Origin: an uncultured Chloroflexia bacterium
GTDB lineage: Bacteria; Chloroflexota; Limnocylindria; Limnocylindrales; CSP1-4
NCBI GenBank assembly: GCA_963748625.1
Contig: CAVVJT010000007.1
Location: 96,001 to 160,000, forward strand
Direction: 5' to 3'
Length of the DNA stretch: 64,000 nucleotides
Positions within the stretch are counted from its first letter, which is position 1. Every line of letters begins with the position of its first letter. The position numbers were made by a program, and so were the translations under genes. The notes beneath the pieces are model-generated. The model had not been told where the DNA came from and searched no databases. It saw nothing but the letters and a program-made list of their open reading frames with translations. Positions 1 through 64,000 of this stretch are shown one piece after another.

Positions 1-409
1 GCCCGAGCGGCACGAGCCAGAGAGCGGCTCGCGTTGTGTCGGGAATTGCCACCACGATGAGGTCCGAAGCCACAATCCACGTAGCCAGACCAACGAGACC
101 ACTGATCGACAAGGCCGCAATGATGGCTAGGAGAAGCACATCCAGAGCATCCTCATCCAGGTCCGGCAGCGGTATTGCGGCCTCGTAGCGCAACGTGACC
201 ACGATCGCCCCAATCGAGACGATCGCAAGGTAGATGCTTAGGGCGCCGATCTCGTCCGGAGCGTAGAGGCGCAATAGGATCGGTGACCCGAGAATGACGA
301 TTGCCTGGCCTGCGGCAGCGCCGCCTGCAAGGGTCACAACACTCCCGACGAAACCCTCTCTTCTCGAGGTGACCCGACGGATTCCGTCTCGCAGTGCGCG
401 CAACCTCAT
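1..409 (-). CDS. wzx: Wzx-type oligosaccharide flippase, N-terminal part (runs off window start)
   Basis: Absent from the ORF track. Manual translation from ATG 409 gives MRLRALRDGIRRVTSRREGFVGSVVTLAGGAAAGQAIVILGSPILLRLYAPDEIGALSIYLAIVSIGAIVVTLRYEAAIPLP, the typical Wzx N-terminus (SPILxRLY..G, TLRYExAIPLP), followed by TM helices. Confidence 0.85.
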   Translation of the reverse strand, partial: MRLRALRDGIRRVTSRREGFVGSVVTLAGGAAAGQAIVILGSPILLRLYAPDEIGALSIYLAIVSIGAIVVTLRYEAAIPLPDLDEDALDVLLLAIIAALSISGLVGLATWIVASDLIVVAIPDTTRAALWLVPLG

Positions 410-763
410 GGATCGTGCCGGATCCGGTCTGCGCCTCGACGCCCTGTGGCAGTCTGGCCAACAGTTGCACGGCGAGTGGCCGCGACCTTGATTCCAGCCC
501 CAGCGCGAGGACGATCTGCAGCCCGACAGCGCGATACTGATTGGGCACCGGCGCGATCTAACATCGAGCGGCCCTTCCGATATGTAGTTGGCCGGGGGAG
601 CGCAGCCTTGCCAGAAGAGCGTAGCGCCCGGGCTCGGCTCGCCGCCGAGTCCCGCAGGCGACGCTACAGGACGAACACAACTTCGATCAGCAGGCTGCGA
701 CCGCGGTCGTACAGGCTAGCCTCTGGCACCCGCTCCGCGGGCTTCGGGCACGCCAACCGTCCG

Positions 764-1834
764 TCAAGCGGTCGGTCGCCGGTTGTGATCTCCTGAGCCG
801 GCGCGAGTACGTCGTCCCGCGAGGCGCTGGCGAACACGGAAGATGTTCCTGATCGCTGATCGCCCAACGCGCATTATCCGGTACCGCGAGCGGTGAAAGT
901 GGAAGGTCGGCGTCTCCACGCCGCCGTACTTCGCCTTGTAGTCGCCTGCTCCCCCCAAGTCGTAGCGCTCGGCGCCCTGCTCCCGCCAGAATCTCATGGC
1001 CTCCCAATGCAGCACTTCGTTCGGGTGGAGTTCTGCCTCGGTGCGGCGGAAAGCGGCGCCCCAAAGGGCCACCGTCTTCGTGTGTCCGACCAGGATAGCC
1101 GTGGCTATGCAGTCGCCACGGGGCGAACGAATCCGCAACAGGAGGAGATGGCCCGACGGCTGGACGCAGCCGATGAGCTGGCGGACTCGTTCCACGCCAT
1201 ACGTCGGCACGAGGTTCTGGCGGGCAAACACCTCCGCGAGCTGCGCCCAGTACTCGTCTGCGAACTCGAGATCGGTGGACCGCTCCACAGTGAGCCCGTT
1301 TCGGCGAGCTCGTCTGAGATAGTTCCGTGTCGTCGGCCGCATCGCACGTGCGATCGCCTCTTCGTCAGGGCGAAGGTCGACGACGAACGTGTGGCCAACT
1401 TCAACGATGTAGCTGGATCCCGCCATCAGGTCCGCGGTGAGCTGACGGTCAGCGAGCTCGACGTGCAGGCAGCGCAGATGATGGAAGGCAAACAGAAGGA
1501 GGGCCTCCGCAGCGATCTGGCGGTCGAACCCGACCTCCAGCAGGAAGCCCATGCACTGCGTTCCCCACCCTCGCAGGGGACTGCCCAGGATCCGGATACC
1601 GTAGCGCCGGACGATCGCGCCGACGAAGAATCCAACGGGCCGTCCGTCCGCGCGCACGACGGCAGTGACCGGCTCCGCGCCTTGCGAGGCAGCCAGGAAG
1701 TCGAGCCACGCGGACCCATGGAAGACCTCCAGGTCTGGGTGACCAGCGATCATGTGATCCCAGGCGGCAGCGTCGTAGTCGAGGCGCTCAAACGTGACCT
1801 GTACCGGCTGACTCGACGTCACGATGCGACCCAA
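764..1834 (-). CDS. GNAT/FemAB-like (BioF2-type) N-acyltransferase
   Basis: FHGSAWL, 'RNYLRRARRNGL', 'HPNEVLHWEAMR', 'YDLGG..DYKAKYGG' are typical of the FemAB-like GNAT fold; start uncertain. Confidence 0.8.
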   Translation of the reverse strand: MGRIVTSSQPVQVTFERLDYDAAAWDHMIAGHPDLEVFHGSAWLDFLAASQGAEPVTAVVRADGRPVGFFVGAIVRRYGIRILGSPLRGWGTQCMGFLLEVGFDRQIAAEALLLFAFHHLRCLHVELADRQLTADLMAGSSYIVEVGHTFVVDLRPDEEAIARAMRPTTRNYLRRARRNGLTVERSTDLEFADEYWAQLAEVFARQNLVPTYGVERVRQLIGCVQPSGHLLLLRIRSPRGDCIATAILVGHTKTVALWGAAFRRTEAELHPNEVLHWEAMRFWREQGAERYDLGGAGDYKAKYGGVETPTFHFHRSRYRIMRVGRSAIRNIFRVRQRLAGRRTRAGSGDHNRRPTA

Positions 1835-2381
1835 CGTGGAAGAACACGGCGGGCCGCTTGCCTCACAGACGATGCTGTCCTCGCTGCGTCAGTGACGCTG
1901 CGCATTCCTACCCCCGGAGGATCCCGGCGCGGTAGCTGCCAGCTGCCAGCACTCCGGACCCTCGCTTGGTGCAGGGTTGACCGATCACGCCAGCGGCTGC
2001 TCCCTTGTGGCGTGCGGTTCACGACAGGTGCAAAGGCTGGAAGAGGTCGACGATTGCTGACCAAGTCAAGACGACGTCCCTTTAGAATGGATCGGACGCA
2101 GTGTCACCGTAGGTAAGGTGACCATGAACCGCGCCGATTCTGGCCGAGATCCAGAGCAGATGAGGTGAGTCTGCGCCGGCCCGGGACGCAAGTTTGAGTG
2201 GGCCGGGTCCGGCGGGCGGCGACAGTGTGTGGGGGGACGACCGTCAGAGGTGGCGTCGGGGGATCAGATACCCATTGGCGAACACGCAGGTGCGTGGCGC
2301 GGCGAGCCGCGGGGTGGCCCATTTCCGCTATCCCTGTGCCGTGCCTTCGATGCTCAGATGGCGTTCACCACCTTCTAGTTC

Positions 2382-3332
2382 CTAGCTGTAGCCGACGCGG
2401 ATCTTGCTCCGTAGCCAACGCCGCTCCAACGCTTGACGCTGGGCTGGAGATAGGACTGTGAGCCCGCGCTGTCGAACCAGGTGATCCAGGAGGGGGGTCA
2501 CGGGCACGAACCAACCGTTCTTGGACGCAAGGCGCTCCATGAGCTCGCGAAAGCGTGGGTCTATTCGCCCGTCGTTGCAGAAGCCGGAGGCAAAGTGGGT
2601 GTACATGATGCATGCCCCACCCTCCGCCTCGAGACGATCCTGCTCCGCCTCGCCGAGCTGGTGATTGAAGGCCCCCACGTCGGCCCCCTCAGAAGAGGCG
2701 AACCATGCTCGGACGTTGGGGCGGTCCGGGTCGTGATACGGCATGACGGGACAGGCGAGGAGGGTGTTCACGTCACCGTACGTGAAGTTGCGAACATACC
2801 GAACGCGCTCCCGACACAGATCGCCCCAGAACAGGGGGTCGCCTTCGATGTGACCGCGCGAGAAGCCACGACGGCGGAAACCCGTCAAGATGTTGTAGGC
2901 GAGCCGCGAGGTCCCGCTAACTCGGTCCTCGCCCCAGTAGATCGACTCGCGGCATCCGGCGTGATTGGCTAGGGTCTCGGGATCGTGACCGTAGATCTCC
3001 CGGAAACGATCCAGCGAGCGGGCCACAACCTCGCGAGGCGTTGTTGCCGGAGTGGCACCGTGCGAGCCGATCTCGAAGCCCGCCGTCTGCAACTCCAGGG
3101 TCCAGTCCCGATATGCCGGGTCGTCACAGGTTGCGCCCCCGATGAGGGGCGCGCCATCGCCAGCCATGGCCCAAACCGACTTGGTGGTTCGCAGGCCGAG
3201 GTCCCGCAGGAGCGAGTAGACCAGGGCCACATTCTCGACGGTAGCGTTGTCCGTGTCGTCAAAGACCGTAAAGGCGAACGCGCGGCCCTCCGGCCACTCG
3301 ACTAGCCGGCTGGTGTCCACCCGTCCCTCCAC
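2382..3332 (-). CDS. Polysaccharide deacetylase-like (NodB-fold) protein
   Basis: WPEGRAFAFTVFDDTD, FEIGSHG, ANH and YTHF motifs; GTG at 3332 with AAGGAG upstream. Confidence 0.7.
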   Translation of the reverse strand: MEGRVDTSRLVEWPEGRAFAFTVFDDTDNATVENVALVYSLLRDLGLRTTKSVWAMAGDGAPLIGGATCDDPAYRDWTLELQTAGFEIGSHGATPATTPREVVARSLDRFREIYGHDPETLANHAGCRESIYWGEDRVSGTSRLAYNILTGFRRRGFSRGHIEGDPLFWGDLCRERVRYVRNFTYGDVNTLLACPVMPYHDPDRPNVRAWFASSEGADVGAFNHQLGEAEQDRLEAEGGACIMYTHFASGFCNDGRIDPRFRELMERLASKNGWFVPVTPLLDHLVRQRGLTVLSPAQRQALERRWLRSKIRVGYS

Positions 3333-3657
3333 CCTGACTCCTTGGCGGGATCCACGCGGTAACTGCTTGCGCCACCCCCACCGAGACCGCGGATCTCGTG
3401 GTGGGCGATGAGCGCCAGCACGGACCGCGCAACGTCTCGAAGGTGCACCGGAACGGGCCAACTGTACCGCCTCGTGCGCTGGTTGCCGAGTGGGCGCGGT
3501 CGGTCTCATGTCCTCTTGCGGACAGCGGGTCGGAGTTCTGTGCGGCGGCTGCACGGAACCGCCGAAGAATGCCACGCATGGCCTTGTTGGAGGTTCAGCC
3601 AACCTCCGGCGTCGCAAGCTCTTGGGTGCGGACCATCTTGCGGAACAGTCGCTTCCC

Positions 3658-5543
3658 CTACGGGATGATCGTGTTCCCGGAGATCATGATGTCCACTGCA
3701 GTCGCAGCCGCATCACTCCCTGATGTCGTCAAGATTTCCCGGCCTTTGGGCCAAGAGACAATGACGTTGTTGCGGATGTCTCCGCCCGTCGAGTAGACAG
3801 AGGTGAGCGCCCAGTAGGATCCGGAGAAACCATGCACGGTGTTGCCGCTGACGTCATTGTCGAGAGCACGGGCCGTCGCATAGCCGGTGACGAAGATGCC
3901 CCGATAGGATCCGGTCACTGTGTTCCCCTGGAACACGTTGCGCTGTCCAGAATGGGTGTCGATGGCGGTCCAGGTCGGGACGTCGTTGACGGTGTTCCCG
4001 GTGACCTTGAAATCAGTGGTTGGCGGGTCTACAGCCGGGTTCTGCTGCGACAGGGAGATGCCATAGGCATTGCCGCTATTGGCTTCCGAACCGACGACGC
4101 CGACCCGCTCGACCAGGTTGTTCGTGACACCGCCGCCTTTCCCCGACAAGACCATGATCCCCGCATAGACGACGTCACGGACGGTGTTATGGTCGACCTG
4201 CAGGCCAGTCACATGACCGAGCCACATCCCTGATTCGCCGAAGTTGCTGACGTAGCAATTCCGCACCGTCAGGCTCGCGACTGCAGATCCGACATAGATG
4301 CCGATCTCGCGGCTGTTGTACGCCGAGTGCTGCGAACCCGTGATCGTGAGGCCATCTAGGGTCACCGAGTTGGCTGCAATGGTGATCGCACGGGTCGAAG
4401 CCCCGACCTTGACCGCGCCCCCGACGATCGTTAGGGCTTTGGTGACGATCGCGGGGGTCGTGAATGAGCATCCGGTGAGAGTCAGAGTGCTCCCGGCCGG
4501 CGCGGCGTCGATGCGCGCTTGGAGGTCACCGCATGGCGCAGGCGTCGGGGCGGCCGTGGGCGCAGGCGTCGGGGCGGCCGTGGGCGCAGGCGTCGGGGCG
4601 GCCGTGGGCGCAGGCGTCGGGGCGGCCGTGGGCGCAGGCGTCGGGGCGGCCGTGGGCGCAGGCGTCGGGGCGGCCGTGGGCGCAGGCGTCGGGGCGGCCG
4701 TCGGCGCGGGGGTCGGGGCGGCCGGCGGCGCGGGGGTCGGGGCGGCCGTGGGCGCGGGGGTCGGGGCGGCCGTGGGCGCGGGGGTCGGGGCGGCCGTGGG
4801 CGCGGGGGTCGGGGCGGCCGTGCGGCGCGGGGGTCGGGGCGGCCGTGCGGCGCGGGGGTCGGGGCAGGCTCGGCGGCGGCCTTTGGCGTGGGTGCGGGTG
4901 ATGCCGTGGCCTTGGGTGTGGCTTTCGGCTTGGGCGTCGGGCGAGTCTTCGCGCCCATCAGGTCGGTGCCGAGGCGGACGACGAACGCGTCGACGGCAAC
5001 CGTCGGGTGCCCCCGGGTGCCCAAGCTGACGATGGAGATCCTGTGAGTTCCCACGGCGTTCCACGACTTCTCGAAGAGCACGCGCGCCGGGCGGAAGTGG
5101 GACGCCCATGTATTCACGGTCTTGACGAGCTTGCCGTCGATGTAGATCTTCGCCTTGCCGCGGGTCGGACCGATCGGCCCAATCCATGAGACCGCCGCCC
5201 CTTTGAACCTCAGGGTGGCCCTGGCCTTGCCAGCCTTCGCGGCCCGGGCCTTGTCGCCAAGATAGCCCGGGTGATGGACGGTCACCCAGGCGCCCCGGTA
5301 CGAGATCGCTCGGTTGCCCTCCTGGTAGACCTTGATCGCGGAGATGGCCTTCCACTCCGCACGCTGCGTCTGTGCCGAGGGCCGCGCAGCGGCGACGCTG
5401 GAGACCGGCACGAGTAGGCTCAGGAGCACGAGGGCCATGACGCCGGTGGAGACCCAGCCACGGAAGGAGCGTCGAGACGGCTGTCGGGGCGTCGCAACCG
5501 GCTGCCCGTCATCAGGGGGCCGACGACCTCCATTCCAGAACAT
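3658..5543 (-). CDS. Secreted protein: beta-sandwich/carbohydrate-binding-like domain + Pro/Thr linker + right-handed parallel beta-helix (pectate-lyase-like); frameshifted in the linker
   Basis: N-terminal half lies in ORF 4482..5657 (signal peptide, GAAVSWIGPIGPTRGKAKIYIDGK domain). C-terminal half lies in ORF 3658..5355 (LQARIDAAPAGSTL, PbH1-like repeats). Removing 2 extra bases at ~4823 and ~4848 gives one 627-aa ORF. Confidence 0.75.
4535..4866 (-). repeat. 24-bp tandem repeat (~13-14 copies) encoding a TAAPTPAP linker
   Basis: Unit ggcgc(a/g)gg(c/g)gtcggggcggccgtg on the + strand; two copies are 25 bp. Confidence 0.95.
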
Positions 5544-5554
5544 GGGCGAGGATT

Positions 5555-5632
5555 CCTTTCGGCAACCCGGCTGACTCAGAGAGTCCCGTGGCTTTGCGGC
5601 CCCGCCTCGCGACGGGTGTGCCATTTCGAGGG
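5555..5632 (-). ncRNA. c-di-GMP-I (GEMM) riboswitch
   Basis: Minus strand reads cctcgaaatGGCACAC-ccgtc-GCGA-ggcgg-GGCCGCAAAGCC-acgg-gac..gtc-AGCCGGGTTGCCGAaagg. This matches the GEMM-I core (GGCAnAC, P2 with GNRA loop, CGCAAAGC, P3, GTTRCCGA) and ends ~12 nt upstream of ATG 5543. Confidence 0.88.
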
Positions 5633-5976
5633 TGCGTCGTTCAACCGAGCGCAGCACCGCCTCGCAGTGTCACTTGGCCCCAGCGCTCCGCCAATGGGGA
5701 GATGGTCCCGGCAGGAGCGGCCCCTGGGTCACGGTGACCACCCATCACCGCACCGCACGTCACCACGCGGCCGAACGATGGTGCGCCCAGTCACCGCCTC
5801 AGCACTTCGACCCGACGAGTCGATCGCGATTGTCGCGACGCGTGGCGCTCGGGAGGGAGAGGGCCGCGTTCGGGGCCCGGACTTACACGCCGACGAGGAC
5901 CCCTACACCTCGCCGCCGGAACCAGTGCAGTGTCGAGGCCCGCCAAGAACCCAGCGCTCCTGATAGCGCAGACCGA

Positions 5977-7314
5977 TCATGCCTGCGAGACATCAAGCAC
6001 ACCGTGGTCACCCTCGGCAGACCGGGGACGTCCCTCGATGACATCCGCGAACAGATCCCCGATGTGCGCTAGGTCATGCTCGCGTGCAACGAAGGCGCGG
6101 CCCGCGGAGCCCATCGCGACCAGCGTGTCGGGCGGTGATCCGGCGAGTTCCAGGAAGGCGGCGGCGAGACGCTCCGGATCGTCGGGTCGGACCGAGATCC
6201 CCGCACCGACGGAGGGTACGGGGTCATAGGCAGTGTCGCATGCGAACACCACCGGCCTCTCTGCGGCCATGTAGTCGAACAGCTTGTTGAAGCTGGTCCC
6301 GTACCGGTAGACGGGTGTGTAGGTCGTGTGGACGACGGCCGCATCGAAAGCGCGCAGGATCCTGGGCACGAACACCTTGGGAACCGCGGGTCCGAGGCTG
6401 ACGACCGGATGGCCGGCCGCACGGCGCTCCAGGTCCACGCGCTCTGGACCATCGCCGACCAGAAGAACCCCGATTCGGCCGGGCGCCCGCGTCTCTGCGA
6501 TTTGCGCCGCTGCGATGATGACATCGAGCCGATAGACGCGACCGAACGTCCCCAGGTAGCCGATCACGAACCTCCCGTCCGCCTTGAATCGGCCGGCCTC
6601 TGCTAAGCAACGGGCGACGTCCGCTGGCTCGCTCCCAGCCCCCTCACCCCCATCGAATGCGGCTAGCCTTGCGCCGTTTGGGATGTAGACCACGTGCCCG
6701 ATCGGCAGCCCACGCTCCAGGAGATAGTCCCGAATGCCGGGAAGCAGCGTGACGACTATCGAGGCGCGTCTCACCAGAAGCGCCTCAAGCGAGCGCAGCA
6801 TCGCCTCGCGCGGTGAGCCTTGACGCAGCGCGCCTAGATCCACGAGCGTTTGCGGCCAGAGGTCCCGAATCTCAAATATGAAGCGCGCGCGGCGCAGTTG
6901 CGCGGCCAGATAGGCGCCGAGAGCTGCGAATGGATGGACCGTGGAACCGACGATGTCGTCAGGCGACGCGAAACGCGTCTGGACCACCAGAAACGTCACC
7001 ATGAAGGACATCATATTGACCTGTCGGCGCAGGCCGTTGCCCCGATATGGAAACGTCCACAACCACACGAACCGGACACCATCGCACAGTTCGCTGCGGT
7101 ACATCTTGCCCGGCGCGAGTCGTTCCTCGCGACCTGACAGGTGACCGAAGCCGGCGGCGAAGACCGTAACCACGTGGCCGCGCTTTACGAGTCCTCGGGC
7201 AAGCTCGAAATGGCGACTTCCAGTCGGCTGGTCGGGGGTGGAAGCATAGTGGTTGACCAACCAGACCGTGTGTCGATTTGCGGATGCCCGATCCGTCGAG
7301 CAGGGCGCACTCAT
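5977..7314 (-). CDS. Glycosyltransferase family 4 (WbuB-like)
   Basis: VWLVNHYA..GSRHFELAR, FEIRDLWP, IPNG, NKLFDYMAAERPVV. Confidence 0.9.
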   Translation of the reverse strand: MSAPCSTDRASANRHTVWLVNHYASTPDQPTGSRHFELARGLVKRGHVVTVFAAGFGHLSGREERLAPGKMYRSELCDGVRFVWLWTFPYRGNGLRRQVNMMSFMVTFLVVQTRFASPDDIVGSTVHPFAALGAYLAAQLRRARFIFEIRDLWPQTLVDLGALRQGSPREAMLRSLEALLVRRASIVVTLLPGIRDYLLERGLPIGHVVYIPNGARLAAFDGGEGAGSEPADVARCLAEAGRFKADGRFVIGYLGTFGRVYRLDVIIAAAQIAETRAPGRIGVLLVGDGPERVDLERRAAGHPVVSLGPAVPKVFVPRILRAFDAAVVHTTYTPVYRYGTSFNKLFDYMAAERPVVFACDTAYDPVPSVGAGISVRPDDPERLAAAFLELAGSPPDTLVAMGSAGRAFVAREHDLAHIGDLFADVIEGRPRSAEGDHGVLDVSQA

Positions 7315-7487
7315 GTCACGCCAAATCCCTCTTGCTTGGCGATCAGCCACATTCTGGCGTCGCGACTGTTTGTCCACATGTGCACCCCGGTGCTCCCGGA
7401 ATGCCTGCGCTTGACTCAAGCGGCAAGTTAGGCAAATTGGGCACCATCGTCCATCGCACGACTGCTCATCGCGCAGGTCGGCACCAC

Positions 7488-9062
7488 CTATGAGTCGAGA
7501 CGGTCCGGCGCCGCGGTCGCCGGACCGCCTGATGTCGGCCCAAGCTCACCTTGACGGTACTTGGGAAAGAAGCCCGATCTCGCGCGCGGATCGAGCGGAT
7601 CAAGGTGTGGATGGAGTGCCGCGACGAGACGGCCATACTCTCGCTCGTCGACCACCAGCCGGAGGGTGGTGAAGGTGTGGCGCAGTGGGGAGAAGCCGGT
7701 CTTGAAGTGCAACAGCGAGTCGGCAACGCCTCCCACACCCCCGCCGAGGTGGAGGACATCGTTCCCTCGCTCCCGGGCCCAGGCCCGCGCGAAGTGCATC
7801 ATCAGTTTCGTCGGCTGGATGTCGCGGAACTCGCCACTCGTCCCCGATAGGTGGTATTGGACGATGCCATCCGTCTCTACGAAGAGTCCTGTGGCTGCCA
7901 CCGCGTCGGCGTTCTCGACAACGCAGAGGTGGAGACGGTCGCCCAATGCAGCCCGCAGACTATCGAAGTACGCGTCCGCAAACTGGTAGAAGGGCGACGC
8001 CTTTCGGCGCTCCATGGTCTCCCTGTACTGGCGCTTGAACGTCTCGAAGTGCACCCAGTCTTCGTCCATGCGGGCGACGTAGCCGAACCGAGTGGCACGC
8101 AGGATGTCGCGCCGGTGATTCAGCCGCATCTGGGCCCAGTGCACGTCAGCCCCAAGTGTCAGGTCCACGCTTACCGTGTCACCGTGGGAAACGAGCACGC
8201 CGATCCCCTCGGGCGGCAGCATGTTGAGCAGCGGATGGAGCCGCAAGAACACTGCCACGAGCCCCGCGTCGCGCAGCACCTGGAGTCCCGCGACCAGCGC
8301 GACTCGCAGGAATGCAGGATCCTCGACCCCCTTCCCGATCGGACCTGGGTAGCCGTAGGGCGAGGTGGCGTCGAACCCATCACCCGGGATCTGTCGGATC
8401 AACAGGGGCAGCAGCATCGTCCTGTGACCGTCTGTGACGCGCAGTGCACAGGGCCGTGCGCCCTCCTGAGCCGCGCACAACGCGACGTATGCCGGCAGGT
8501 GGTAGAAGTCATGGCGCGCTTCCCGGAGCACTGCCTCCCACTCAGGCGCACCGACATCGAGCAACGTTCCAGAGAGTGGCGGCGAAGGCAGAGGCGTCGC
8601 AAGCTTGACCTCGCGATCCTGCTCGAGGTCAAGCAGCATCACAAGCTCGCCGCGGTCCTCGCCCGCGTACGCGTAGCCAAGCGCCTCGTACAGGTGGCGG
8701 GCACGAACGTTCTCGGGATGAACACGCAACCGGACCACCGTGGCGCCTCGTTGGGCGGCCTCGGCGTGCAAATATCCCATCATCGCGCGGCCCAGGCCCC
8801 GACCACCGGCACTTGATCGGACCGCGATGCCCAACGAGGGGACCGAGTAACCCTCGTCCCAGCCACGAAGCATGCCGTAGGCGACCGCCTGGCCGTCCTC
8901 GATGAGAACTGCGTAGGCATCTGGCCCTTTGTCGCCGGCGATTCGGCGGGCTTCGTCATGAGTAAAGGGATGCGGGCGGAAGTACGTCTCGTCGATGTCC
9001 GCAAAGACGTCGACCAGTAGCGCTTCATCCCCCGGCCCCACGACTCGATACTCGCTGCTCAA
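7488..9062 (-). CDS. Double GNAT protein (N-terminal classical GNAT + C-terminal FemAB-like GNAT)
   Basis: N-terminal LGIAVRSSAGGRGLGRAMM..LYEALGY. C-terminal DFYHLPAY, SPYGYPGP, HLGGGVGG..SLLHFKTGFS. TTG start overlaps the upstream TGA. Confidence 0.8.
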   Translation of the reverse strand: MSSEYRVVGPGDEALLVDVFADIDETYFRPHPFTHDEARRIAGDKGPDAYAVLIEDGQAVAYGMLRGWDEGYSVPSLGIAVRSSAGGRGLGRAMMGYLHAEAAQRGATVVRLRVHPENVRARHLYEALGYAYAGEDRGELVMLLDLEQDREVKLATPLPSPPLSGTLLDVGAPEWEAVLREARHDFYHLPAYVALCAAQEGARPCALRVTDGHRTMLLPLLIRQIPGDGFDATSPYGYPGPIGKGVEDPAFLRVALVAGLQVLRDAGLVAVFLRLHPLLNMLPPEGIGVLVSHGDTVSVDLTLGADVHWAQMRLNHRRDILRATRFGYVARMDEDWVHFETFKRQYRETMERRKASPFYQFADAYFDSLRAALGDRLHLCVVENADAVAATGLFVETDGIVQYHLSGTSGEFRDIQPTKLMMHFARAWARERGNDVLHLGGGVGGVADSLLHFKTGFSPLRHTFTTLRLVVDEREYGRLVAALHPHLDPLDPRARSGFFPKYRQGELGPTSGGPATAAPDRLDS

Positions 9063-9946
9063 CCTTCGCCTCCGGACGGGACGTGCGGGTAGGCATCTTC
9101 GGGGCCGGGTTGGCGCACGGCCCGGGTGAACAGGGAAGGGCCGGGCGTGAAAGCGGCGAGGCTGGGTTGGACGATGCGCTCCAGGCCGGTGAGCAGCCCG
9201 ATGGGCAGATGTGCCGTGATGAACGTCGGGCGGAGGAGGCCCACGCTCCTCGTCGGGCCGACGATGAACCCGACGTCCTCCAGCCAGGTGCGAACGTCCC
9301 TCGGTGCGTGGAGATACATTGTGGACCCGGACCACCCTCGCACCTTCGTCTCCTCGCCCGACAGCCCAGTCACGAGACGAGGTCGTCTGCCTTTGGCGCG
9401 GGAAGGCAACAGCGTGAGTTCCACGTAAGGCTGCGAACCGAGCCGGAATGGTGACGAGCGCAGGCGGCGGGTCAGATAGGCGAGGATCGCCTTCAGGTTG
9501 CGCTTGTTGGCCGTCTCCAGCACGAGGACGCCACCTGGGCGAAGGACTCTAGCGAACTCGGTGAGCGCGGGACGAGGATTCTCCAGGTGATGCAGCATCC
9601 GCACGCAGACGACGGTATCGAAGCTTCGATCGACGAAGGGAAGGTGGTTTGCCTCTCCCGATACCAGCGTGAACCGTGCCTGGTCGCCGATGTGCTCGCG
9701 CGCACCTCTCAGCATGGCCTCCGAAGGGTCGAGGAGCACGACATGATCGTAGCCCGCGTACTCGTCGGCAAGCCGGCCGAAGCCGGCTCCAACCTCGAGG
9801 ACACGATCCCCGCTGGGCGGCAGGAGCGCCCGGAGCGCCATCCGGTCGCACTCATCCTCGTACCGCCGTCCAGGCCAGAAGTGGTCGCGATAGTCGAGGT
9901 TCTCAAAGGCGACGAGTGTCGTCGCTAGCTCCGGAGCGGCCGCCAT
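9059..9946 (-). CDS. Class I SAM-dependent methyltransferase
   Basis: VLEVGAGFG motif I; LPFVDRSFDTVVC; ARVLRPGG. Confidence 0.9.
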   Translation of the reverse strand: MAAAPELATTLVAFENLDYRDHFWPGRRYEDECDRMALRALLPPSGDRVLEVGAGFGRLADEYAGYDHVVLLDPSEAMLRGAREHIGDQARFTLVSGEANHLPFVDRSFDTVVCVRMLHHLENPRPALTEFARVLRPGGVLVLETANKRNLKAILAYLTRRLRSSPFRLGSQPYVELTLLPSRAKGRRPRLVTGLSGEETKVRGWSGSTMYLHAPRDVRTWLEDVGFIVGPTRSVGLLRPTFITAHLPIGLLTGLERIVQPSLAAFTPGPSLFTRAVRQPGPEDAYPHVPSGGEG

Positions 9947-10174
9947 CGCAGGGTCCGCCTCGAGCCCGGAAGCCGGTGGATGTGACGATGCGCGGTCCAT
10001 GCGTGCATCGTACTCGTCCCCGCTCGGCCGCAGCCGCGATCCGGTCCCCAGTTGCGGGCACGCACGCCGCTAGGTTTGTCCGGCGAAACATCCACGAGGC
10101 TGCGTGATAACGTCAGGCTGCCGTCGTGGGGCCGCGTCGCACGACCGATGCCATCCGATCTGGCCGGAGACGTC

Positions 10175-11305
10175 ATGACCTCGACGCCTGGGCACCCATA
10201 TCGAAACGTCCCGATAGCGCGGCCCGATATCGGCCCGCGCGAGCGCGAGCTCGTCGCCGAAGTGCTCGCAAGCGACGTCCTCGCGATGGGCCAATTCGGG
10301 CAGCGCTTCGAGGCAGGGATTGCCGCCGTTGCCGGTCGAGTTGAGGGCGTTGCCTGCTCAAGCGGCACGGCGGGCCTTCACCTCGGAGTCCGCGCCCTCG
10401 AGATCGGCGAGAACGACGAGGTCATCACCACCCCGTTCAGCTTCGTCGCCTCGGCCAACTGCCTGCTCTACGAACGCGCCGTACCGCGGTTCGTGGACAT
10501 CGAGGAGGAGAGCCTGGGCATGGACCCCGGCCAGGTGGAGGCGGCGGCCACCGGCCGCACTCGGGCCGTCCTGCCGGTGCACGTATTCGGCCGGCTGTGC
10601 CAGATCGACCCGATCATGTCCATCGCCCGGCGGCGGGGCTGGTCCGTCATCGAGGACGCATGCGAAGCTCTGGGCTCGTCCATCGGCGACCGGCCGGCCG
10701 GAAGCTTCGGCGACATCGCGGTGTTCGCCTTCTACCCGAACAAGCAGATCACGACCGGCGAGGGTGGCGTGGTAGTGACCGATGATCCGACCCTCGCCGA
10801 GACGATGCGCAGCCTGCGCAACCAGGGACGGGACGCGGACGGGACCTGGCTTCGCCACGTCCGCCTCGGTTACAACTACCGCCTGGATGAGATGTCGGCC
10901 GCAATCGGCGTGGCGCAACTTGAACGTCTCGAGGAGCTTCGTGCCGGACGCGCCCGAGTCGCGGCCACATACGAGCACGAGCTCGACGGCAACGACTGGG
11001 TCAGGCTACCGAAGGCGGGCGCCGACGAACGCGTGGACTGGTTCGTGTACGTCGTCCGGCTCGACGCGGAGATCGACCGCGATGTCCTGATCGGCCGGCT
11101 GGCCGATCGAGGCGTTGCATCGCGGCCGTACTTCTCGCCGCTCCACCTGCAGCCGTTCTACCGCAGGACCTTTGGGTTCAAACCGGGCGACTTCCCGATC
11201 ACGGAGCGGGTGGCCGCGTCCACCTTGGCCCTGCCGTTCTCCAGCCGGCTCGCGGACGACGACGTCCGATACGTTGCGGCGGCACTGTGCGAGTCAATAG
11301 GGTGA
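10175..11305 (+). CDS. DegT/DnrJ/EryC1/StrS sugar aminotransferase
   Basis: SSGTAGLHL, IEDACEALGS, FAFYPNKQITTGEGG (PLP lysine). Confidence 0.95.
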   Translation: MTSTPGHPYRNVPIARPDIGPRERELVAEVLASDVLAMGQFGQRFEAGIAAVAGRVEGVACSSGTAGLHLGVRALEIGENDEVITTPFSFVASANCLLYERAVPRFVDIEEESLGMDPGQVEAAATGRTRAVLPVHVFGRLCQIDPIMSIARRRGWSVIEDACEALGSSIGDRPAGSFGDIAVFAFYPNKQITTGEGGVVVTDDPTLAETMRSLRNQGRDADGTWLRHVRLGYNYRLDEMSAAIGVAQLERLEELRAGRARVAATYEHELDGNDWVRLPKAGADERVDWFVYVVRLDAEIDRDVLIGRLADRGVASRPYFSPLHLQPFYRRTFGFKPGDFPITERVAASTLALPFSSRLADDDVRYVAAALCESIG

Positions 11306-12534
11306 CACCCGCCGCACGGTCGCCAGCGATCGTTGTCTCCGGCCACACGATGGCCCTGGCCGTGGTGCGGGCTCTCGGTGAAGCCGGCGTGCCCGTCGTT
11401 GTGGCGCACTACGACGCCCGCGACGTCGCCCAGACATCACGTCATGCGATGGCCGCCATCCGCGTACCCAACCCAATGTTGGACGAGGCAGGGTTCATAG
11501 ACGCGCTCGCAGCCCGCGGTCGCGAGTTTGGCGGCTCCGTCCTCTTCCCCGCATCTGACGAGAGCACCGTCGCGGTCTCCCGCAACAAGTCCCTCCTCGA
11601 GAAGCACTTCACGGTTGCATGTCCCGCCTGGGCGGTCACCGAGCGCTTCATCGACAAGTCGCGGACATACGAGATCGCCGCAGCATGTGGCGTGCCGACG
11701 CCACGAACCGTGACCCCGACGTCCGAGGCACACCTGCGGAAAGAGGCAGCGAGGATCGGGTACCCCGTGCTACTGAAGCCCGCGGAGAGCCACCGCTTCT
11801 ACGAGCGGTTCAAGCGGAAGATGGTCCGTGCCGATACGGAGTCGGAACTGGTGCACGCCTACCGTTCGGCAGTCGAGGCGGGGCTCGCCGTGATGGTCCA
11901 GGAGATCATCCCTGGTGCCGACCACACCGTCGTCAACTACAACGCCTACTTCTGGCAAGGCCAGCCTCGTGTCGAGTTCACGGCACGTCAGCTGCGGAAG
12001 GCACCTCCTGCGCTTGGGTCGCCGCGTGTCGCGATCAGCGAGCGGATCCCCAAGGTCCTCGAGCCGGGCAGAGAGATTCTTGCCGCCCTCGGTTTCGAGG
12101 GCTTCGCGTGCACCGAGTTCAAGCAGGACAGCCGCGACGGCGTGTTCAAGCTGATGGAGGTCAATGGGCGGCACAACCTTTCCGGGTTGCTCGCGGTCCG
12201 CAGCGGGGTCAACTTCCCCCTGCTTCACTACCGGCACATGGCCGAAAGCATCGAGCCAAGCGCCGCCTCGTTCCGGGCCGGAGTCTACTGGACGGACATG
12301 TTCCGGGACGCCGGGTACAGCCTCGCCTACCTCCGATCGGAGCGCTATCGGCCGTCAGACTACCTCGCCCCCTACGCGCGGCGGCACTGCGACGCGATCT
12401 GGGACCGACAAGACATGGGCCCATTCTGGGCGCGTCTCGGCTACCTGGCCCGGAACTCAGGTGCAACGGCACGAGCGGCGGTCGGTGCGCCGGCGATGGC
12501 GAAGCATCCCGACGAGAAGAGGGAGAGGACATGA
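11302..12534 (+). CDS. ATP-grasp carboxylate-amine ligase (D-aspartate-ligase-like)
   Basis: DKSRTY, GVPTPRT, YPVLLKP, MVQEIIPG, EFKQDSRDGVFKLMEVNGR; GTGA overlap with the DegT gene. Confidence 0.85.
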   Translation: MTPAARSPAIVVSGHTMALAVVRALGEAGVPVVVAHYDARDVAQTSRHAMAAIRVPNPMLDEAGFIDALAARGREFGGSVLFPASDESTVAVSRNKSLLEKHFTVACPAWAVTERFIDKSRTYEIAAACGVPTPRTVTPTSEAHLRKEAARIGYPVLLKPAESHRFYERFKRKMVRADTESELVHAYRSAVEAGLAVMVQEIIPGADHTVVNYNAYFWQGQPRVEFTARQLRKAPPALGSPRVAISERIPKVLEPGREILAALGFEGFACTEFKQDSRDGVFKLMEVNGRHNLSGLLAVRSGVNFPLLHYRHMAESIEPSAASFRAGVYWTDMFRDAGYSLAYLRSERYRPSDYLAPYARRHCDAIWDRQDMGPFWARLGYLARNSGATARAAVGAPAMAKHPDEKRERT

Positions 12535-13424
12535 CGGTGGAGACGAGGCACATCCTGTGCAGCGCGTGTGGTGTTAACCGTTTCGTTCCCCTGTCCTCGG
12601 TGGACGGATGGACGATCGGGCGCTGCGGGGCCTGCGGCCTCGTCTACGTCAACCCGTCCGCATTCTTCGAACCCACGGAAGCGTTCTCCGACATCTCGCG
12701 CGGGTTCGCATACACCGAGTACATGCACCAGCCTGTCACCCCCGCGATTCTGGAGTTCGAGCGACGACAGCTGCTCGCGAACGCGGGCGAGCTTGCGCGG
12801 CTCGCGCCGGCGCCACACCTGTCCGACGGGCGCCTGCGATTCCTTGACCTGGGCTGCGGGTCCGGTGCCTCGGTACGTGCCGCGACGGATCTCGGGTGGG
12901 ATGCGATCGGGGTCGACATCGATCCTTTGCTCGTTCACGAGGGCAAGGAGTCGCTCGGCGTCGACCTGCGGTGTGTCTCCATCCTCGATAGCGGCCTTCC
13001 GGCCGGCGGCTTTGACTTCATCAAGCTCCGCGACGTCGTCGAGCACCTGCCCAACCCACTCGAGGTCCTGGGGATGGTCGCCCGGCTGCTCGCGCCAGGT
13101 GGCACTGCGCTTCTCGTCACACCGAACGAGGGTGGCCTCGCGACCCGCGCGCGCGTCGCGCTACGGCGTCGCCCCTCCCTCGTGGCCACTGTTCCGCCGC
13201 CGCACCATCTCCACTCCTTCAATCCGGACACGCTGGTGCGGACGATGTCCCGGGCAGGTCTCACGCCCGTGGGCACGTTCACGACGAGGCCAACCGACTG
13301 GCGGTACGTGACATCCAGCAACATGGCCCGGGCGCACAGCCGCCCTGTCCTGCAACCCCTCTGGCGGATCGGGCAGGCACTTGGAATGGGGGCCGTTCTC
13401 GTCAGTTGGGCGGTCCGTCAGTAG
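12531..13424 (+). CDS. Class I SAM methyltransferase with N-terminal CxxC...CxxC zinc knuckle
   Basis: CSACG..CGACGLVYVNP, FLDLGCGSG, DVVEHLPNP, PPHHLHSF; ATGA overlap. Confidence 0.85.
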   Translation: MTVETRHILCSACGVNRFVPLSSVDGWTIGRCGACGLVYVNPSAFFEPTEAFSDISRGFAYTEYMHQPVTPAILEFERRQLLANAGELARLAPAPHLSDGRLRFLDLGCGSGASVRAATDLGWDAIGVDIDPLLVHEGKESLGVDLRCVSILDSGLPAGGFDFIKLRDVVEHLPNPLEVLGMVARLLAPGGTALLVTPNEGGLATRARVALRRRPSLVATVPPPHHLHSFNPDTLVRTMSRAGLTPVGTFTTRPTDWRYVTSSNMARAHSRPVLQPLWRIGQALGMGAVLVSWAVRQ

Positions 13425-13455
13425 TGGCGTCGTCCCGGTTCAGGCGAGCGGTCGA

Positions 13456-14133
13456 ATGACCTCTCTCCGGATACGGCTGGCCATCAAGCGGGGAATCGAC
13501 ATCGGCGGGGCGGCGTCAGCCCTGCTGGTGCTCTCGCCTGTGCTCGCTTGGGTCGCGCTGCTCGTCGCGGTGACGCAGGGTCTGCCGATCCTCTTCCGGC
13601 AGCGACGTCCGGGTCTTGGCGGAGCGCCGTTCGAGATCCTGAAGTTCCGGACGATGCGCGCTCCGCGAAAGGACGAGGTCTGGTACCTCACCGATGATGA
13701 GCGCGTTACGCGCGTGGGGCGGTTCCTGAGAGCTACGAGCCTCGACGAGCTCCCTGAGTTCTGGAACGTCCTCCGAGGCGACATGAGCCTCGTCGGTCCC
13801 CGTCCGCTGTTGATGGAGTACCTCGCAGAGTACTCGCCTGAGGAACAGCGGAGACACGACATGCGCCCCGGTGTCACGGGCTGGGCCGTGGTCAACGGGC
13901 GAAACCTCCTCGTGTTCAGGGACCGGCTGGCCCTCGATGGCTGGTACGTCGATCATTGGAGTCTGCGGCTCGACATCCGGATCCTCCTGATGACAGTCGC
14001 CCAGGTGATCAGGCGCCAGGGCGTGACCACGACAGAGGACTTGGCACTCGGGTTCCCCCTGCCAAGCACCGGACCCGATCCGACGACCCCCGGAGCAGAT
14101 GACCCAGCCGTCGTGGAACACGTACCCGACTGA
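13456..14133 (+). CDS. Monotopic sugar phosphotransferase (PglC/WcaJ-type, Bac_transf)
   Basis: KRGIDI, KFRTM, TSLDELP, GDMSLVGPRP, RPGVTGWA. Confidence 0.95.
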   Translation: MTSLRIRLAIKRGIDIGGAASALLVLSPVLAWVALLVAVTQGLPILFRQRRPGLGGAPFEILKFRTMRAPRKDEVWYLTDDERVTRVGRFLRATSLDELPEFWNVLRGDMSLVGPRPLLMEYLAEYSPEEQRRHDMRPGVTGWAVVNGRNLLVFRDRLALDGWYVDHWSLRLDIRILLMTVAQVIRRQGVTTTEDLALGFPLPSTGPDPTTPGADDPAVVEHVPD

Positions 14134-14150
14134 GCAGGGCACGCACTCCT

Positions 14151-16133
14151 TCAGGGCTGGTCGATGGCGTATCGGAGGCCGACGACGATGTCCCGGTCAA
14201 ACGTTCCGGAGAACGTCGCCGTCGCCCCGGCCACAATGAGTTCCGGGCTGGCTGCAGTGATCCGGTAGCCGTCGGGCACCAGGATGCTGAGCGTGAGCGG
14301 CCCGGCCAGCAGGCCAGGCTGCTTCTGGATCGTCAGGCGGTACGTGCCGCCTTCGTCGTCGGCCTCGGCCGCGTATGGGCTCGTCCACGCGTACGTGAGG
14401 CTGGTGCTGCCGGGAGGCACCTGGAGGTACGCCCCGATCACCATCCTGCCGGCCTCGTTCTCGACCACCGCGGGATCGCTCAAGGGCATGGCTCCGCCGC
14501 CGCTAACAGCGCCGACTCGGCTGCGCTCGGGGACCACGACCCTGGAATACATCCCGAGAATCCGTCCACCGACGTTCTCCAAGGCCATGATGGCGTCTCC
14601 GGCCGCCGAGTCCACGGCGTTGTCCCAGGTCACCTGCAGCGAGTTGCTCGCATTGCCCACGGCGTCGAGGCGGATATCGAGATCGAGTGACCGAGTGGTG
14701 ACGATGTTGAGCTTCGACACGGGCGCCACGTTCGAATCAACGAGGTACACGAAGTCGCCGGCATCGTCTCGGACCGCGCCGGAGAAGCCGCCGCCGGCGA
14801 CCGCTGCCTGGTCTGCGGCGTCGACGAACCACGCCTGGAGGAGCCGATCCCGCCCGAGTGTCTCAACGGTGCCGACCAGATCGCCCCAACTCTGTGATGG
14901 CAGCGCCAGCATTGCCGCGACGAGACTATTGGCGAAAGCGAACAGAAATGCCTTCGCGTTCTCGCCCGGCGTGCGGGGAACCCGCGTGCGCTCAAGAACG
15001 GTCATCGTCGTCTCGCCTGGGGACACGGTCGTATCGAATCCGGGTACCGCGATCGGACCCGTGGCCTTCAGCAACTCGTCGATGGTGAAGGTGGTGATAG
15101 CGAGGACGCCGTCGAGGTCGCCATCGCCACTCTCGTTCGTGTAGAGGCGCAGGGCGTCCCTTGCGCTGGTGGGAAAGTCGGGTGACCAATTCGCGTCCGC
15201 GAACTGCCAGGGCTGCTTCGGTCCAAGCAGATAGTCTGCAAGCTCGCGGGGCGGGTCGATCCATGGGTAGTCAAACGGGAAGTCGAGGGGCCCGGTGTCC
15301 CGGAACCGGAGTTCCACGATCCGACCGCGGTCGAAGCCGACGATGGCGTACGTACCGAGGAATCCCCCAGTCGGACGCAACTCGGCAGGGTCCTGTGTGA
15401 GGACCAGGTAGCGCCGTGGTCCATCCCAGCCCAGGATGGACGGCAGCCGGGCGCTGACCTCGACGTAGGTGTCGAGGAGCGGGCCGTACGTGTCGATCCG
15501 CGCCGTCATCGCATCGCGGACGCTCTCCACCTGGCCCACCAGGCCGTCCGGCACCGCGGCAAGGTGCTGCCGGGCGCTCGCGACGGAGGCAGCAGCCGAG
15601 CTGACGCTGTCGCGGGTCGTGGCCATCAGCTCCACGAGCTGCGAGAGCGCGGAGGCGCGCGCCGGATCCGTGGCCTGCACGTCACGGATGTCGACGAACC
15701 GGCGCCCGACGACCAGCCCCTCGCCGACGGCATCAAGCAGGTCGCCGGCCGCAGCCACGACATCGTCCGCGCCACGCACGTTGGCGGCGGTGGGCGGGAG
15801 CGCGCGGGCGACCGCAACGAGTGGGTCGGTCGCAAGGAGGCTCTCGAGGCGGTCGAAGCGCCCGCGGGCCGCGGCCAGGTCGGCGTCAAGTGCGTCCATC
15901 GTGGCCCCGTCGATCCCCAGGCCGGCCTCCTTCACCCGGTCGACCATCGTCTCCAGGTCGGTCCGGAGCGCGCGCGCCTCGTCGAGCGCCGGCAGGTATC
16001 GGAGCGTGGCAAGGCCCGCGCCTAGGGCGAACGCGAGCACGAGGACAAGAGCGATGCCGCCCAGCACCACCCGCCGCCGGGGCCGGCCCCATCGCCGCGG
16101 AGCAGCCTCCGGTGCCACGCCACCCACGCTCAC
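14151..16133 (-). CDS. DUF4012 domain membrane-anchored protein
   Basis: N-terminal TM, helical stalk, YLVLTQDPAELRPTGGFLG, DANWSPDFPTSA, DGVLAI, YRLTIQKQPG; GTGA overlap with the sortase stop. Confidence 0.85.
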   Translation of the reverse strand: MSVGGVAPEAAPRRWGRPRRRVVLGGIALVLVLAFALGAGLATLRYLPALDEARALRTDLETMVDRVKEAGLGIDGATMDALDADLAAARGRFDRLESLLATDPLVAVARALPPTAANVRGADDVVAAAGDLLDAVGEGLVVGRRFVDIRDVQATDPARASALSQLVELMATTRDSVSSAAASVASARQHLAAVPDGLVGQVESVRDAMTARIDTYGPLLDTYVEVSARLPSILGWDGPRRYLVLTQDPAELRPTGGFLGTYAIVGFDRGRIVELRFRDTGPLDFPFDYPWIDPPRELADYLLGPKQPWQFADANWSPDFPTSARDALRLYTNESGDGDLDGVLAITTFTIDELLKATGPIAVPGFDTTVSPGETTMTVLERTRVPRTPGENAKAFLFAFANSLVAAMLALPSQSWGDLVGTVETLGRDRLLQAWFVDAADQAAVAGGGFSGAVRDDAGDFVYLVDSNVAPVSKLNIVTTRSLDLDIRLDAVGNASNSLQVTWDNAVDSAAGDAIMALENVGGRILGMYSRVVVPERSRVGAVSGGGAMPLSDPAVVENEAGRMVIGAYLQVPPGSTSLTYAWTSPYAAEADDEGGTYRLTIQKQPGLLAGPLTLSILVPDGYRITAASPELIVAGATATFSGTFDRDIVVGLRYAIDQP

Positions 16134-16855
16134 GGAGCCGGGTGCGCGATGACGATGAACCGGGGCGAGGTCGGGTGGTACGAGGTCGAGGTCTGCAGCG
16201 TCAACTGCTCGGTCTTCGTCGGCCGCACGTACTTCATGGCATCCCACGGGACCTTCGGGATGACCTCGTCCACGACGTACCGGCGCGCCGTCCCGTCGGC
16301 CAGGTCCAGCTCGATGACGTCGCCCACCTGCGCCTTCCACAGGTTGATGAACATCCCCTTGCGAGCATGGCCGTAGATATAGACGTTGGAACCGGCACCG
16401 GGCCACGCGGAGCCCGGGTAGTGGGCCGCCTTGTCGATCGGGGCGTCGATGCCATCACCCTCGACGATCCGGAGGTCGATGTCGAGCCGCTCGATCCGGA
16501 TCCGCTTCGCCTTGATGCCGTCGCCGGCAGCAGCGGTCGTGCTCGCGGACGGCTCCGCAGCGCCCGTGGCGTTGATCGAGCCCGTTGGGGTGAAGCTGGG
16601 CGCGGGGAGCTCGCTCGCGACCACGGGCACGAGGGACAGGTCCGCGTAGGCGGAGGTCGCCGCGGCGTCGGCGGTCGTCGATCCGGGCGTCGACGCCGTT
16701 CCGTCGGGCCCTCCGAGTCCGCCGAACGTGATCGCGAGACCGGCGATGATCGCAACGGCCGAGACAGCGAGGGTCGCGACGAGGACTGCCCTCCGATGCC
16801 GACCGCCGCTCGAGGAGGGCGGCGGCGAAGAGGTCGCGACGGGGCGCCCGGCCAT
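16130..16855 (-). CDS. Sortase-family protein with Ser in place of the catalytic Cys (H163-S223-R232)
   Basis: TM anchor; RIERLDIDLRIVEG, AAHYPGSAWPG..NVYIYGHAR, GDVIEL, LTLQTSTS...PRFIVIA (TLxTC position is TCG, Ser). Confidence 0.9.
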   Translation of the reverse strand: MAGRPVATSSPPPSSSGGRHRRAVLVATLAVSAVAIIAGLAITFGGLGGPDGTASTPGSTTADAAATSAYADLSLVPVVASELPAPSFTPTGSINATGAAEPSASTTAAAGDGIKAKRIRIERLDIDLRIVEGDGIDAPIDKAAHYPGSAWPGAGSNVYIYGHARKGMFINLWKAQVGDVIELDLADGTARRYVVDEVIPKVPWDAMKYVRPTKTEQLTLQTSTSYHPTSPRFIVIAHPAP

Positions 16856-16902
16856 GTCAGAGACTGAGGCAGTAGGTGGCCGGCCAGCCTGTCAGCCCGA
16901 CG

Positions 16903-17436
16903 TCAGGCCCAGCGCCGGAGTGCGATCGCGCCGCCGAAGAGGCCCGCAAGCACCAGGAGCAGGCCGACACCGACGGGCACACCACCTGCAGGCGCATCCC
17001 CCGGCAGGGTGGACGTCCGCGGCAGGCCACCGCACACCTGGGTCACGACCCCCGACGCGCTCACGTCGCCGGTTGTGCTCCCTTCGGCCGCGGTCACGGT
17101 CGCGCGGATCTGCCGCTGACCGCTGACAGCCCCCAGCGTCACGGTCGTCGTGGCGATGCCCTGCGCGTTCGTGACTGTCGGCGTCTTGTTGATTGTGTCC
17201 GACGCGGACTGCGTCGTCACGAAGGTCCAGGCCACCGACTGGTCGGCGACCGGGGCCCCGTTCGCGTCCAGGATGGTGGCGGTCATCGTGAACGGCTGGC
17301 CGCACGTGATCGTGCCCTGTGCGGCGACGCCGACGATCGCCTCGACCTGGCCCGTGTACCCGAAGGCGGTCGCAGTCGCCGTCAGCAGGATGATCACGGC
17401 CGCCAGACCGGCGACCCACCGAGTCCGGGCCCTCAT
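16903..17436 (-). CDS. Ig-like (Big_1/invasin-type) surface protein with LPRTS sortase sorting signal
   Basis: Signal peptide; ATILDANGAPVADQSVAW..TNAQGIATTTVT (Big_1-like); C-terminal LPRTS (17011-17025), then a hydrophobic helix and RRWA tail. Confidence 0.85.
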   Translation of the reverse strand: MRARTRWVAGLAAVIILLTATATAFGYTGQVEAIVGVAAQGTITCGQPFTMTATILDANGAPVADQSVAWTFVTTQSASDTINKTPTVTNAQGIATTTVTLGAVSGQRQIRATVTAAEGSTTGDVSASGVVTQVCGGLPRTSTLPGDAPAGGVPVGVGLLLVLAGLFGGAIALRRWA

Positions 17437-17712
17437 CTCGTGCTCTCCCATCGCCGCGCGGTTGCGCTTGGCCGCGGAGACCTGTCGATCCACGGGTCTG
17501 GGGACGCAGCCAAGTCGTACGTCGGCCGCTGCCGACGCCGCGACACGCCGGATCCTACGCTCGGACGGCACCAATGGGTAGTACCTTCGGCCCCCTACTG
17601 AGCGTGCAGATGGTGCGCGGCGGCACCGGTCTCGGGGTCCCGCGGCGGTCGCTGCAGCGCGGCCCCCTGCTATCGTGGAGGCGCAGGCTTCCGTCCGGCC
17701 GAGCGTCGCAGC

Positions 17713-18363
17713 ATGGAGCGCCGACGTCAGGTGATCGACCCAACCGCGCGCGTGCACCCGACAGCAGACCTGGAGCCTGACGTCTCCGTCGGCCCGGGGA
17801 CGAGCATCTGGAACCGCGCCCAGGTTCGGCGTGGTGCCTCGATCGGCGCAGAGTGCGTGGTCGGCCGCGACGCGTTCATCGACGAGGGCGTGGTCATCGG
17901 CGACCGGGTCAAGATCCAGAACGCCGCGCTCGTCTACCACGGCGTGACCGTGGAGGACGGCGTGTTCATCGGGCCGAACGCGATCCTCACAAACGACCGG
18001 TTCCCGCGCTCGATCACGGCCACCGGCGAGCTCTCACGGGCGGACGACTGGGTCGTGAGCCCCATCCGGCTGCGCACCGGCGCGTCGATCGGCGCTGGGG
18101 CGGTGGTGGTCGCCGGCAACGACGTCGGACGCTTCGCGACCGTGGGTGCAGGCGCCGTCGTCACCCGCGACGTCCCCGACCATGCGCTCGTCGCCGGCAA
18201 CCCGGCCCGTCGTCTCGGCTGGGTGTGCGCGTGCGGGCGACGCCTAGTGGACGATGCCTCGGACCCGTTCGGGGCAACCTCGTCGGGCCGCGCCGTGTGC
18301 CCTGCGTGTGCGACTGACTACCACGTCGAGGGCGACCGCTGCGTCGCCGCAACCAGGGGGTGA
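17713..18363 (+). CDS. wbpD: Hexapeptide-repeat N-acetyltransferase (WbpD/WlbB-like)
   Basis: IGDRVKIQN, GVTVEDGVFIGP..TND..PRS, VAGNPARRLGWVCACG. Confidence 0.85.
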   Translation: MERRRQVIDPTARVHPTADLEPDVSVGPGTSIWNRAQVRRGASIGAECVVGRDAFIDEGVVIGDRVKIQNAALVYHGVTVEDGVFIGPNAILTNDRFPRSITATGELSRADDWVVSPIRLRTGASIGAGAVVVAGNDVGRFATVGAGAVVTRDVPDHALVAGNPARRLGWVCACGRRLVDDASDPFGATSSGRAVCPACATDYHVEGDRCVAATRG

Positions 18364-18367
18364 CCGC

Positions 18368-19483
18368 GTGATCCCGATCTCGAAGCCGGACATCGGGACG
18401 GATGAGGAACAGGCCGTCCTCGAGGTCCTCCGATCCGGGATGCTGGCGATGGGCCGCCGGACGGCCGAGTTCGAGGAGGCGTGGGCCGCCTACTGTGGCG
18501 TCAAGCACGCGATCCTCATGGCGAACGGCACGGTCGCCCTCGAGGCGATCCTGAGGGCGATGGGGATCGGCCCGGGCGACGAGGTGATCACCGTCAGCTT
18601 CACGTTCAACGCCACCGTCAGCGCGATCCTCCAGGTGGGCGCCCGGCCAGTGTTCGTGGACATCCGGGCCGACGACTTCTGCATGGACCCCGACCTCGTC
18701 GAGGCGGCGATCTCGCCCCGCACAAAGGCAATCATGCCGGTCCACCTGTACGGCCTGATGGCGGACATGGACCCGCTCATCGCCGTTGCCCAGCGCCACG
18801 GGACCCCGATCATCGAGGACGCGGCCCAGGCACACGGCGCCACCCACCACGGCCGACGGGCGGGGCAGTTCGGACCCGCGATGTTCAGCCTGTACGCGAC
18901 CAAGAACCTCATGACGGGCGAGGGCGGCTTCGCCACGACCGACGACGACGCGCTGGCCGACCGGATCCGCCTGTACCGCAACCACGGCATGCGGGTGCGG
19001 TATCACCACGACGAGCTGGGCACGAACTTCAAGCCGACGGATCTCGCGGCGGCCCTGGGACTCGCCCAGCTTGCCCGCCTGGACGAGCGCACCAAGCGGC
19101 GCGCCGAGAACGCCGCCCGCCTCGCCGACGGGCTCCACGGCTACCTCACGCCTCTCGTCCCCGACGGGCGTGGCCATGCCTGGCACCAGTACACCATGCG
19201 CTTCCCCGGCGAGCGCCAGCAGGTCATCGACGGCCTCACGGAACGAGGGATCGGGACGCTCATCTACTACCCCATCCCGGTCCACCGCCAGGCCTACCTC
19301 CAGGCCTTCGTGCCCGGTGCGGCCGAGCTCGACCTGCCGGTCACGGACCGCCTCGCCGACGAGGTGCTCTCGATCCCGGTCCGGCCGAACCTCACCGAGA
19401 AGGAGCTCCAGGCCGTGATCGACGCCGTCCGCGAGGTCGCCACCCCGGTCCACGAGGGCACGACCGCCGGAGCCGGGCGATGA
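18368..19483 (+). CDS. DegT-family aminotransferase (WbpE/WlbC-like)
   Basis: ANGTVAL, IEDAAQAHGA, FSLYATKNLMTGEGG. Confidence 0.92.
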   Translation: MIPISKPDIGTDEEQAVLEVLRSGMLAMGRRTAEFEEAWAAYCGVKHAILMANGTVALEAILRAMGIGPGDEVITVSFTFNATVSAILQVGARPVFVDIRADDFCMDPDLVEAAISPRTKAIMPVHLYGLMADMDPLIAVAQRHGTPIIEDAAQAHGATHHGRRAGQFGPAMFSLYATKNLMTGEGGFATTDDDALADRIRLYRNHGMRVRYHHDELGTNFKPTDLAAALGLAQLARLDERTKRRAENAARLADGLHGYLTPLVPDGRGHAWHQYTMRFPGERQQVIDGLTERGIGTLIYYPIPVHRQAYLQAFVPGAAELDLPVTDRLADEVLSIPVRPNLTEKELQAVIDAVREVATPVHEGTTAGAGR

Positions 19484-20499
19484 CGGCGCCGCTGCGCGTC
19501 GGGCTCGCCGGCCTCGGCTCGATGGGCCGCAACCACCTCCGCCACCTATCGACCCGGACGGACTGCGAGCTGGTCGCGGTCGCCGATCCCGCACCGGATC
19601 TTGTGGCCGACGCGGTTGCCAAGACGGGCGCCGCCGGCTACGCGGACGCCCTCGCGATGATCGACGAAGCCGAGCTCGATGCGGTGGTGATCGCCGCGCC
19701 CACGACGGCCCACGCCCCGCTGGCGCTCGCCGCGATCGAGCGTGGCTTGCCGCTGCTGGTCGAGAAGCCGCTGGCCGCCACGGTTGCGGAAGGGATCGAG
19801 CTCGTCGCGGCGGCACGGAGGCGCGGCGTCCCCGTCCAGGTGGGCCACGTGGAGCGGTTCAACCCGGCCGTGCTCGAGCTGGGTCGCCGGATCGCGAAGG
19901 GGTGGGTCGGGACGCTCTATTCCATCACGAGCCGGCGGGCCGGACCCTTCCCCGCCCGGATCCGCGACGTCGGCGTGACGATCGACCTCGCGACCCACGA
20001 CGCGGACATCCTGTCGTGGATCGCCGGGGAGCGTCCGACCCGCGTGTACGCCGAGACGGCGCAGCGGCACCACGTGAGCAACGAGGACCTGCTGTTCGGG
20101 CTGCTGCACTTCCCGTCGGGTGCCACCGGCATGCTCGACGTCAACTGGCTGACCCCCGCGAAGCGGCGACAGCTCTCCGTCGTGGGCGAGTCCGGCATGT
20201 TCGAGCTGGACTACCTGACCCAGCGGCTGACGTTCACGAGCGCCGACATCGGCAGCCCCACGATCATCGACGGCTACGCGACGACGTTCGAGGGCAACGT
20301 TGTCGTCATCGATGTCGCCAGCCGGGAGCCCCTCGCCGCGGAACTGGACGCATTCCTCGCCGTCGCCCGCAGCGGCGGTCGTCCGGTGGTGGACGGCGAA
20401 GACGGCCTGTGGGCCCTGGCGATCGCCTCGAGCCTGCTGGAGGCGGCCTCGGCCGGCCGGCCGGTCAGCCTCGCGGACTTCACTGCGCGAGTGCCCTGA
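19480..20499 (+). CDS. Gfo/Idh/MocA oxidoreductase (WbpB/WlbA-like)
   Basis: GLGSMGRNH, LVEKPLA, VGHVERFNPA, DLATHD; ATGA overlap. Confidence 0.9.
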   Translation: MTAPLRVGLAGLGSMGRNHLRHLSTRTDCELVAVADPAPDLVADAVAKTGAAGYADALAMIDEAELDAVVIAAPTTAHAPLALAAIERGLPLLVEKPLAATVAEGIELVAAARRRGVPVQVGHVERFNPAVLELGRRIAKGWVGTLYSITSRRAGPFPARIRDVGVTIDLATHDADILSWIAGERPTRVYAETAQRHHVSNEDLLFGLLHFPSGATGMLDVNWLTPAKRRQLSVVGESGMFELDYLTQRLTFTSADIGSPTIIDGYATTFEGNVVVIDVASREPLAAELDAFLAVARSGGRPVVDGEDGLWALAIASSLLEAASAGRPVSLADFTARVP

Positions 20500-20501
20500 T
20501 C

Positions 20502-21926
20502 GTGTCCATCACGGACCGGCCCTCGACGTCGGCCTCCCTGGTCGGCGGCGCGATCGCCCTGCCGGAGAACCCGTGCCTCCACGGCACAACCCGGCCCGTA
20601 GAGCGGTGGACCGGCGAGCCGGGGACTGCCGGTACCGTGATCGTGGTCGGGGCAGGCAAGATGGGCCTGCCCCTGGCCGCGCAGTTCGCATCGCACCAGT
20701 GGAAGGTGATCGCGGTCGACACGGACCCGACGGTCATCGCGGCGGTCAACGAAGGTCGATCCCATGTGCGTGGCGAGCCCGCGCTCGACGAGCGCATTGC
20801 GGACGCGCACGCCGCCGGGCGGCTCCGGGCGATGTGCGACGGGGTCGCGGCCGCGCGCGAAGCGGACGTCGTCGTCCTGATCGTCCCGGTGATGCTGGAT
20901 GACGCGAAGCAGCCCGACTACCGGCACATGGACGCTGCCGTCGCGTCGATCGCCCCCGGCCTGCGGGCCGGCGCAACCGTGATCTTCGAGACCACGCTGC
21001 CGGTCGGCGACACGCGCCACCGGTACGTGCCCCGGCTCGAGGAGGCCAGCGGCCTGGACGCGGACGACGACCTGTTCGTCGCGTTCTCGCCGGAGCGCCT
21101 GTTCAGCGGGGCTGTCCTCCGGAACCTGGCGACCTACCCCAAGCTCGTGGGCGGGATCGGGCCGGCATCAACGGAACGGGCGGCGCGCTTCTACGCATCC
21201 GTGCTCGACGCGGAGGTCGTGGCCATGAGCTCGGCCGAGGCCGCGGAGCTGAGCAAGTTGGCCGACACCACGTACCGCGACGTCAACATCGCGTTCGCAA
21301 ACCAGCTCGCGGCCTACGCGCAGCGTGTCGGCGTGGACGTCCACGAGGTGATCCGGGCGGCCAACAGCCAGCCGTACAGCCACATCCACCAGCCCGGCCT
21401 CGGGGTGGGCGGGCACTGCATCCCCGTCTACCCGCACTTCCTCCTGTCGAGGGCGCCCGAGATGGAGCTGGTGGAGGTGTCGAGGCGGGTGAACGACGGC
21501 CAGGTCGATGTCGCCGTGCGGATGCTGTCCGACGAGCTGGGCGGGCTCCGGGAGATCCCGGTCCTCGTCCTGGGCCTGACGTACCGGGAGGGCGTCAGGG
21601 AGCTCGCCTATTCGCGGGCGCTGCCACTGATCGGCGCGCTGGCCGCCGAAGGTGCCCTGGTCTCTGCCTGGGACCCGCTCCTGTCCGCGGACGACATCGA
21701 GCGGTGCGGGGCGGCACCCTGGGCCTGGGGATCCCCGAGCGATGCGCGGGCGGTTGTCACCCAGACGGCCGACCCGGCCTTTGCCCGGCTGGAGATGCCC
21801 TGGTTCCCGGACCTCGAGGTCGTCGTCGACGGCCGGAACAGCCTGCGGGACGTCACGTTCCCGGATCACGTGCGCGTGCTCGGCCTTGGCGTCCCGGCAC
21901 GGGGCGGGACGCGGCCAGGCTCGTGA
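20502..21926 (+). CDS. UDP-sugar 6-dehydrogenase (WbpA/WecC-like)
   Basis: GAGKMGLPLA, FETTLPVG, FSPER, YRDVNIAFAN, GVGGHCIPVYP. Confidence 0.92.
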   Translation: MSITDRPSTSASLVGGAIALPENPCLHGTTRPVERWTGEPGTAGTVIVVGAGKMGLPLAAQFASHQWKVIAVDTDPTVIAAVNEGRSHVRGEPALDERIADAHAAGRLRAMCDGVAAAREADVVVLIVPVMLDDAKQPDYRHMDAAVASIAPGLRAGATVIFETTLPVGDTRHRYVPRLEEASGLDADDDLFVAFSPERLFSGAVLRNLATYPKLVGGIGPASTERAARFYASVLDAEVVAMSSAEAAELSKLADTTYRDVNIAFANQLAAYAQRVGVDVHEVIRAANSQPYSHIHQPGLGVGGHCIPVYPHFLLSRAPEMELVEVSRRVNDGQVDVAVRMLSDELGGLREIPVLVLGLTYREGVRELAYSRALPLIGALAAEGALVSAWDPLLSADDIERCGAAPWAWGSPSDARAVVTQTADPAFARLEMPWFPDLEVVVDGRNSLRDVTFPDHVRVLGLGVPARGGTRPGS

Positions 21927-21957
21927 TCCAGTCAGTCGCCGGAGAGGGTGGTCTGCG

Positions 21958-23094
21958 ATGCGGCTGGTGAACATCGTCGGCACCCGCCCCCAGCTGATCA
22001 AGGCCGCGGCGCTGCTCCCCGAGCTGCGTACCGGCCACGACGTGGTCCTGGTGGACACCGGCCAGCACTGGGATGACCGGATGGCCGGGAACTTCTTCGT
22101 GGAGCTCGGGCTGCCGCAGCCGGACTACAGCCTGGGCATCGGCGGCGGCGGTCACGCCGCCCAGACCGGACGCATGCTGCTCGCACTGGAGCCGGTGCTC
22201 GAGGCGGAGCGGCCGGACGCCGTGGTCGTGTACGGCGACACGAACTCGACCCTGGCCGGGGCCCTCGCGGCGGCCAAGCTCGGCATCCCGGTCGCGCACG
22301 TCGAGGCGGGCCTGCGCAGCTTCGACCGGCGGATGCCGGAGGAGCTCAACCGCGTCGTGTCCGATCACCTCGCGACCTGGTGCTTCGCGCCGACGCGGAC
22401 GGCGGTCGCGAACCTCGCGCGGGAGGGCATCGTCGATGGTGTGGTCGCCGTCGGCGACCTCATGCAGGACCTTGCGAGCCGAGTGAGCCGCGAGATCCGT
22501 GGCCTCGACGCGCTGCGCGACGCGGGTACCGCGCTCGTCGCGGCGGGGGCTCCCGCATCGGCCGCTCGGCTGGAGCCGGGCGGCTACGTCTTCGCGACCG
22601 TCCACCGGGCCGAGAACCGCGAGGCGGCGGCCCTCACCGCGTGGCCGGAGATCCTCGCGGATGCCGCCCGCCCGGACCGACCGGTGATCCTGGCGCTCCA
22701 CCCGGGGACGCGCGCAGCCCTCGAACGCGCCGGCGTCGATCTTGGGCGCGACATCTGGGCGGTCGAGCCGCTCGGCTATCGGACGTCGTTGACCCTCCAG
22801 CTCCATGCCGCTGCGGTGTTGACGGACTCGGGCGGTGTCCAACGCGAGGCCGCGTGGCTGGGCGTCCCGTGTCTCGTCCTCCGCAGTACGACGGAGTGGG
22901 TGGAGGCCGTCAACGACTCGGACGGCGGGATGGTTGTCGTTGGGCTCGACCGGAAGCGGGCCAGCGCGGAGCTCGAGCGCATGGCGCCGCCGGCCGCCTG
23001 TCGCGCCGCGGCACTCGAGCGCGCAAGGTCGCTCGACCTCGCGCCTGCGGGGGCGGCCCGACGCATCGCGGACGTCCTCGCCGGCGTCGCCTGA
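21958..23094 (+). CDS. wecB: Non-hydrolysing UDP-N-acetylhexosamine 2-epimerase (WecB/WbpI-like)
   Basis: VGTRPQLIK, DTGQH, YGDTNSTLAGA, HVEAGLRSFD..MPEE, TDSGGVQREA. Confidence 0.93.
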   Translation: MRLVNIVGTRPQLIKAAALLPELRTGHDVVLVDTGQHWDDRMAGNFFVELGLPQPDYSLGIGGGGHAAQTGRMLLALEPVLEAERPDAVVVYGDTNSTLAGALAAAKLGIPVAHVEAGLRSFDRRMPEELNRVVSDHLATWCFAPTRTAVANLAREGIVDGVVAVGDLMQDLASRVSREIRGLDALRDAGTALVAAGAPASAARLEPGGYVFATVHRAENREAAALTAWPEILADAARPDRPVILALHPGTRAALERAGVDLGRDIWAVEPLGYRTSLTLQLHAAAVLTDSGGVQREAAWLGVPCLVLRSTTEWVEAVNDSDGGMVVVGLDRKRASAELERMAPPAACRAAALERARSLDLAPAGAARRIADVLAGVA

Positions 23095-23678
23095 AGCGAC
23101 GCCCCGGCGTCGGCCGCGCCCCCGGTGCATCCCGGCACCTGCGGCCATCGCCCGAGGGACCTTGCGTCGCCCTGCCCTGTCGGTCGAGCGATGTGCGAGG
23201 CCTCGAGCGCCTGGCGTGATGGAGGCTGCTGGTTGTTAGCGGGCAAGGCGAGACGGCGGTCCCGCGCGTTCAGGGCGCGCTGGACCGCCGTCCGGTCTCG
23301 GGGACCGGCGAACGTTGGAGAGCGGGCGGCGGTGCAAGGCGTACGCCGGTCCGTCGGACGAGCGGCCCGTGCGGAAGGGGCGAAACGCGCTCACGCACTC
23401 GCATTCCCTCTCCCCGGAAAAGGGAGGTCGTTCCGGTCCATCGGACCGGCCTCGGCTTCGTAGCCGGCAGCGCGACGGGCTCGAATTCGCGTGGGCGAAC
23501 ACGCACGCCGCGTGTCAGTGGCCGTCGACGGTACTACGCCAATAGTCCTACTGGTAGACCCTGACGCGATGAACGCCGTGGAGATGGGGCACTTGACATC
23601 GACGCTGGAGCGCGTCCGGCCATCGCCGCTACATGCCGGCACCGCCGGGAGCCCCTGACCCTTGTAGCATCGGCAGCG

Positions 23679-24344
23679 ATGCAACCCAACGAGCACTGGC
23701 AGCGTGCCCGCGAGGAGGTCGTCCTCTTCAGCCGCCGCCTCCTGGCCGAGCACCTCGTGTACTACACGGCCGGCAACGTCAGCCGCCGCGTGGACGGCGA
23801 GGATGGTCTGTACGCCGTCACCCCCACGAGCACCCCGTACGACACGCTGCGCCCCGAGGACGTGGTGATCGCCACGATCGACGGCGAGATCGTCGACGGG
23901 GACAAGCCGCCCACCGTGGAGTTCCCGCTCCACTCGGCGCTGTACCGCCAGCGACCTGAGATCGGCGGCGTCGTCCACACCCACAGCCCCGCTGCGATGA
24001 CGATGGCCGCCCTCGGCTGGACGCTCCCCCCCATCCTCACCGGGTTCTGCGAGGCCGCCGGCGGTGCCGTCGTGACCGCCCGCTACGCCCGGCCCGGCAG
24101 CGAGGAGCTCGCGGAGGCCACGCGAGAGGCGCTCGCGGAGCGCGGCGCCTGCTTCCTGCGCCATCACGGGCTGCTCGCGATCGGTCCCACGCTCGCGCGC
24201 GCCTATAACGCGGCTAGCGTCACCGAGGGCGCCGCCGAGGTCTTCCTTCGCGCGCGCGGGCTCATGGGTGACGTGCCGGCGCTCCCCGAGAGCGAGGTCG
24301 CCTGGCTCCACGAGGAGTGGGCCGCCCACTGGGACCGCCACTGA
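23679..24344 (+). CDS. Class II aldolase/adducin family (FucA/AraD-like)
   Basis: AGNVS, TPTS, PTVEFPLH, VVHTHSP, LRHHG. Confidence 0.9.
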   Translation: MQPNEHWQRAREEVVLFSRRLLAEHLVYYTAGNVSRRVDGEDGLYAVTPTSTPYDTLRPEDVVIATIDGEIVDGDKPPTVEFPLHSALYRQRPEIGGVVHTHSPAAMTMAALGWTLPPILTGFCEAAGGAVVTARYARPGSEELAEATREALAERGACFLRHHGLLAIGPTLARAYNAASVTEGAAEVFLRARGLMGDVPALPESEVAWLHEEWAAHWDRH

Positions 24345-24559
24345 CGGTCGAGCGGTCCTGCCGTGCGCTCGCGCCGCGCGGCCGGCTTCGCGCGCCGCCG
24401 TCCGCGCGAATGCCGCCGAACCTCGGCAAATCCGCATTGACGCCGCGGGCGAACATGGGGTGGCTCACGTGAGACCGAAGAGGCGCCCGCCTTCCCCCCC
24501 CCCGGGGCCGGGCGCCTCTTCGTGTCCGAAGCGTCGTGGAGCGGGGTTGCACCCGCTCC

Positions 24560-25060
24560 CTCGCAAACGTGCTCCGGTGCGGGTCAGCCCCGAGTAGGGC
24601 ACCCACGCGGACTTCGAGCGCGTCGTCGGGCAGGCATATGCGCTCGGCATGCGCGTGATGATCAACGTGGTCAACAAGCACAGCGCGTACGACTCGCGGC
24701 CGGTCACCGAGCACCCGGAGTTCTTCCACCAGGACGCCGCCGGCACGCCAGCGACCACGGTCCCCGACTGGACCGACGTCATCGACCTGCGCTACGGCGA
24801 TCCGGCACTCGAGGAGTGCATCTCGACGCTCGAGGACTGGGTGCGACTGGGCATTGACGGATTCCGGCGAGATGTGGCCTCGATCATCCCCGGGGAGTTC
24901 TGGCGGCATGCCCGCGCCCGCATCGACAGTGTCCGGCCCGACGTTGCTGTGGCTGGCCGAGTCCGTCCGTGCAGGCCGGGTGGCCGACCGGCGCGAGCAC
25001 GGCCTCTCGGGCGTGTCCGACAGCGAGCTGCGACGTGGCCTGATCGATGTGCCGGAGTAT
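24560..25060 (+). pseudogene. Degraded GH13 alpha-amylase-family fragment
   Basis: VSPE*GTHADFERVV..GMRVMINVVNKH..DWTDVIDL..GIDGFRRDVA; in-frame TAG at ~24595, frameshift before WLAES, no N- or C-terminus. Confidence 0.75.
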
Positions 25061-25160
25061 GCACGTGTCCTCCGGACGAGCCCGCTCGAGAGGGTGCAGC
25101 CGCTGGCAACGCCGCTGCTCGATCACGGGTTCGATGCCGGGCTGAGGGCCCGGCCCGGGC

Positions 25161-25430
25161 TCAGGCGCCGGCGAGGAGGTCCACGACCCGCGGCTTGGCA
25201 GCCTCCACCAGGTGCGGATCGAGCATGCGCGAGGCCGCCTCCGCGTGCGGGCACACGCCATGGAGCGTCGCGAACTCGCAGTCGCAGATCCAGCCGTCGG
25301 GCCCCAGCGTCAGCACGTGCTGGCCGCCACCGGCCTCGAAGGTCGCTTCCAGTGAGCTGATCCGCAGCCGGTCGCGCTCCAGGGCGTAGCGGTGTGCCTT
25401 CTCGGCCTTCGTGACGATGGTGCTCTGCAT
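25161..25430 (-). CDS. Small SWIM-type zinc-finger protein
   Basis: WICDCEF..GVCPH (CxC..CxH); KAEKAHRYA N-terminus as in Chloroflexota homologs. Confidence 0.75.
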   Translation of the reverse strand: MQSTIVTKAEKAHRYALERDRLRISSLEATFEAGGGQHVLTLGPDGWICDCEFATLHGVCPHAEAASRMLDPHLVEAAKPRVVDLLAGA

Positions 25431-25576
25431 CAGGTAGTGATCCTTGGGGGAGTGGGACGGGCGGGGCGTCTGTGGGCCTCAATGGTCGGGCCGACGGTGC
25501 CACGGGGTCAAGCACACGCGTGGAATGCGGTAACAGGAAGGGACCTGCCGACGTCTACCGGGTGAGGTTCCACGGC

Positions 25577-25795
25577 ATGGACATGATCACCGCCGACCTG
25601 TACTACCTGACCGAACAGGACGAGCTCGTCGTGATCCGGCGCCTCGCCCTCGAGCCCATCGACGACATCGACCGGGGCGGTCCTTCGCCATCGGGCATGG
25701 GGCGCAGCACCCCGAGAAGACACCTCCACAGCACGGCGCGACGACGGGCCATCATCCGATCGGGCCACATGCGTGAGCAGCTGCCAATAGCATGA
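25577..25795 (+). CDS. Small hypothetical protein
   Basis: GC3-biased 5' half (MDMITADLYYLTEQDELVVIRRLALEP); no recognisable domain. Confidence 0.4.
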   Translation: MDMITADLYYLTEQDELVVIRRLALEPIDDIDRGGPSPSGMGRSTPRRHLHSTARRRAIIRSGHMREQLPIA

Positions 25796-25983
25796 ACTTG
25801 GGGGTTGTCAAGAGACGCTCAATGGCCTAGAGTAGTAGGCCAATGGCGTGTCGCTTGACACGCCAGTACGTATGTCGGGATGGCGTGGACCCCGGCGTGC
25901 GATGACCCGGTCCGTGGACCGGGAAACCGTTTGGTATCCACCGGGTCGCGCGGTCGGGCGCGATGCCGTGCAGCTGGAGCATC

Positions 25984-27516
25984 GTGATTTCCGTCGATTC
26001 CTCCCTTCCCGCCTCCGACGCGGAGGCAGCGCTCGCCGCAGCCCAGATCGAGCTTGACCCCGTGGCCGCTGACCTGGAGGCTGAGGCCATCCTGGTCGAA
26101 GAGCCCGTCGTCGCAGCCCCCGCCCCCAAGGCAGAAGAGCCGGACGCCGAGGTCGAGGTCGTGTCGACCGAGGTGCTCGACACCGATGACTCCGTGCGCC
26201 TGTACCTGCGCGAGATCGGGCGCGTGCCGCTCCTGACCGCGGAGGAGGAGGTCATCCTGGCGAAGGGCATGGAGCTCGGCGGCCAGGGCGAGGCGGAGCC
26301 GTGGAAGGCCATCCTGGCGATCCACGAGTGGACGCTGCACAAGACCGAGCCGGTGGCGCGGGCCAAGGACAAGCGCTACGTGCTGCCGTTCGAGGCCGCG
26401 TCGCACCGCATCGTCGAGGCGGCGATCCGCTCGGACGACGCGCTGGACCTGCTCGTGATGGCGCCGGCCCTGGGTCTTGCCGATGGCCTCAAGAAGGCTG
26501 AGACGGACCTGCTCAAGGAGCGCCTGACCCGCGCCCAGGACGTGCGCTCGATCTACAACGAGCGGCTCGACGCCGAGAGCTTCCTGGACCTGCTCAACTG
26601 GATCGAAGGCGAGCTCGGCCGGCCGAACGCGGAGCTCCGCGCGAGCACCGCGCTCAAGGAGATGCGGGACTGGGCGCGCGCGGAGATCGCCTACCCGGCG
26701 ATTCAGCGCTACCTCGAGGCCGGCAACGAGGCCGAGGTCATGGACGAGTTCGGGCCCACGCTCAAGGTGCTGGCCAAGCACTCGCGTGACCACCTCACGT
26801 CGGCCAACCTGCGCCTCGTCGTGTCGATCGCGCGCAAGTACATCAACCAGGCGGGCATGGGCCTGCTGGACCTCGTCCAGGAGGGCAACGCCGGCCTGAT
26901 CCGCGCTGTCGACAAGTTCGAGTACGAGCGCGGCTTCAAGTTCTCGACGTACGCCACCTGGTGGATCCGCCAGGCGATCCAGCGCGGCCTCGCGGACCAG
27001 AGCCGGACCATCCGGATCCCCGTTCACATGGTCGAGACGATGGGTCGAGTGGCACGCGTCGTGCGCGAGCTGTCCACCCAGCTCGGCCGCGAGCCCACCA
27101 ACGCCGAGATCGCCGCGGCCCTGCCCGACGAAACCCCGGCGATGACGCCGCAGCGCGTCGAGGAGATCCGCAAGCTCGGCCGCGAGCCCGTCAGCCTCCA
27201 GTCCCCCGTCGGCGACGAGGGCGACGCGGAGCTCGGCGAGCTCATCCCGGACGAGGACGCCGTCTCCCCGCTCGACGTGGTCGCGGACCGCATGCGCCGT
27301 GAGCAGATCGAGCATGTGCTCGCCTCGCTCGACGGGCGCGAGCAGCGCGTCCTGCGCCTCCGCTTCGGCCTGGACGACGGGCATGCCCGGACGCTCGAGG
27401 AGGTCGGCCGTGAGTTCGGCCTCACCCGCGAGCGGATCCGCCAGATCGAGGTCCAGGCGCTGCGCAAGCTCCGCCACCCGAGCCGAAGCCGCAAGCTGCG
27501 GGAGTTCGCCGCCTAG
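25984..27516 (+). CDS. Sigma-70 family factor (RpoD/SigA-like paralog) with long non-conserved insertion
   Basis: Region 1.2 [11 protein letters not shown]; 2.1 [13 protein letters not shown]; 2.3-2.4 [14 protein letters not shown]; 4.2 [16 protein letters not shown]. Confidence 0.95.
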
Positions 27517-27538
27517 GCGGAACGTCCCGAGGGAGAAC

Positions 27539-27570
27539 GAAGCCCCCGTCGCTGACGGGGGCTTCTTGCT
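27539..27570 (+). terminator. Intrinsic terminator hairpin after the sigma factor gene
   Basis: gaagcccccgtc-gct-gacgggggcttc-ttgct, perfect 12-bp stem. Confidence 0.8.
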
Positions 27571-27613
27571 GTCTCCGGGATGTCGGGCGGAGTCAGTCGC
27601 CCCCCGACGGTGC

Positions 27614-28303
27614 TTACCCGCCCGCGCCCGGGTCGGTGATGCCTGGGTCGGTGACGCCGGAGTCCCCCTGACCGCCCTGGCCGTCTTGGCCGTCTTGGCC
27701 GGGCATCGTGCCGCTGCCATCCCGGCCCTGGGGTCCACGGCCGCCACGGTGGGATGAGCCGCCGTTGCCATCCATGCCGCCGTGTCCATCCATGCCGCCG
27801 TTGCCATCCATGCCGCCGTGTCCATCCATGCCGCCGTTGCCATCCATGCCGCCGTTGCGATCCATGCCGCCGTTGCGGCCCTGGCCGCGGTTGCGCTCCA
27901 TGTCGCCGTCGCCTGCATCGCCGCCCTGGCCGGCGCCATCCTTCCCGGCGCCAACCTGGCCGTGCCGGCCGCCGGTGACGGGGTCGGTGACCTGGGGTGA
28001 ACCGGCCGTTGCCTGGTCGGACTCCGGGGCGAGGATACCCACCGCGAGTGCGGTGGCGGCGACCCCCGCGAACGCGGCGACCGTGATGCCCGCGAGCATG
28101 GTGCTGCGGCCGACGGTCCGGCGCCGGGAGGCGGCCGCCGGCGGCGCTGCGGCAGGCCCGTCGCCATGCGCATCGGCAGATGCTTCGGTGGGTGCCCATC
28201 CCTCCGGCGGTGCCGGCTCGAACGGGACGCTGTCCGGAGCCGGCGGGGTGGCCGGCTCCGGAGGGGTGAAGGGATCGGGGATCGGGGTGGTGGGGCTGTC
28301 CAT
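27614..28303 (-). CDS. Single-TM protein with Gly/Met/Asp/His-rich repeat tail
   Basis: Pro-rich N-terminus, TM LAGITVAAFAGVAATALAVGIL, (GGMDG[N/H])n. Confidence 0.65.
   Translation of the reverse strand: MDSPTTPIPDPFTPPEPATPPAPDSVPFEPAPPEGWAPTEASADAHGDGPAAAPPAAASRRRTVGRSTMLAGITVAAFAGVAATALAVGILAPESDQATAGSPQVTDPVTGGRHGQVGAGKDGAGQGGDAGDGDMERNRGQGRNGGMDRNGGMDGNGGMDGHGGMDGNGGMDGHGGMDGNGGSSHRGGRGPQGRDGSGTMPGQDGQDGQGGQGDSGVTDPGITDPGAGG
27760..27877 (-). repeat. 18-bp tandem repeat (~6 copies) encoding GGMDG(N/H)
   Basis: Repeated catccatgccgccg(t)t units on the + strand. Confidence 0.9.
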
Positions 28304-28348
28304 CCGAGCACTGTCGGGGGGCCAGGCTTTCGAACGCCTTACCGGCGG

Positions 28349-28366
28349 CTGTGAACAGGCTGGGAA
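28349..28366 (-). promoter_or_regulatory. Putative OmpR-family direct-repeat box
   Basis: TTCCCAG-cctg-TTCACAG (11-bp period) ~45 bp upstream of the 28303 start, next to an OmpR-type two-component system. Confidence 0.45.
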
Positions 28367-28616
28367 TGACCGGGCGGTCGTCCGGCGCTGTCCGCCACGT
28401 GTGGTCCGAGGCGTGCCTGTGCGCATGGTTCAGCCACACGGTGCGGTGCCGGCGCTGGATGCGCGATCCATGCGCACCCCGCGCGCTGTCGGCCCCTCGC
28501 TACCGCCTGCCCTGCGCGCAGGCCGCGCAGTCAGCGATCCGACAGCACAGTGTGCGCACTCGGCGCGCATCGGCGACAGACGCGCGGGCCTTGCGCGCGA
28601 TGGCTACAGTCTGTGG

Positions 28617-29057
28617 ATGGACAACCCCATCGCTGTTGAGCCGCAGCCGCGGATCGACACCCTGACCACCGATGCCGCCAGCGGCACCCAGCTCCGGCGG
28701 ACCGAGTACACAGGCACGGTGTGGTTCGGCGGCAAGCCGCAGTTCACGGGCTACGGCACGGTCACGATGAGCCAGGCCGCGCGCGTTGAGAGCCCCTTCT
28801 TCCTGCCCGACAGCCTGCCCTACCGCGCTGGAGCCCCGGCCCTCGTCGTGATCTCGGTGGCAGTCCAGTCGGCGCCCGACGAGGCCCACCAGGTGCTCGA
28901 GCATCACGCATCGCTCGTGCCCGATCCCCGCAACCAGGGGGTCGCCTGGGTCCAGGTGCAGGTTCTTGCGGCCATCCGGACGCCGACCGCGCTGAGCTAC
29001 CGCATCGACGTGCTGGTGACGCCAGACGGCGTGCTATCCGACGTCACGGGCAGCTGA
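28617..29057 (+). CDS. Hypothetical protein (leaderless)
   Basis: GC3-biased ORF MDNPIAVEPQPRID...; TACAGT 6 nt before the ATG. Confidence 0.65.
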   Translation: MDNPIAVEPQPRIDTLTTDAASGTQLRRTEYTGTVWFGGKPQFTGYGTVTMSQAARVESPFFLPDSLPYRAGAPALVVISVAVQSAPDEAHQVLEHHASLVPDPRNQGVAWVQVQVLAAIRTPTALSYRIDVLVTPDGVLSDVTGS

Positions 29058-29090
29058 GCCGCGCGAGCGCGGGGGCCGGTCGCAGGCCCC

Positions 29091-30344
29091 TCAACCGATG
29101 GCGGTGCGACTCCAGGTCACCGAGAACCGGGCTCCGCCGACAGGCGCGCGCCCGACCGCCCAACGCCCGCCGGTCGCCTTGACGATCGCATCGCCGATGG
29201 CGAGCCCGAGACCGGAACCGGCCGCCTCGGACGATGTGGTCACCGAGCGGTGGAAGCGGTCGAAGACGCGGTCGACCTCGTCCTCAGGAATCCCGGGTCC
29301 GGAGTCGTCCACGACCACCGATGCCCGGCTGCCATCGGTCACCACACTGACGACCACGCTCCCCTCCTCGGGCGCGTACTTGCAGGCGTTGTCCACGAGC
29401 ACGCCGATGAGGCGATCCACGAGATCGGCGGGTGCGACGACGAGCACGGGCTCGGCTGGGATGGCGACGCGCAGGTCAAGGCGGCGGGTCTCCGCGACGG
29501 CGGCGAAGCGCTCGGCGGCCTGCGAGGCGAGGATGCCGAGGTCCACGGGCCCGGTTGCCTGCGGCGTGGATGCCGCGTCGAACCGCGCCAGCCAGAGCAT
29601 GTCCTCCAGCAGCCGGCCCATCCGCTTGCTCTCGCGATCCACGCGGAGGAACGCCGTGCGGTACCACTCGGCCTCGCGGTCGGCCGCAAGCGCGAGCGTC
29701 GTGTTGGCCTCGATCACCGAGAGCGGGGTGCGGAGCTCGTGGGACGCATCGGCGGTGAACGCCAGCTGCCGGCGGCGCGCGGCTTCGATCGGCTCGGCAA
29801 CCCGACGGCCTACGAGGACGGAGCCGACGAACACCGATCCCAGCAGGAACGGGGCGATCAGCAGCGTGCCGAAGAAGATGACCCTCTGGGCATCGCCCAC
29901 TTGATCCGTCGCCTGCGCGACGACCAGCCGGCCGCCGTTGACGTCGGTCCCCGCGATGCGCATCGGGGTGCCGTCGATGACGGCGTCAGCAGGTGCGGTC
30001 GCGGTCTCGAGGCCGTCGGGCAGCGCGGGGTTGCCGGCCGGCGCCACGATCGTCCCGTCGTCACCCACGACCCACAGCAGGAACGGGGTGCCGTAGGGCC
30101 GGCCCGGATCACGATCGGGACGGGGGCCTCCGCTGTCCGAGGGGAACCCGCCGCCGAAGCCATCGGGCGGGACGCGGCCGAGTGCCTGCTCGAGCCGCTG
30201 GTCGATCTGGGACATGAGGTTCTGCGTGGCGAACAGCACGACAGTGCCGGCGATGGCCGCATACACGATGCCCACGACCAGGGTGGCCGACAGGGCGACC
30301 CGGATGGAACGGTTGCGGACGACGGACGTCCCGCTCATGGTCAT
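29091..30344 (-). CDS. Sensor histidine kinase
   Basis: Two TM helices; ADASHELRTPL H-box; DNACKY; DDSGPGI; GSGLGLAI. Confidence 0.95.
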   Translation of the reverse strand: MTMSGTSVVRNRSIRVALSATLVVGIVYAAIAGTVVLFATQNLMSQIDQRLEQALGRVPPDGFGGGFPSDSGGPRPDRDPGRPYGTPFLLWVVGDDGTIVAPAGNPALPDGLETATAPADAVIDGTPMRIAGTDVNGGRLVVAQATDQVGDAQRVIFFGTLLIAPFLLGSVFVGSVLVGRRVAEPIEAARRRQLAFTADASHELRTPLSVIEANTTLALAADREAEWYRTAFLRVDRESKRMGRLLEDMLWLARFDAASTPQATGPVDLGILASQAAERFAAVAETRRLDLRVAIPAEPVLVVAPADLVDRLIGVLVDNACKYAPEEGSVVVSVVTDGSRASVVVDDSGPGIPEDEVDRVFDRFHRSVTTSSEAAGSGLGLAIGDAIVKATGGRWAVGRAPVGGARFSVTWSRTAIG

Positions 30345-31009
30345 TCAGGCTCCACGCGGTAGCCGGCGCCGCGGACCGTCACGATGCGCACGCCGGCATC
30401 GGGGAGCTTGGAGCGCAGGCGCGACAGCTGGACATCGATGGCATTCGAGCCGAGGGGCTCGGTCTCGTCGGCCCAGGCGTGCTCGGCGATCGCCTTGCGG
30501 TCCACGACGGCCGGCGCACGGCGCAGCAGCAGCTCAAGGATCCGGTACTCGGTGGCCGTGAGGAGGCGCTCGGACGCGTTGACCGTGACCAGGTGCGTCA
30601 CCGGGTCCAGGGCCAGCTGCCCGCAGCGCAGCACCGGGGCATCCACGCCGCGTGGCCGGCGCTGCAGGGCGCGGACCCGGGCGAGGAGCTCACCGAAGTC
30701 GAAGGGCTTGACGAGGTAGTCGTCCGCACCGGAATCCAGGCCGCGGATGCGATCGGCGGGCGTGTCGCGGGCCGTCAGCATCAGGAGCGCCGTGGGCCGC
30801 TCGTGCCGGCGGGCCCAGTCGACCACGTCGATCCCCTCGGCCCCGGGCATCCGCCAGTCGATGACGGCGACGTCGTACTCGTACCACTTGAGCTGGTCGA
30901 TCGCATCGTCGCCACGCTCGACGGCGTCAACGTGGTAGCCGGCGTCCTGCAGGCCCAGCACGAGGACCTCGCGGAGGCCGGCGTCGTCCTCCGCCACCAG
31001 GATCCGCAT
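30341..31009 (-). CDS. OmpR-family response regulator
   Basis: MRILVAEDD, DWRMPG, GADDYLVKPF, TVRGAGY. Confidence 0.95.
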   Translation of the reverse strand: MRILVAEDDAGLREVLVLGLQDAGYHVDAVERGDDAIDQLKWYEYDVAVIDWRMPGAEGIDVVDWARRHERPTALLMLTARDTPADRIRGLDSGADDYLVKPFDFGELLARVRALQRRPRGVDAPVLRCGQLALDPVTHLVTVNASERLLTATEYRILELLLRRAPAVVDRKAIAEHAWADETEPLGSNAIDVQLSRLRSKLPDAGVRIVTVRGAGYRVEPE

Positions 31010-31252
31010 GCCGTCAGCCTCCGTTGGCGCCCGCCGGGAGGTCCCGGCGGGGGTGATGGTGCCATGTGGCGGCATCGGATGCGCCCCAGGGCGAGAGGGC
31101 GGGCCCGGGCTGGGGGGAAGCCCGGGCCCGCAGGTGGGTTCGATGAGGGCACTGTCGCAGGGGATTCCTTGCGGACGGGTTACGCTGCGGCCGGCCCGTC
31201 GGCGACCGACCCGTGGGCGCAAGGCATCCGCGTGAGACGCAGGGCCAGCGGG

Positions 31253-31279
31253 TGAAACCAACGCCCTGCGGACGGCGTA
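31253..31279 (+). promoter_or_regulatory. Putative ECF-sigma promoter
   Basis: TGAAAC-N17-CGTA upstream of the lipoprotein gene, resembling SigW-type ECF promoters. Confidence 0.45.
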
Positions 31280-31322
31280 TCAGCCGGTGTCCAGCGTCCC
31301 CCATGGGCAGGAGACCACAGCC

Positions 31323-31838
31323 ATGCGCTCACCGCTTCTCATCGGCCCCCTCGTCGGCCTCGCCGTGCTCCTCGCCGCGTGCGGCGGCGGGACCGCTGCC
31401 GCACCGGGCACGAACGCCCCCGCCCCGACCACCGCTCCTGCAACCGAGGCCCCTGCAACCGAGGCCGCCACCCCTCCGGCATCCAGTGCCGCGGCCGAGA
31501 CGGCCGTCAACCTCGTGGACACCTCGCTTGGGAAGGTGCTCGTCGATGGCAAGGGCATGACGCTCTACATGTTCACGGCCGACAGCGCCGGCACCGCGAC
31601 GTGCTACGAGGCGTGCGCCCAGAGCTGGCCGCCGATCCTCGGCACGGCCACGCCGGGCACCGGGCTCGACGCCGAGGACTTCGCCACCACGACCCGCACC
31701 GACGGCACGACGCAGGCGACGTTCTACGGCATGCCCCTGTACCTGTTCGCAGGTGACGCGGCACCGGGCGACGTCAACGGCCAGGGCGTCGGTGGCAAGT
31801 GGTACGTGCTGGGCGCGGACGGCAAGCCGATCAAGTAG
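31323..31838 (+). CDS. Secreted lipoprotein, COG4315/Lipoprotein_15 repeats
   Basis: Lipobox LAAC; GMTLYMFTAD, CAQSWPP, GMPLYLFAGD..GDVNGQGVGGKW. Confidence 0.9.
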   Translation: MRSPLLIGPLVGLAVLLAACGGGTAAAPGTNAPAPTTAPATEAPATEAATPPASSAAAETAVNLVDTSLGKVLVDGKGMTLYMFTADSAGTATCYEACAQSWPPILGTATPGTGLDAEDFATTTRTDGTTQATFYGMPLYLFAGDAAPGDVNGQGVGGKWYVLGADGKPIK

Positions 31839-31880
31839 TCCAGGAGGGTCGAAGGCGCCCGGGCCGACGGGATGGACGGC

Positions 31881-32456
31881 TCAGACCGCCCGCTCGTTCC
31901 GGGCAGCCCGCTCCGTGGCTGCCGCGATGCGGGCGGCGCGGGTGGCGGGCCGCTTGGCGACCGAGATCCAGCCGACGATCTGCTTGCGCACGCTTGCCGG
32001 GAAGGCGGCGAAGTTGACGGCGGCCGCCGGCCGTGCGGCCAGTGCCGCAGCGAGGTCATCGGGCACGACACCTGCCTCCGAGTCGTCGAGCACGGTCCAC
32101 GAGCCGTCCGCCTTGGCGCGGTCGATCACCGCGCGCCCGGCCGGCTGCATGCGGCCAGCCGCCTCGAGCCTGGCAACCCGCGCCTTGTTGGTGGCAGCCC
32201 ACACGGAGCCCGCCTTGCGCGGCGCGAAATAGAGCTTCGTGCGCTGCTCGTCCACGCGGCCCGCCGTGCTGTCCACCCAGCCGACGCACAGGGCCTCCTC
32301 GATGGCGGCCTCGTAGGGCAGCACCTCGTGGCCGGATCCCTTGCGCCACGTCACCAGCCACGCGCACGCCGCGGTCGCGTGGTTGGCCTGCAGCCAGGCC
32401 CGCCACTCCTCACGCGTCTCACACTGCACGAGCGGCGCGTCGTCGAGCTTGCCCAT
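31881..32456 (-). CDS. YdeI/OmpD-associated family protein
   Basis: WRAWLQANH, EALCVGWVDS, PRKAGSVWAATNK, VPDDLAAAL, AKRPATRAARI. Confidence 0.9.
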   Translation of the reverse strand: MGKLDDAPLVQCETREEWRAWLQANHATAACAWLVTWRKGSGHEVLPYEAAIEEALCVGWVDSTAGRVDEQRTKLYFAPRKAGSVWAATNKARVARLEAAGRMQPAGRAVIDRAKADGSWTVLDDSEAGVVPDDLAAALAARPAAAVNFAAFPASVRKQIVGWISVAKRPATRAARIAAATERAARNERAV

Positions 32457-32472
32457 GGGCGAAGGGTAGTCG

Positions 32473-34164
32473 CTACGCCCGCTCGCGGTCCTTGACGATC
32501 CGCTGGGCAGCGAACTTGCCGGGCGCCCCTGTCACGCAGCCACCCGGATGCGTCCCGGAGCCGCACTGGTAGTAGCCGTCGATGGGGGTGCGGTAGTCGG
32601 CATATCCGGGTGCCGGGCGGAACGAGAACATCTGCGAGGCGAACAACTCGCCGTGGTAGATGTTCCCCTCCGTGAGGCCTGCGACGTGCTCGATGTCGAG
32701 GGGCGTCACGACCTCGCGCTGGAGCACGAGGTCGGAGAAGCCGGGGAAGAACGACTCGAGCGTCCGCTGCGCGACGTCGCCCAGGTTCTGGCGCTCCGTC
32801 TCCCAGTCCGAGCCCTTGAGCTCGTACGGGGTGTACTGGGTGAAGCAGGACATGACGTGCTGGCCGGGAGGCGCCATGTCGGGGTCAACGACGCTCTGGA
32901 TGCACGTGTCGAGATAGGGCCTGCTGCTGTACCAGCCGTACTTGCCCTCGTCGAAGGCGTGCTCGAGGTAATCCATGGAGGGCGCGATGTTGACGAAGCC
33001 CCGCAGGTGGTCATCACGACCCGGGAACGACGGGTGCTCCGGCAGGCCCGAGAGGGCGAAGTTCACCTTGGAGGAGACGCCCTGGAAGCGGTAGCGACGG
33101 ATGGCATCCACGAGATCGGTGGGCAGCTCGCGCGGATCCACGAGCTCCATGAACGTGCGCCGCGGGTCCAGCGCGGACACCACGATGGGCGCGTGCAGCT
33201 CGGTGCCGTCGGCGAGCGCGACGCCCACCGCCTGGCCGTGCCTCGTGATCACGCTGTCCACGGGCGCCTCGGTGCGGATCTCCGCGCCGAAGGAGCGGGC
33301 CGCGCGGGCCAGGACCTGGGTGAAGCCGCCGTTGCCGCCCTTGTGGAACGACCACGTGCCCAGGGCCCCGTCGTGCTCGCCGAGCATCAGGTAGAGCAGC
33401 GCAAGGCCCGACCCCGCCGAGCGCGGACCGACCTTGGTGCCGACCGTGCCCGACGAGGAGAGCCAGCCCTTGAGGAGCTCGTTCTCGAAGTAGTCGTCGA
33501 GGAAATCCGCGGCGGAGCCCGTGAGCAACCGCACCGCGTTGTGCAGGACGTCCTTCGGCAGCGCCTTGAAGCGTGCGCCCAGCCCCGCGAGGGCGAGGAG
33601 CTCCTCGGGGTCGTCGGTGAAGAGGTTCGGGGCAGGGGCGTCCATCAGTGGCTTGAACGCCTGGAGGATCTTGCCGATGTCCGAGTCGTACCGGTCATAG
33701 GCGTCGGCGTCGTGCTTGGACAGCCGCCGGATCTCCTGCTGGTTGACCGCGTGGTCCTGCGTCATCAGCAGGTACTCACCGTTCTCGCCCGGGCAGAACG
33801 TCGAGGCCATCAGCAGCGGCATGAAGCCGTGCTTGACGAGGTCCAGCTCCTGGACGATGTCGGGGCGGAACAGCGAGAGCGCGTACGAGAAGGTCGTGAA
33901 GGAGAACCCTGGGCGCAGCTCCTCGGTGATGGCCGCGCCGCCGACGATGTGCCGGCGCTCCAGCACAAGCGTCTTCAAGCCGGACTTCGCGAGGTAGGCG
34001 CCGTTGACGAGGCCGTTGTGCCCACCGCCGACGACGATCGCGTCCCAGGTCTCGTCCTTCGCGTGCCGGGCCGGGGTCGTGGTGGCTTTCGGGGCCGCCT
34101 TCGTGGAGGCCTTCGCGGGCTTGACGGCCTCGGCCTTCTTGTCGGTCTTCTTCGTCGTCGCCAT
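32473..34164 (-). CDS. FAD-dependent oxidoreductase, phytoene-desaturase-like (COG1233/PYROXD2-type)
   Basis: VGGGHNGLV, LERRHIVGGA, GNIYHGEL, YQCGSGTHPGGCVTGAPG; TGATG coupling to the upstream gene. Confidence 0.9.
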   Translation of the reverse strand: MATTKKTDKKAEAVKPAKASTKAAPKATTTPARHAKDETWDAIVVGGGHNGLVNGAYLAKSGLKTLVLERRHIVGGAAITEELRPGFSFTTFSYALSLFRPDIVQELDLVKHGFMPLLMASTFCPGENGEYLLMTQDHAVNQQEIRRLSKHDADAYDRYDSDIGKILQAFKPLMDAPAPNLFTDDPEELLALAGLGARFKALPKDVLHNAVRLLTGSAADFLDDYFENELLKGWLSSSGTVGTKVGPRSAGSGLALLYLMLGEHDGALGTWSFHKGGNGGFTQVLARAARSFGAEIRTEAPVDSVITRHGQAVGVALADGTELHAPIVVSALDPRRTFMELVDPRELPTDLVDAIRRYRFQGVSSKVNFALSGLPEHPSFPGRDDHLRGFVNIAPSMDYLEHAFDEGKYGWYSSRPYLDTCIQSVVDPDMAPPGQHVMSCFTQYTPYELKGSDWETERQNLGDVAQRTLESFFPGFSDLVLQREVVTPLDIEHVAGLTEGNIYHGELFASQMFSFRPAPGYADYRTPIDGYYQCGSGTHPGGCVTGAPGKFAAQRIVKDRERA

Positions 34165-35363
34165 CACGCCGTCTTCCGCTGGGGGTTGTAGAGGGGCAGC
34201 CGCGCGGTCTCCGCAGCCACGTGGACGTAGCGGTGGTTGATGGGGATCTCCAGGTTGACCTTCGATCCCGGGGCGGCCAGGCCGACTGGGACGCGAGCGA
34301 TGCCGATGTGGCGCTGGAGGACCGGCGAGTACATGAAGCTGGTCACGAAGCCCACCTGCTCGCCCGCCTGGTCGTACAGGTACTGCTCGGCCTGGACGGG
34401 CACGTGGTTCATCTGGGGCAGATGGCCCGCCTCCTCGTGGACGCGGTTCCAATCCTCGTAGTCCACCAGGATGCCCGTGGTCCGGAAGCGCGAGGTCCCC
34501 TGGTCGCGCTCACGACGGAGGGCGTTGCGGCCGATGAAGATTCGGTCGTCGTCGAGGCCCTTGAGCGTCCAGCCGAGGCCCAGCTCGAAGGGGGTCGCGC
34601 GGTCGTGGTCGGTCCAGGCGAAGCGGCTGGAGACGAAGTCCACGTCGAGCAGGAGGAGGCCCGCCTCGATCCGTGTCATGTAGAGCGCCTGCAGGCCGTA
34701 GGGGATCACGCCGTACCCGCGGGTCCCGTCCCAGACGGCGTCCCAGACCGCGAGTGCGTCGTCCGTGCGGCACCAGATCTCGTAGCCGAGGTCACCGGTG
34801 TACCCGGTGCGCGACACGTTCACCGCGCGCCCGCCGATGGTGGCCGGGCCGTGGCCGAAGTACGGGAGCGCGCCGATGGCGGGGTCGAGGCGCTCCAGGA
34901 GCATCCGGGACCGGGGACCCTGGAGGGCGAGCACCGCCCAGTCGTCGGAGACGTCCTCGATCTCGACCTGGTCGCGCGGCCCCCGCAGGTCGGCGAAGTA
35001 GGCGAGGTTCGGCTCGGCCGCGGTCAGGGTGAATTCGTCCTCGGCATGGCGCAGGAGCACGCCGTCCTCCACGACGAAGCCGCGGTCGTCGCACCAGATC
35101 GCGTAGTGGGCCTCGCCCGGCTTGAGGGTCCGGGGGTCGCGGGCCATCACGCCCGCGAGGAACCGCTCCGCGCCAGGGCCGCTGAAGCGGTACTTGAACA
35201 GCGGCGACACGTCGAAGATGCCGGCCGCGTTGCGGACCGAGACGTACTCGGCCTTCTCGGAGAGCTGGTACCGGTCCGCGGCCAGCCGGCCTGACCAGTG
35301 GCTCCACAGGCCGGTCGTGTTGAGCGCCGCCGTGCGCTCGTGGAAGGGGGTGGTTCCGATCAT
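34164..35363 (-). CDS. Aminomethyltransferase (GcvT/DmdA-like, THF-dependent)
   Basis: TPFHER, GIFDVSPLFKY, LALQGP, SRTGYTGDLGYEIW, RIEAG, SPVLQRHIG. Confidence 0.92.
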   Translation of the reverse strand: MIGTTPFHERTAALNTTGLWSHWSGRLAADRYQLSEKAEYVSVRNAAGIFDVSPLFKYRFSGPGAERFLAGVMARDPRTLKPGEAHYAIWCDDRGFVVEDGVLLRHAEDEFTLTAAEPNLAYFADLRGPRDQVEIEDVSDDWAVLALQGPRSRMLLERLDPAIGALPYFGHGPATIGGRAVNVSRTGYTGDLGYEIWCRTDDALAVWDAVWDGTRGYGVIPYGLQALYMTRIEAGLLLLDVDFVSSRFAWTDHDRATPFELGLGWTLKGLDDDRIFIGRNALRRERDQGTSRFRTTGILVDYEDWNRVHEEAGHLPQMNHVPVQAEQYLYDQAGEQVGFVTSFMYSPVLQRHIGIARVPVGLAAPGSKVNLEIPINHRYVHVAAETARLPLYNPQRKTA

Positions 35364-35512
35364 GGGGCGCGCGGGTCCTCCTCCGGGCGGGGTCAGAGCA
35401 CGCTACCGGGTCCGGGGTCTCGTGGCCAGCCCTTGTTGCCCACGATGGGCCGGCGTTCGCTGGGGTGCGGGGCCGCGGCCGGGCCTGCGCCCGGACCAGG
35501 GACATCAGGGCG

Positions 35513-36037
35513 TCAAGCGCCGGCTGCATCCTCCGTGGCCGCGCGCGCCTCGGCGAGTCCGCCCTCCTCCTCGATAAGCGGTGCGGTCGTGATGTTCCAC
35601 CCGCCGAAGACGGCCACGCCATCCAGGCGGAGCGTGGGCGCACCGACGGCAGGGTTGCCGTGTGGCCGGCTGTCGCTCACGCCGCCCGGGACACACAGCA
35701 CGGCCGACTCGACCCGCCAGTCATCGGGCACCACAAGGTTGCCGCCGCCGAACAGCGCCTGCACCCGGAGGGTGGCGCCATCGGGCGCAAGCCGGGTCCG
35801 CAGCAGGTCCAGCGTGCCGCCGCCGAACCACGTCGTCACCGCCCCGCCGCGGAACGCCTGCGCCGTGGCCTCGTGCTCGAGCGGGCCGAAGGTGGCAACG
35901 AGATCCACCTCGTCGGCGTCGGGCTCCTGGCGCACGGATGCACGGCCGAACAGCTTCGCGTAGGCGACGGCGCCGAACACGAAGACGAACCAGCCGAAGA
36001 GGAGGATGGCGAGGAGCTTGAGCAGGCGGCCGGGCAT
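35513..36037 (-). CDS. LiaF/DUF2154-like membrane-anchored protein
   Basis: N-terminal TM; FRGGAVTTWFGGGTLDL, ALFGGGNLVVPDDWRV, AVFGG. Confidence 0.7.
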   Translation of the reverse strand: MPGRLLKLLAILLFGWFVFVFGAVAYAKLFGRASVRQEPDADEVDLVATFGPLEHEATAQAFRGGAVTTWFGGGTLDLLRTRLAPDGATLRVQALFGGGNLVVPDDWRVESAVLCVPGGVSDSRPHGNPAVGAPTLRLDGVAVFGGWNITTAPLIEEEGGLAEARAATEDAAGA

Positions 36038-36315
36038 CGTGAGACTCCCAGGAGGCAGGTCTGGCGCAGTCGGCACCAGGGTCGAGCGAAGGGTCCGCCA
36101 CAGGGGGCAATGGGACAAGGTCCCTGTGGACCACGAAGGCCGGTGATTCGCGCCCGCTCCCGATCGCGGGTATGGTTCAGCCTTCGTTCGTGTTCTACGG
36201 GTGCCCCCGGTCGGCGCCCCGGTCATACCCAGACCGCAGGATCCCGACACCCAATCAGCGCCCCGGACCGGGCCCCGCACGTGCGGGACGTGGGCCCTCC
36301 AGGAGCCGCTACACC

Positions 36316-38067
36316 GTGACCTTCGACGGTCTCGGGCTGTCGCCCGAGTTGCTGCGCGCCGTGGATGACGAGGGCTATACCCAGCCCACGCCGGTCCAGC
36401 TCGCCGCCATCCCCCTTGTCCTTGCCGGCCGCGACGTGCTCGCAGGTGCCCAGACGGGCACCGGCAAGACGGCTGCCTTCGTGCTGCCGATCATCAACAT
36501 GCTCCACGCCACGCGACGTGACGGCACAGGACGCCACCCCGTTCGCGTCCTCGTCGTCGTGCCCACGCGCGAGCTCGCGATCCAGGTGGAGGAGTCCGTG
36601 CGCACGTACGGCGTCCACCGGCCGATCCGCTCGGCGACCATCTACGGTGGGGTGGGCTTCGGTCCCCAGCTCACCAAGCTGCGCGCTGGCCCCGAGATCG
36701 TGGTCGCGACGCCCGGGCGCCTGCTCGACCACATCGGACGCGGGACCGTCGACCTCTCGCGCGTCGAGATTCTCGTCCTCGACGAGGCCGACCGGATGCT
36801 CGACATGGGCTTCATCCGCGACATCCGCAAGATCCTCGCCCTGCTCCCGAAACGCCGCCAGAACCTGCTGTTCTCGGCGACCTTCTCGGACGACATCCGC
36901 GGGCTCGCCGACGGCCTGCTGGACAACCCGGCCCTGGTCCAGGTGACGCCGCGGAACACCACGACCGAGCTTGTCGACCAGCTGGTGATCCCGGTGGACC
37001 GCGAGCGCAAGCGCGACCTGCTGCGCGAGCTCGTGGCCCTCGGCCGGGTCCGCCAGGCCCTCGTCTTCACGCGGACCAAGCACGGCGCGAACCGGCTGGC
37101 ATTGCAGCTGCAGAAGGACGGCATCAGCACGGCCGCCATCCACGGCAACCGCAGCCAGGGCCAGCGGGTCAAGGCGCTCGACGACTTCAAGGCCGGGCGT
37201 GTCTCCATGCTGGTCGCGACCGACATCGCCGCCCGCGGCCTCGACATCGAGCAGCTGCCGACGGTGGTCAACTACGAGCTGCCGATGGTGGCCGAGGATT
37301 ACGTCCACCGGATCGGCCGGACCGGGCGGGCTGGCGAGACGGGCCAGGCGATCAGCCTCGTCTGCGTCGACGAGGCACCGCTGCTGCGCCAGATCCAGGG
37401 CCTGCTCAAGCGCCAGGTCCCGTCCGAGGTGATCGCCGGCTTCGAGCCCGACAGCCGCGCGAGGCCGGAGCCGATCCGCCTGCGGTCCACGCCCGCCGAG
37501 CGGGAGGAGACGCGCGCGAACCGGGCTGCAGCGAGTGCGGTCGCCGTCGGGGCCGCCAGGGCTGCCGGCGGACCGGGTCACCAGCAGCGGAACCGGGGCG
37601 AGGACGGGGTCGCGCGCGGCCGGCGTCCCGGACCGGCAGGCGAGGAGCGCGTCACCGAGGCACATCCGCGTGCCGCCGGCGGCCGGCCGGCCGACCAGGC
37701 TCGCGGGCCGCGTCACGCTCGTGGCGCGGGTGGCCGGACGGCTGCACGCTCCGATCGGAGCGGTGCCTCCATCGGCCAGCCACCGGCCCAGGGCTGGTCG
37801 CAGGGTGAGCGCCAGGCGGAATCGGCGGGTCGTCCCCAGGCCCATCCGCATGCGCAGGGCGGCCGCGGCCGCGGTGCCCGGAGCGGGCGTCCGGCATCGG
37901 GCTCGGGTCGTCCGGGTTCCGCTTCCGGGCGGCCTGGTTCCGCATCCGGCCGGCCCGACGCCGCCCGGACCTCCGGGTCCACGTCGGGCCACGGACCGCA
38001 GGGCGCTGACGGTCGTTCGCGGGCGCTGCCCGGGGAGCGTATCCGCCGCCTCGACGGTCCTCGCTGA
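36316..38067 (+). CDS. rhlE: DEAD-box RNA helicase, RhlE-like
   Basis: [47 protein letters not shown]; Gly/Arg-rich tail. Confidence 0.9.
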
Positions 38068-38115
38068 CACCCGTTCCCCGCTGACACCCAGCCCCTGCAC
38101 CCGTAGACTCCGCAC

Positions 38116-38961
38116 ATGCCCTCCTTCTACCGCCTCGAGGATCCCCTGCCGCCGCTCGACGCGCCGGTGGTCGTGGCCGCCTTCGACGGTTGGGTCGACG
38201 CGGGCGCCGCGGCGACCACCGTGCTCGACCTCCTCGGTGACGGCGCACCGGTCGTCGCCACGTGGGACCCCGACGAGCTGTTCGACTACCGCGCGCGACG
38301 CCCCACGCTCGAGATCCGCGATGGCGTGCTCACCCGGCTCACCTGGCCTGCCATCACCCTTCGGGCTGCGCGGTTCGGCGGGCGGGACGTGCTGCTGCTC
38401 TCGGGCGCCGAGCCTGACGACCAGTGGCGGCGGTTCGCGTCGAGCGTGGTCGAGGTGCTGACCCGGCTCGGCGTGCAGGAGTGGGTGAGCCTTGGCTCCA
38501 TCCCCGCCGCTGTCGCGCACACGCGCCCGGTCCCGGTCATGGGCACAGCCTCTCCCAGGGGTGTCTTGCGCGGGGGCGTCCAGCCCGGTCCCACCGGCCT
38601 GCTCAAGGTTCCCGCCGCCGCGCTGTCCATGCTCGAGATGGCCGTCTCGGAGGCGGACGTCCCGACGGTCGGGTACTTCGCCCAGATCCCCCACTACGTC
38701 AGCGGGCCCTACTCGCTGGCCTCCCTGGAGCTGCTGGTGAGCCTGGAGCTGCACCTGGGAGTCCCGCTGCCGCGGGGGGACCTCGTCGAGGAGGGCCGCC
38801 AGCTCCGCCAGCGCCTGGATGCAGCTGCAGCGGCGGACGAGGCCACGCGAGCCTACGTCGAGCGGCTGGAGTCGATGGTGGACGAGTCACGCCGCCCGGA
38901 GGGCGACGACCTCATCGCCGAGATCGAGCGCTTCCTGCGCAACGGCGGCGATCCCGCCTGA
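38116..38961 (+). CDS. PAC2 (proteasome assembly chaperone) family protein
   Basis: AFDGWVDAG, LFDYRARRP, GAEPD, HTRP, QIPHYV, YVERLE. Confidence 0.88.
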   Translation: MPSFYRLEDPLPPLDAPVVVAAFDGWVDAGAAATTVLDLLGDGAPVVATWDPDELFDYRARRPTLEIRDGVLTRLTWPAITLRAARFGGRDVLLLSGAEPDDQWRRFASSVVEVLTRLGVQEWVSLGSIPAAVAHTRPVPVMGTASPRGVLRGGVQPGPTGLLKVPAAALSMLEMAVSEADVPTVGYFAQIPHYVSGPYSLASLELLVSLELHLGVPLPRGDLVEEGRQLRQRLDAAAAADEATRAYVERLESMVDESRRPEGDDLIAEIERFLRNGGDPA

Positions 38962-39048
38962 CGGCAGGGGCACGCCGGTCGGGCCGACGACGCGGGTCGC
39001 CGGCGTGGGCTGGCGAGCGTAGGAAAGACGGGCTCCCCCGGTGACCGG

Positions 39049-41312
39049 CTAGAAGCGCTCCCGCCGCACCGTCACCACCTGGCCGCGGATCGTCGCCCCG
39101 CGGAGCCTCTGGATCACGTGATCCGCGGCATCCGCCGGCACCTCCACGAGCGAGAACCCGTCAGCGATCTGGATCGCACCGATGTCCCCGCCACGAAGCC
39201 CCGCCTCGTTGGTGATGGCACCCACCAGGTCCCCTGGCCGGACCCCGGCCGCGCGTCCGGCGCCCACGAAGAGGCGCGTCACGCCGCCGGGTCCACCGGA
39301 GCCTGCATTGGGTGCGCGCAGCACCGGCCGTCCCTCAAGGTCGCGCCAGCCGCTCGCGCGGTAGCCACGTCGCGGACCGGCCGGGACGGGTCCCGACGCG
39401 GGGCCGGCACCGGCGGGGCGGACGGGCCGGACAGGACCGCCGGGGCCGCCTGGGCCGCGGTCGCCATAACTGCCGGGTCCACCGGGGCCTCCGGGGCCGC
39501 CGGGACCGCCTTGTCCGCGGTCACCGTGGAACTCCTGGCCGCCGTCGGGCGGCGGGGCTCCCGTCGGGCGCGGGCGGGGTCCCTGACCGGCGTGCGGTGC
39601 CTCCGGCTGCCCGAAGCGTTGCGGGCCGTCGAAGCGCGCGGGCCGTCGAAGCGCGGCGGGCCGTCGAAGCGCGGCGGGCCGTCGAAGCGCGGCGGGCGGG
39701 GCCTGCCCGCGTAGGCCGCGGAGCGGTCATCGCCATACCGGGGCCGCCGGGGGGGACCGCCCCTCGAGCGGTCGTAGGGCTGCGGCAGCATCGCCGGCGC
39801 GAGCTCGGTGGTGTCCTCGTCGCCGCGGGCCTCGGCATCGGCCATGGCCACGGCGGCGAGCGCGATGTCCACGAGATCGAACTCTCCCGTGAGCGCCTCC
39901 ACAACGCCGCGATAGCGCTCCGTTCCACCACCGACGAGGGCCTCGCGCAGCGAGCCGCGCAGCAGGTCCAGGCGATGCTCGCGCATGTCGGAGACCGTGG
40001 GCAGGCCGGCGATCTCGAGCGGCGCCCCCACGACGCGCTCGATGTTCCGCAGCAGGTTGTGCTCGCGGGGCTCGAGGAGCGTGATCGCCACGCCATCGCG
40101 GCCCGCCCGGCCGGTGCGCCCGATCCGGTGCACGTACGTGTCGGCAGACGAGGGAACGTCGTAGTTCACCACGTGGGTGATGATCCCGATGTCCAGGCCC
40201 CGCGCGGCGACGTCCGTCGCGACGAGCACGTCCAGCGCCCCGTCACGGAACCGCTGCATGATCCGGTCGCGCTGCTCCTGGGCAAGGCCACCATGGAGCG
40301 CCGCCGCGTCGCGACCGCGCCCGCTCAGGGCCTCGGCAAGGTCATCGACCTCACCGCGTGTCCGGGCGAACACCAGGGTTGCGGCGCCGTCCTCGAGGTC
40401 CAGGATCCGGCCCAGGGCCGCCAGCTTGTCGGCACGCCGGACCACGTACGCGACCTGGCGGACGCGGGCGTCCTCGCCCTGCAGGGGCTTCTCGCCCTCG
40501 ACGCGGACGCGGGCAGGGTTGCGCAGGTGGCTCTCGGCGAGCCTCGCGATGGGGCCCGAGATGGTGGCCGAGAACAGCGCCGTCTGGCGTTGCAGCGGGA
40601 GCGCCGAGAGGATGCGCTCGAGGTCGTCCGCGAAGCCCATGTCGAGCATCTCGTCGGCCTCGTCGAGCACGACCGTCTCGACGTGGTCGAAGCGCAGGGT
40701 GCCCCGGTCGAGGTGATCGACGGCGCGTCCGGGCGTTGCCACCACCACGTCCACGCCACGGGCGAGCCGGTGGAGCTGCGTGGTGATCGGCTGCCCACCG
40801 TACACGGGGACCACGCGCACGCCGAGGTCGCGACCGTACCGGTGCACGGCCTCCGCGACCTGCATGGCGAGCTCGCGGGTGGGGGCGAGCACGAGCGCGG
40901 AAGGGCGGCTGCCGCGACCGTCCGCGGGCACGCCCCGGTTGTCCGCGGGCTGGCCGGCGGCACGAGCCTCGTCGAGGCGCACGATCAGCCGGGCAAGGAT
41001 CGGGAGGGCGAAGGCGGCGGTCTTCCCGGTGCCTGTCGGCGCCTCGGCCAGCAGGTCGGAACCGCGCAGGAGCGGCGGGATCGCCGCCTCCTGGACGGGG
41101 GTGGGCTCCTCGTACCCGAGGGCCACCAGGGTGCGCAGGATGCGGGGGTCGAGGCCGAGCGCCGCGAAGCCTGCGGCGGGCGCGGTGGCCTCGGCAGCAT
41201 CGGCGGGCAGGCCAGAGCCGGAGGCGGTGGTGGGGGTGGCGTCGGCGGAGTCGGCGGGGGCGTTGGTGGGGGTGCCCGCGTCCGCGGACGCGTCGGGCGA
41301 GTCTTCGTTCAC
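39049..41312 (-). CDS. deaD: DEAD-box RNA helicase DeaD/CsdA-like with C-terminal DbpA domain; -1 frameshift at ~39638
   Basis: [29 protein letters not shown]. The DbpA domain (RLFVGAGR..RPGDLVGAITNEAG) is in ORF 39049..39324. Adding 1 base in the PPRFDG repeat gives a 754-aa ORF. Confidence 0.85.
39615..39697 (-). repeat. 18-bp tandem repeat (PPRFDG, ~4.5 copies)
   Basis: ccgccgcgcttcgacggc units; one copy is 17 bp. Confidence 0.9.
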
Positions 41313-41376
41313 CTCTAGATGCTACGCCCGATCGCGCTGCTGGCCCTGCCCGGCCGCGCGGGGGATACTGGGTCCG

Positions 41377-41826
41377 ATGCGAATGGTGGAAGCGGAGGCC
41401 CTCGTCGGCGCATCGCTTGACGAGGTCTGGGATCTCTACGACGACATCACGGGTGCACCACGGTGGATGCCCGCGGTGCGCGCGATCCTCTATGTCTCCG
41501 GGCCGACGCGCGCGGGCACGATCTACCGGGAGCGGACGTCCCTGCTCGGGATTCCGTCAACCGCCCAGTGGGAGGTGGTCGAGCACCGTCGGCCGAAGGT
41601 CCAGATCCGCACCACCGACGACGCGTGGATCCAGCGGGTCCTCACGCTCTCGTTCGAGGGACGCGGGTCCGGCGTGCGGGTGCACCACGTCGTGGAGCTG
41701 CGCTCGCACCTCTGGGGGCCGTTGGGCTGGCTGCACGAACAGGTGGCAGCGGTGATCGTCGCCGCGGAGCTCCGGGGGACCGCAGCGGGCGCCAAGCGGG
41801 CCTTCGAGGGTCGCCCGACGCGCTGA
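41377..41826 (+). CDS. SRPBCC (START-like) family protein
   Basis: ASLDEVWDLYDD...PRWMP; GT.YRE. Confidence 0.75.
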   Translation: MRMVEAEALVGASLDEVWDLYDDITGAPRWMPAVRAILYVSGPTRAGTIYRERTSLLGIPSTAQWEVVEHRRPKVQIRTTDDAWIQRVLTLSFEGRGSGVRVHHVVELRSHLWGPLGWLHEQVAAVIVAAELRGTAAGAKRAFEGRPTR

Positions 41827-41839
41827 TCGCGACCCGGGC

Positions 41840-43078
41840 TCAGCCGAAGGCGCGCTCGATCGCCCGTACCGCGGATCCGACACCGTCCTCCGCCCGGATG
41901 ACACCACCGAGCGCGGCCGCGGCATCACGCATCGCCTGGTCGTGCACGGCTTGGTCGAGAGCGCCCGCCAGCGATTCCCGGGTGAGCCTGCCTCGCGGCA
42001 GCGGCACCGGTCCCGCGCCCGCCGCCCGGACCCGTGACGCCCAGAACGGCTGGTCCACACCGAAGGGCACCACGACGTTCGGCACGCCGGCGCGCAGGCC
42101 CGCCCCCGTCGTCCCGGCGCCTCCGTGGTGCACGATCGCGTCGACGCGGGGGAAGAGCCAGTCGTGCGGCACGGACGTCGCAACGAAGACGTCGTCGGAG
42201 GCGCTGGGAGCGTCGGCCAGGCCGCCCCAACCGGTGAGCATGACGGCCCGGACACCGGCATCGCGCGCCGCCCCGACGACCAACGAGGTGAGTCCTCCCG
42301 GGTCGCCGCCGACCATGCTCCCGAAGCCGATGCTCACGACCGGCCGGCGCCGGTCCGCAAGGAACGCCTCGAGCTCCGCGGGAGGCGTCCACGGACCTGC
42401 GTCGAGGAACCACCAGCCCGTGACGATCCGCGGGCGCGGGCCATTGTCCGGCACCGGTACGACCGCCGGGCTGAAGCCGTACAGGATCGGGCCGTCACCC
42501 TGGAGACGGAACGGCCCATCCAGCCCGAGCTCGGCGCGACGCACCTTCGCCATCGACCCCTTGAACGGCATCCACAGTGCCAGCTCCGTCGCACGGTGGC
42601 TCAGCCGTCGCCCGAGCCCGCCGAGGATTGCCGGTGGTGAGGCGAAGAGCGCCCCGGGGTAGCGATCCGTCGGCGCCCCGACCGGCTGCAGGTGGGCTTC
42701 CAGGAACGGGATCCCGGCCGCCTCTGCGGCGGCGCGCGCGACGACCATCCCGCCGATCCCGCCCACGGCGAGGTCGATGTCGTCCATGGCGGCACGCGCC
42801 GTGCGGGTCCACTCGGCAAGGCGGCCCTCCATCTCCCGTGCGGTGGCGCGGAGTCCGCGCACGCCGCCCGACGGCATGCCGCCGCCAAGCGCGCGCGCGG
42901 CGTCCTCGACGCTGCCGCCGAGGGCGTGGAAGCCGAGGGCGTGGTCGCCCGCCATGTCCGCGGCGTTGTCGGGCGCCAGCAGCACCACCTCGTGGCCGGC
43001 GGCCTGGAGTCCAGCGCCGAGCGCCACATACGGCTGGACGCCGCCGCGGGTGTCGTTCGCGATGATCAGGACGCGCAT
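41840..43078 (-). CDS. GT1/GT28 glycosyltransferase (sterol/macrolide glucosyltransferase-like)
   Basis: TRGGVQPYVALG, GFGSM, VPHDWLFP, HHGGAGTT, PFGVDQPFW. Confidence 0.9.
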   Translation of the reverse strand: MRVLIIANDTRGGVQPYVALGAGLQAAGHEVVLLAPDNAADMAGDHALGFHALGGSVEDAARALGGGMPSGGVRGLRATAREMEGRLAEWTRTARAAMDDIDLAVGGIGGMVVARAAAEAAGIPFLEAHLQPVGAPTDRYPGALFASPPAILGGLGRRLSHRATELALWMPFKGSMAKVRRAELGLDGPFRLQGDGPILYGFSPAVVPVPDNGPRPRIVTGWWFLDAGPWTPPAELEAFLADRRRPVVSIGFGSMVGGDPGGLTSLVVGAARDAGVRAVMLTGWGGLADAPSASDDVFVATSVPHDWLFPRVDAIVHHGGAGTTGAGLRAGVPNVVVPFGVDQPFWASRVRAAGAGPVPLPRGRLTRESLAGALDQAVHDQAMRDAAAALGGVIRAEDGVGSAVRAIERAFG

Positions 43079-43094
43079 GCTCGGGTGAACCTCG

Positions 43095-43155
43095 CTCGTA
43101 CAGTGTTCGAGTGGCAGGTCCGCCACAGTACTCGTACACTGTTCGAGTCGTCAAG
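43095..43155. promoter_or_regulatory. Twin TetR operators and divergent promoters
   Basis: Near-palindromes CTCGTACAgTGTTCGAG (43095-43111) and CTCGTACAcTGTTCGAG (43131-43147); minus-strand TTGACG-N18-TACTGT spans operator 2. Confidence 0.8.
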
Positions 43156-43177
43156 CCCACCCACCGTGTCCGGTCCG

Positions 43178-43882
43178 ATGCCCCGCGAGACCCTCACCCG
43201 CGACCAGGTCGTTGCCGCTGCCATCGCCATCCTCGACGAGGAGGGCTTCGACGCGTTGTCGATGCGCCACCTGGCCGGGCGCCTGGGCACGGCGGCGCCA
43301 ACCCTGTACTGGCACGTGCGCAACCGTGACCAGCTGCTCGACCTCGTGGCCGACGAGATCGTCGGCGAGGTCGTCGTGGCCCTCGGGAACCCCAACGGCT
43401 GGCGGGCGTGGATGACGGGCCTCGCGGTGTCCCTGCGCGAGGTGCTGGCCCGACACCCGGGGGTGGGGCCGGTCATCGGGCTACGGCCGCTTACTGGCGC
43501 CAATGCCCAGATCGCCCAGGGGGGTCTCTTGCAGGCACTTCGCGAGGATGGCTTCGACGATGCCGACGCCGCCCTGGCCGCGATGACGCTGACGCAGTGG
43601 GCGTCCGGCTTCGCGGTGTTCGAGGCGCGCGATCGGCCTGGCCCAGCGGTGCCACCCGGACTGCCGGACCCGGACGCCCGTTTCGTGTATGGACTGACCG
43701 TGCTGCTCGACGGGATCGAGGTCGACATGCTGCGCCGGCGGGACGAGGACCAGCACGGCGGGGACGGGCAGGACAAGGACCGGCCAAAGGGCAAGCGCCT
43801 CCGCAAGGACGAGGATCGGCCAAAGGGCAAGCGCCTCCGCAAGGACGAGGACCGGCCAAAGGGCGATCACCGGCCGCGCTGA
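43178..43882 (+). CDS. TetR-family regulator (TetR_C type)
   Basis: LTRDQVVAAAIAILDEEGFDALSMRHLA..LYWHV; RFVYGL..LLDG. Confidence 0.92.
   Translation: MPRETLTRDQVVAAAIAILDEEGFDALSMRHLAGRLGTAAPTLYWHVRNRDQLLDLVADEIVGEVVVALGNPNGWRAWMTGLAVSLREVLARHPGVGPVIGLRPLTGANAQIAQGGLLQALREDGFDDADAALAAMTLTQWASGFAVFEARDRPGPAVPPGLPDPDARFVYGLTVLLDGIEVDMLRRRDEDQHGGDGQDKDRPKGKRLRKDEDRPKGKRLRKDEDRPKGDHRPR
43776..43865 (+). repeat. 36-bp tandem repeat (DRPKGKRLRKDE x ~2.5) in the TetR tail
   Basis: aggaYcggccaaagggcaagcgcctccgcaaggacg repeated. Confidence 0.85.
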
Positions 43883-43907
43883 CCGGACCGGCGATACCCT
43901 TGGGCCG

Positions 43908-44630
43908 ATGAGCGCCGACAACCTGCCCCGCCACCTGCCCTACGAGGGCACCCGCAATGTCCGTGACACAGGCGGTTATCCCGCCGGCGATGGCCGCATC
44001 ACCCGCTGGCGCACCCTCCTCCGCTCCGATGAGCTGACCCGTATCCCGGCCGACGTGGCCGATGAGCTGGTCGGCCTGGGCCTGCGGCGGGTGATCGACC
44101 TGCGCTGGCCGGAGGAGCTGGAGCTGAGCCCCAACGTCTTCGCGGACTCCGAGCGGATCCGCTACTCCAGCATCCCGCTGCTGGCCGACGACCCGACCCC
44201 GCACGCGGGCCTGGCCGGGATGTACCGGCACGTGCTCGACGCCCGCGGGACACAGCTGGCGGAGGTGGTCCGCGCCCTGCTCGACGAGGATGGCCTGCCG
44301 GCCGTGATCGGCTGCGCTGCGGGCAAGGACCGCACGGGGGTCACGATCGCGCTGCTCCTCGACCTGTGCGGCGTGCCGCGCGATGTGATCGTGGAGGACT
44401 ACGCGCTCTCGGCGCAGTACTTCGCGTCACCTCGCGCCCACATCGAACCCGATGACTGGCGCTCCCGCAGCCTTGTGGTGGACAGCCCGCCGGAGTTCAT
44501 GCAGAGCGCGCTCGCCCACTTGGACAACCGTCACGGAGGCGCCCGCGAGCTGCTCCGCCGCCACGGCGTGACCGATGCGGAGATGGACCGCCTCGTGGAC
44601 CTGCTCACGGAGCCCGCGCCGGGCGCCTGA
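43908..44630 (+). CDS. Tyrosine/lipid phosphatase (Y_phosphatase3)
   Basis: NVRDTGGY, RSD.L, VIDLR, P-loop CAAGKDRTG, DYALS. Confidence 0.92.
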   Translation: MSADNLPRHLPYEGTRNVRDTGGYPAGDGRITRWRTLLRSDELTRIPADVADELVGLGLRRVIDLRWPEELELSPNVFADSERIRYSSIPLLADDPTPHAGLAGMYRHVLDARGTQLAEVVRALLDEDGLPAVIGCAAGKDRTGVTIALLLDLCGVPRDVIVEDYALSAQYFASPRAHIEPDDWRSRSLVVDSPPEFMQSALAHLDNRHGGARELLRRHGVTDAEMDRLVDLLTEPAPGA

Positions 44631-44712
44631 GGGCAGGAATGCTATCCGCCCCTGGCATGCAGGGGTCATGCACCGGACCCCGGGTTCACGGTCCGAGCCC
44701 TGCACGGACTCC

Positions 44713-44772
44713 CCGGATTCCATTCCTCCACGGATAGTTCCGCCAAACCATCCTTGTGCGGATGAGGTCCGC
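44713..44772 (-). repeat. Dispersed ~60-bp repeat, copy 1
   Basis: gcggacctcatccgcacaaggatggtttggcggaactatccgtggaggaatggaatccgg; 49/60 identical to 63774-63832 by manual alignment. Confidence 0.75.
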
Positions 44773-44939
44773 TGACGGCCCGCGCCCAGGGCAGGAGCGT
44801 CGTTCGCGCCCATCGGCTCGGCAGGATGGGGCCGTCCGCCGCTCGCGCGTGTGCGCGTGACCGCACACGATCGCCGTACCGGGCGCACGATCGCCGTACC
44901 GGCGCACGCCGGCACTCCGCCCGCGCGAGGGTCACCACG

Positions 44940-47393
44940 ATGATCGCTCCGCTTGCCGCCGACCGGCTCACCCGCCGCTGCGACCGCTCTGCCTTCCCTT
45001 TCACCACGACCGCCGACCTGCCCGAGCTCGACGGCATGGTTGGCCAGGACCGTGCCGTGGAGGCTGTCGCGTTCGGCATGGCCATCCGCCAGCCGGGCTA
45101 CAACCTCTACGCGATGGGACCCGAGGGCATCGGCAAGATGACGCTGGTCCGGAGCGTGCTCGCGAGCCGCGCCGCTGCCGAGCCCGTGCCGCCGGACTGG
45201 TGCTACGTCCACGACTTCGCCGACCCGCGCCGGCCGCGTGCCATCCGCCTGCCCGCCGGCGAGGGCCGGCGCTTCCGCGACCGCATGGTCCGGCTGGAAC
45301 GCGAGCTTCGTGCCGCCATCCCGGCGGCCTTCGAGTCGGACGAGTACCGGAACCAGCGCGAGGCCATCGAAGGGGGCCTCAAGAAGCGCCGTGATGACGC
45401 CATCGAGGCCTTCGAGACCCTGGCGTCGCAAGCAGGACTCGCCGTCCTCCGCACGCCCATCGGCATCGGCCTGGCGCCATACAAGGACGGCAAGGTCCTC
45501 GAGCGCGATGTCGTCGAGAAGCTGCCCGAAGAGGAGAAGGGCCGTCTGCTGGAAGCCTCGGAACGACTCGAGGCGCAGCTGGGCGAGATGGTGAACCGGT
45601 CGTTCCCCGCCTGGGAACGCGAGGCGCGCGCCGCCGTCCGCAAGCTCGGCGAGGACGTGACGAGGCGTGCCGCCGGGCACCTGCTCGAGGAGATCCGTGC
45701 AGGGCACGCGGAGCATCCTGCCGTGATCGCGCACCTGGCGGCGCTCGAGCTGGACGTGATCGCCAACGCCGAGGAGTTCCTCGCGGCAGCCTCGCCCAAG
45801 GAGCTGCCGGCGATGCTCGCGGCCCGCCTCGAGGACGGCGCACTGTTCCGCCGGTACGGGGTCAACCTGCTCGTGGATCACGCCGACGCGACCGGCGCGC
45901 CGGTCGTCTTCGAGGACCTGCCCACCATGGCCAACCTGCTTGGCCGGGTGGAGCACACGACCTCGATGGGTGCCCTGGTCACGGACTTCACGCTCATCCG
46001 GGGCGGCGCCCTCCACCGGGCGAACGGTGGCTATCTCGTGCTCGATGCAAGACGTGTCCTGACCCAGCCCTTTGCCTGGGAGGAGCTCAAGCGGGCGTTG
46101 CGCGCGGGCGAGCTGCGGATCGAGTCGCTCGGTGATCGACTGGGGCTCGCGACGGTCTCCCTCGAGCCCGAGCCGGTGCCCCTCGACACCAAGATCGTGC
46201 TGGTCGGCGACCGGCAGGTGTACTACCTGCTGGCCGAGCTGGACGCGGACTTCCTCGAGCTCTTCAAGGTCCAGGTGGACTTCGAGGAGGAGGTGGAGCG
46301 CACGCCGGAGACCGAGGCGGCGTACGCACGTCTTGCCGGCACCATCGCACGCCGGGGCGGGCTGCGGCCGCTCGACCCGGAGGCCACCTGTGCCGTGATC
46401 GAGCGGGCGGCCCGCATCGCGGGCGACGCGGAACGGCTGTCCACCCACATGCGGCGGATCACGGACCTGCTGCGCGAAGCCGACGACCACGCGGACAAGG
46501 CGGGACGTGACGTTGTGGCCGCCGCCGACATCTCCGCCGCGGTGGACGCCGGGTGGCGGCGGTCGGGGCGGATCCATGAGCGCTCATTGGCTGAGATCGC
46601 CCGGGGCACCGTGCTCATCCCCACCACCGGTGATGCCGTGGGCACGGTGAACGGGCTCTCGGTGATCAACCTGGGCGAGGTCATGTTCGGGCGGCCGTCG
46701 CGGATCACCGTGTCGGTGCGCCTGGGCGACGGCGACGTGGTGGACATCGAGCGCGAGGTCAGCCTCGGTGGACCGCTCCACAGCAAGGGGGTGCTGATCC
46801 TGGGCGGGTTCCTGGGCGCCCGCTTCGGGCGGACGCGCCCGCTGTCCCTGCACGCGAGCCTGACGTTCGAGCAGAGCTACGGCGGCGTGGAGGGCGACTC
46901 GGCTTCGCTGGCGGAGCTGTGCGCGCTGCTGTCGGCGATCGGTGGCATTCCGCTCAACCAGGGCCTGGCGATGACCGGCTCGCTGAGCCAGCGCGGCGAC
47001 GTGCAGCCGATTGGCGGGGTGAATGAGAAGATCGAAGGCTTCTTCGACGTCTGCTCCGCTCGCGGGCTCGACGGGACGCAGGGCGTGATCGTGCCCGCGC
47101 TCAACATGCCCAACCTGATGCTGCGCGACGACGTCGTGGAGGCGTGCGCCGGCGGGCGCTTCGCGGTCTACGCCGTGCGCACCGTGGACGAGGCGATGGA
47201 GGTGCTCTCGGGGTTCCCGGCCGGGGAGGCGGACCTCGACGGTACATGGCCGGAAGGATCCGTCAACGGGCTGGTGGCTGCGGGCCTCGACACCCTCGCC
47301 GCCCAGACGCTCGCGTACATGGCGATCGCCGGGGGCAACGCGGCGGACGGGGGAAGGAACCGGCGTCGGCGCAGGAAGGCTCGCGCGACGTAG
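44940..47393 (+). CDS. LonC-type (AAA_32/Lon S16) protease
   Basis: GQDRAV, Walker A GPEGIGK, DWCYVHDF, GALHRANGGYL, GVEGDSAS (Ser), IGGVNEKIEGFF (Lys). Confidence 0.92.
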   Translation: MIAPLAADRLTRRCDRSAFPFTTTADLPELDGMVGQDRAVEAVAFGMAIRQPGYNLYAMGPEGIGKMTLVRSVLASRAAAEPVPPDWCYVHDFADPRRPRAIRLPAGEGRRFRDRMVRLERELRAAIPAAFESDEYRNQREAIEGGLKKRRDDAIEAFETLASQAGLAVLRTPIGIGLAPYKDGKVLERDVVEKLPEEEKGRLLEASERLEAQLGEMVNRSFPAWEREARAAVRKLGEDVTRRAAGHLLEEIRAGHAEHPAVIAHLAALELDVIANAEEFLAAASPKELPAMLAARLEDGALFRRYGVNLLVDHADATGAPVVFEDLPTMANLLGRVEHTTSMGALVTDFTLIRGGALHRANGGYLVLDARRVLTQPFAWEELKRALRAGELRIESLGDRLGLATVSLEPEPVPLDTKIVLVGDRQVYYLLAELDADFLELFKVQVDFEEEVERTPETEAAYARLAGTIARRGGLRPLDPEATCAVIERAARIAGDAERLSTHMRRITDLLREADDHADKAGRDVVAAADISAAVDAGWRRSGRIHERSLAEIARGTVLIPTTGDAVGTVNGLSVINLGEVMFGRPSRITVSVRLGDGDVVDIEREVSLGGPLHSKGVLILGGFLGARFGRTRPLSLHASLTFEQSYGGVEGDSASLAELCALLSAIGGIPLNQGLAMTGSLSQRGDVQPIGGVNEKIEGFFDVCSARGLDGTQGVIVPALNMPNLMLRDDVVEACAGGRFAVYAVRTVDEAMEVLSGFPAGEADLDGTWPEGSVNGLVAAGLDTLAAQTLAYMAIAGGNAADGGRNRRRRRKARAT

Positions 47394-47402
47394 CATGCGC
47401 GC

Positions 47403-47843
47403 ATGGGCAGAACCTCCGCCGCCATCGATCTCCCCTACCCCGTCGCGACCGTGTTCCGGGTGGCGACCCGCGTACCCGACCTGCCACGCTGGCTGCCCGA
47501 GGTGGTCGAGGCGGAGCTGCTTGATGCGGAGCTCGTGACCGGCAGCGGAGTGCGGCTGCGGCTTGGCCCCGCCGCCGGTGGCGCGGTCATCACGGGCACC
47601 GTGGCGGAGTTGCGCGCGCCCGAGTCGATCACGATCACGGGTTCCGGAGGGCCGGTCGGGGTGGAGGTGCGGGTCCGCCTGGTCGCCACAACGCAGGCGT
47701 CCACGCGCGTGGACCTCACGCTGGAGCTCAAGACGCCGGCGTTCCTCGGCTTCATTGCCAAGGAGGCGGAGCGGCGCATCGCGGCCGAGTTGCCGGGCTC
47801 GCTCGAGCGGTTCCGTGCCCTGGTGGACGCCGAACCCGCCTGA
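47403..47843 (+). CDS. SRPBCC family protein
   Basis: PVATVF...LPRWLP; C-terminal SLERFRALVD. Confidence 0.75.
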   Translation: MGRTSAAIDLPYPVATVFRVATRVPDLPRWLPEVVEAELLDAELVTGSGVRLRLGPAAGGAVITGTVAELRAPESITITGSGGPVGVEVRVRLVATTQASTRVDLTLELKTPAFLGFIAKEAERRIAAELPGSLERFRALVDAEPA

Positions 47844-47892
47844 TCCTCCGCATGGCACGGGCGGCGGCGGCCCGCCTGCCCGGCGCCGTGGA

Positions 47893-48273
47893 TCAGCCCG
47901 GGTAGCCCTCCACGGACACCTCGATCAGCGGGCTGTGCAGGACCATCTCGTCCAGGTCGGTCCGGTTCCAGTTCCGGGCAACCTCCTGGAGCAGCATCCG
48001 CCGCTCCAGCGGATCGGTGACGATCCGCGCGGTCGCCGGCACGTCGGCCTGGGCCAGGGCTCCCTTGAGGTGCAACGTCAGGCTGGGATCGGCCTCGAGG
48101 TTGTGCATCCAGGCGCGGGTCTTGCCCGGGCTCGGCATGCCGCTGATCACGAGGCGGCCGCCGATGTTGTGCATGTAGATCTCGATACGCCGCTGCTCGC
48201 CGGACCGACGGCCCGTGGTGGTGATGTCGAGGACCTGGTTCTGGTCGAGGGCATGACGGACCTGGTCGTCCAT
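47893..48273 (-). CDS. Deazaflavin (F420)-dependent nitroreductase-family protein
   Basis: DITTTGRRSG..RRIEI, W..NLEADP; GGAG RBS. Confidence 0.8.
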   Translation of the reverse strand: MDDQVRHALDQNQVLDITTTGRRSGEQRRIEIYMHNIGGRLVISGMPSPGKTRAWMHNLEADPSLTLHLKGALAQADVPATARIVTDPLERRMLLQEVARNWNRTDLDEMVLHSPLIEVSVEGYPG

Positions 48274-48385
48274 GGCGTGCTCCGGGGAAGGCCGGACATT
48301 CCGGGCAAGGATAGTTGACACCTCAACGATACGCCTGACTGCCGCGGGCCACAACCCACACCGGCCGGGCCTACACTCGATGCTG

Positions 48386-49162
48386 ATGCTCCGCATGGTC
48401 ACGGCCACCCGCTACGTCACGCCCCTGCGCGAGGGCGGCTCCGTCCCAGCGCTCGTCGAGGCGGACGACGACGGCCTCTATGTCGTCAAGCTGCTCGGCG
48501 CAGGCCACGGCCGCAAGGCGCTGATCGCCGAGGTCCTCGCCGGCCTGCTCGGCCACCGGCTCGGGCTCCCGGTCCCGGACCTCGTCCTCGTCCATCTCGA
48601 TGCCGCGCTTGCCAAGGCCGAGCCCGACCCGGAGCTCCACGACCTGCTCGAGCGGTCTGCCGGTCTGAACATGGGCCTGGACTTCCTGCCCGGGGCGCTG
48701 CCGTTCGTGTCCGCCGTCGGACCGGAGCCCGACCCCGAGCTCGCCGCGGACACCGTCTGGTTCGATGCGTTCACCACCAACGTGGACCGCACGCCGCGGA
48801 ACCCCAACCTGCTCACCTGGCACCGGCGCCTGCACCTCATCGACCATGGATCGGCGCTGTACATCCACCACAGCTGGAAGGACCCCGACGCGCACGCGCG
48901 CCGGCCTTTCACCCAGGTCCGCGATCACGTCCTGCTGCCGTTCGCGGGGTCAATCGAGGAGGCCGACCGCCGCCTCGCGCCGCGCGTGACGCCGGGCGTG
49001 ATCGAGGAGCTCATCGCGAGCCTGCCGGACGACTGGCTGCAGCCCGAGCCGGGCCTCCCGGACGCCGAAGCCCACCGGCGCGCCTACGCCCGCTACCTGG
49101 AGACGCGCCTCGCCGCGCCCCGGGCCTTCGTCGAGGAGGCGGAACGTGCCCGAACCGCGTGA
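48386..49162 (+). CDS. HipA-like (HipA_2) kinase
   Basis: TRYVTPLREGGS.P, YVVK, NVDRTPRNPNLL, LIDHG. Confidence 0.88.
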   Translation: MLRMVTATRYVTPLREGGSVPALVEADDDGLYVVKLLGAGHGRKALIAEVLAGLLGHRLGLPVPDLVLVHLDAALAKAEPDPELHDLLERSAGLNMGLDFLPGALPFVSAVGPEPDPELAADTVWFDAFTTNVDRTPRNPNLLTWHRRLHLIDHGSALYIHHSWKDPDAHARRPFTQVRDHVLLPFAGSIEEADRRLAPRVTPGVIEELIASLPDDWLQPEPGLPDAEAHRRAYARYLETRLAAPRAFVEEAERARTA

Positions 49163-49550
49163 GATGGCGGGCCGCAGCCCGTTCGAGTACGCCATCGTCC
49201 GCGTGATCCCCCGCGTGGAGCGCGGCGAGGGCTTCAACGCCGGCATCGTCCTGATGTGCCGCCCGAGGCGCTACCTCGGCGCCCGGACGTATCTCGACGA
49301 GCGCCTGCTGGTGGCGATGCGTCCCGACTGCGACCCGGAGATCGTGCGCGCCCACCTGGGCGTGATCGACGCGATCGCGCGCGGGGACGCCGACGCCGGG
49401 CCGATCGGCAAGCTGTCCATGCCGGAGCGGTTCCACTGGCTGGTATCGCCCTCGTCCACGATCATCGCCACGTCGCCCGTCCACACCGGGCTCACCGCCG
49501 ACCCTGGCGCAACGCTCGACCACCTGTTCCGCACGCTCGTGGAGCGCTAG
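49146..49550 (+). CDS. DUF3037 domain protein
   Basis: FEYAIVRVIPRVERGE..NAG, ERFHWLVSPSSTII..SPVHTG. Confidence 0.88.
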   Translation: MPEPREMAGRSPFEYAIVRVIPRVERGEGFNAGIVLMCRPRRYLGARTYLDERLLVAMRPDCDPEIVRAHLGVIDAIARGDADAGPIGKLSMPERFHWLVSPSSTIIATSPVHTGLTADPGATLDHLFRTLVER

Positions 49551-49552
49551 GC

Positions 49553-51133
49553 GTGTCCCTCGCCCGAGTGGCCGTCGCCGTACTCGTCCTGCTGCTCGTG
49601 GCAGCCTGCGGGGACGGTCCGCCCTCGGCCACACCCGCCGCCCCCGGTGCGCCGCCCATCGCGACCTTCACACCGCCCGAGGAGCTGCCGCTCCCCGACG
49701 AGGACGCGACGCTCGAGCAGATCCTGCTCCGCAACACGGACGGGCGCTTCGACCGGTACGGCTCCATCGGCCAGCTCCAGGGCGCGTCCTCGATCTGCAC
49801 CGCGGTCCTGCTGGACGCGGGCGCCGGCGACAGCGCGCCTGCCTACGCCCTGACCAACGGCCACTGCGTGGGCGTCTTCGGAGCCAACGAGACCCTCGTG
49901 GACGCTCCGGCGGAGGGCATCGCAGTGGCCTTCAACTGGTTCGTGGACGTGGCGGAGCACCGGGTGGTCCCGGTCACCCGGATCGCCTGGGCGACCATGC
50001 GCGACACGGATCTCGCGCTGCTGGAGCTCGGAGCGACGGTGGGCGACCTGGGCGCACTGGGCCTGCGCGGCTGGCATCCCGAGAACGTCCCGTCGGTCGG
50101 CGGGAGCCGCGATGTGGTGATGGTGGGGATCCCGGTCGGCCTGCCGCTGGTGGACATCCCGGAGGCCGAGCGGTACCTGCGCCTGGGCATCTGCAGCCTG
50201 GACACGGAGCCCGTCCGCGTGAACGAGCGCCAGTGGCTGTGGACGAGCACCCTGCGCAATGACTGCCCGCAGGTGCTGCCCGGCAACTCCGGCTCGGCGG
50301 TCCTCGATGCGGGCACCGGCCGCCTGGTCGGCCTGGTCAACACCACCACCTACCTGGGCGAGAACGGTGCCGAGTGCTGGCTGGGCCGGCCATGTGAGAG
50401 CAGCGAGGATGGCGAGGTGACCCTCCCGGACACCTCGTACGCCCAGCCGGTTGGTGGCATCGAGCGCTGTTTCGTGGCCGACGGGGTGTTTGCGCTCGGC
50501 GGCGAGTGCCCGCTGCAGCCAGGCGGGGACGCCACGATCGACGGAGCTCCGCTGGCCGTGAACCCCACGCTTGAGCCGGTCCTGCCTGACCTGCCTCCGT
50601 CCCAGGCCACATGGGCGACCACGATCGGCGGCGAGGGCGTGACCCACTTCCGCTGGAAGACGGGGCCGTTGGGCACGCTCGACTGCGCCGCAGACGAGGG
50701 CTACTCGGCGCCGCAGCCGGTGGCGACAATGATCGACGACGCTCTGCCGACCACCGAGCAGCGCCTGCTGCTGTGCGTGGTCGGCGGCCCGTCGGCCACC
50801 CCGGACGCCGGCTGGCAGGCACCCGCGAACGCCTCGATCGCGGTCACCTACATCGACACGACACCCCCGCTCGCCCCCGTGCGCTTCCACGTGATCGGCG
50901 ACGCGACGTCGGGCTGGCGCATCGAGCCGGTGTTCAACCCGCCCGAGCTCTCCAACTACTTCATCAAGGGCGGCCCGGCCAGGGCCACGGACTGCGGCGA
51001 CACCGACGGCTACAGGCCCTACCGGCGCATCCCGACCGACGTGGCCGCGGAGGACGCTCCGTACCGCTTCTGCGCCATCGGCACCGACGACGCGGGCAAC
51101 GCGGCGCCGCCCGCCTCGAAGGTGCTCAAGTAG
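49553..51133 (+). CDS. Lipoprotein with trypsin-like (S1) serine protease domain
   Basis: Lipobox VAAC; LTNGHCV (His), TDLALL (Asp), PGNSGS (Ser); Cys-rich C-terminal domain. Confidence 0.85.
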   Translation: MSLARVAVAVLVLLLVAACGDGPPSATPAAPGAPPIATFTPPEELPLPDEDATLEQILLRNTDGRFDRYGSIGQLQGASSICTAVLLDAGAGDSAPAYALTNGHCVGVFGANETLVDAPAEGIAVAFNWFVDVAEHRVVPVTRIAWATMRDTDLALLELGATVGDLGALGLRGWHPENVPSVGGSRDVVMVGIPVGLPLVDIPEAERYLRLGICSLDTEPVRVNERQWLWTSTLRNDCPQVLPGNSGSAVLDAGTGRLVGLVNTTTYLGENGAECWLGRPCESSEDGEVTLPDTSYAQPVGGIERCFVADGVFALGGECPLQPGGDATIDGAPLAVNPTLEPVLPDLPPSQATWATTIGGEGVTHFRWKTGPLGTLDCAADEGYSAPQPVATMIDDALPTTEQRLLLCVVGGPSATPDAGWQAPANASIAVTYIDTTPPLAPVRFHVIGDATSGWRIEPVFNPPELSNYFIKGGPARATDCGDTDGYRPYRRIPTDVAAEDAPYRFCAIGTDDAGNAAPPASKVLK

Positions 51134-51146
51134 GCGAGGTCAGCGG

Positions 51147-51425
51147 TCAGGCCGCGTCGGCCCGCCGGAAGTGCAGCGCCACGCCGATGGTCAGCAGCAT
51201 GAAGGTGAGCGAGGCGACGTTCGAGATCATCATCGGCGGGTTCCAGATCGAGATCCCGTAGGCCAGCCACAGGACGAACCCGGCCGACAGCAGCGCCGGG
51301 TAGCCCAGCGAGAAGTCCCGGCTGGAGCGGGTGTGGAGCATGCGCCGGATCTGGAGCGCGGGTGCCACGGCCATCAGCAGGCCCGCGATCAGTGCTGCCA
51401 CGCCGAGCATGTCGGGGACCGTCAC
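51147..51425 (-). CDS. SemiSWEET/PQ-loop transporter
   Basis: Three TM helices, P..Q, TRSSRDFS, LWLAYG, SN. Confidence 0.85.
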   Translation of the reverse strand: MTVPDMLGVAALIAGLLMAVAPALQIRRMLHTRSSRDFSLGYPALLSAGFVLWLAYGISIWNPPMMISNVASLTFMLLTIGVALHFRRADAA

Positions 51426-52003
51426 GCGCGCTTCCCCTGGGCCCGCAGCTCCGCCTTCATCGCCCGCTTGCCCGCCTGGTACTCGGCGAGCGCCTCAGGC
51501 GAGTCCACGTCGCCCAGCGTGGGATGGTCGGGTACCAGCGCCTCCCAGCCCGCAGGCCGGACACCCAGCTGCTTGCCAAGCAGGCTCACGATCGTGCCCG
51601 CCTTCATCTCACCGATGCCCGGCAGCGCGATGAGGCGCGCGTGGAGGTCCCGCGCATCGGCGGCGCCGGTCCAGATGCCCGATGCATCGCCGCCGTAGGT
51701 CGTGGCGACCACGGCGCACAGGTCGCGCACCCGCTTCGCCATGCTGCCCGGGAAGCGATGGAGCGCGGGTGGCGTGCGGAAGGCGGTGTCGAGCGCCTCG
51801 GGATCCATCGCGGCGATCGCGGCGGCGTCGAGGCCGCCGATCCGACGGCGCAGCTCATGCGGCCCGGCGAAGGCCTTCTGGACGGTCACCTGCTGGTCGA
51901 GCGCGAAGCCGATGAGCAGCGCGAGCGGGTCGGTGACGAGCAGTCGGTCGGCCTCGTCGATGCCGGTGAAGGGGAGGCGGGAGGGTCGGTTGGGCACGCT
52001 CAT
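51422..52003 (-). CDS. HhH-GPD-type base-excision repair family protein
   Basis: LLIGFALDQQV..QKAF.GP, HRFPGSMA, LPGIGEMKA. Confidence 0.88.
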   Translation of the reverse strand: MSVPNRPSRLPFTGIDEADRLLVTDPLALLIGFALDQQVTVQKAFAGPHELRRRIGGLDAAAIAAMDPEALDTAFRTPPALHRFPGSMAKRVRDLCAVVATTYGGDASGIWTGAADARDLHARLIALPGIGEMKAGTIVSLLGKQLGVRPAGWEALVPDHPTLGDVDSPEALAEYQAGKRAMKAELRAQGKRA

Positions 52004-52062
52004 CCGCCCATCGTACGCGCCCGGGGCCTCCAGCCCGGATCACCGCCGACTACGATCGCCCC

Positions 52063-53325
52063 ATGACACAGCCCGCACCCTTCGCCGATGCCGCCGGCCG
52101 CCTCGCGATCATGGCCGGTGCCCTCCTGGACGTGGAGACCGGCGCCACGCTCCCCGATCGCGTGCTCCACATCGAGGACGGCCGGGTCGCCGCGGTAGGC
52201 AGCCTGGCCGACGGCCTGCCCGACGGCGTGCCCGTCATCGACCTTGCCGGCCTCACCGTGCTGCCCGGCTTCATCGACACCCACAGCCACCTCGTGGGCG
52301 AGGTGCAGACCGCGGGCGTGCCCGCCACGACGACCACCGGGGCGCAGGATGCGCTCCTCTCCGTGCGCAACGCCCGGGTCACCCTCGAGGCCGGCGTCAC
52401 CACCGTCCGGGACCTGGGGCCGTTCCGCGCCTTCGTGGACTGCGCACTGCGCGACACGATCAACCACGGGGAGCTCGAAGGGCCGCGGATGCAGGCCGCG
52501 GGGGCGTTCATCACCGTGCCCTGGGGCGGCGGCGACGTCGTGGGCCTGGCGCCCGACATCCGCCTCCCCGAGGAGCTCCGTTTCGGCGTGGTCCGCTCGG
52601 TGGACGATGTGCGCGAGCGCGTGCGCCGCCTGCTGATCGGGGGCGCGGACGTCATCAAGTGCATCGGCACGGGCGCGGTGCTCACGCGTGGCGGCGTCCC
52701 GGGCGCGCCCGAGCTGACCGAGGCGGAGATGCGCGCCGCCGTCGAGGAGGCGGCGCTCTACGGCGCCTACACGGCGATCCACGCCCACTCGTCCGAGGGC
52801 GCGCAGCGGGCCATCCGCGCCGGCGCCCGCTCAGTGGAGCACGGCTCGCTGATCGACGACACGACGATCGAGATGCTCGCCGACACGGGCACGTACCTGG
52901 GCGTTGACCTCTACGACGGCGAGTGGAGCCTGGAACACGGTTGGGACGAGGGCTGGCCGGCAGCCACCATGCGCAAGATGCAGATGAGCCAGGAATCGGG
53001 CGTGGAGGTGTTCCGCAAGGCGGTCGCGCGCGGCGTCCGCATCACCTACACCACCGACAGCGGCGTCTACCCGCACGAGCTGGTGGCGAAGCAGTTCGAG
53101 GTCTACGTCCGGCTGGGGATGGCGCCCCTCGCGGCGATCCGCTCTGCCACGGTGGTGGCGGCGGAGTGCCTGGGCTGGGAGGACCGCGTGGGGACCCTGG
53201 CGCCGGGACGGTTCGCCGACCTGGTGGCGGTCGAGGGTGACCCGCTGGCCGACATCACGACCCTCGAGCGGCCGGTGGTCGTGGCCAAGGGCGGCCGGCT
53301 TGCGCTGGACCTGCGGGCAACGTGA
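52063..53325 (+). CDS. Amidohydrolase (Xaa-Pro dipeptidase-like)
   Basis: PGFIDTHSH, GADVIK, AIHAH, SVEHG, TDSG, G.LAPGRFADLV. Confidence 0.92.
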   Translation: MTQPAPFADAAGRLAIMAGALLDVETGATLPDRVLHIEDGRVAAVGSLADGLPDGVPVIDLAGLTVLPGFIDTHSHLVGEVQTAGVPATTTTGAQDALLSVRNARVTLEAGVTTVRDLGPFRAFVDCALRDTINHGELEGPRMQAAGAFITVPWGGGDVVGLAPDIRLPEELRFGVVRSVDDVRERVRRLLIGGADVIKCIGTGAVLTRGGVPGAPELTEAEMRAAVEEAALYGAYTAIHAHSSEGAQRAIRAGARSVEHGSLIDDTTIEMLADTGTYLGVDLYDGEWSLEHGWDEGWPAATMRKMQMSQESGVEVFRKAVARGVRITYTTDSGVYPHELVAKQFEVYVRLGMAPLAAIRSATVVAAECLGWEDRVGTLAPGRFADLVAVEGDPLADITTLERPVVVAKGGRLALDLRAT

Positions 53326-53563
53326 AGGGTTCGTCCCCCGGTGCGGGTGCGCCGTGCATGGAACGCAATACATCGGCGGTGTCGCGTCGCCAGGTTGTCG
53401 CGCAAGCACGGATACAACGCGAGCGAGGACCTGACCGGACCTCTCGGGCTGCTCCGATGTCGTCGCACTGCACCTTGTGCAGCGTCTCCGCAATCCGCGC
53501 CCGATCTATTGCTTTGTCCGCATGCCCGCTGGGCCACGCCAGCGCCGTGTGGGTCTGACGCGG

Positions 53564-54319
53564 ATGCTGCTCGGGATCGACCACCTCGTCCTCGCCGTTC
53601 GGGACGTCGCAGCGGCGGAGGAGACGCTCGCGCGCAGCATCGGCCTGGCCTGCACCGGCGGCGGCCGGCACGAGGCGATGGGCACGTACAACCGCCTCGC
53701 GTTCCTGGGCGACACCTACCTCGAGCTGATCGGCGTCTTCGACCGGGCGCTGGTGGTCTCGTCCACCACGTTTGCCGTGGGCAATGCCTCGCTGGCGTTC
53801 CTGGAGTCCGGGCGGGAGGGCCTGGCCACGTTCGCGCTCGCCAGCGACGACATCGTGGCTGACGTGACCGCGCTCCGGGCGGCCGGCTCCCCGATCGGCT
53901 CACCAGTGCCCGGGTTCCGGGTCCGTCCCGATGGCGGGATCGTCCGCTGGATCACCGCCTTCCCCGAGCTGGGTCCGGGGCGCCCGCCGTTCCTCATCGA
54001 GCACGCGTACGAGGGCGCCGAGTGGGGCGCCGACGCCCGCGCGGCCCGGGCGGCGTTCCAGCACCCGGCAGGCGGCCGCGTCCGGCTGCGCGCCATGGAG
54101 CTGCCGGTGGCCGATGTGGCAGCCGCCGTGCGGGAGCACGCCGCGGTCCTGGGCCTGGACTTCGCAGGCGGGACGACACGGGTGGGCGACCAGGTCGTGG
54201 CGCTGCGGGAGGCGGGGCCAGGATCACTGCCGGTTGTGCGGCTGGCCGGCGAGGCGGGCACGCCCGCCCTGGACGAGGAGCTGCTCGGGGTCCGCTGGAT
54301 CCGCGAGGCGCGCCAGTGA
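53564..54319 (+). CDS. VOC family (Glyoxalase_3) protein
   Basis: IDHLVLAV, GGRH..GT.N, YLELI, RPDG..W, PFLI. Confidence 0.88.
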   Translation: MLLGIDHLVLAVRDVAAAEETLARSIGLACTGGGRHEAMGTYNRLAFLGDTYLELIGVFDRALVVSSTTFAVGNASLAFLESGREGLATFALASDDIVADVTALRAAGSPIGSPVPGFRVRPDGGIVRWITAFPELGPGRPPFLIEHAYEGAEWGADARAARAAFQHPAGGRVRLRAMELPVADVAAAVREHAAVLGLDFAGGTTRVGDQVVALREAGPGSLPVVRLAGEAGTPALDEELLGVRWIREARQ

Positions 54320-54341
54320 CCGGGCGGGTACGCTGCGCTCC

Positions 54342-55094
54342 ATGAGCACCGGTCGCGACATCACGATGCGGACGCCGTCGGGCCGCCGCCTCACCGCCTT
54401 CCTGGCCACGCCCGACGCCCCCGAGGACGTGCCGCAGCCGGCTGTGCTCGTCGTGCACGAGATCATGGGCCTCAACGACGACATCCGGCGCATCACGCAG
54501 GTCTTCGCCGACAAGGGATACGTGGCGCTTGCCCCGGACCTCGTGGGGGCGGGGTTCAAGCCGCTGTGCATCGCACGCTTCGTGCAGGGCATGAGCAAGG
54601 CCGCCACCGGCCTCCCCTACCGCGAGATGGCCGCGTTCCAGGACTGGCTGGGCCGCCAACCCTACGTGGATGCCGACCGGATCGGGATGGCGGGCTTCTG
54701 TGCGGGCGGCGGCTTCGCGATCCTCTACGCGTCCAAGGGCGACCTGCCGCTGCGGGCGATCGCGCCGTTCTACGGGATGCTGCCGGCCGACGAGTCGATC
54801 ATCCCGGCCCTCTGCCCGACAGTCGCCTCGTACGGTGGCCGGGACGGGACCACCGCGGGCGTCCCCGAGCGCCTGGAGGCCGGCCTGGCCGACGCCGGCA
54901 TCGCGCACGATGTCAAGGTCTACCCCGATGCCGGGCACTCCTTCATGAGCCCGCACGGCGGCCTGCTCGGCGCGGTCGGCCCCCGCACGCCCATGCACGC
55001 GGGCTTCAACGACGCCGCGTCCGCCGACGCCTGGCGCCGGGTCCTCGCGTTCTTCGGCGAGCACCTCGCGCCGCGGGCGGCCAGCGAGGCTTGA
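54342..55094 (+). CDS. Dienelactone hydrolase family
   Basis: HEIMGLNDDI, GFCAGG, YGGRD, YPDAGHSF. Confidence 0.92.
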   Translation: MSTGRDITMRTPSGRRLTAFLATPDAPEDVPQPAVLVVHEIMGLNDDIRRITQVFADKGYVALAPDLVGAGFKPLCIARFVQGMSKAATGLPYREMAAFQDWLGRQPYVDADRIGMAGFCAGGGFAILYASKGDLPLRAIAPFYGMLPADESIIPALCPTVASYGGRDGTTAGVPERLEAGLADAGIAHDVKVYPDAGHSFMSPHGGLLGAVGPRTPMHAGFNDAASADAWRRVLAFFGEHLAPRAASEA

Positions 55095-55121
55095 AGCCGG
55101 CGGCCCTCCGCCCTCGTCTCC

Positions 55122-55814
55122 CTAGGCGACCTTGCGCACGCGCACCGCACCCGGTCGTGTGGCCACGGCCACGAGGATGCGGTAGGCCAGCAGGAACGTC
55201 ACGGTGACGGCCGCGCCCAGGTAGAGCGCCTGGGCCCATGGCTCCGAGGCATCGGAGCCGGCGGCCAGCCCGTGCGCGGTGGCGCCCACGAACGCGAGGA
55301 AGGTCGTGTAGTGGAGCGCACGCCAGGCCCGCTGGCCGAGATGCCGGCGCACGTAGAACGACCCGATCACCAGCGCCGCGAGGTAGAAGGCGACTTGCCC
55401 GGCGGCCACCGCGAGTGGTGCGTGGGGCGCCAGCCCGGGCACCAGGACCTGCGCGATCGTGAAGGGCACCGTGTGGTCGAGCACGAGGATGACGCCGTGG
55501 ACCGCCGCCAGGGCGACCCCGATCGCCGCGAGGTCCTGGTGGAGGCTGAACGTGATCGGGCGGTGGGCGATGACATCGAGGATCCTCGTGGACAGCAGCA
55601 GCCCGTACACGACCGAGCCCGTCAGCGCGAGATAGGCCCCGAACCCGAGCACGCGCTCAACGAGCCACACCAGCGCCTGGCGGTTGGCGTCCCAGGCGGC
55701 GGCCAGGTCCGCGATCGCCGCGGGCGCCGTCGCGCCGATCACCATGCCGACAGCGATCGCGGCCAGTCCCCACCGCGCCACCGATGTGCGCGGATTCAGG
55801 CCGCGAAAGATCAT
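55122..55814 (-). CDS. Ferric-reductase-like (MsrQ-type) heme-b transmembrane protein
   Basis: TM helices with LHQ, VHG, WRALHY, AHG..GSD histidines; ATGA overlap with apbE. Confidence 0.85.
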   Translation of the reverse strand: MIFRGLNPRTSVARWGLAAIAVGMVIGATAPAAIADLAAAWDANRQALVWLVERVLGFGAYLALTGSVVYGLLLSTRILDVIAHRPITFSLHQDLAAIGVALAAVHGVILVLDHTVPFTIAQVLVPGLAPHAPLAVAAGQVAFYLAALVIGSFYVRRHLGQRAWRALHYTTFLAFVGATAHGLAAGSDASEPWAQALYLGAAVTVTFLLAYRILVAVATRPGAVRVRKVA

Positions 55815-56731
55815 CCCAGCCACTGCAGCAACCCCGGGGTGGCGCGGATCTCACCGTCCGCTGTGACGAGGACGGCGCCGTGGACGCCGGCCCGATCGAG
55901 AAGCTCGAAGGCGCGCTCCGAGCCCGCGATGACAGCGGCCTTGGCCCACACCTCGGCCGTGCGCGCGGAGTCGGCGAGCACGGTGGCCTGGACCACGTCC
56001 GTCGCGGCCGGGCGTGCGGTCGCAGGGTCGATCAGGTGATGGGCGACGTCCTCGCCGTGCCGCCAGCGGTGGACCGTGGTGCCTGACGTGGCCAGGCCGA
56101 GGACGCGGGCCGCTCCCTCACCTCCGCTCAGGTGGATCACCAGCAGGTCGTTGTCGGGCGATCGGGGATCCGCCACGCCAACCCCGAAGGCGTCGCCCGG
56201 CGCGACGCGGACGGCGATGTCGCCGTCCCCGTCCACCAGCACTGAGCGTCCCGGCGTCATGGCCAGGGCCCTGTCCGCGAGCCAGCCCTTGGCGACGCCA
56301 TCGAGGTCGAGCCGGACGCCCGGCGTCCTGTGGACCTCAGCCCCGCGTGCGCTGCGGGTCATCGACCACCGCCGCGCTGCCGCGACGCGTGGTGCGGGAT
56401 CGGTGCCCTCCTCCGCCGCCAGCCGGGCGTCGAGCAACGCGACATCCACCAGGCCGTCCGTGGCCGACTCGGCCGCGCGGGCCCAGTCGAGCACCGCTGA
56501 CAGCGTGGGTCGCACGGTGACCGCCTCGCCGGGATCGGCGTTGAGCCGGGCCAGCTCGGAGTCCGGATCGAACCGCGTGAGGATCTGCGCCCACGCCCCG
56601 ATCCTGTCGAGCGTCCGCTCCGCTGCCGCCTCGAGACGGCCGGCCGGCGCGTCGTCGGTGAGGTGGACGGACACCCGGCCCCCCAGCATCGTCCGGGTGG
56701 CGCCGGCGGTGCTCGCCATGGCCTGGGTCAC
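55811..56731 (-). CDS. apbE: FAD:protein FMN transferase
   Basis: LTRFDPDSEL..LN, TDGLVD, DLDGVAKGW.AD, GDI, ATSG, HHLIDP. Confidence 0.92.
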   Translation of the reverse strand: MTQAMASTAGATRTMLGGRVSVHLTDDAPAGRLEAAAERTLDRIGAWAQILTRFDPDSELARLNADPGEAVTVRPTLSAVLDWARAAESATDGLVDVALLDARLAAEEGTDPAPRVAAARRWSMTRSARGAEVHRTPGVRLDLDGVAKGWLADRALAMTPGRSVLVDGDGDIAVRVAPGDAFGVGVADPRSPDNDLLVIHLSGGEGAARVLGLATSGTTVHRWRHGEDVAHHLIDPATARPAATDVVQATVLADSARTAEVWAKAAVIAGSERAFELLDRAGVHGAVLVTADGEIRATPGLLQWLG

Positions 56732-57138
56732 GGCTTTCCGCCTGACTGGCGGGTGCGGGTGACCACCTTCGTCTTGACGATGGGCGTCGGCTGCGGCTGG
56801 GCCTGCGTCGCGGCGCCGGGGGGCGGTGTCTGGCCGGGCTCCAGCACGACATACCGGGTCACCTTGCGCACGGGAGCCGTCACGACGGGCAGCGCCTCGC
56901 CGGGCAGCGCCGCCGCGGTGGTCACGATGCCACCCGGGGCCGCGGCGGCCTGCGGGACGATCGACGGGGCCATCGCGGCGGTGAGCGCGGACACGGTCGC
57001 GATGCCGGCCATCCCCAGCATCAGGCGCATCGGGTTGGCGTTCGGGCGCGTGCGCGTCGTCACGGGGGTGGAGGGCCTGGCGGCGGTGGAAGGCCTGGCG
57101 GCGGAGGACCGGGCGGCGGTGTCGTGCGGGCGGCGCAT
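56728..57138 (-). CDS. Small single-TM protein ending VVTRTRQSG
   Basis: Coupled to both neighbours (TGATG, GTGA); TM followed by a Pro/Thr-rich tail. Confidence 0.7.
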   Translation of the reverse strand: MRRPHDTAARSSAARPSTAARPSTPVTTRTRPNANPMRLMLGMAGIATVSALTAAMAPSIVPQAAAAPGGIVTTAAALPGEALPVVTAPVRKVTRYVVLEPGQTPPPGAATQAQPQPTPIVKTKVVTRTRQSGGKP

Positions 57139-57440
57139 CAGTCGTCGTCCCCCTCGTGCTCACCCTCGTGCTCGTCGTCGTCGCCCCCGGCGGACGAACC
57201 GCCGACCACCGTGTTCACGATCACTTCCGGCGTCGCCTGCGGGCTGAGGTAGACGGTGTCGACCTGGACCGGGTCTGTGGCGGCCGGCGTATCCGTCGCA
57301 GCTGCTGACTCGAGCGGCAGGTCCACAGCCTGGGCGTCGGCAGCGGGCCCGGCAGGCCCGAAGCCGGCGACCGTGAGGCCCGCGGCCAGCACAAGCGCGG
57401 CGACGAGCGAGGCCGCGAGGAGCGCAATGCGGTTGATCAT
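57138..57440 (-). CDS. Small secreted protein with acidic/His tail (DDDEHEGEHEGDDD)
   Basis: Signal/TM MINRIALLAASLVAALVLAAG; first gene of the apbE operon. Confidence 0.7.
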   Translation of the reverse strand: MINRIALLAASLVAALVLAAGLTVAGFGPAGPAADAQAVDLPLESAAATDTPAATDPVQVDTVYLSPQATPEVIVNTVVGGSSAGGDDDEHEGEHEGDDD

Positions 57441-57581
57441 GGGGGGAGGTCTCCGAGGCGGTGGTGATACCGCGATGCTCGGATGGCAGCCCCCTGCACG
57501 CCCTATGGCGAACATGAGAAGTTCCACAGACGATGCCCGCGGCCCTATCCACGCGAGCGGGACCACCGCACAATCGCCGCC

Positions 57582-58256
57582 ATGCGCGTCCTCGTGGTGG
57601 AAGACGAACCGAAGATGGCGGCCCTCGTCCGCCGGGTCCTGGTGGCCGAGCGCCACGTGGTCGAGATCGCCCCGGACGGCGTGACGGCTGTGGCCCTCGC
57701 GGCCGACGGCGGGTTCGACGTGATCGTGCTGGACCGCATGCTGCCGGACATCGACGGGCTCACCGTGGTGCGCCTGCTGCGGGCGAAGCAGGTCGCGACG
57801 CCGGTCCTCATGCTGACGGCGCTCGGTGGCGTCGACGACCGGGTGGGCGGCCTTGACGCGGGGGCGGACGACTACCTCGCAAAGCCGTTCGCATTCTCGG
57901 AGCTCCTCGCCCGGATCCGGGCCCTGGGCCGGCGCCCGGCGCCGCAGGGCGACGCACGCATGGCCGCTGGCGACCTCGTCCTCGACGAGCTCCGCCACGT
58001 CGCCCAGGTCGGCGAGCACACCGTGGACCTCTCGGCGCGCGAGTTCGCCCTCCTCGGCTTCTTCATCCGGCACGCCAACCAGGTCGTCACCCGCCAGCAG
58101 ATCCTGGACCAGGTGTGGGGCGCCGAGCCTGACGTGTACTCCAACGTGGTGGACCTGTACGTGTCCTACCTGCGGCGCAAGCTCGGGGAGCTGGACCGGG
58201 CAGGCCGCCTCAAGACGGTGCGCGGCGTCGGTTACACGCTCAAGAGCGAGGGCTGA
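57582..58256 (+). CDS. OmpR-family response regulator
   Basis: MRVLVVEDE, LDRMLP, GADDYLAKPF, SNVVDLYVSYLRRK, TVRGVGY. Confidence 0.95.
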   Translation: MRVLVVEDEPKMAALVRRVLVAERHVVEIAPDGVTAVALAADGGFDVIVLDRMLPDIDGLTVVRLLRAKQVATPVLMLTALGGVDDRVGGLDAGADDYLAKPFAFSELLARIRALGRRPAPQGDARMAAGDLVLDELRHVAQVGEHTVDLSAREFALLGFFIRHANQVVTRQQILDQVWGAEPDVYSNVVDLYVSYLRRKLGELDRAGRLKTVRGVGYTLKSEG

Positions 58257-58258
58257 GG

Positions 58259-59539
58259 GTGGCGCTGACATCCACCGATCGCCTGCTGCGGACGACCCAG
58301 CGCCGCCTGTTCGCGGTCACGCTGCTGCTCCTTGCCCTGCTGGTCGTGGGGGTCGGGGCGGCGACCCTGGTGGTCGGCACCTCCGCGCTCGACGCGAACG
58401 TGGATGCCGCCCTGGAGACCGCAGTGGCTGCCCAGGTGGCGGCGCTCGGGGGCGAGCTGCCCGAGGGCGACGACGACGGCGAGCACCCCGACGAGGGTCC
58501 GGCCGTCGCGGACACGATCCTTCTGGTGCTCGACGCCGCGGGCAGCACCGTGCAGGTCCGCGGCACGCTGCCACCGGGCCTGCCGGTCACCGATGCCATT
58601 GCCGCATCCACCGACGGCGACGACTGGCGGACGGTCGAGGCGGGTGGCTCCGACCTGCGCCTGCTCACGGTGCCCCTGCTCCATGACGACGAGATCGTGG
58701 GCTACATCCAGGCCGGCTTCGACCTCGGCCTCCACGAGGCGCAGACGCGCAGCCTGACGATCGCCGTGCTCACCATCGGAGGGCTCGGGCTGCTCGCGGC
58801 AGCGCTGATCACGCTCCTTGTCACGTCGCGTGCGCTGGTCCCGATCCGCGAGGGGTTCGAGGCCCAGCGGCGCTTCGTCGCCGACGCCTCCCACGAGCTG
58901 CGGACCCCGGCCGCGCTGATCCGGGCCAATGCCGAGGTCCTCGAACGCGAGGGCCTGGTCGCGGGGGACGGCCGGGAGCTCGTGGCCGACATCATCGGCG
59001 AGGCCGACCGGCTCGGCGGCCTTGTCGGCGACATGCTCCAGCTCGCCGCCTGGGACGACACGTCGATGGCGATCACACCTGTCGACCTTGACGTGGCCGA
59101 GGTCGCCCGCGACACGGCCAGGGGTGCGAGCGCCCTTGCCGCGGAGCGCGGCGTGCGGATGGCGGTCGATGCGCCGGGGCCGGCGACCGCCAGCGCCGAT
59201 CGCGCGAGGCTCGTGCAGCTCCTGCTCATCCTGGTCGACAACGCCATCGACCACTCGCCCGCCGGCGGGACGGTGCGGGTCGCCGTCCGGCCCTCCGGCC
59301 AGGCCGTGGTGGTCACGGTCGAGGACGACGGGCCGGGCATCCCCGAGGCGGATCGGGCGCGCGTGTTCGAGCCGTTCACGCGGCTGCCGGGCACGACGCG
59401 GCACGGCTCGGGAGGGACGGGGCTGGGGCTGGCGATCGCGCGGCGGATCACCGACGCGCACGGGGCCCGGATCGAGGCCGGCGCATCGCCGGGGGGAGGG
59501 GCCCGCATGACGGTGACCCTGACGGCCCGGGGCGCGTGA
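58259..59539 (+). CDS. Sensor histidine kinase
   Basis: Two TM helices; ADASHELRTP; DNAIDH; DDGPGI; GTGLGLAI. Confidence 0.95.
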   Translation: MALTSTDRLLRTTQRRLFAVTLLLLALLVVGVGAATLVVGTSALDANVDAALETAVAAQVAALGGELPEGDDDGEHPDEGPAVADTILLVLDAAGSTVQVRGTLPPGLPVTDAIAASTDGDDWRTVEAGGSDLRLLTVPLLHDDEIVGYIQAGFDLGLHEAQTRSLTIAVLTIGGLGLLAAALITLLVTSRALVPIREGFEAQRRFVADASHELRTPAALIRANAEVLEREGLVAGDGRELVADIIGEADRLGGLVGDMLQLAAWDDTSMAITPVDLDVAEVARDTARGASALAAERGVRMAVDAPGPATASADRARLVQLLLILVDNAIDHSPAGGTVRVAVRPSGQAVVVTVEDDGPGIPEADRARVFEPFTRLPGTTRHGSGGTGLGLAIARRITDAHGARIEAGASPGGGARMTVTLTARGA

Positions 59540-59842
59540 TCTAGTGTCCCGATTCGCTGGTCGCTGGCGGCGTGCGGACCGCCGCTCCGGGTCCTGTCTC
59601 CGTCCGGGTCCTGGCGCCGTCCGGCTGCGCGCCGGACGGCCACACGGTGCGGCCGGAGCGCTCGATGCGCGGCTGGTGCGCAGGTCGTGCCCTCGGGACC
59701 CTGGCGGAGCGCACGGGCGGAGCACGGGGCGCACATCCCGCGACGTCACCGCTCCGTGTGCGCGCCGGATGCGCACGGCAGCAGCCGTCGTGGGCGACGC
59801 CCGGCACGGCGGGGTGTCCGCCGGGCATTGGCGGCACGCGAA

Positions 59843-60247
59843 CTAGTCGACGACGATCCGGACGCTGTTCGAGCCGTCGTCCACCTCGAGGATCGGACCC
59901 TTCATCCCGGAGCGCAACGCGTCCTTGACGCTGTCCACCTGGTCGGCCGACAGGCCTGGCACACGGTCGAGGGCGTACCGCCCGATGGAGACGGGCAGCC
60001 GGAGCTGCACGACCTGGCGGCCTGCCTCCCGGATCTCCAGGCGCAGCGAGCCGCCCGATCCCTCGGCGGCCCTGGAGGCGGGGTCCGGGGCCTCACCCGA
60101 TGCGGTGCGAGGGCCGCCCTGCGCAGCAGGGGCGCCCTTCCGCACCGGTGCGTCCTCGAGCGCGGCCAGGATGGGTGCCGCCTCCTCGGCCGTGAGGCGG
60201 CCCTCGGCCACGAGGCGCAGGACCTCGTCGAGCGGATCAGCGGCCAT
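59843..60247 (-). CDS. SHOCT-like small protein of the DUF2089 operon
   Basis: LDEVLRLVAEGRLTAEEA..LAAL; TGATG coupling to the upstream gene. Confidence 0.75.
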   Translation of the reverse strand: MAADPLDEVLRLVAEGRLTAEEAAPILAALEDAPVRKGAPAAQGGPRTASGEAPDPASRAAEGSGGSLRLEIREAGRQVVQLRLPVSIGRYALDRVPGLSADQVDSVKDALRSGMKGPILEVDDGSNSVRIVVD

Positions 60248-61391
60248 CAGCACCACCCCCGGAAGGCACGCGGTCCCGCGTCCTCGAGGATCTCGAGGCG
60301 GTGCGACGCCGTCTCGACGTCCATCTCGCCACGCTCGAGGGCGCGGAGCACCTCCAGGCGGGCGGCCTCGCGCCGGTCCGACACGGGGGTCTCGCCGTCA
60401 TGGGCGGGCGCCGTGGCACGGACGAGGTTCGGGACCGCCTCCGCCTCGGCGACGACGACCGGAGGCGCAGGCGCAACCGGCGGTATGACGGGCGCCACCG
60501 CCGCGACGGCCTTGGGCGCAGGCGCCCGGCCTCGGCGATGACGGCCTTGGGCGCAGGCGCCCCGGCCTCGGCGATGACGGCCTTGGGCGCAGGCGCCCCG
60601 GCCTCGGCAACGAGCGACCACACGCGGACATCGCCCGATGTCGTGCTCACGGCAAGGACGGCCGCTCCGTCGCCCACGATCACCGTGCGGCTGCCCCGCC
60701 CGCCCTCGGTCCGGTGCGGCCCCTCCACCTTGACGTCACCGGTGATCGAGTGGGTCTCGACCCGGACGGACGAGTCCGTCTCGATGTCCACGTCGCCGGA
60801 CACGTTCGAGACGGTGTGCCGGGCACCCGCCGCGAGCGCCGCGACCAGGTGCACGTCGCCGCTGGTGGTCGTGATGGCCGAGCCCTCGAGTCGGGGAGCC
60901 CGCACCCGGACATCGCCGGAGACCGTCCGCACGGTGAGGCCCAGCGGGACCGAGGCGCGCACGGTGGCATCGCCGGACATGGTGTCGATCGCCACGGGGC
61001 CCGCGTCCACCGCGACCGTGATGTCACCGCTGGCGGAGTTCCAGCGGCTGGCGCCGCCGATCCCCTCGGCGACAACGTCGCCCGACAACGTCCGGCACAC
61101 GATCGCGATGCTGCGTGGCACGTCGATGTCGAGGCCGGAGACACCTCGCAGGCGCAGGTGCACCGGGCCGAGCCTGAACGAGCCTTCACCGTCCCGGATC
61201 CGGACGCGGCCGGGCTCCGTCTCGATGGTGACCTCGTCGTCGATCGGGCGCCCGTTGCGGGTCCGCAGGACGACCTGGTCCGCGTCGGTGCCGCGAATCC
61301 TGAGGTCCGAGCTGGACAGCAGGACCTCCACGGTTCCGCCCACCTCGATGGGGATCTCGCGGACGTCAAGGGCGCGGGCGATATCGGTCAT
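60247..61391 (-). CDS. DUF4097 beta-strand-repeat protein with C-terminal SHOCT-like helix; -1 frameshift at ~60526
   Basis: Repeated (T/S)xSGD(V/I) motifs. The true C-terminus RLEVLRALERGEMDVE is in ORF 60247..60621. Adding 1 C restores a 381-aa ORF. Confidence 0.8.
60506..60608 (-). repeat. 36-bp tandem repeat (AEAGAPAPKAVI, ~3 copies)
   Basis: gccgaggccggggcgcctgcgcccaaggccgtcatc units; the last copy lacks one G. Confidence 0.9.
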
Positions 61392-61810
61392 CGGATCCTC
61401 CCCAGTGCGCGGATGGCCTCAGCGGCCTCCTCGGCGCTCAGCTCGTGACGGGCCAGCCGCTCGAGGACATCCCGGCGGGCGGCGGTGATCTCCTCTGGCG
61501 AGGCGGGCGTGCTGGTGGCTCCGGGCGCCTCTGCCTCGTCGCGCGGGCCGAAGCCCAGGGCGCGGACCAGGGCCTCCACCCGCACCCTGACGGTCGGGTA
61601 GCTGATCGCGAGCTCCCGCTCCATGTCGCGCAGGTTGCCGCGACTCCGCAGGAAGCTCTCGAGCACGACGGTCTGCTCCCGGGTGAGCCGGGCGAACCGC
61701 CCGACCCCGAACTCGCCCTCGATGGTGGTGCCGCAGTCGCCGCAGCGCAGCCGGGTGACCGCAAGCTCGCCCGTGCAGACCGGGCAGGTGGCGATGACGT
61801 CATGTGGCAT
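61388..61810 (-). CDS. DUF2089 family (zinc ribbon + HTH + SHOCT-like)
   Basis: CPVC..L.VTRLRCGDCGTTIEGEF, RGNLRDMERELAISYPTVR, ELSAEEA. Confidence 0.92.
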   Translation of the reverse strand: MPHDVIATCPVCTGELAVTRLRCGDCGTTIEGEFGVGRFARLTREQTVVLESFLRSRGNLRDMERELAISYPTVRVRVEALVRALGFGPRDEAEAPGATSTPASPEEITAARRDVLERLARHELSAEEAAEAIRALGRIR

Positions 61811-61828
61811 GAGGGCAATCCTCGTATG

Positions 61829-61876
61829 TAGCAAAGTGACTTTCGTATTTCTAAACTGCTCTTTCTCTTTTGTCAA
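61829..61876 (-). promoter_or_regulatory. Promoter and palindromic operator of the DUF2089 operon
   Basis: AT-rich island; TTGACA (61871-61876)-N17-TAGAAA; palindrome TAgcAAAGT-g-ACTTTcgTA (61829-61847). Confidence 0.55.
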
Positions 61877-61958
61877 CCCTTTTCTTGAGCCTAACGGCCG
61901 GTGCCCTGTCCACCGGGCTGCGGTACGCTGGCCTCCGCCACCCGAAGGAGTGCCCACG

Positions 61959-62510
61959 ATGACTGTTCTCGATCCCTCCCGGCTCAACCTCCACATGCCC
62001 GACATCGATCCGTCCGCTGCCGCAGAGTCCGCCCGGACATCGCTCGACCGTGTCGCCGAGCTCGCGCGCGATGCCGTCGCCGGGCTGGAGCTCGACCGGC
62101 ACGCGGACGACATCGGCCAGCGGGTTCGCGGCGTGGTCCAGACGACCGCGGTCCGGGCCGCCATCGCTCGCCTGGAGCGCGAGCTGCCGGAGGGCGAGCG
62201 CAACCGCTACAACCGCGCCTACCTCCGGGGCCGCACGCAGGCCCGCTCGATCTGGCTGACGGTGGGCATCGCGGCGGGTGTGAGCGTCGGCATCGCCGGG
62301 GCCCTGCTCCTGGACCCCAAGAACGGCAAGGCCCGGCGTGAGGCGCTCAAGGCCCGCGCACGCTCGCTCGCCGACCGCTCCACGACCACCATCCGTGACG
62401 CCGTCCGGCGCGACGGTGCGTTCACCCCGTCATCGGCCGCCGACGAGGAGCAGCCCGTCACGGTGACCGCGTCCGTCACGGAGGAGGGCTCGCCGGTCGA
62501 GGCCGGGTGA
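61959..62510 (+). CDS. YtxH-like membrane protein
   Basis: AAGGAG RBS; TM followed by ALLLDPKNGKARRE. Confidence 0.65.
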   Translation: MTVLDPSRLNLHMPDIDPSAAAESARTSLDRVAELARDAVAGLELDRHADDIGQRVRGVVQTTAVRAAIARLERELPEGERNRYNRAYLRGRTQARSIWLTVGIAAGVSVGIAGALLLDPKNGKARREALKARARSLADRSTTTIRDAVRRDGAFTPSSAADEEQPVTVTASVTEEGSPVEAG

Positions 62511-63736
62511 TCCGGTCTGCCGTGGATCCCGCCCGTTCCGCGGACCGCCGCCTCTACCGCGACGGGGCGCTCGCCGACGGCCGCTCCGACCGGCTGGAGG
62601 TCGGCGTGTCAATCCTGTGCGAGGGTGGGCGGATCACCTGGATCCGCCCGTCCGATGACGAGGGCCCGGTCATCGATCCCGGCGGCGTGGAGGTCGTGGA
62701 CGCCTCCGGCTCCGCGATCGTGCCGGGCATGGTCGACGCCCACAGCCACCTCACGATGCCCGGGGGTGCGCACTGGATCGACCGCGGGTCGGACCCCACC
62801 GACACCCTGCTCGCCACGGCCGAGTCGAACGCCCGCCTGCTCACCGGCGCCGGGGTGCGCTGGGCGCGCGACGTGGGCTCGGTGACACGACGCGATCCCG
62901 ACGACGGGGGTCGCTCGCGAGCGGTCGCCATCCGGGTGCGCGACCGCTGGTCGGACCTGCCCGGCTACCCGCGCGTCAAGGCGGCCGGCACCTGGATCAT
63001 GCACCGCGGCCTCATGCCGGAGCTCTCCGTGCAGGCAGGCGACGGCGACGAGCTGCTTGGCGCGGCGATGACGCAGCTCGACGACGGCGCGGACATCGTG
63101 AAGCTCTACCTCGACGGCGCGGACCCGGCTGCCAGCCCCTGGACCCCTGCCGAGATCCGGCGCGTGGTGGACGCTGCGCATGCGCGGACGTGTCGCGTCA
63201 CCGCCCACAGCGGAACGGGGGCCGGGGCCCGGGCAGGGGCCGAAGCCGGCGTGGATGCGCTGGAGCACGGCTTCGAGCTCGATGCGGACACGGCCGCGAT
63301 CATGGTCGCCAACGGGGTGCGCCTGGTGTCGACATTGTCGGTGCTCGCATCGTGGCAGACGTTCGGGCGGACGACCCGGCTGCCGCGGTTCGCGTCCGAC
63401 GAGGGTCGCGCCCGGGTGGAGGCGCGCCGGGAGCGGGCGGTCGAGAGCATCCGCATCGCGCACTCGGCAGGCGTGTCCATCGCCACGGGGACCGACTTCG
63501 GCGGTGGCTCGACCCGCGCCAACCAGCTGGCGTGGGAGGTTGAGCAGCTGGTGACCGCCGGACTTGAGCCCTGGGAGGCACTTGGCTGCGCCACCTGGCG
63601 CGGCGGCGAGCTCCTGGGCGAGCCCGATGCCGGCGTCATCCGTGAGGGCGGACCGGCCGACCTGGTGCTCGTCCACGGTGACCCGCTGTCCGACCCGAGG
63701 GCCCTCTGGCGCGCCTGGCACAGCTCCTGGGCATGA
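62507..63736 (+). CDS. Amidohydrolase family protein
   Basis: PGMVDAHSH, GADIVKLY, TAH, LEHG, GTDFGG, PADLVLVHGDPL. Confidence 0.9.
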   Translation: MIRSAVDPARSADRRLYRDGALADGRSDRLEVGVSILCEGGRITWIRPSDDEGPVIDPGGVEVVDASGSAIVPGMVDAHSHLTMPGGAHWIDRGSDPTDTLLATAESNARLLTGAGVRWARDVGSVTRRDPDDGGRSRAVAIRVRDRWSDLPGYPRVKAAGTWIMHRGLMPELSVQAGDGDELLGAAMTQLDDGADIVKLYLDGADPAASPWTPAEIRRVVDAAHARTCRVTAHSGTGAGARAGAEAGVDALEHGFELDADTAAIMVANGVRLVSTLSVLASWQTFGRTTRLPRFASDEGRARVEARRERAVESIRIAHSAGVSIATGTDFGGGSTRANQLAWEVEQLVTAGLEPWEALGCATWRGGELLGEPDAGVIREGGPADLVLVHGDPLSDPRALWRAWHSSWA

Positions 63737-63773
63737 GCCGCAGCTGAACCGGCGCCGGACCCTCGCGCCGGAG

Positions 63774-63832
63774 GCGGATCTCATCCGCATAGGGATGGTT
63801 TGGCGGATCCACCCACGGGGATAGGAATCCGG
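63774..63832 (+). repeat. Dispersed ~60-bp repeat, copy 2
   Basis: gcggatctcatccgcatagggatggtttggcggatccacccacggggataggaatccgg. Confidence 0.75.
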
Positions 63833-64000
63833 CTGAAGGGTGCCGAGCCGTGCCCGCTGGGCCGCCGCGCGCCCAGGGGCCGTCGCGCCCGCCGCGCAGG
63901 CGCGTCACATGCGGCCGCCCCCAGTCGTTCTGGGACGGTGATGCACCGCCTTCCGCTCGTCCTGCTTCTCGTTGCCGCACTGACCTCCCTCGCCGTGGTC

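Follow-up and report, generated by a model that had tools for sequence, protein, structure and literature searches.

Here, we describe a sortase-fold protein of Limnocylindria-type Chloroflexota that has serine in the position of the catalytic cysteine, with histidine and arginine placed as in sortases. As judged from homologous sequences, the serine is no private lesion; it is conserved and has been repeatedly exchanged with cysteine in the family. A conserved serine in the cysteine position points to a serine-based sortase without proving one. Our best reading of the sequences and structure models, to which we give about an even chance, is a dedicated serine-nucleophile sortase encoded in a self-contained three-gene cassette of Limnocylindria-type Chloroflexota, with genes for a secreted Big_1 protein, a membrane-anchored and dedicated enzyme of the sortase fold, and a membrane protein of the DUF4012 family.

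Gene organization and genomic context

The window, i.e., the whole stretch of 64,000 nucleotides that was analyzed, contains genes for the candidate substrate, the sortase-fold protein, and the DUF4012 protein (Table 1). The ORF calls and the sequence agree with the initial annotation that the three genes are co-oriented and that the latter two are coupled by a GTGA overlap: these four bases contain both the stop codon of the sortase gene, TGA (16130-16132), and the DUF4012 start, GTG (16131-16133). A location in a glycan biosynthesis locus, as also annotated, is borne out for the window by the flanking genes, which encode two DegT aminotransferases, a Bac_transf protein (17 bases from the end of the DUF4012 gene), a methyltransferase, a hexapeptide acetyltransferase, a GFO/IDH/MocA oxidoreductase, a UDP-glucose/GDP-mannose dehydrogenase, and a GT4 protein.

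Table 1 Features of the substrate–sortase–DUF4012 locus, in window coordinates
Feature	Position	Strand	Description
Candidate substrate gene	16903-17436	-	177 aa ORF; signal-peptide-like N-terminus, one Big_1 Ig-like domain, C-terminal sorting signal
Sorting motif LPRTSTLP (substrate residues 138-145)	17002-17025	-	Read from the sequence
Sortase-fold gene	16130-16855	-	241 aa ORF; Pfam PF04203
His163 codon CAT in YIYGH	16367-16369	-	Sequence
Ser223 codon TCG in TLQTS, at the sortase catalytic Cys position (TLxTC)	16187-16189	-	Sequence and profile alignment
Arg232 codon CGG in SPRF	16160-16162	-	Sequence
DUF4012 gene	14151-16133	-	660 aa counted from the GTG in the overlap; Pfam PF13196

A check for expression listed no RNA data set containing this DNA, and all DNA data sets listed share a small part of the sampled sequence words. 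A related-locus search returned one locus from genomes and five from metagenomes, and the comparative set was taken from a genome sequence search instead. All 13 of the 13 close loci have the substrate, sortase, and DUF4012 genes in one and the same order, so the expected co-occurrence of the sortase with an LPxTS substrate and DUF4012 was found throughout. Identical serine, gene order, and tail motif in independent genomes indicate that the feature is more than chance, and across the loci compared the partnership of the three genes is a dedicated one. Two cysteine-type triads (L012, L013) have the same architecture with LPNTS tails; serine and cysteine enzymes thus appear interchangeable in one job. 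The wider context was read for five triads. Glycan genes surround those of the window genome (G000) and of G038; near the triad of G179 there are a few, and around those of G164 and G135 there are none. The proposal of a fixed link to the locus glycan therefore fails for two of the five triads.

A sortase fold with serine as the putative nucleophile

The protein matched Pfam Sortase (PF04203) with 66.8 bits (cut-off 26.6) over profile positions 1-124 of 125. In it, an N-terminal helix (19-43) and a linker of low complexity precede the catalytic beta-barrel (about 111-241), and the AF2 model has a pLDDT >90 over residues 111-241. In Foldseek, the closest PDB structures were solved class C, A, D, and E sortases, with E values of about 1e-9 to 1e-8; the top PDB matches were all sortases, with a probability of 1.00 and target TM-scores of 0.5-0.74. 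In the model, Ser223 closes strand 217-223, His163 comes just after strand 157-162, and Arg232 opens strand 232-239. Profile alignment to the solved structures 6bwe and 5k9a places LTLQT[S/C] of the family on TLiTC, so that the serine column is the cysteine column; His163 is aligned with the catalytic histidine of solved sortases and Arg232 with the arginine of 6bwe.

The residues singled out before, i.e., His163, Arg232, and a TLQTS motif (codons ACG CTG CAG ACC TCG) in a protein devoid of cysteine, were all found in the sequence and its translation. No cysteine occurs anywhere in the 241 aa, and the catalytic cysteine that is a criterion of PF04203 and MEROPS C60 is absent. None of the NCBIfam models for classes A-F and GN reached its cut-off, which is given in parentheses after each score: SrtD 29.6 (140), class D 28.8 (165), class E 22.9 (160), class F 22.3 (166), class C 20.0 (160), and class GN 19.2 (158). 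TIGR01076 scored 35.6 against a cut-off of 39.35.

Serine and cysteine forms across the family

Whether TLQTS is conserved was central to the initial annotation. Among the 120 close homologs listed of 542 matches, 115 carry T[LV]QTS, one carries LTLQTC, and four have no motif, which rules out a private change; 107 of these 120 are without any cysteine. The 30 related loci from other genomes comprise 28 with serine and two with cysteine. The nucleophile column is covered by 125 of 150 distant cluster representatives (50% clusters), with C in 75, S in 47, and A, R, and Q in one each. Histidine is kept in nearly all of the distant serine rows and arginine in most. His163 is the sole invariant column of the 86-row family alignment, and Arg232 is present in 76 of the 86 rows, with K or E in some sub-clades. 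Carriers of serine-type sortase-like enzymes are a group of freshwater and soil bacteria.

Serine and cysteine forms interleave in the phylogenetic tree. In this tree, which is based on 135 columns and a quick search and has 40 of 83 inner branches unresolved, at least five changes are required, three of them forced by well-supported branches, and an AU test rejects a single serine clade (p = 0.0025, delta lnL 95.7). The suggested check of dN/dS points to purifying selection on the sortase domain: NG86 estimates for the catalytic domain ranged over 0.12-0.22 among the 12 closest pairs and over 0.15-0.47 in comparisons with the window sequence (about 0.15-0.3 in summary). The serine codon of the window is indeed TCG, which differs from TGC/TGT at two positions. 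Relatives encode serine by TCC, TCG, or TCA and cysteine by TGC, and as TGC to TCC is one step that synonymous drift can follow, codon distance is a weak argument when taken alone. Conservation of the serine in the homologs compared, rather than codon distance, is the real argument. No co-varying residue indicative of a Ser-His-acid compensation separates serine from cysteine forms beyond clade effects, and the columns that do discriminate between them track the large serine-only clade.

The candidate substrate and its sorting signal

The neighboring protein matched Big_1 (PF02369) with 36.5 bits (cut-off 34.9; E = 5.4e-9). In its C-terminus, VCGGLPRTSTLPGDAPAGGVPVGVGLLLVLAGLFGGAIALRRWA, LPRTSTLP is followed by a spacer, a hydrophobic helix, and RRWA, extending down to 16906, so that the annotated Ig-like domain, LPRTS signal, TM helix, and basic end are all present; the putative signal peptide is read from the sequence alone. 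No NCBIfam family, LPXTG anchor models included, matched the protein at E <= 0.01. LPxT is present in 91 of 95 substrate homologs found; the residue after it is serine in 75, aspartate in 15, and threonine in one, and glycine follows the threonine in none of the 95. T, L, and P come next in 88, 84, and 69 homologs, respectively, giving the motif LPxT(S/D)TLP, and 86 of the 95 have the hydrophobic stretch and basic tail. All 87 aligned rows share Cys45, and 74 of the 87 have Cys135. The initial annotation had paired the serine after threonine with the serine nucleophile. This pairing does not hold, as the two cysteine-type triads have LPNTS as well and cysteine-type relatives in other Chloroflexota classes adjoin LPATS and LPFTS tails too.

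Pilus-like polymerization of the Big_1 protein (class C type) was considered and rejected, because just 31 of 87 aligned rows share Lys84, the sole lysine of the window substrate, and 10 of the 86 substrate homologs in the alignment are without any lysine. A second type of neighbor, an Ice_binding-like protein ending in LPSTSTLE plus a TM helix, was seen in one locus (L033). A genome-wide scan for LPxT tails with a permissive pattern gave 111 rows, nearly all noise, and by reading these rows the window protein was the sole convincing substrate. One row with LPTTG (C4:418417-418848) looks like a polytopic membrane protein.

The DUF4012 protein

The third protein of the triad matched DUF4012 (PF13196) with 108.2 bits (cut-off 28), and 595 homologs were found. 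Its N-terminal membrane helix is followed by a long helical region (21-233) and then by mixed alpha/beta and beta-sandwich domains. The AF2 model (mean pLDDT 77.7) gave weak partial Foldseek matches with a query TM of about 0.2, namely to M1 aminopeptidase N-domains, the OST subunit Ost1/ribophorin, and ITIH1. A predicted complex of sortase and DUF4012 protein scored 0.01 (mark 0.32), which is evidence neither way. DUF4012, an uncharacterized envelope family of polysaccharide loci, hereby gains a conserved sortase partner across several Chloroflexota classes.

Other sortase-fold genes in the genomes

Three serine-type sortase-fold genes are present in the window genome. Each of the 35 same-family genomes sampled gave a match to a second serine-type paralog family, with LQTS in all 31 ORFs read (30 loci). 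The window genome also has one divergent cysteine-type sortase-like gene (G000:C4:399216-400049; motifs YLLGH, MTLQTC, and YRLMV), whose protein scores 23.1 bits with Pfam Sortase, under the cut-off of 26.6. A cysteine sortase elsewhere in the genome, which had been named as a potential refutation, thus exists in the window genome, but was not found in three of the five other triad genomes searched. Orthologs were detected in two of these five, and at E <= 1e-31 in 17 of 35 other same-family genomes sampled. In the remaining triad genomes, G038, G005, and G053 (95, 95, and 94% complete), the family profile found no cysteine-type gene and two sortase-fold genes each, both serine-type. Triad genomes with serine-type sortase-fold genes alone indicate that a cysteine sortase is not needed.

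Proposed mechanism and alternative explanations

It is tempting to propose the following sequence of events. The Big_1 protein would be exported and stay membrane-bound through its C-terminal helix and basic tail, where the sortase-fold enzyme would recognize the extended signal LPxT(S/D)TLP. Ser223, located where all characterized sortases have cysteine, would attack the threonine carbonyl with the help of His163 and Arg232, whereby an acyl (ester) enzyme would form and the membrane tail would be released. An envelope nucleophile would then resolve the acyl-enzyme, fixing the protein to the cell surface; candidate acceptors are a peptidoglycan precursor, a glycan amine, or something that the DUF4012 protein presents. 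We infer the role of serine as nucleophile, the cleavage of the neighbor protein, and transfer rather than hydrolysis. The wider proposal, i.e., that Limnocylindria-type Chloroflexota use true serine sortases, transpeptidases that operate via an ester acyl-enzyme and in which cysteine and serine were swapped several times without changing partners or signal, has in our estimate slightly less than an even chance.

Evidence against serine catalysis comes from S. aureus and from co-variation, and it favors a conserved pseudo-enzyme. Such a protein would keep the fold and the signal groove, with histidine and arginine for binding, and would serve without cleavage as receptor, chaperone, or scaffold for the LPxTSTLP protein, perhaps together with DUF4012, while the substrate stays on its own helix. 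The engineered C184S variant of S. aureus SrtA is crippled, its activity being described as dramatically decreased in part of PMC4827206, and it served as an inert cys-less background according to part of PMC5578623. The alignment columns of serine versus cysteine forms revealed no compensating active-site change, the substrate brings a complete membrane anchor of its own, and purifying selection fits any useful function, for which catalysis is not required. However, the replacement is nearly always serine (47 serine versus three others in the 50 non-cysteine rows), while dead enzymes usually tolerate many residues at the former catalytic site, and this counts against a pseudo-enzyme. The single invariant column is that of His163, serine-type and cysteine-type triads are otherwise alike, and three triad genomes are without a detected cysteine-type enzyme for the chemistry, yet the eight-residue signal is strictly conserved. 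We regard a pseudo-enzyme as unlikely.

The structural and conservation evidence is equally consistent with an active serine hydrolase or sheddase that cuts at LPxT, the Big_1 protein then being shed to the matrix or the medium. Toward aminolysis, an ester acyl-enzyme is less activated than a thioester, which could allow water to compete, and two of the five triad contexts read have no glycan or wall-synthesis genes. Nevertheless, we consider release by hydrolysis quite improbable, as known sortase-fold enzymes are transpeptidases according to the abstracts consulted and as six PBP transpeptidase matches in the genome testify to a peptidoglycan machinery, so that the usual acceptor is available. 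Processing of the neighbor protein by the divergent cysteine-type sortase, with the serine-type gene in an accessory or regulatory role, is more doubtful still. That gene has histidine, cysteine, and arginine motifs, and its orthologs recur in about half of the other same-family genomes sampled; however, it is unlinked to the triad, was not found in three triad carriers, scores below the Pfam sortase threshold, and the genome-wide tail scan left the window protein as the sole convincing substrate. An error of sequencing or assembly, or a mutation that recently inactivated the gene in this one genome, could be suspected because the window genome is a metagenome-type assembly with a contamination estimate of 7.74%, but is already refuted by serine in nearly all close homologs listed, from many sources, and in the loci of other genomes, by the use of three different serine codons, and by dN/dS well below 1.

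If the reading as a serine-nucleophile sortase is true, the equation of sortase with cysteine transpeptidase would be no rule, and nature would have a thiol-free, oxidation-insensitive sortase for LPxTSTLP; in some genomes all detectable sortase-fold genes are of the serine type. A serine-nucleophile lineage would mean that a second chemistry is possible on this fold. The sortase thiol is what inhibitor design and protein-ligation technology target or depend on, and an active enzyme would be thiol-free with an orthogonal eight-residue tag. At the least, the family would represent a widespread 'dead' sortase with a selected role.

Comparison with known systems

Sortases are described as cysteine transpeptidases in all abstracts and reviews consulted, and the literature searched reports no natural serine sortase and no LPxTS(T) signal. 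The window enzyme resembles sortases (PF04203, MEROPS C60; nearest solved structures C. diphtheriae SrtA 6bwe and 5k9a) in its beta-barrel, the positions of histidine and arginine, T-L-x-T before the nucleophile, the N-terminal membrane helix, and a neighboring substrate with LPxT, hydrophobic helix, and basic tail. Unlike these, it has serine at the nucleophile position, no cysteine, and no NCBIfam class that fits, and its signal is an eight-residue LPxT(S/D)TLP in which glycine after threonine is absent.

Its closest cysteine relatives are cysteine-type sortase/DUF4012 pairs of other Chloroflexota classes, which have TLQTC or LLTC and the same HAR/HAQ histidine motif. Six of 17 such cysteine-type genes adjoin a DUF4012 gene. 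The neighbors of some have LPATS, LPFTS, LPFTG, or LPATG tails, and a weak resemblance to the Big_1 substrate was seen for just one neighbor, that in L056 (E = 4e-6). In contrast to the window triad, cysteine is kept, and gene order and substrates differ. One of these relatives (L047) derives from an unpublished genome (G443). The class GN ('marine') sortase TIGR03784 and its target form a one-sortase, one-target system of cysteine enzymes. The window locus is similar in that the sortase adjoins an apparent single cognate substrate with a variant signal, but its protein matches TIGR03784 at E = 7.6e-4 (19.2 bits, far from the cut-off).

In Bifidobacterium longum, a DUF4012 gene stands beside a priming sugar transferase gene in a polysaccharide locus, as stated in parts of PMC5412050 (Table 1 therein) and PMC6744442; Supplementary Data 1 of the latter includes both DUF4012 and sortase families. 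The window is alike in that DUF4012 lies near a Bac_transf gene (17 bases), and unlike in that a sortase is not among the genes in the available part of that table. The resemblance to exosortase/PEP-CTERM systems is one of context alone, i.e., sorting genes inside a polysaccharide locus, as the window enzyme has a sortase and not an exosortase fold. Serine and cysteine nucleophiles interchange on one fold in the PA-clan chymotrypsin-like enzymes. Papain-like families with serine in place of cysteine are likewise on record (PMC10318531). The window enzyme differs from such protease clans in fold and chemistry, but shares with them a changed nucleophile on a retained fold with a retained histidine.

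Results

Three co-oriented minus-strand genes of the window encode a candidate substrate with a Big_1 domain, a sortase-fold protein and a DUF4012 protein (see the table of features). The names that homologs bear put the source organism in Chloroflexota, close to Candidatus Limnocylindrales. The stop codon of the sortase gene and the start codon of the DUF4012 gene have a GTGA in common, the translated sortase contains no Cys, and the substrate ends in GGLPRTSTLP followed by a spacer, a hydrophobic helix and RRWA. The DNA thus agrees in every point with the initial annotation, which had read the TLQTS codon, His163, Arg232, the overlap, the absence of Cys and the LPRTS tail from the sequence. 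Two Cys of the substrate recur among its aligned homologs, Cys45 in 87/87 rows and Cys135, three residues N-terminal of LPRTS, in 74/87; a disulfide between them may pin the sorting signal to the Ig domain.

Features of the sortase cassette, sortase-fold paralogs and side observations (window positions unless a genome:contig or locus is named; G000, genome carrying the window; C4 and C7, its contigs; L-numbers, compared loci)
Feature	Position	Strand	Basis or detail
Candidate substrate, 177 aa	16903-17436	-	Pfam Big_1, E = 5.4e-9, 36.5 bits (cut-off 34.9)
Sortase-fold protein, 241 aa	16130-16855	-	Pfam Sortase, E = 2e-18, 66.8 bits (cut-off 26.6)
DUF4012 protein, 660 aa counted from the GTG in the overlap	14151-16133	-	Pfam DUF4012, E = 6.4e-31, 108.2 bits (cut-off 28)
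Ser codon TCG in TLQTS (ACG CTG CAG ACC TCG)	16187-16189	-	DNA read
His163 codon CAT	16367-16369	-	DNA read
Arg232 codon CGG	16160-16162	-	DNA read
Ser-type paralog, LWLQTSEGP (L002/L058)	G000:C7:1188331-1189179		profile scan
Ser-type paralog, VWLQTSTGP (L089)	G000:C4:793922-794857		profile scan
Divergent Cys-type sortase-like gene (L088/L091)	G000:C4:399216-400049		YLLGH ... MTLQTCVGK ... YRLMV, Pro/Lys-rich linker
Ice_binding-like protein	L033:2198-3367	-	PF11999, E = 4e-48
FemAB-like protein, 615 aa, GNAT domains	7491-9335	-	FemAB-family PF02388, E = 1.9e-8; Acetyltransf_6, E = 6.9e-8
ORF > 400 aa	11287-12531	+	no Pfam family at E <= 1e-5
ORF > 400 aa	2385-3617	-	no Pfam family at E <= 1e-5
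ORF > 400 aa	893-2113	+	no Pfam family at E <= 1e-5

The AlphaFold2 model of the window sortase (86-row alignment) reaches pLDDT > 90 over residues 111-241 and also predicts a helix near the N-terminus (residues 19-43) and a linker with little order. Foldseek's top PDB matches are without exception solved sortases (classes C, A, D and E), and by sequence the family profile matches 63 PDB chains (best E = 5e-19). Profile alignment to Corynebacterium diphtheriae SrtA places LTLQT[S/C] on TLiTC and PRF on hRL. None of the NCBIfam sortase class models was reached by the window protein.

Ser at the nucleophile position is real and selected. A word-indexed search with the catalytic domain gave 542 homologs, and among the 120 listed LT[LV]QTS occurs in 115, LTLQTC in one and no motif in four; 107 of these 120 are without any Cys. 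Of thirty related loci, one came from a separate search and 29 from further genomes of the window's class (L019 being from an unpublished genome); 28 have Ser and two have Cys within an otherwise identical context, EQLTLQT[S/C]T, and all full-length copies retain His and Arg. For the catalytic domain, dN/dS (NG86) was 0.12-0.22 among the twelve most closely related pairs, and comparisons with the window gave 0.15-0.47. The two points that the initial annotation had looked to, conservation of TLQTS in homologs and purifying selection on the domain, are borne out. Its further argument, that the Ser codon differs from a Cys codon at two positions, is true as a description but is not strong evidence: relatives encode Ser by TCG, TCC or TCA and Cys by TGC, so that one G-to-C step and synonymous drift suffice.

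Beyond close relatives the position alternates. An exhaustive search of 50%-identity cluster representatives returned 1105 proteins at E <= 0.001; the nucleophile column is covered by 125 of the best 150 and reads C in 75, S in 47, and A, R and Q in one each. Almost all of these Ser rows keep His and most keep Arg, which some sub-clades replace by K or E. In a quick tree search on 86 full-domain rows and 135 columns, excluding the nucleophile column and leaving many forks unresolved, at least five Ser/Cys changes are needed, three of them forced by well-supported branches. The tree holds one Ser-only clade of 26 rows; the supported clade that contains the window protein has 19 Cys and six Ser rows. 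A single Ser clade is rejected (cost 95.7 log-likelihood units, AU test p = 0.0025). In the phylum's other classes 17 related genes were read, among them L047 from an unpublished genome, and every one has Cys.

The order Big_1 protein, sortase, DUF4012 recurs in 13/13 close loci (L003, L005-L016), which confirms the expected co-occurrence of the sortase with an LPxTS substrate and DUF4012. The triad is accessory: a search of 201 genomes of the class gave strong matches (E <= 1e-46) in 13, G000 counted. The triads of L003 and L015 look frameshifted, with a fragmented DUF4012 frame at both loci and a fragmented sortase at L015, which could be assembly error or decay. LPxT is found in 91/95 substrate homologs, followed by S (75), D (15) or T (1) and in none by Gly; the next three positions are T in 88, L in 84 and P in 69, so that the signal is the eight-residue LPxT(S/D)TLP. 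A hydrophobic stretch and basic tail are also found in 86/95.

The Ser after Thr does not mirror the Ser nucleophile, as might have been supposed. The Cys-type triads L012 and L013 carry LPNTS too, and Cys-type relatives elsewhere in the phylum lie alongside tails LPATS, LPFTS, LPFTG and LPATG; this Ser therefore belongs to the sortase subfamily. Six of these 17 relatives adjoin DUF4012, and the sortase-DUF4012 pairing predates the Cys-to-Ser change. At L033 a Ser-type sortase adjoins an Ice_binding-like protein whose C-terminal end carries LPSTSTLE, then a helix and a tail rich in Arg; this protein is probably a second kind of cargo with the same signal. In a sister family of the class, the setting of the Ser-type sortase (TLQTSTGP...DPRF) is conserved but different: it has an M24 peptidase on one side and a DPBB_1 (RlpA-like) protein on the other in 6/8 loci scanned (L018, L019, L022, L023, L025, L031), and in those six neither DUF4012 nor Big_1 occurs within 1.5 kb.

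A family-profile scan of all ORFs found four sortase-fold genes in G000, three Ser-type, including the window gene, and one Cys-type. Both Ser-type paralogs have Lys at the expected Arg position. The LQTSEGP paralog was matched in 35/35 sampled same-family genomes, with Ser in 31/31 ORFs read across 30 loci. The Cys-type paralog scores 23.1 bits against Pfam Sortase, below the cut-off of 26.6, and has clear orthologs in 17/35 other same-family genomes sampled. Five further triad genomes were profile-scanned: it is present in G179 and G188, and no Cys-type sortase was found in G038, G005 and G053 (95, 95 and 94% complete), each with two sortase-fold genes, both Ser-type.

The window cassette is flanked by glycan-building enzymes: two DegT aminotransferases, a Bac_transf priming transferase, a methyltransferase, a hexapeptide acetyltransferase, a GFO/IDH/MocA oxidoreductase, a UDP-glucose/GDP-mannose dehydrogenase-family protein and a GT4. 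Among the five triads whose wider context was read, the two in G000 and G038 lie within glycan genes, the one in G179 has NeuB and a nucleotidyltransferase nearby, and the genes around those in G164 and G135 are unrelated. As a unit the cassette is self-contained, and the covalent link of the substrate to the locus glycan, raised in the initial annotation, is not favoured. Three long ORFs without a Pfam family are situated within the glycan locus or adjacent to it. The FemAB-like protein is encoded in this locus too. Enzymes of the FemAB type attach amino acids to precursors of the envelope; that this protein could create an amine acceptor is pure speculation.

The DUF4012 protein is modelled (mean pLDDT 77.7) with a membrane helix and an extended helical part over residues 21-233, after which come alpha/beta and beta-sandwich domains; its fold search against the PDB gave weak, partial matches. 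Passages in PMC5412050 and PMC6744442 place DUF4012 in polysaccharide loci.

Discussion

In the simplest account, Ser223 would act as nucleophile in a dedicated sortase that cleaves the Big_1 protein after Thr141, whereupon the protein would be transferred to an envelope acceptor; the peptide GGLPRTSTLPGD is a candidate substrate for such cleavage or transfer. A classical acceptor is available, as six PBP transpeptidase matches in G000 indicate that peptidoglycan machinery is present. We regard the chances of such an active Ser-sortase as about even. That the Ser enzyme is active but hydrolytic seems rather improbable.

A conserved protein that binds the signal without catalysis is unlikely but deserves weight, since a passage in PMC4827206 describes Staphylococcus aureus SrtA as crippled by an engineered C184S change, and comparison of Ser and Cys forms found no residue compensating for Ser. 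However, non-Cys positions are almost exclusively Ser, His is invariant, and Cys and Ser triads appear interchangeable, which tips the balance towards catalysis. Processing of the Big_1 protein by the Cys-type paralog, the competing route named in the initial annotation, is quite improbable: G000 does have such an enzyme, if divergent, but G038, G005 and G053 keep the LPxT(S/D)T signal although the profile scan found Ser-type genes alone in them, so a Cys enzyme is not required for reading it. That the Ser is an artefact is scarcely credible.

In the full-text literature searched, outside which most subscription journals lie, neither natural sortases with Ser nor an LPxTS(T) signal was found described. 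Compared with the sortase family, the window protein lacks the defining Cys but shows every other family feature that could be tested.
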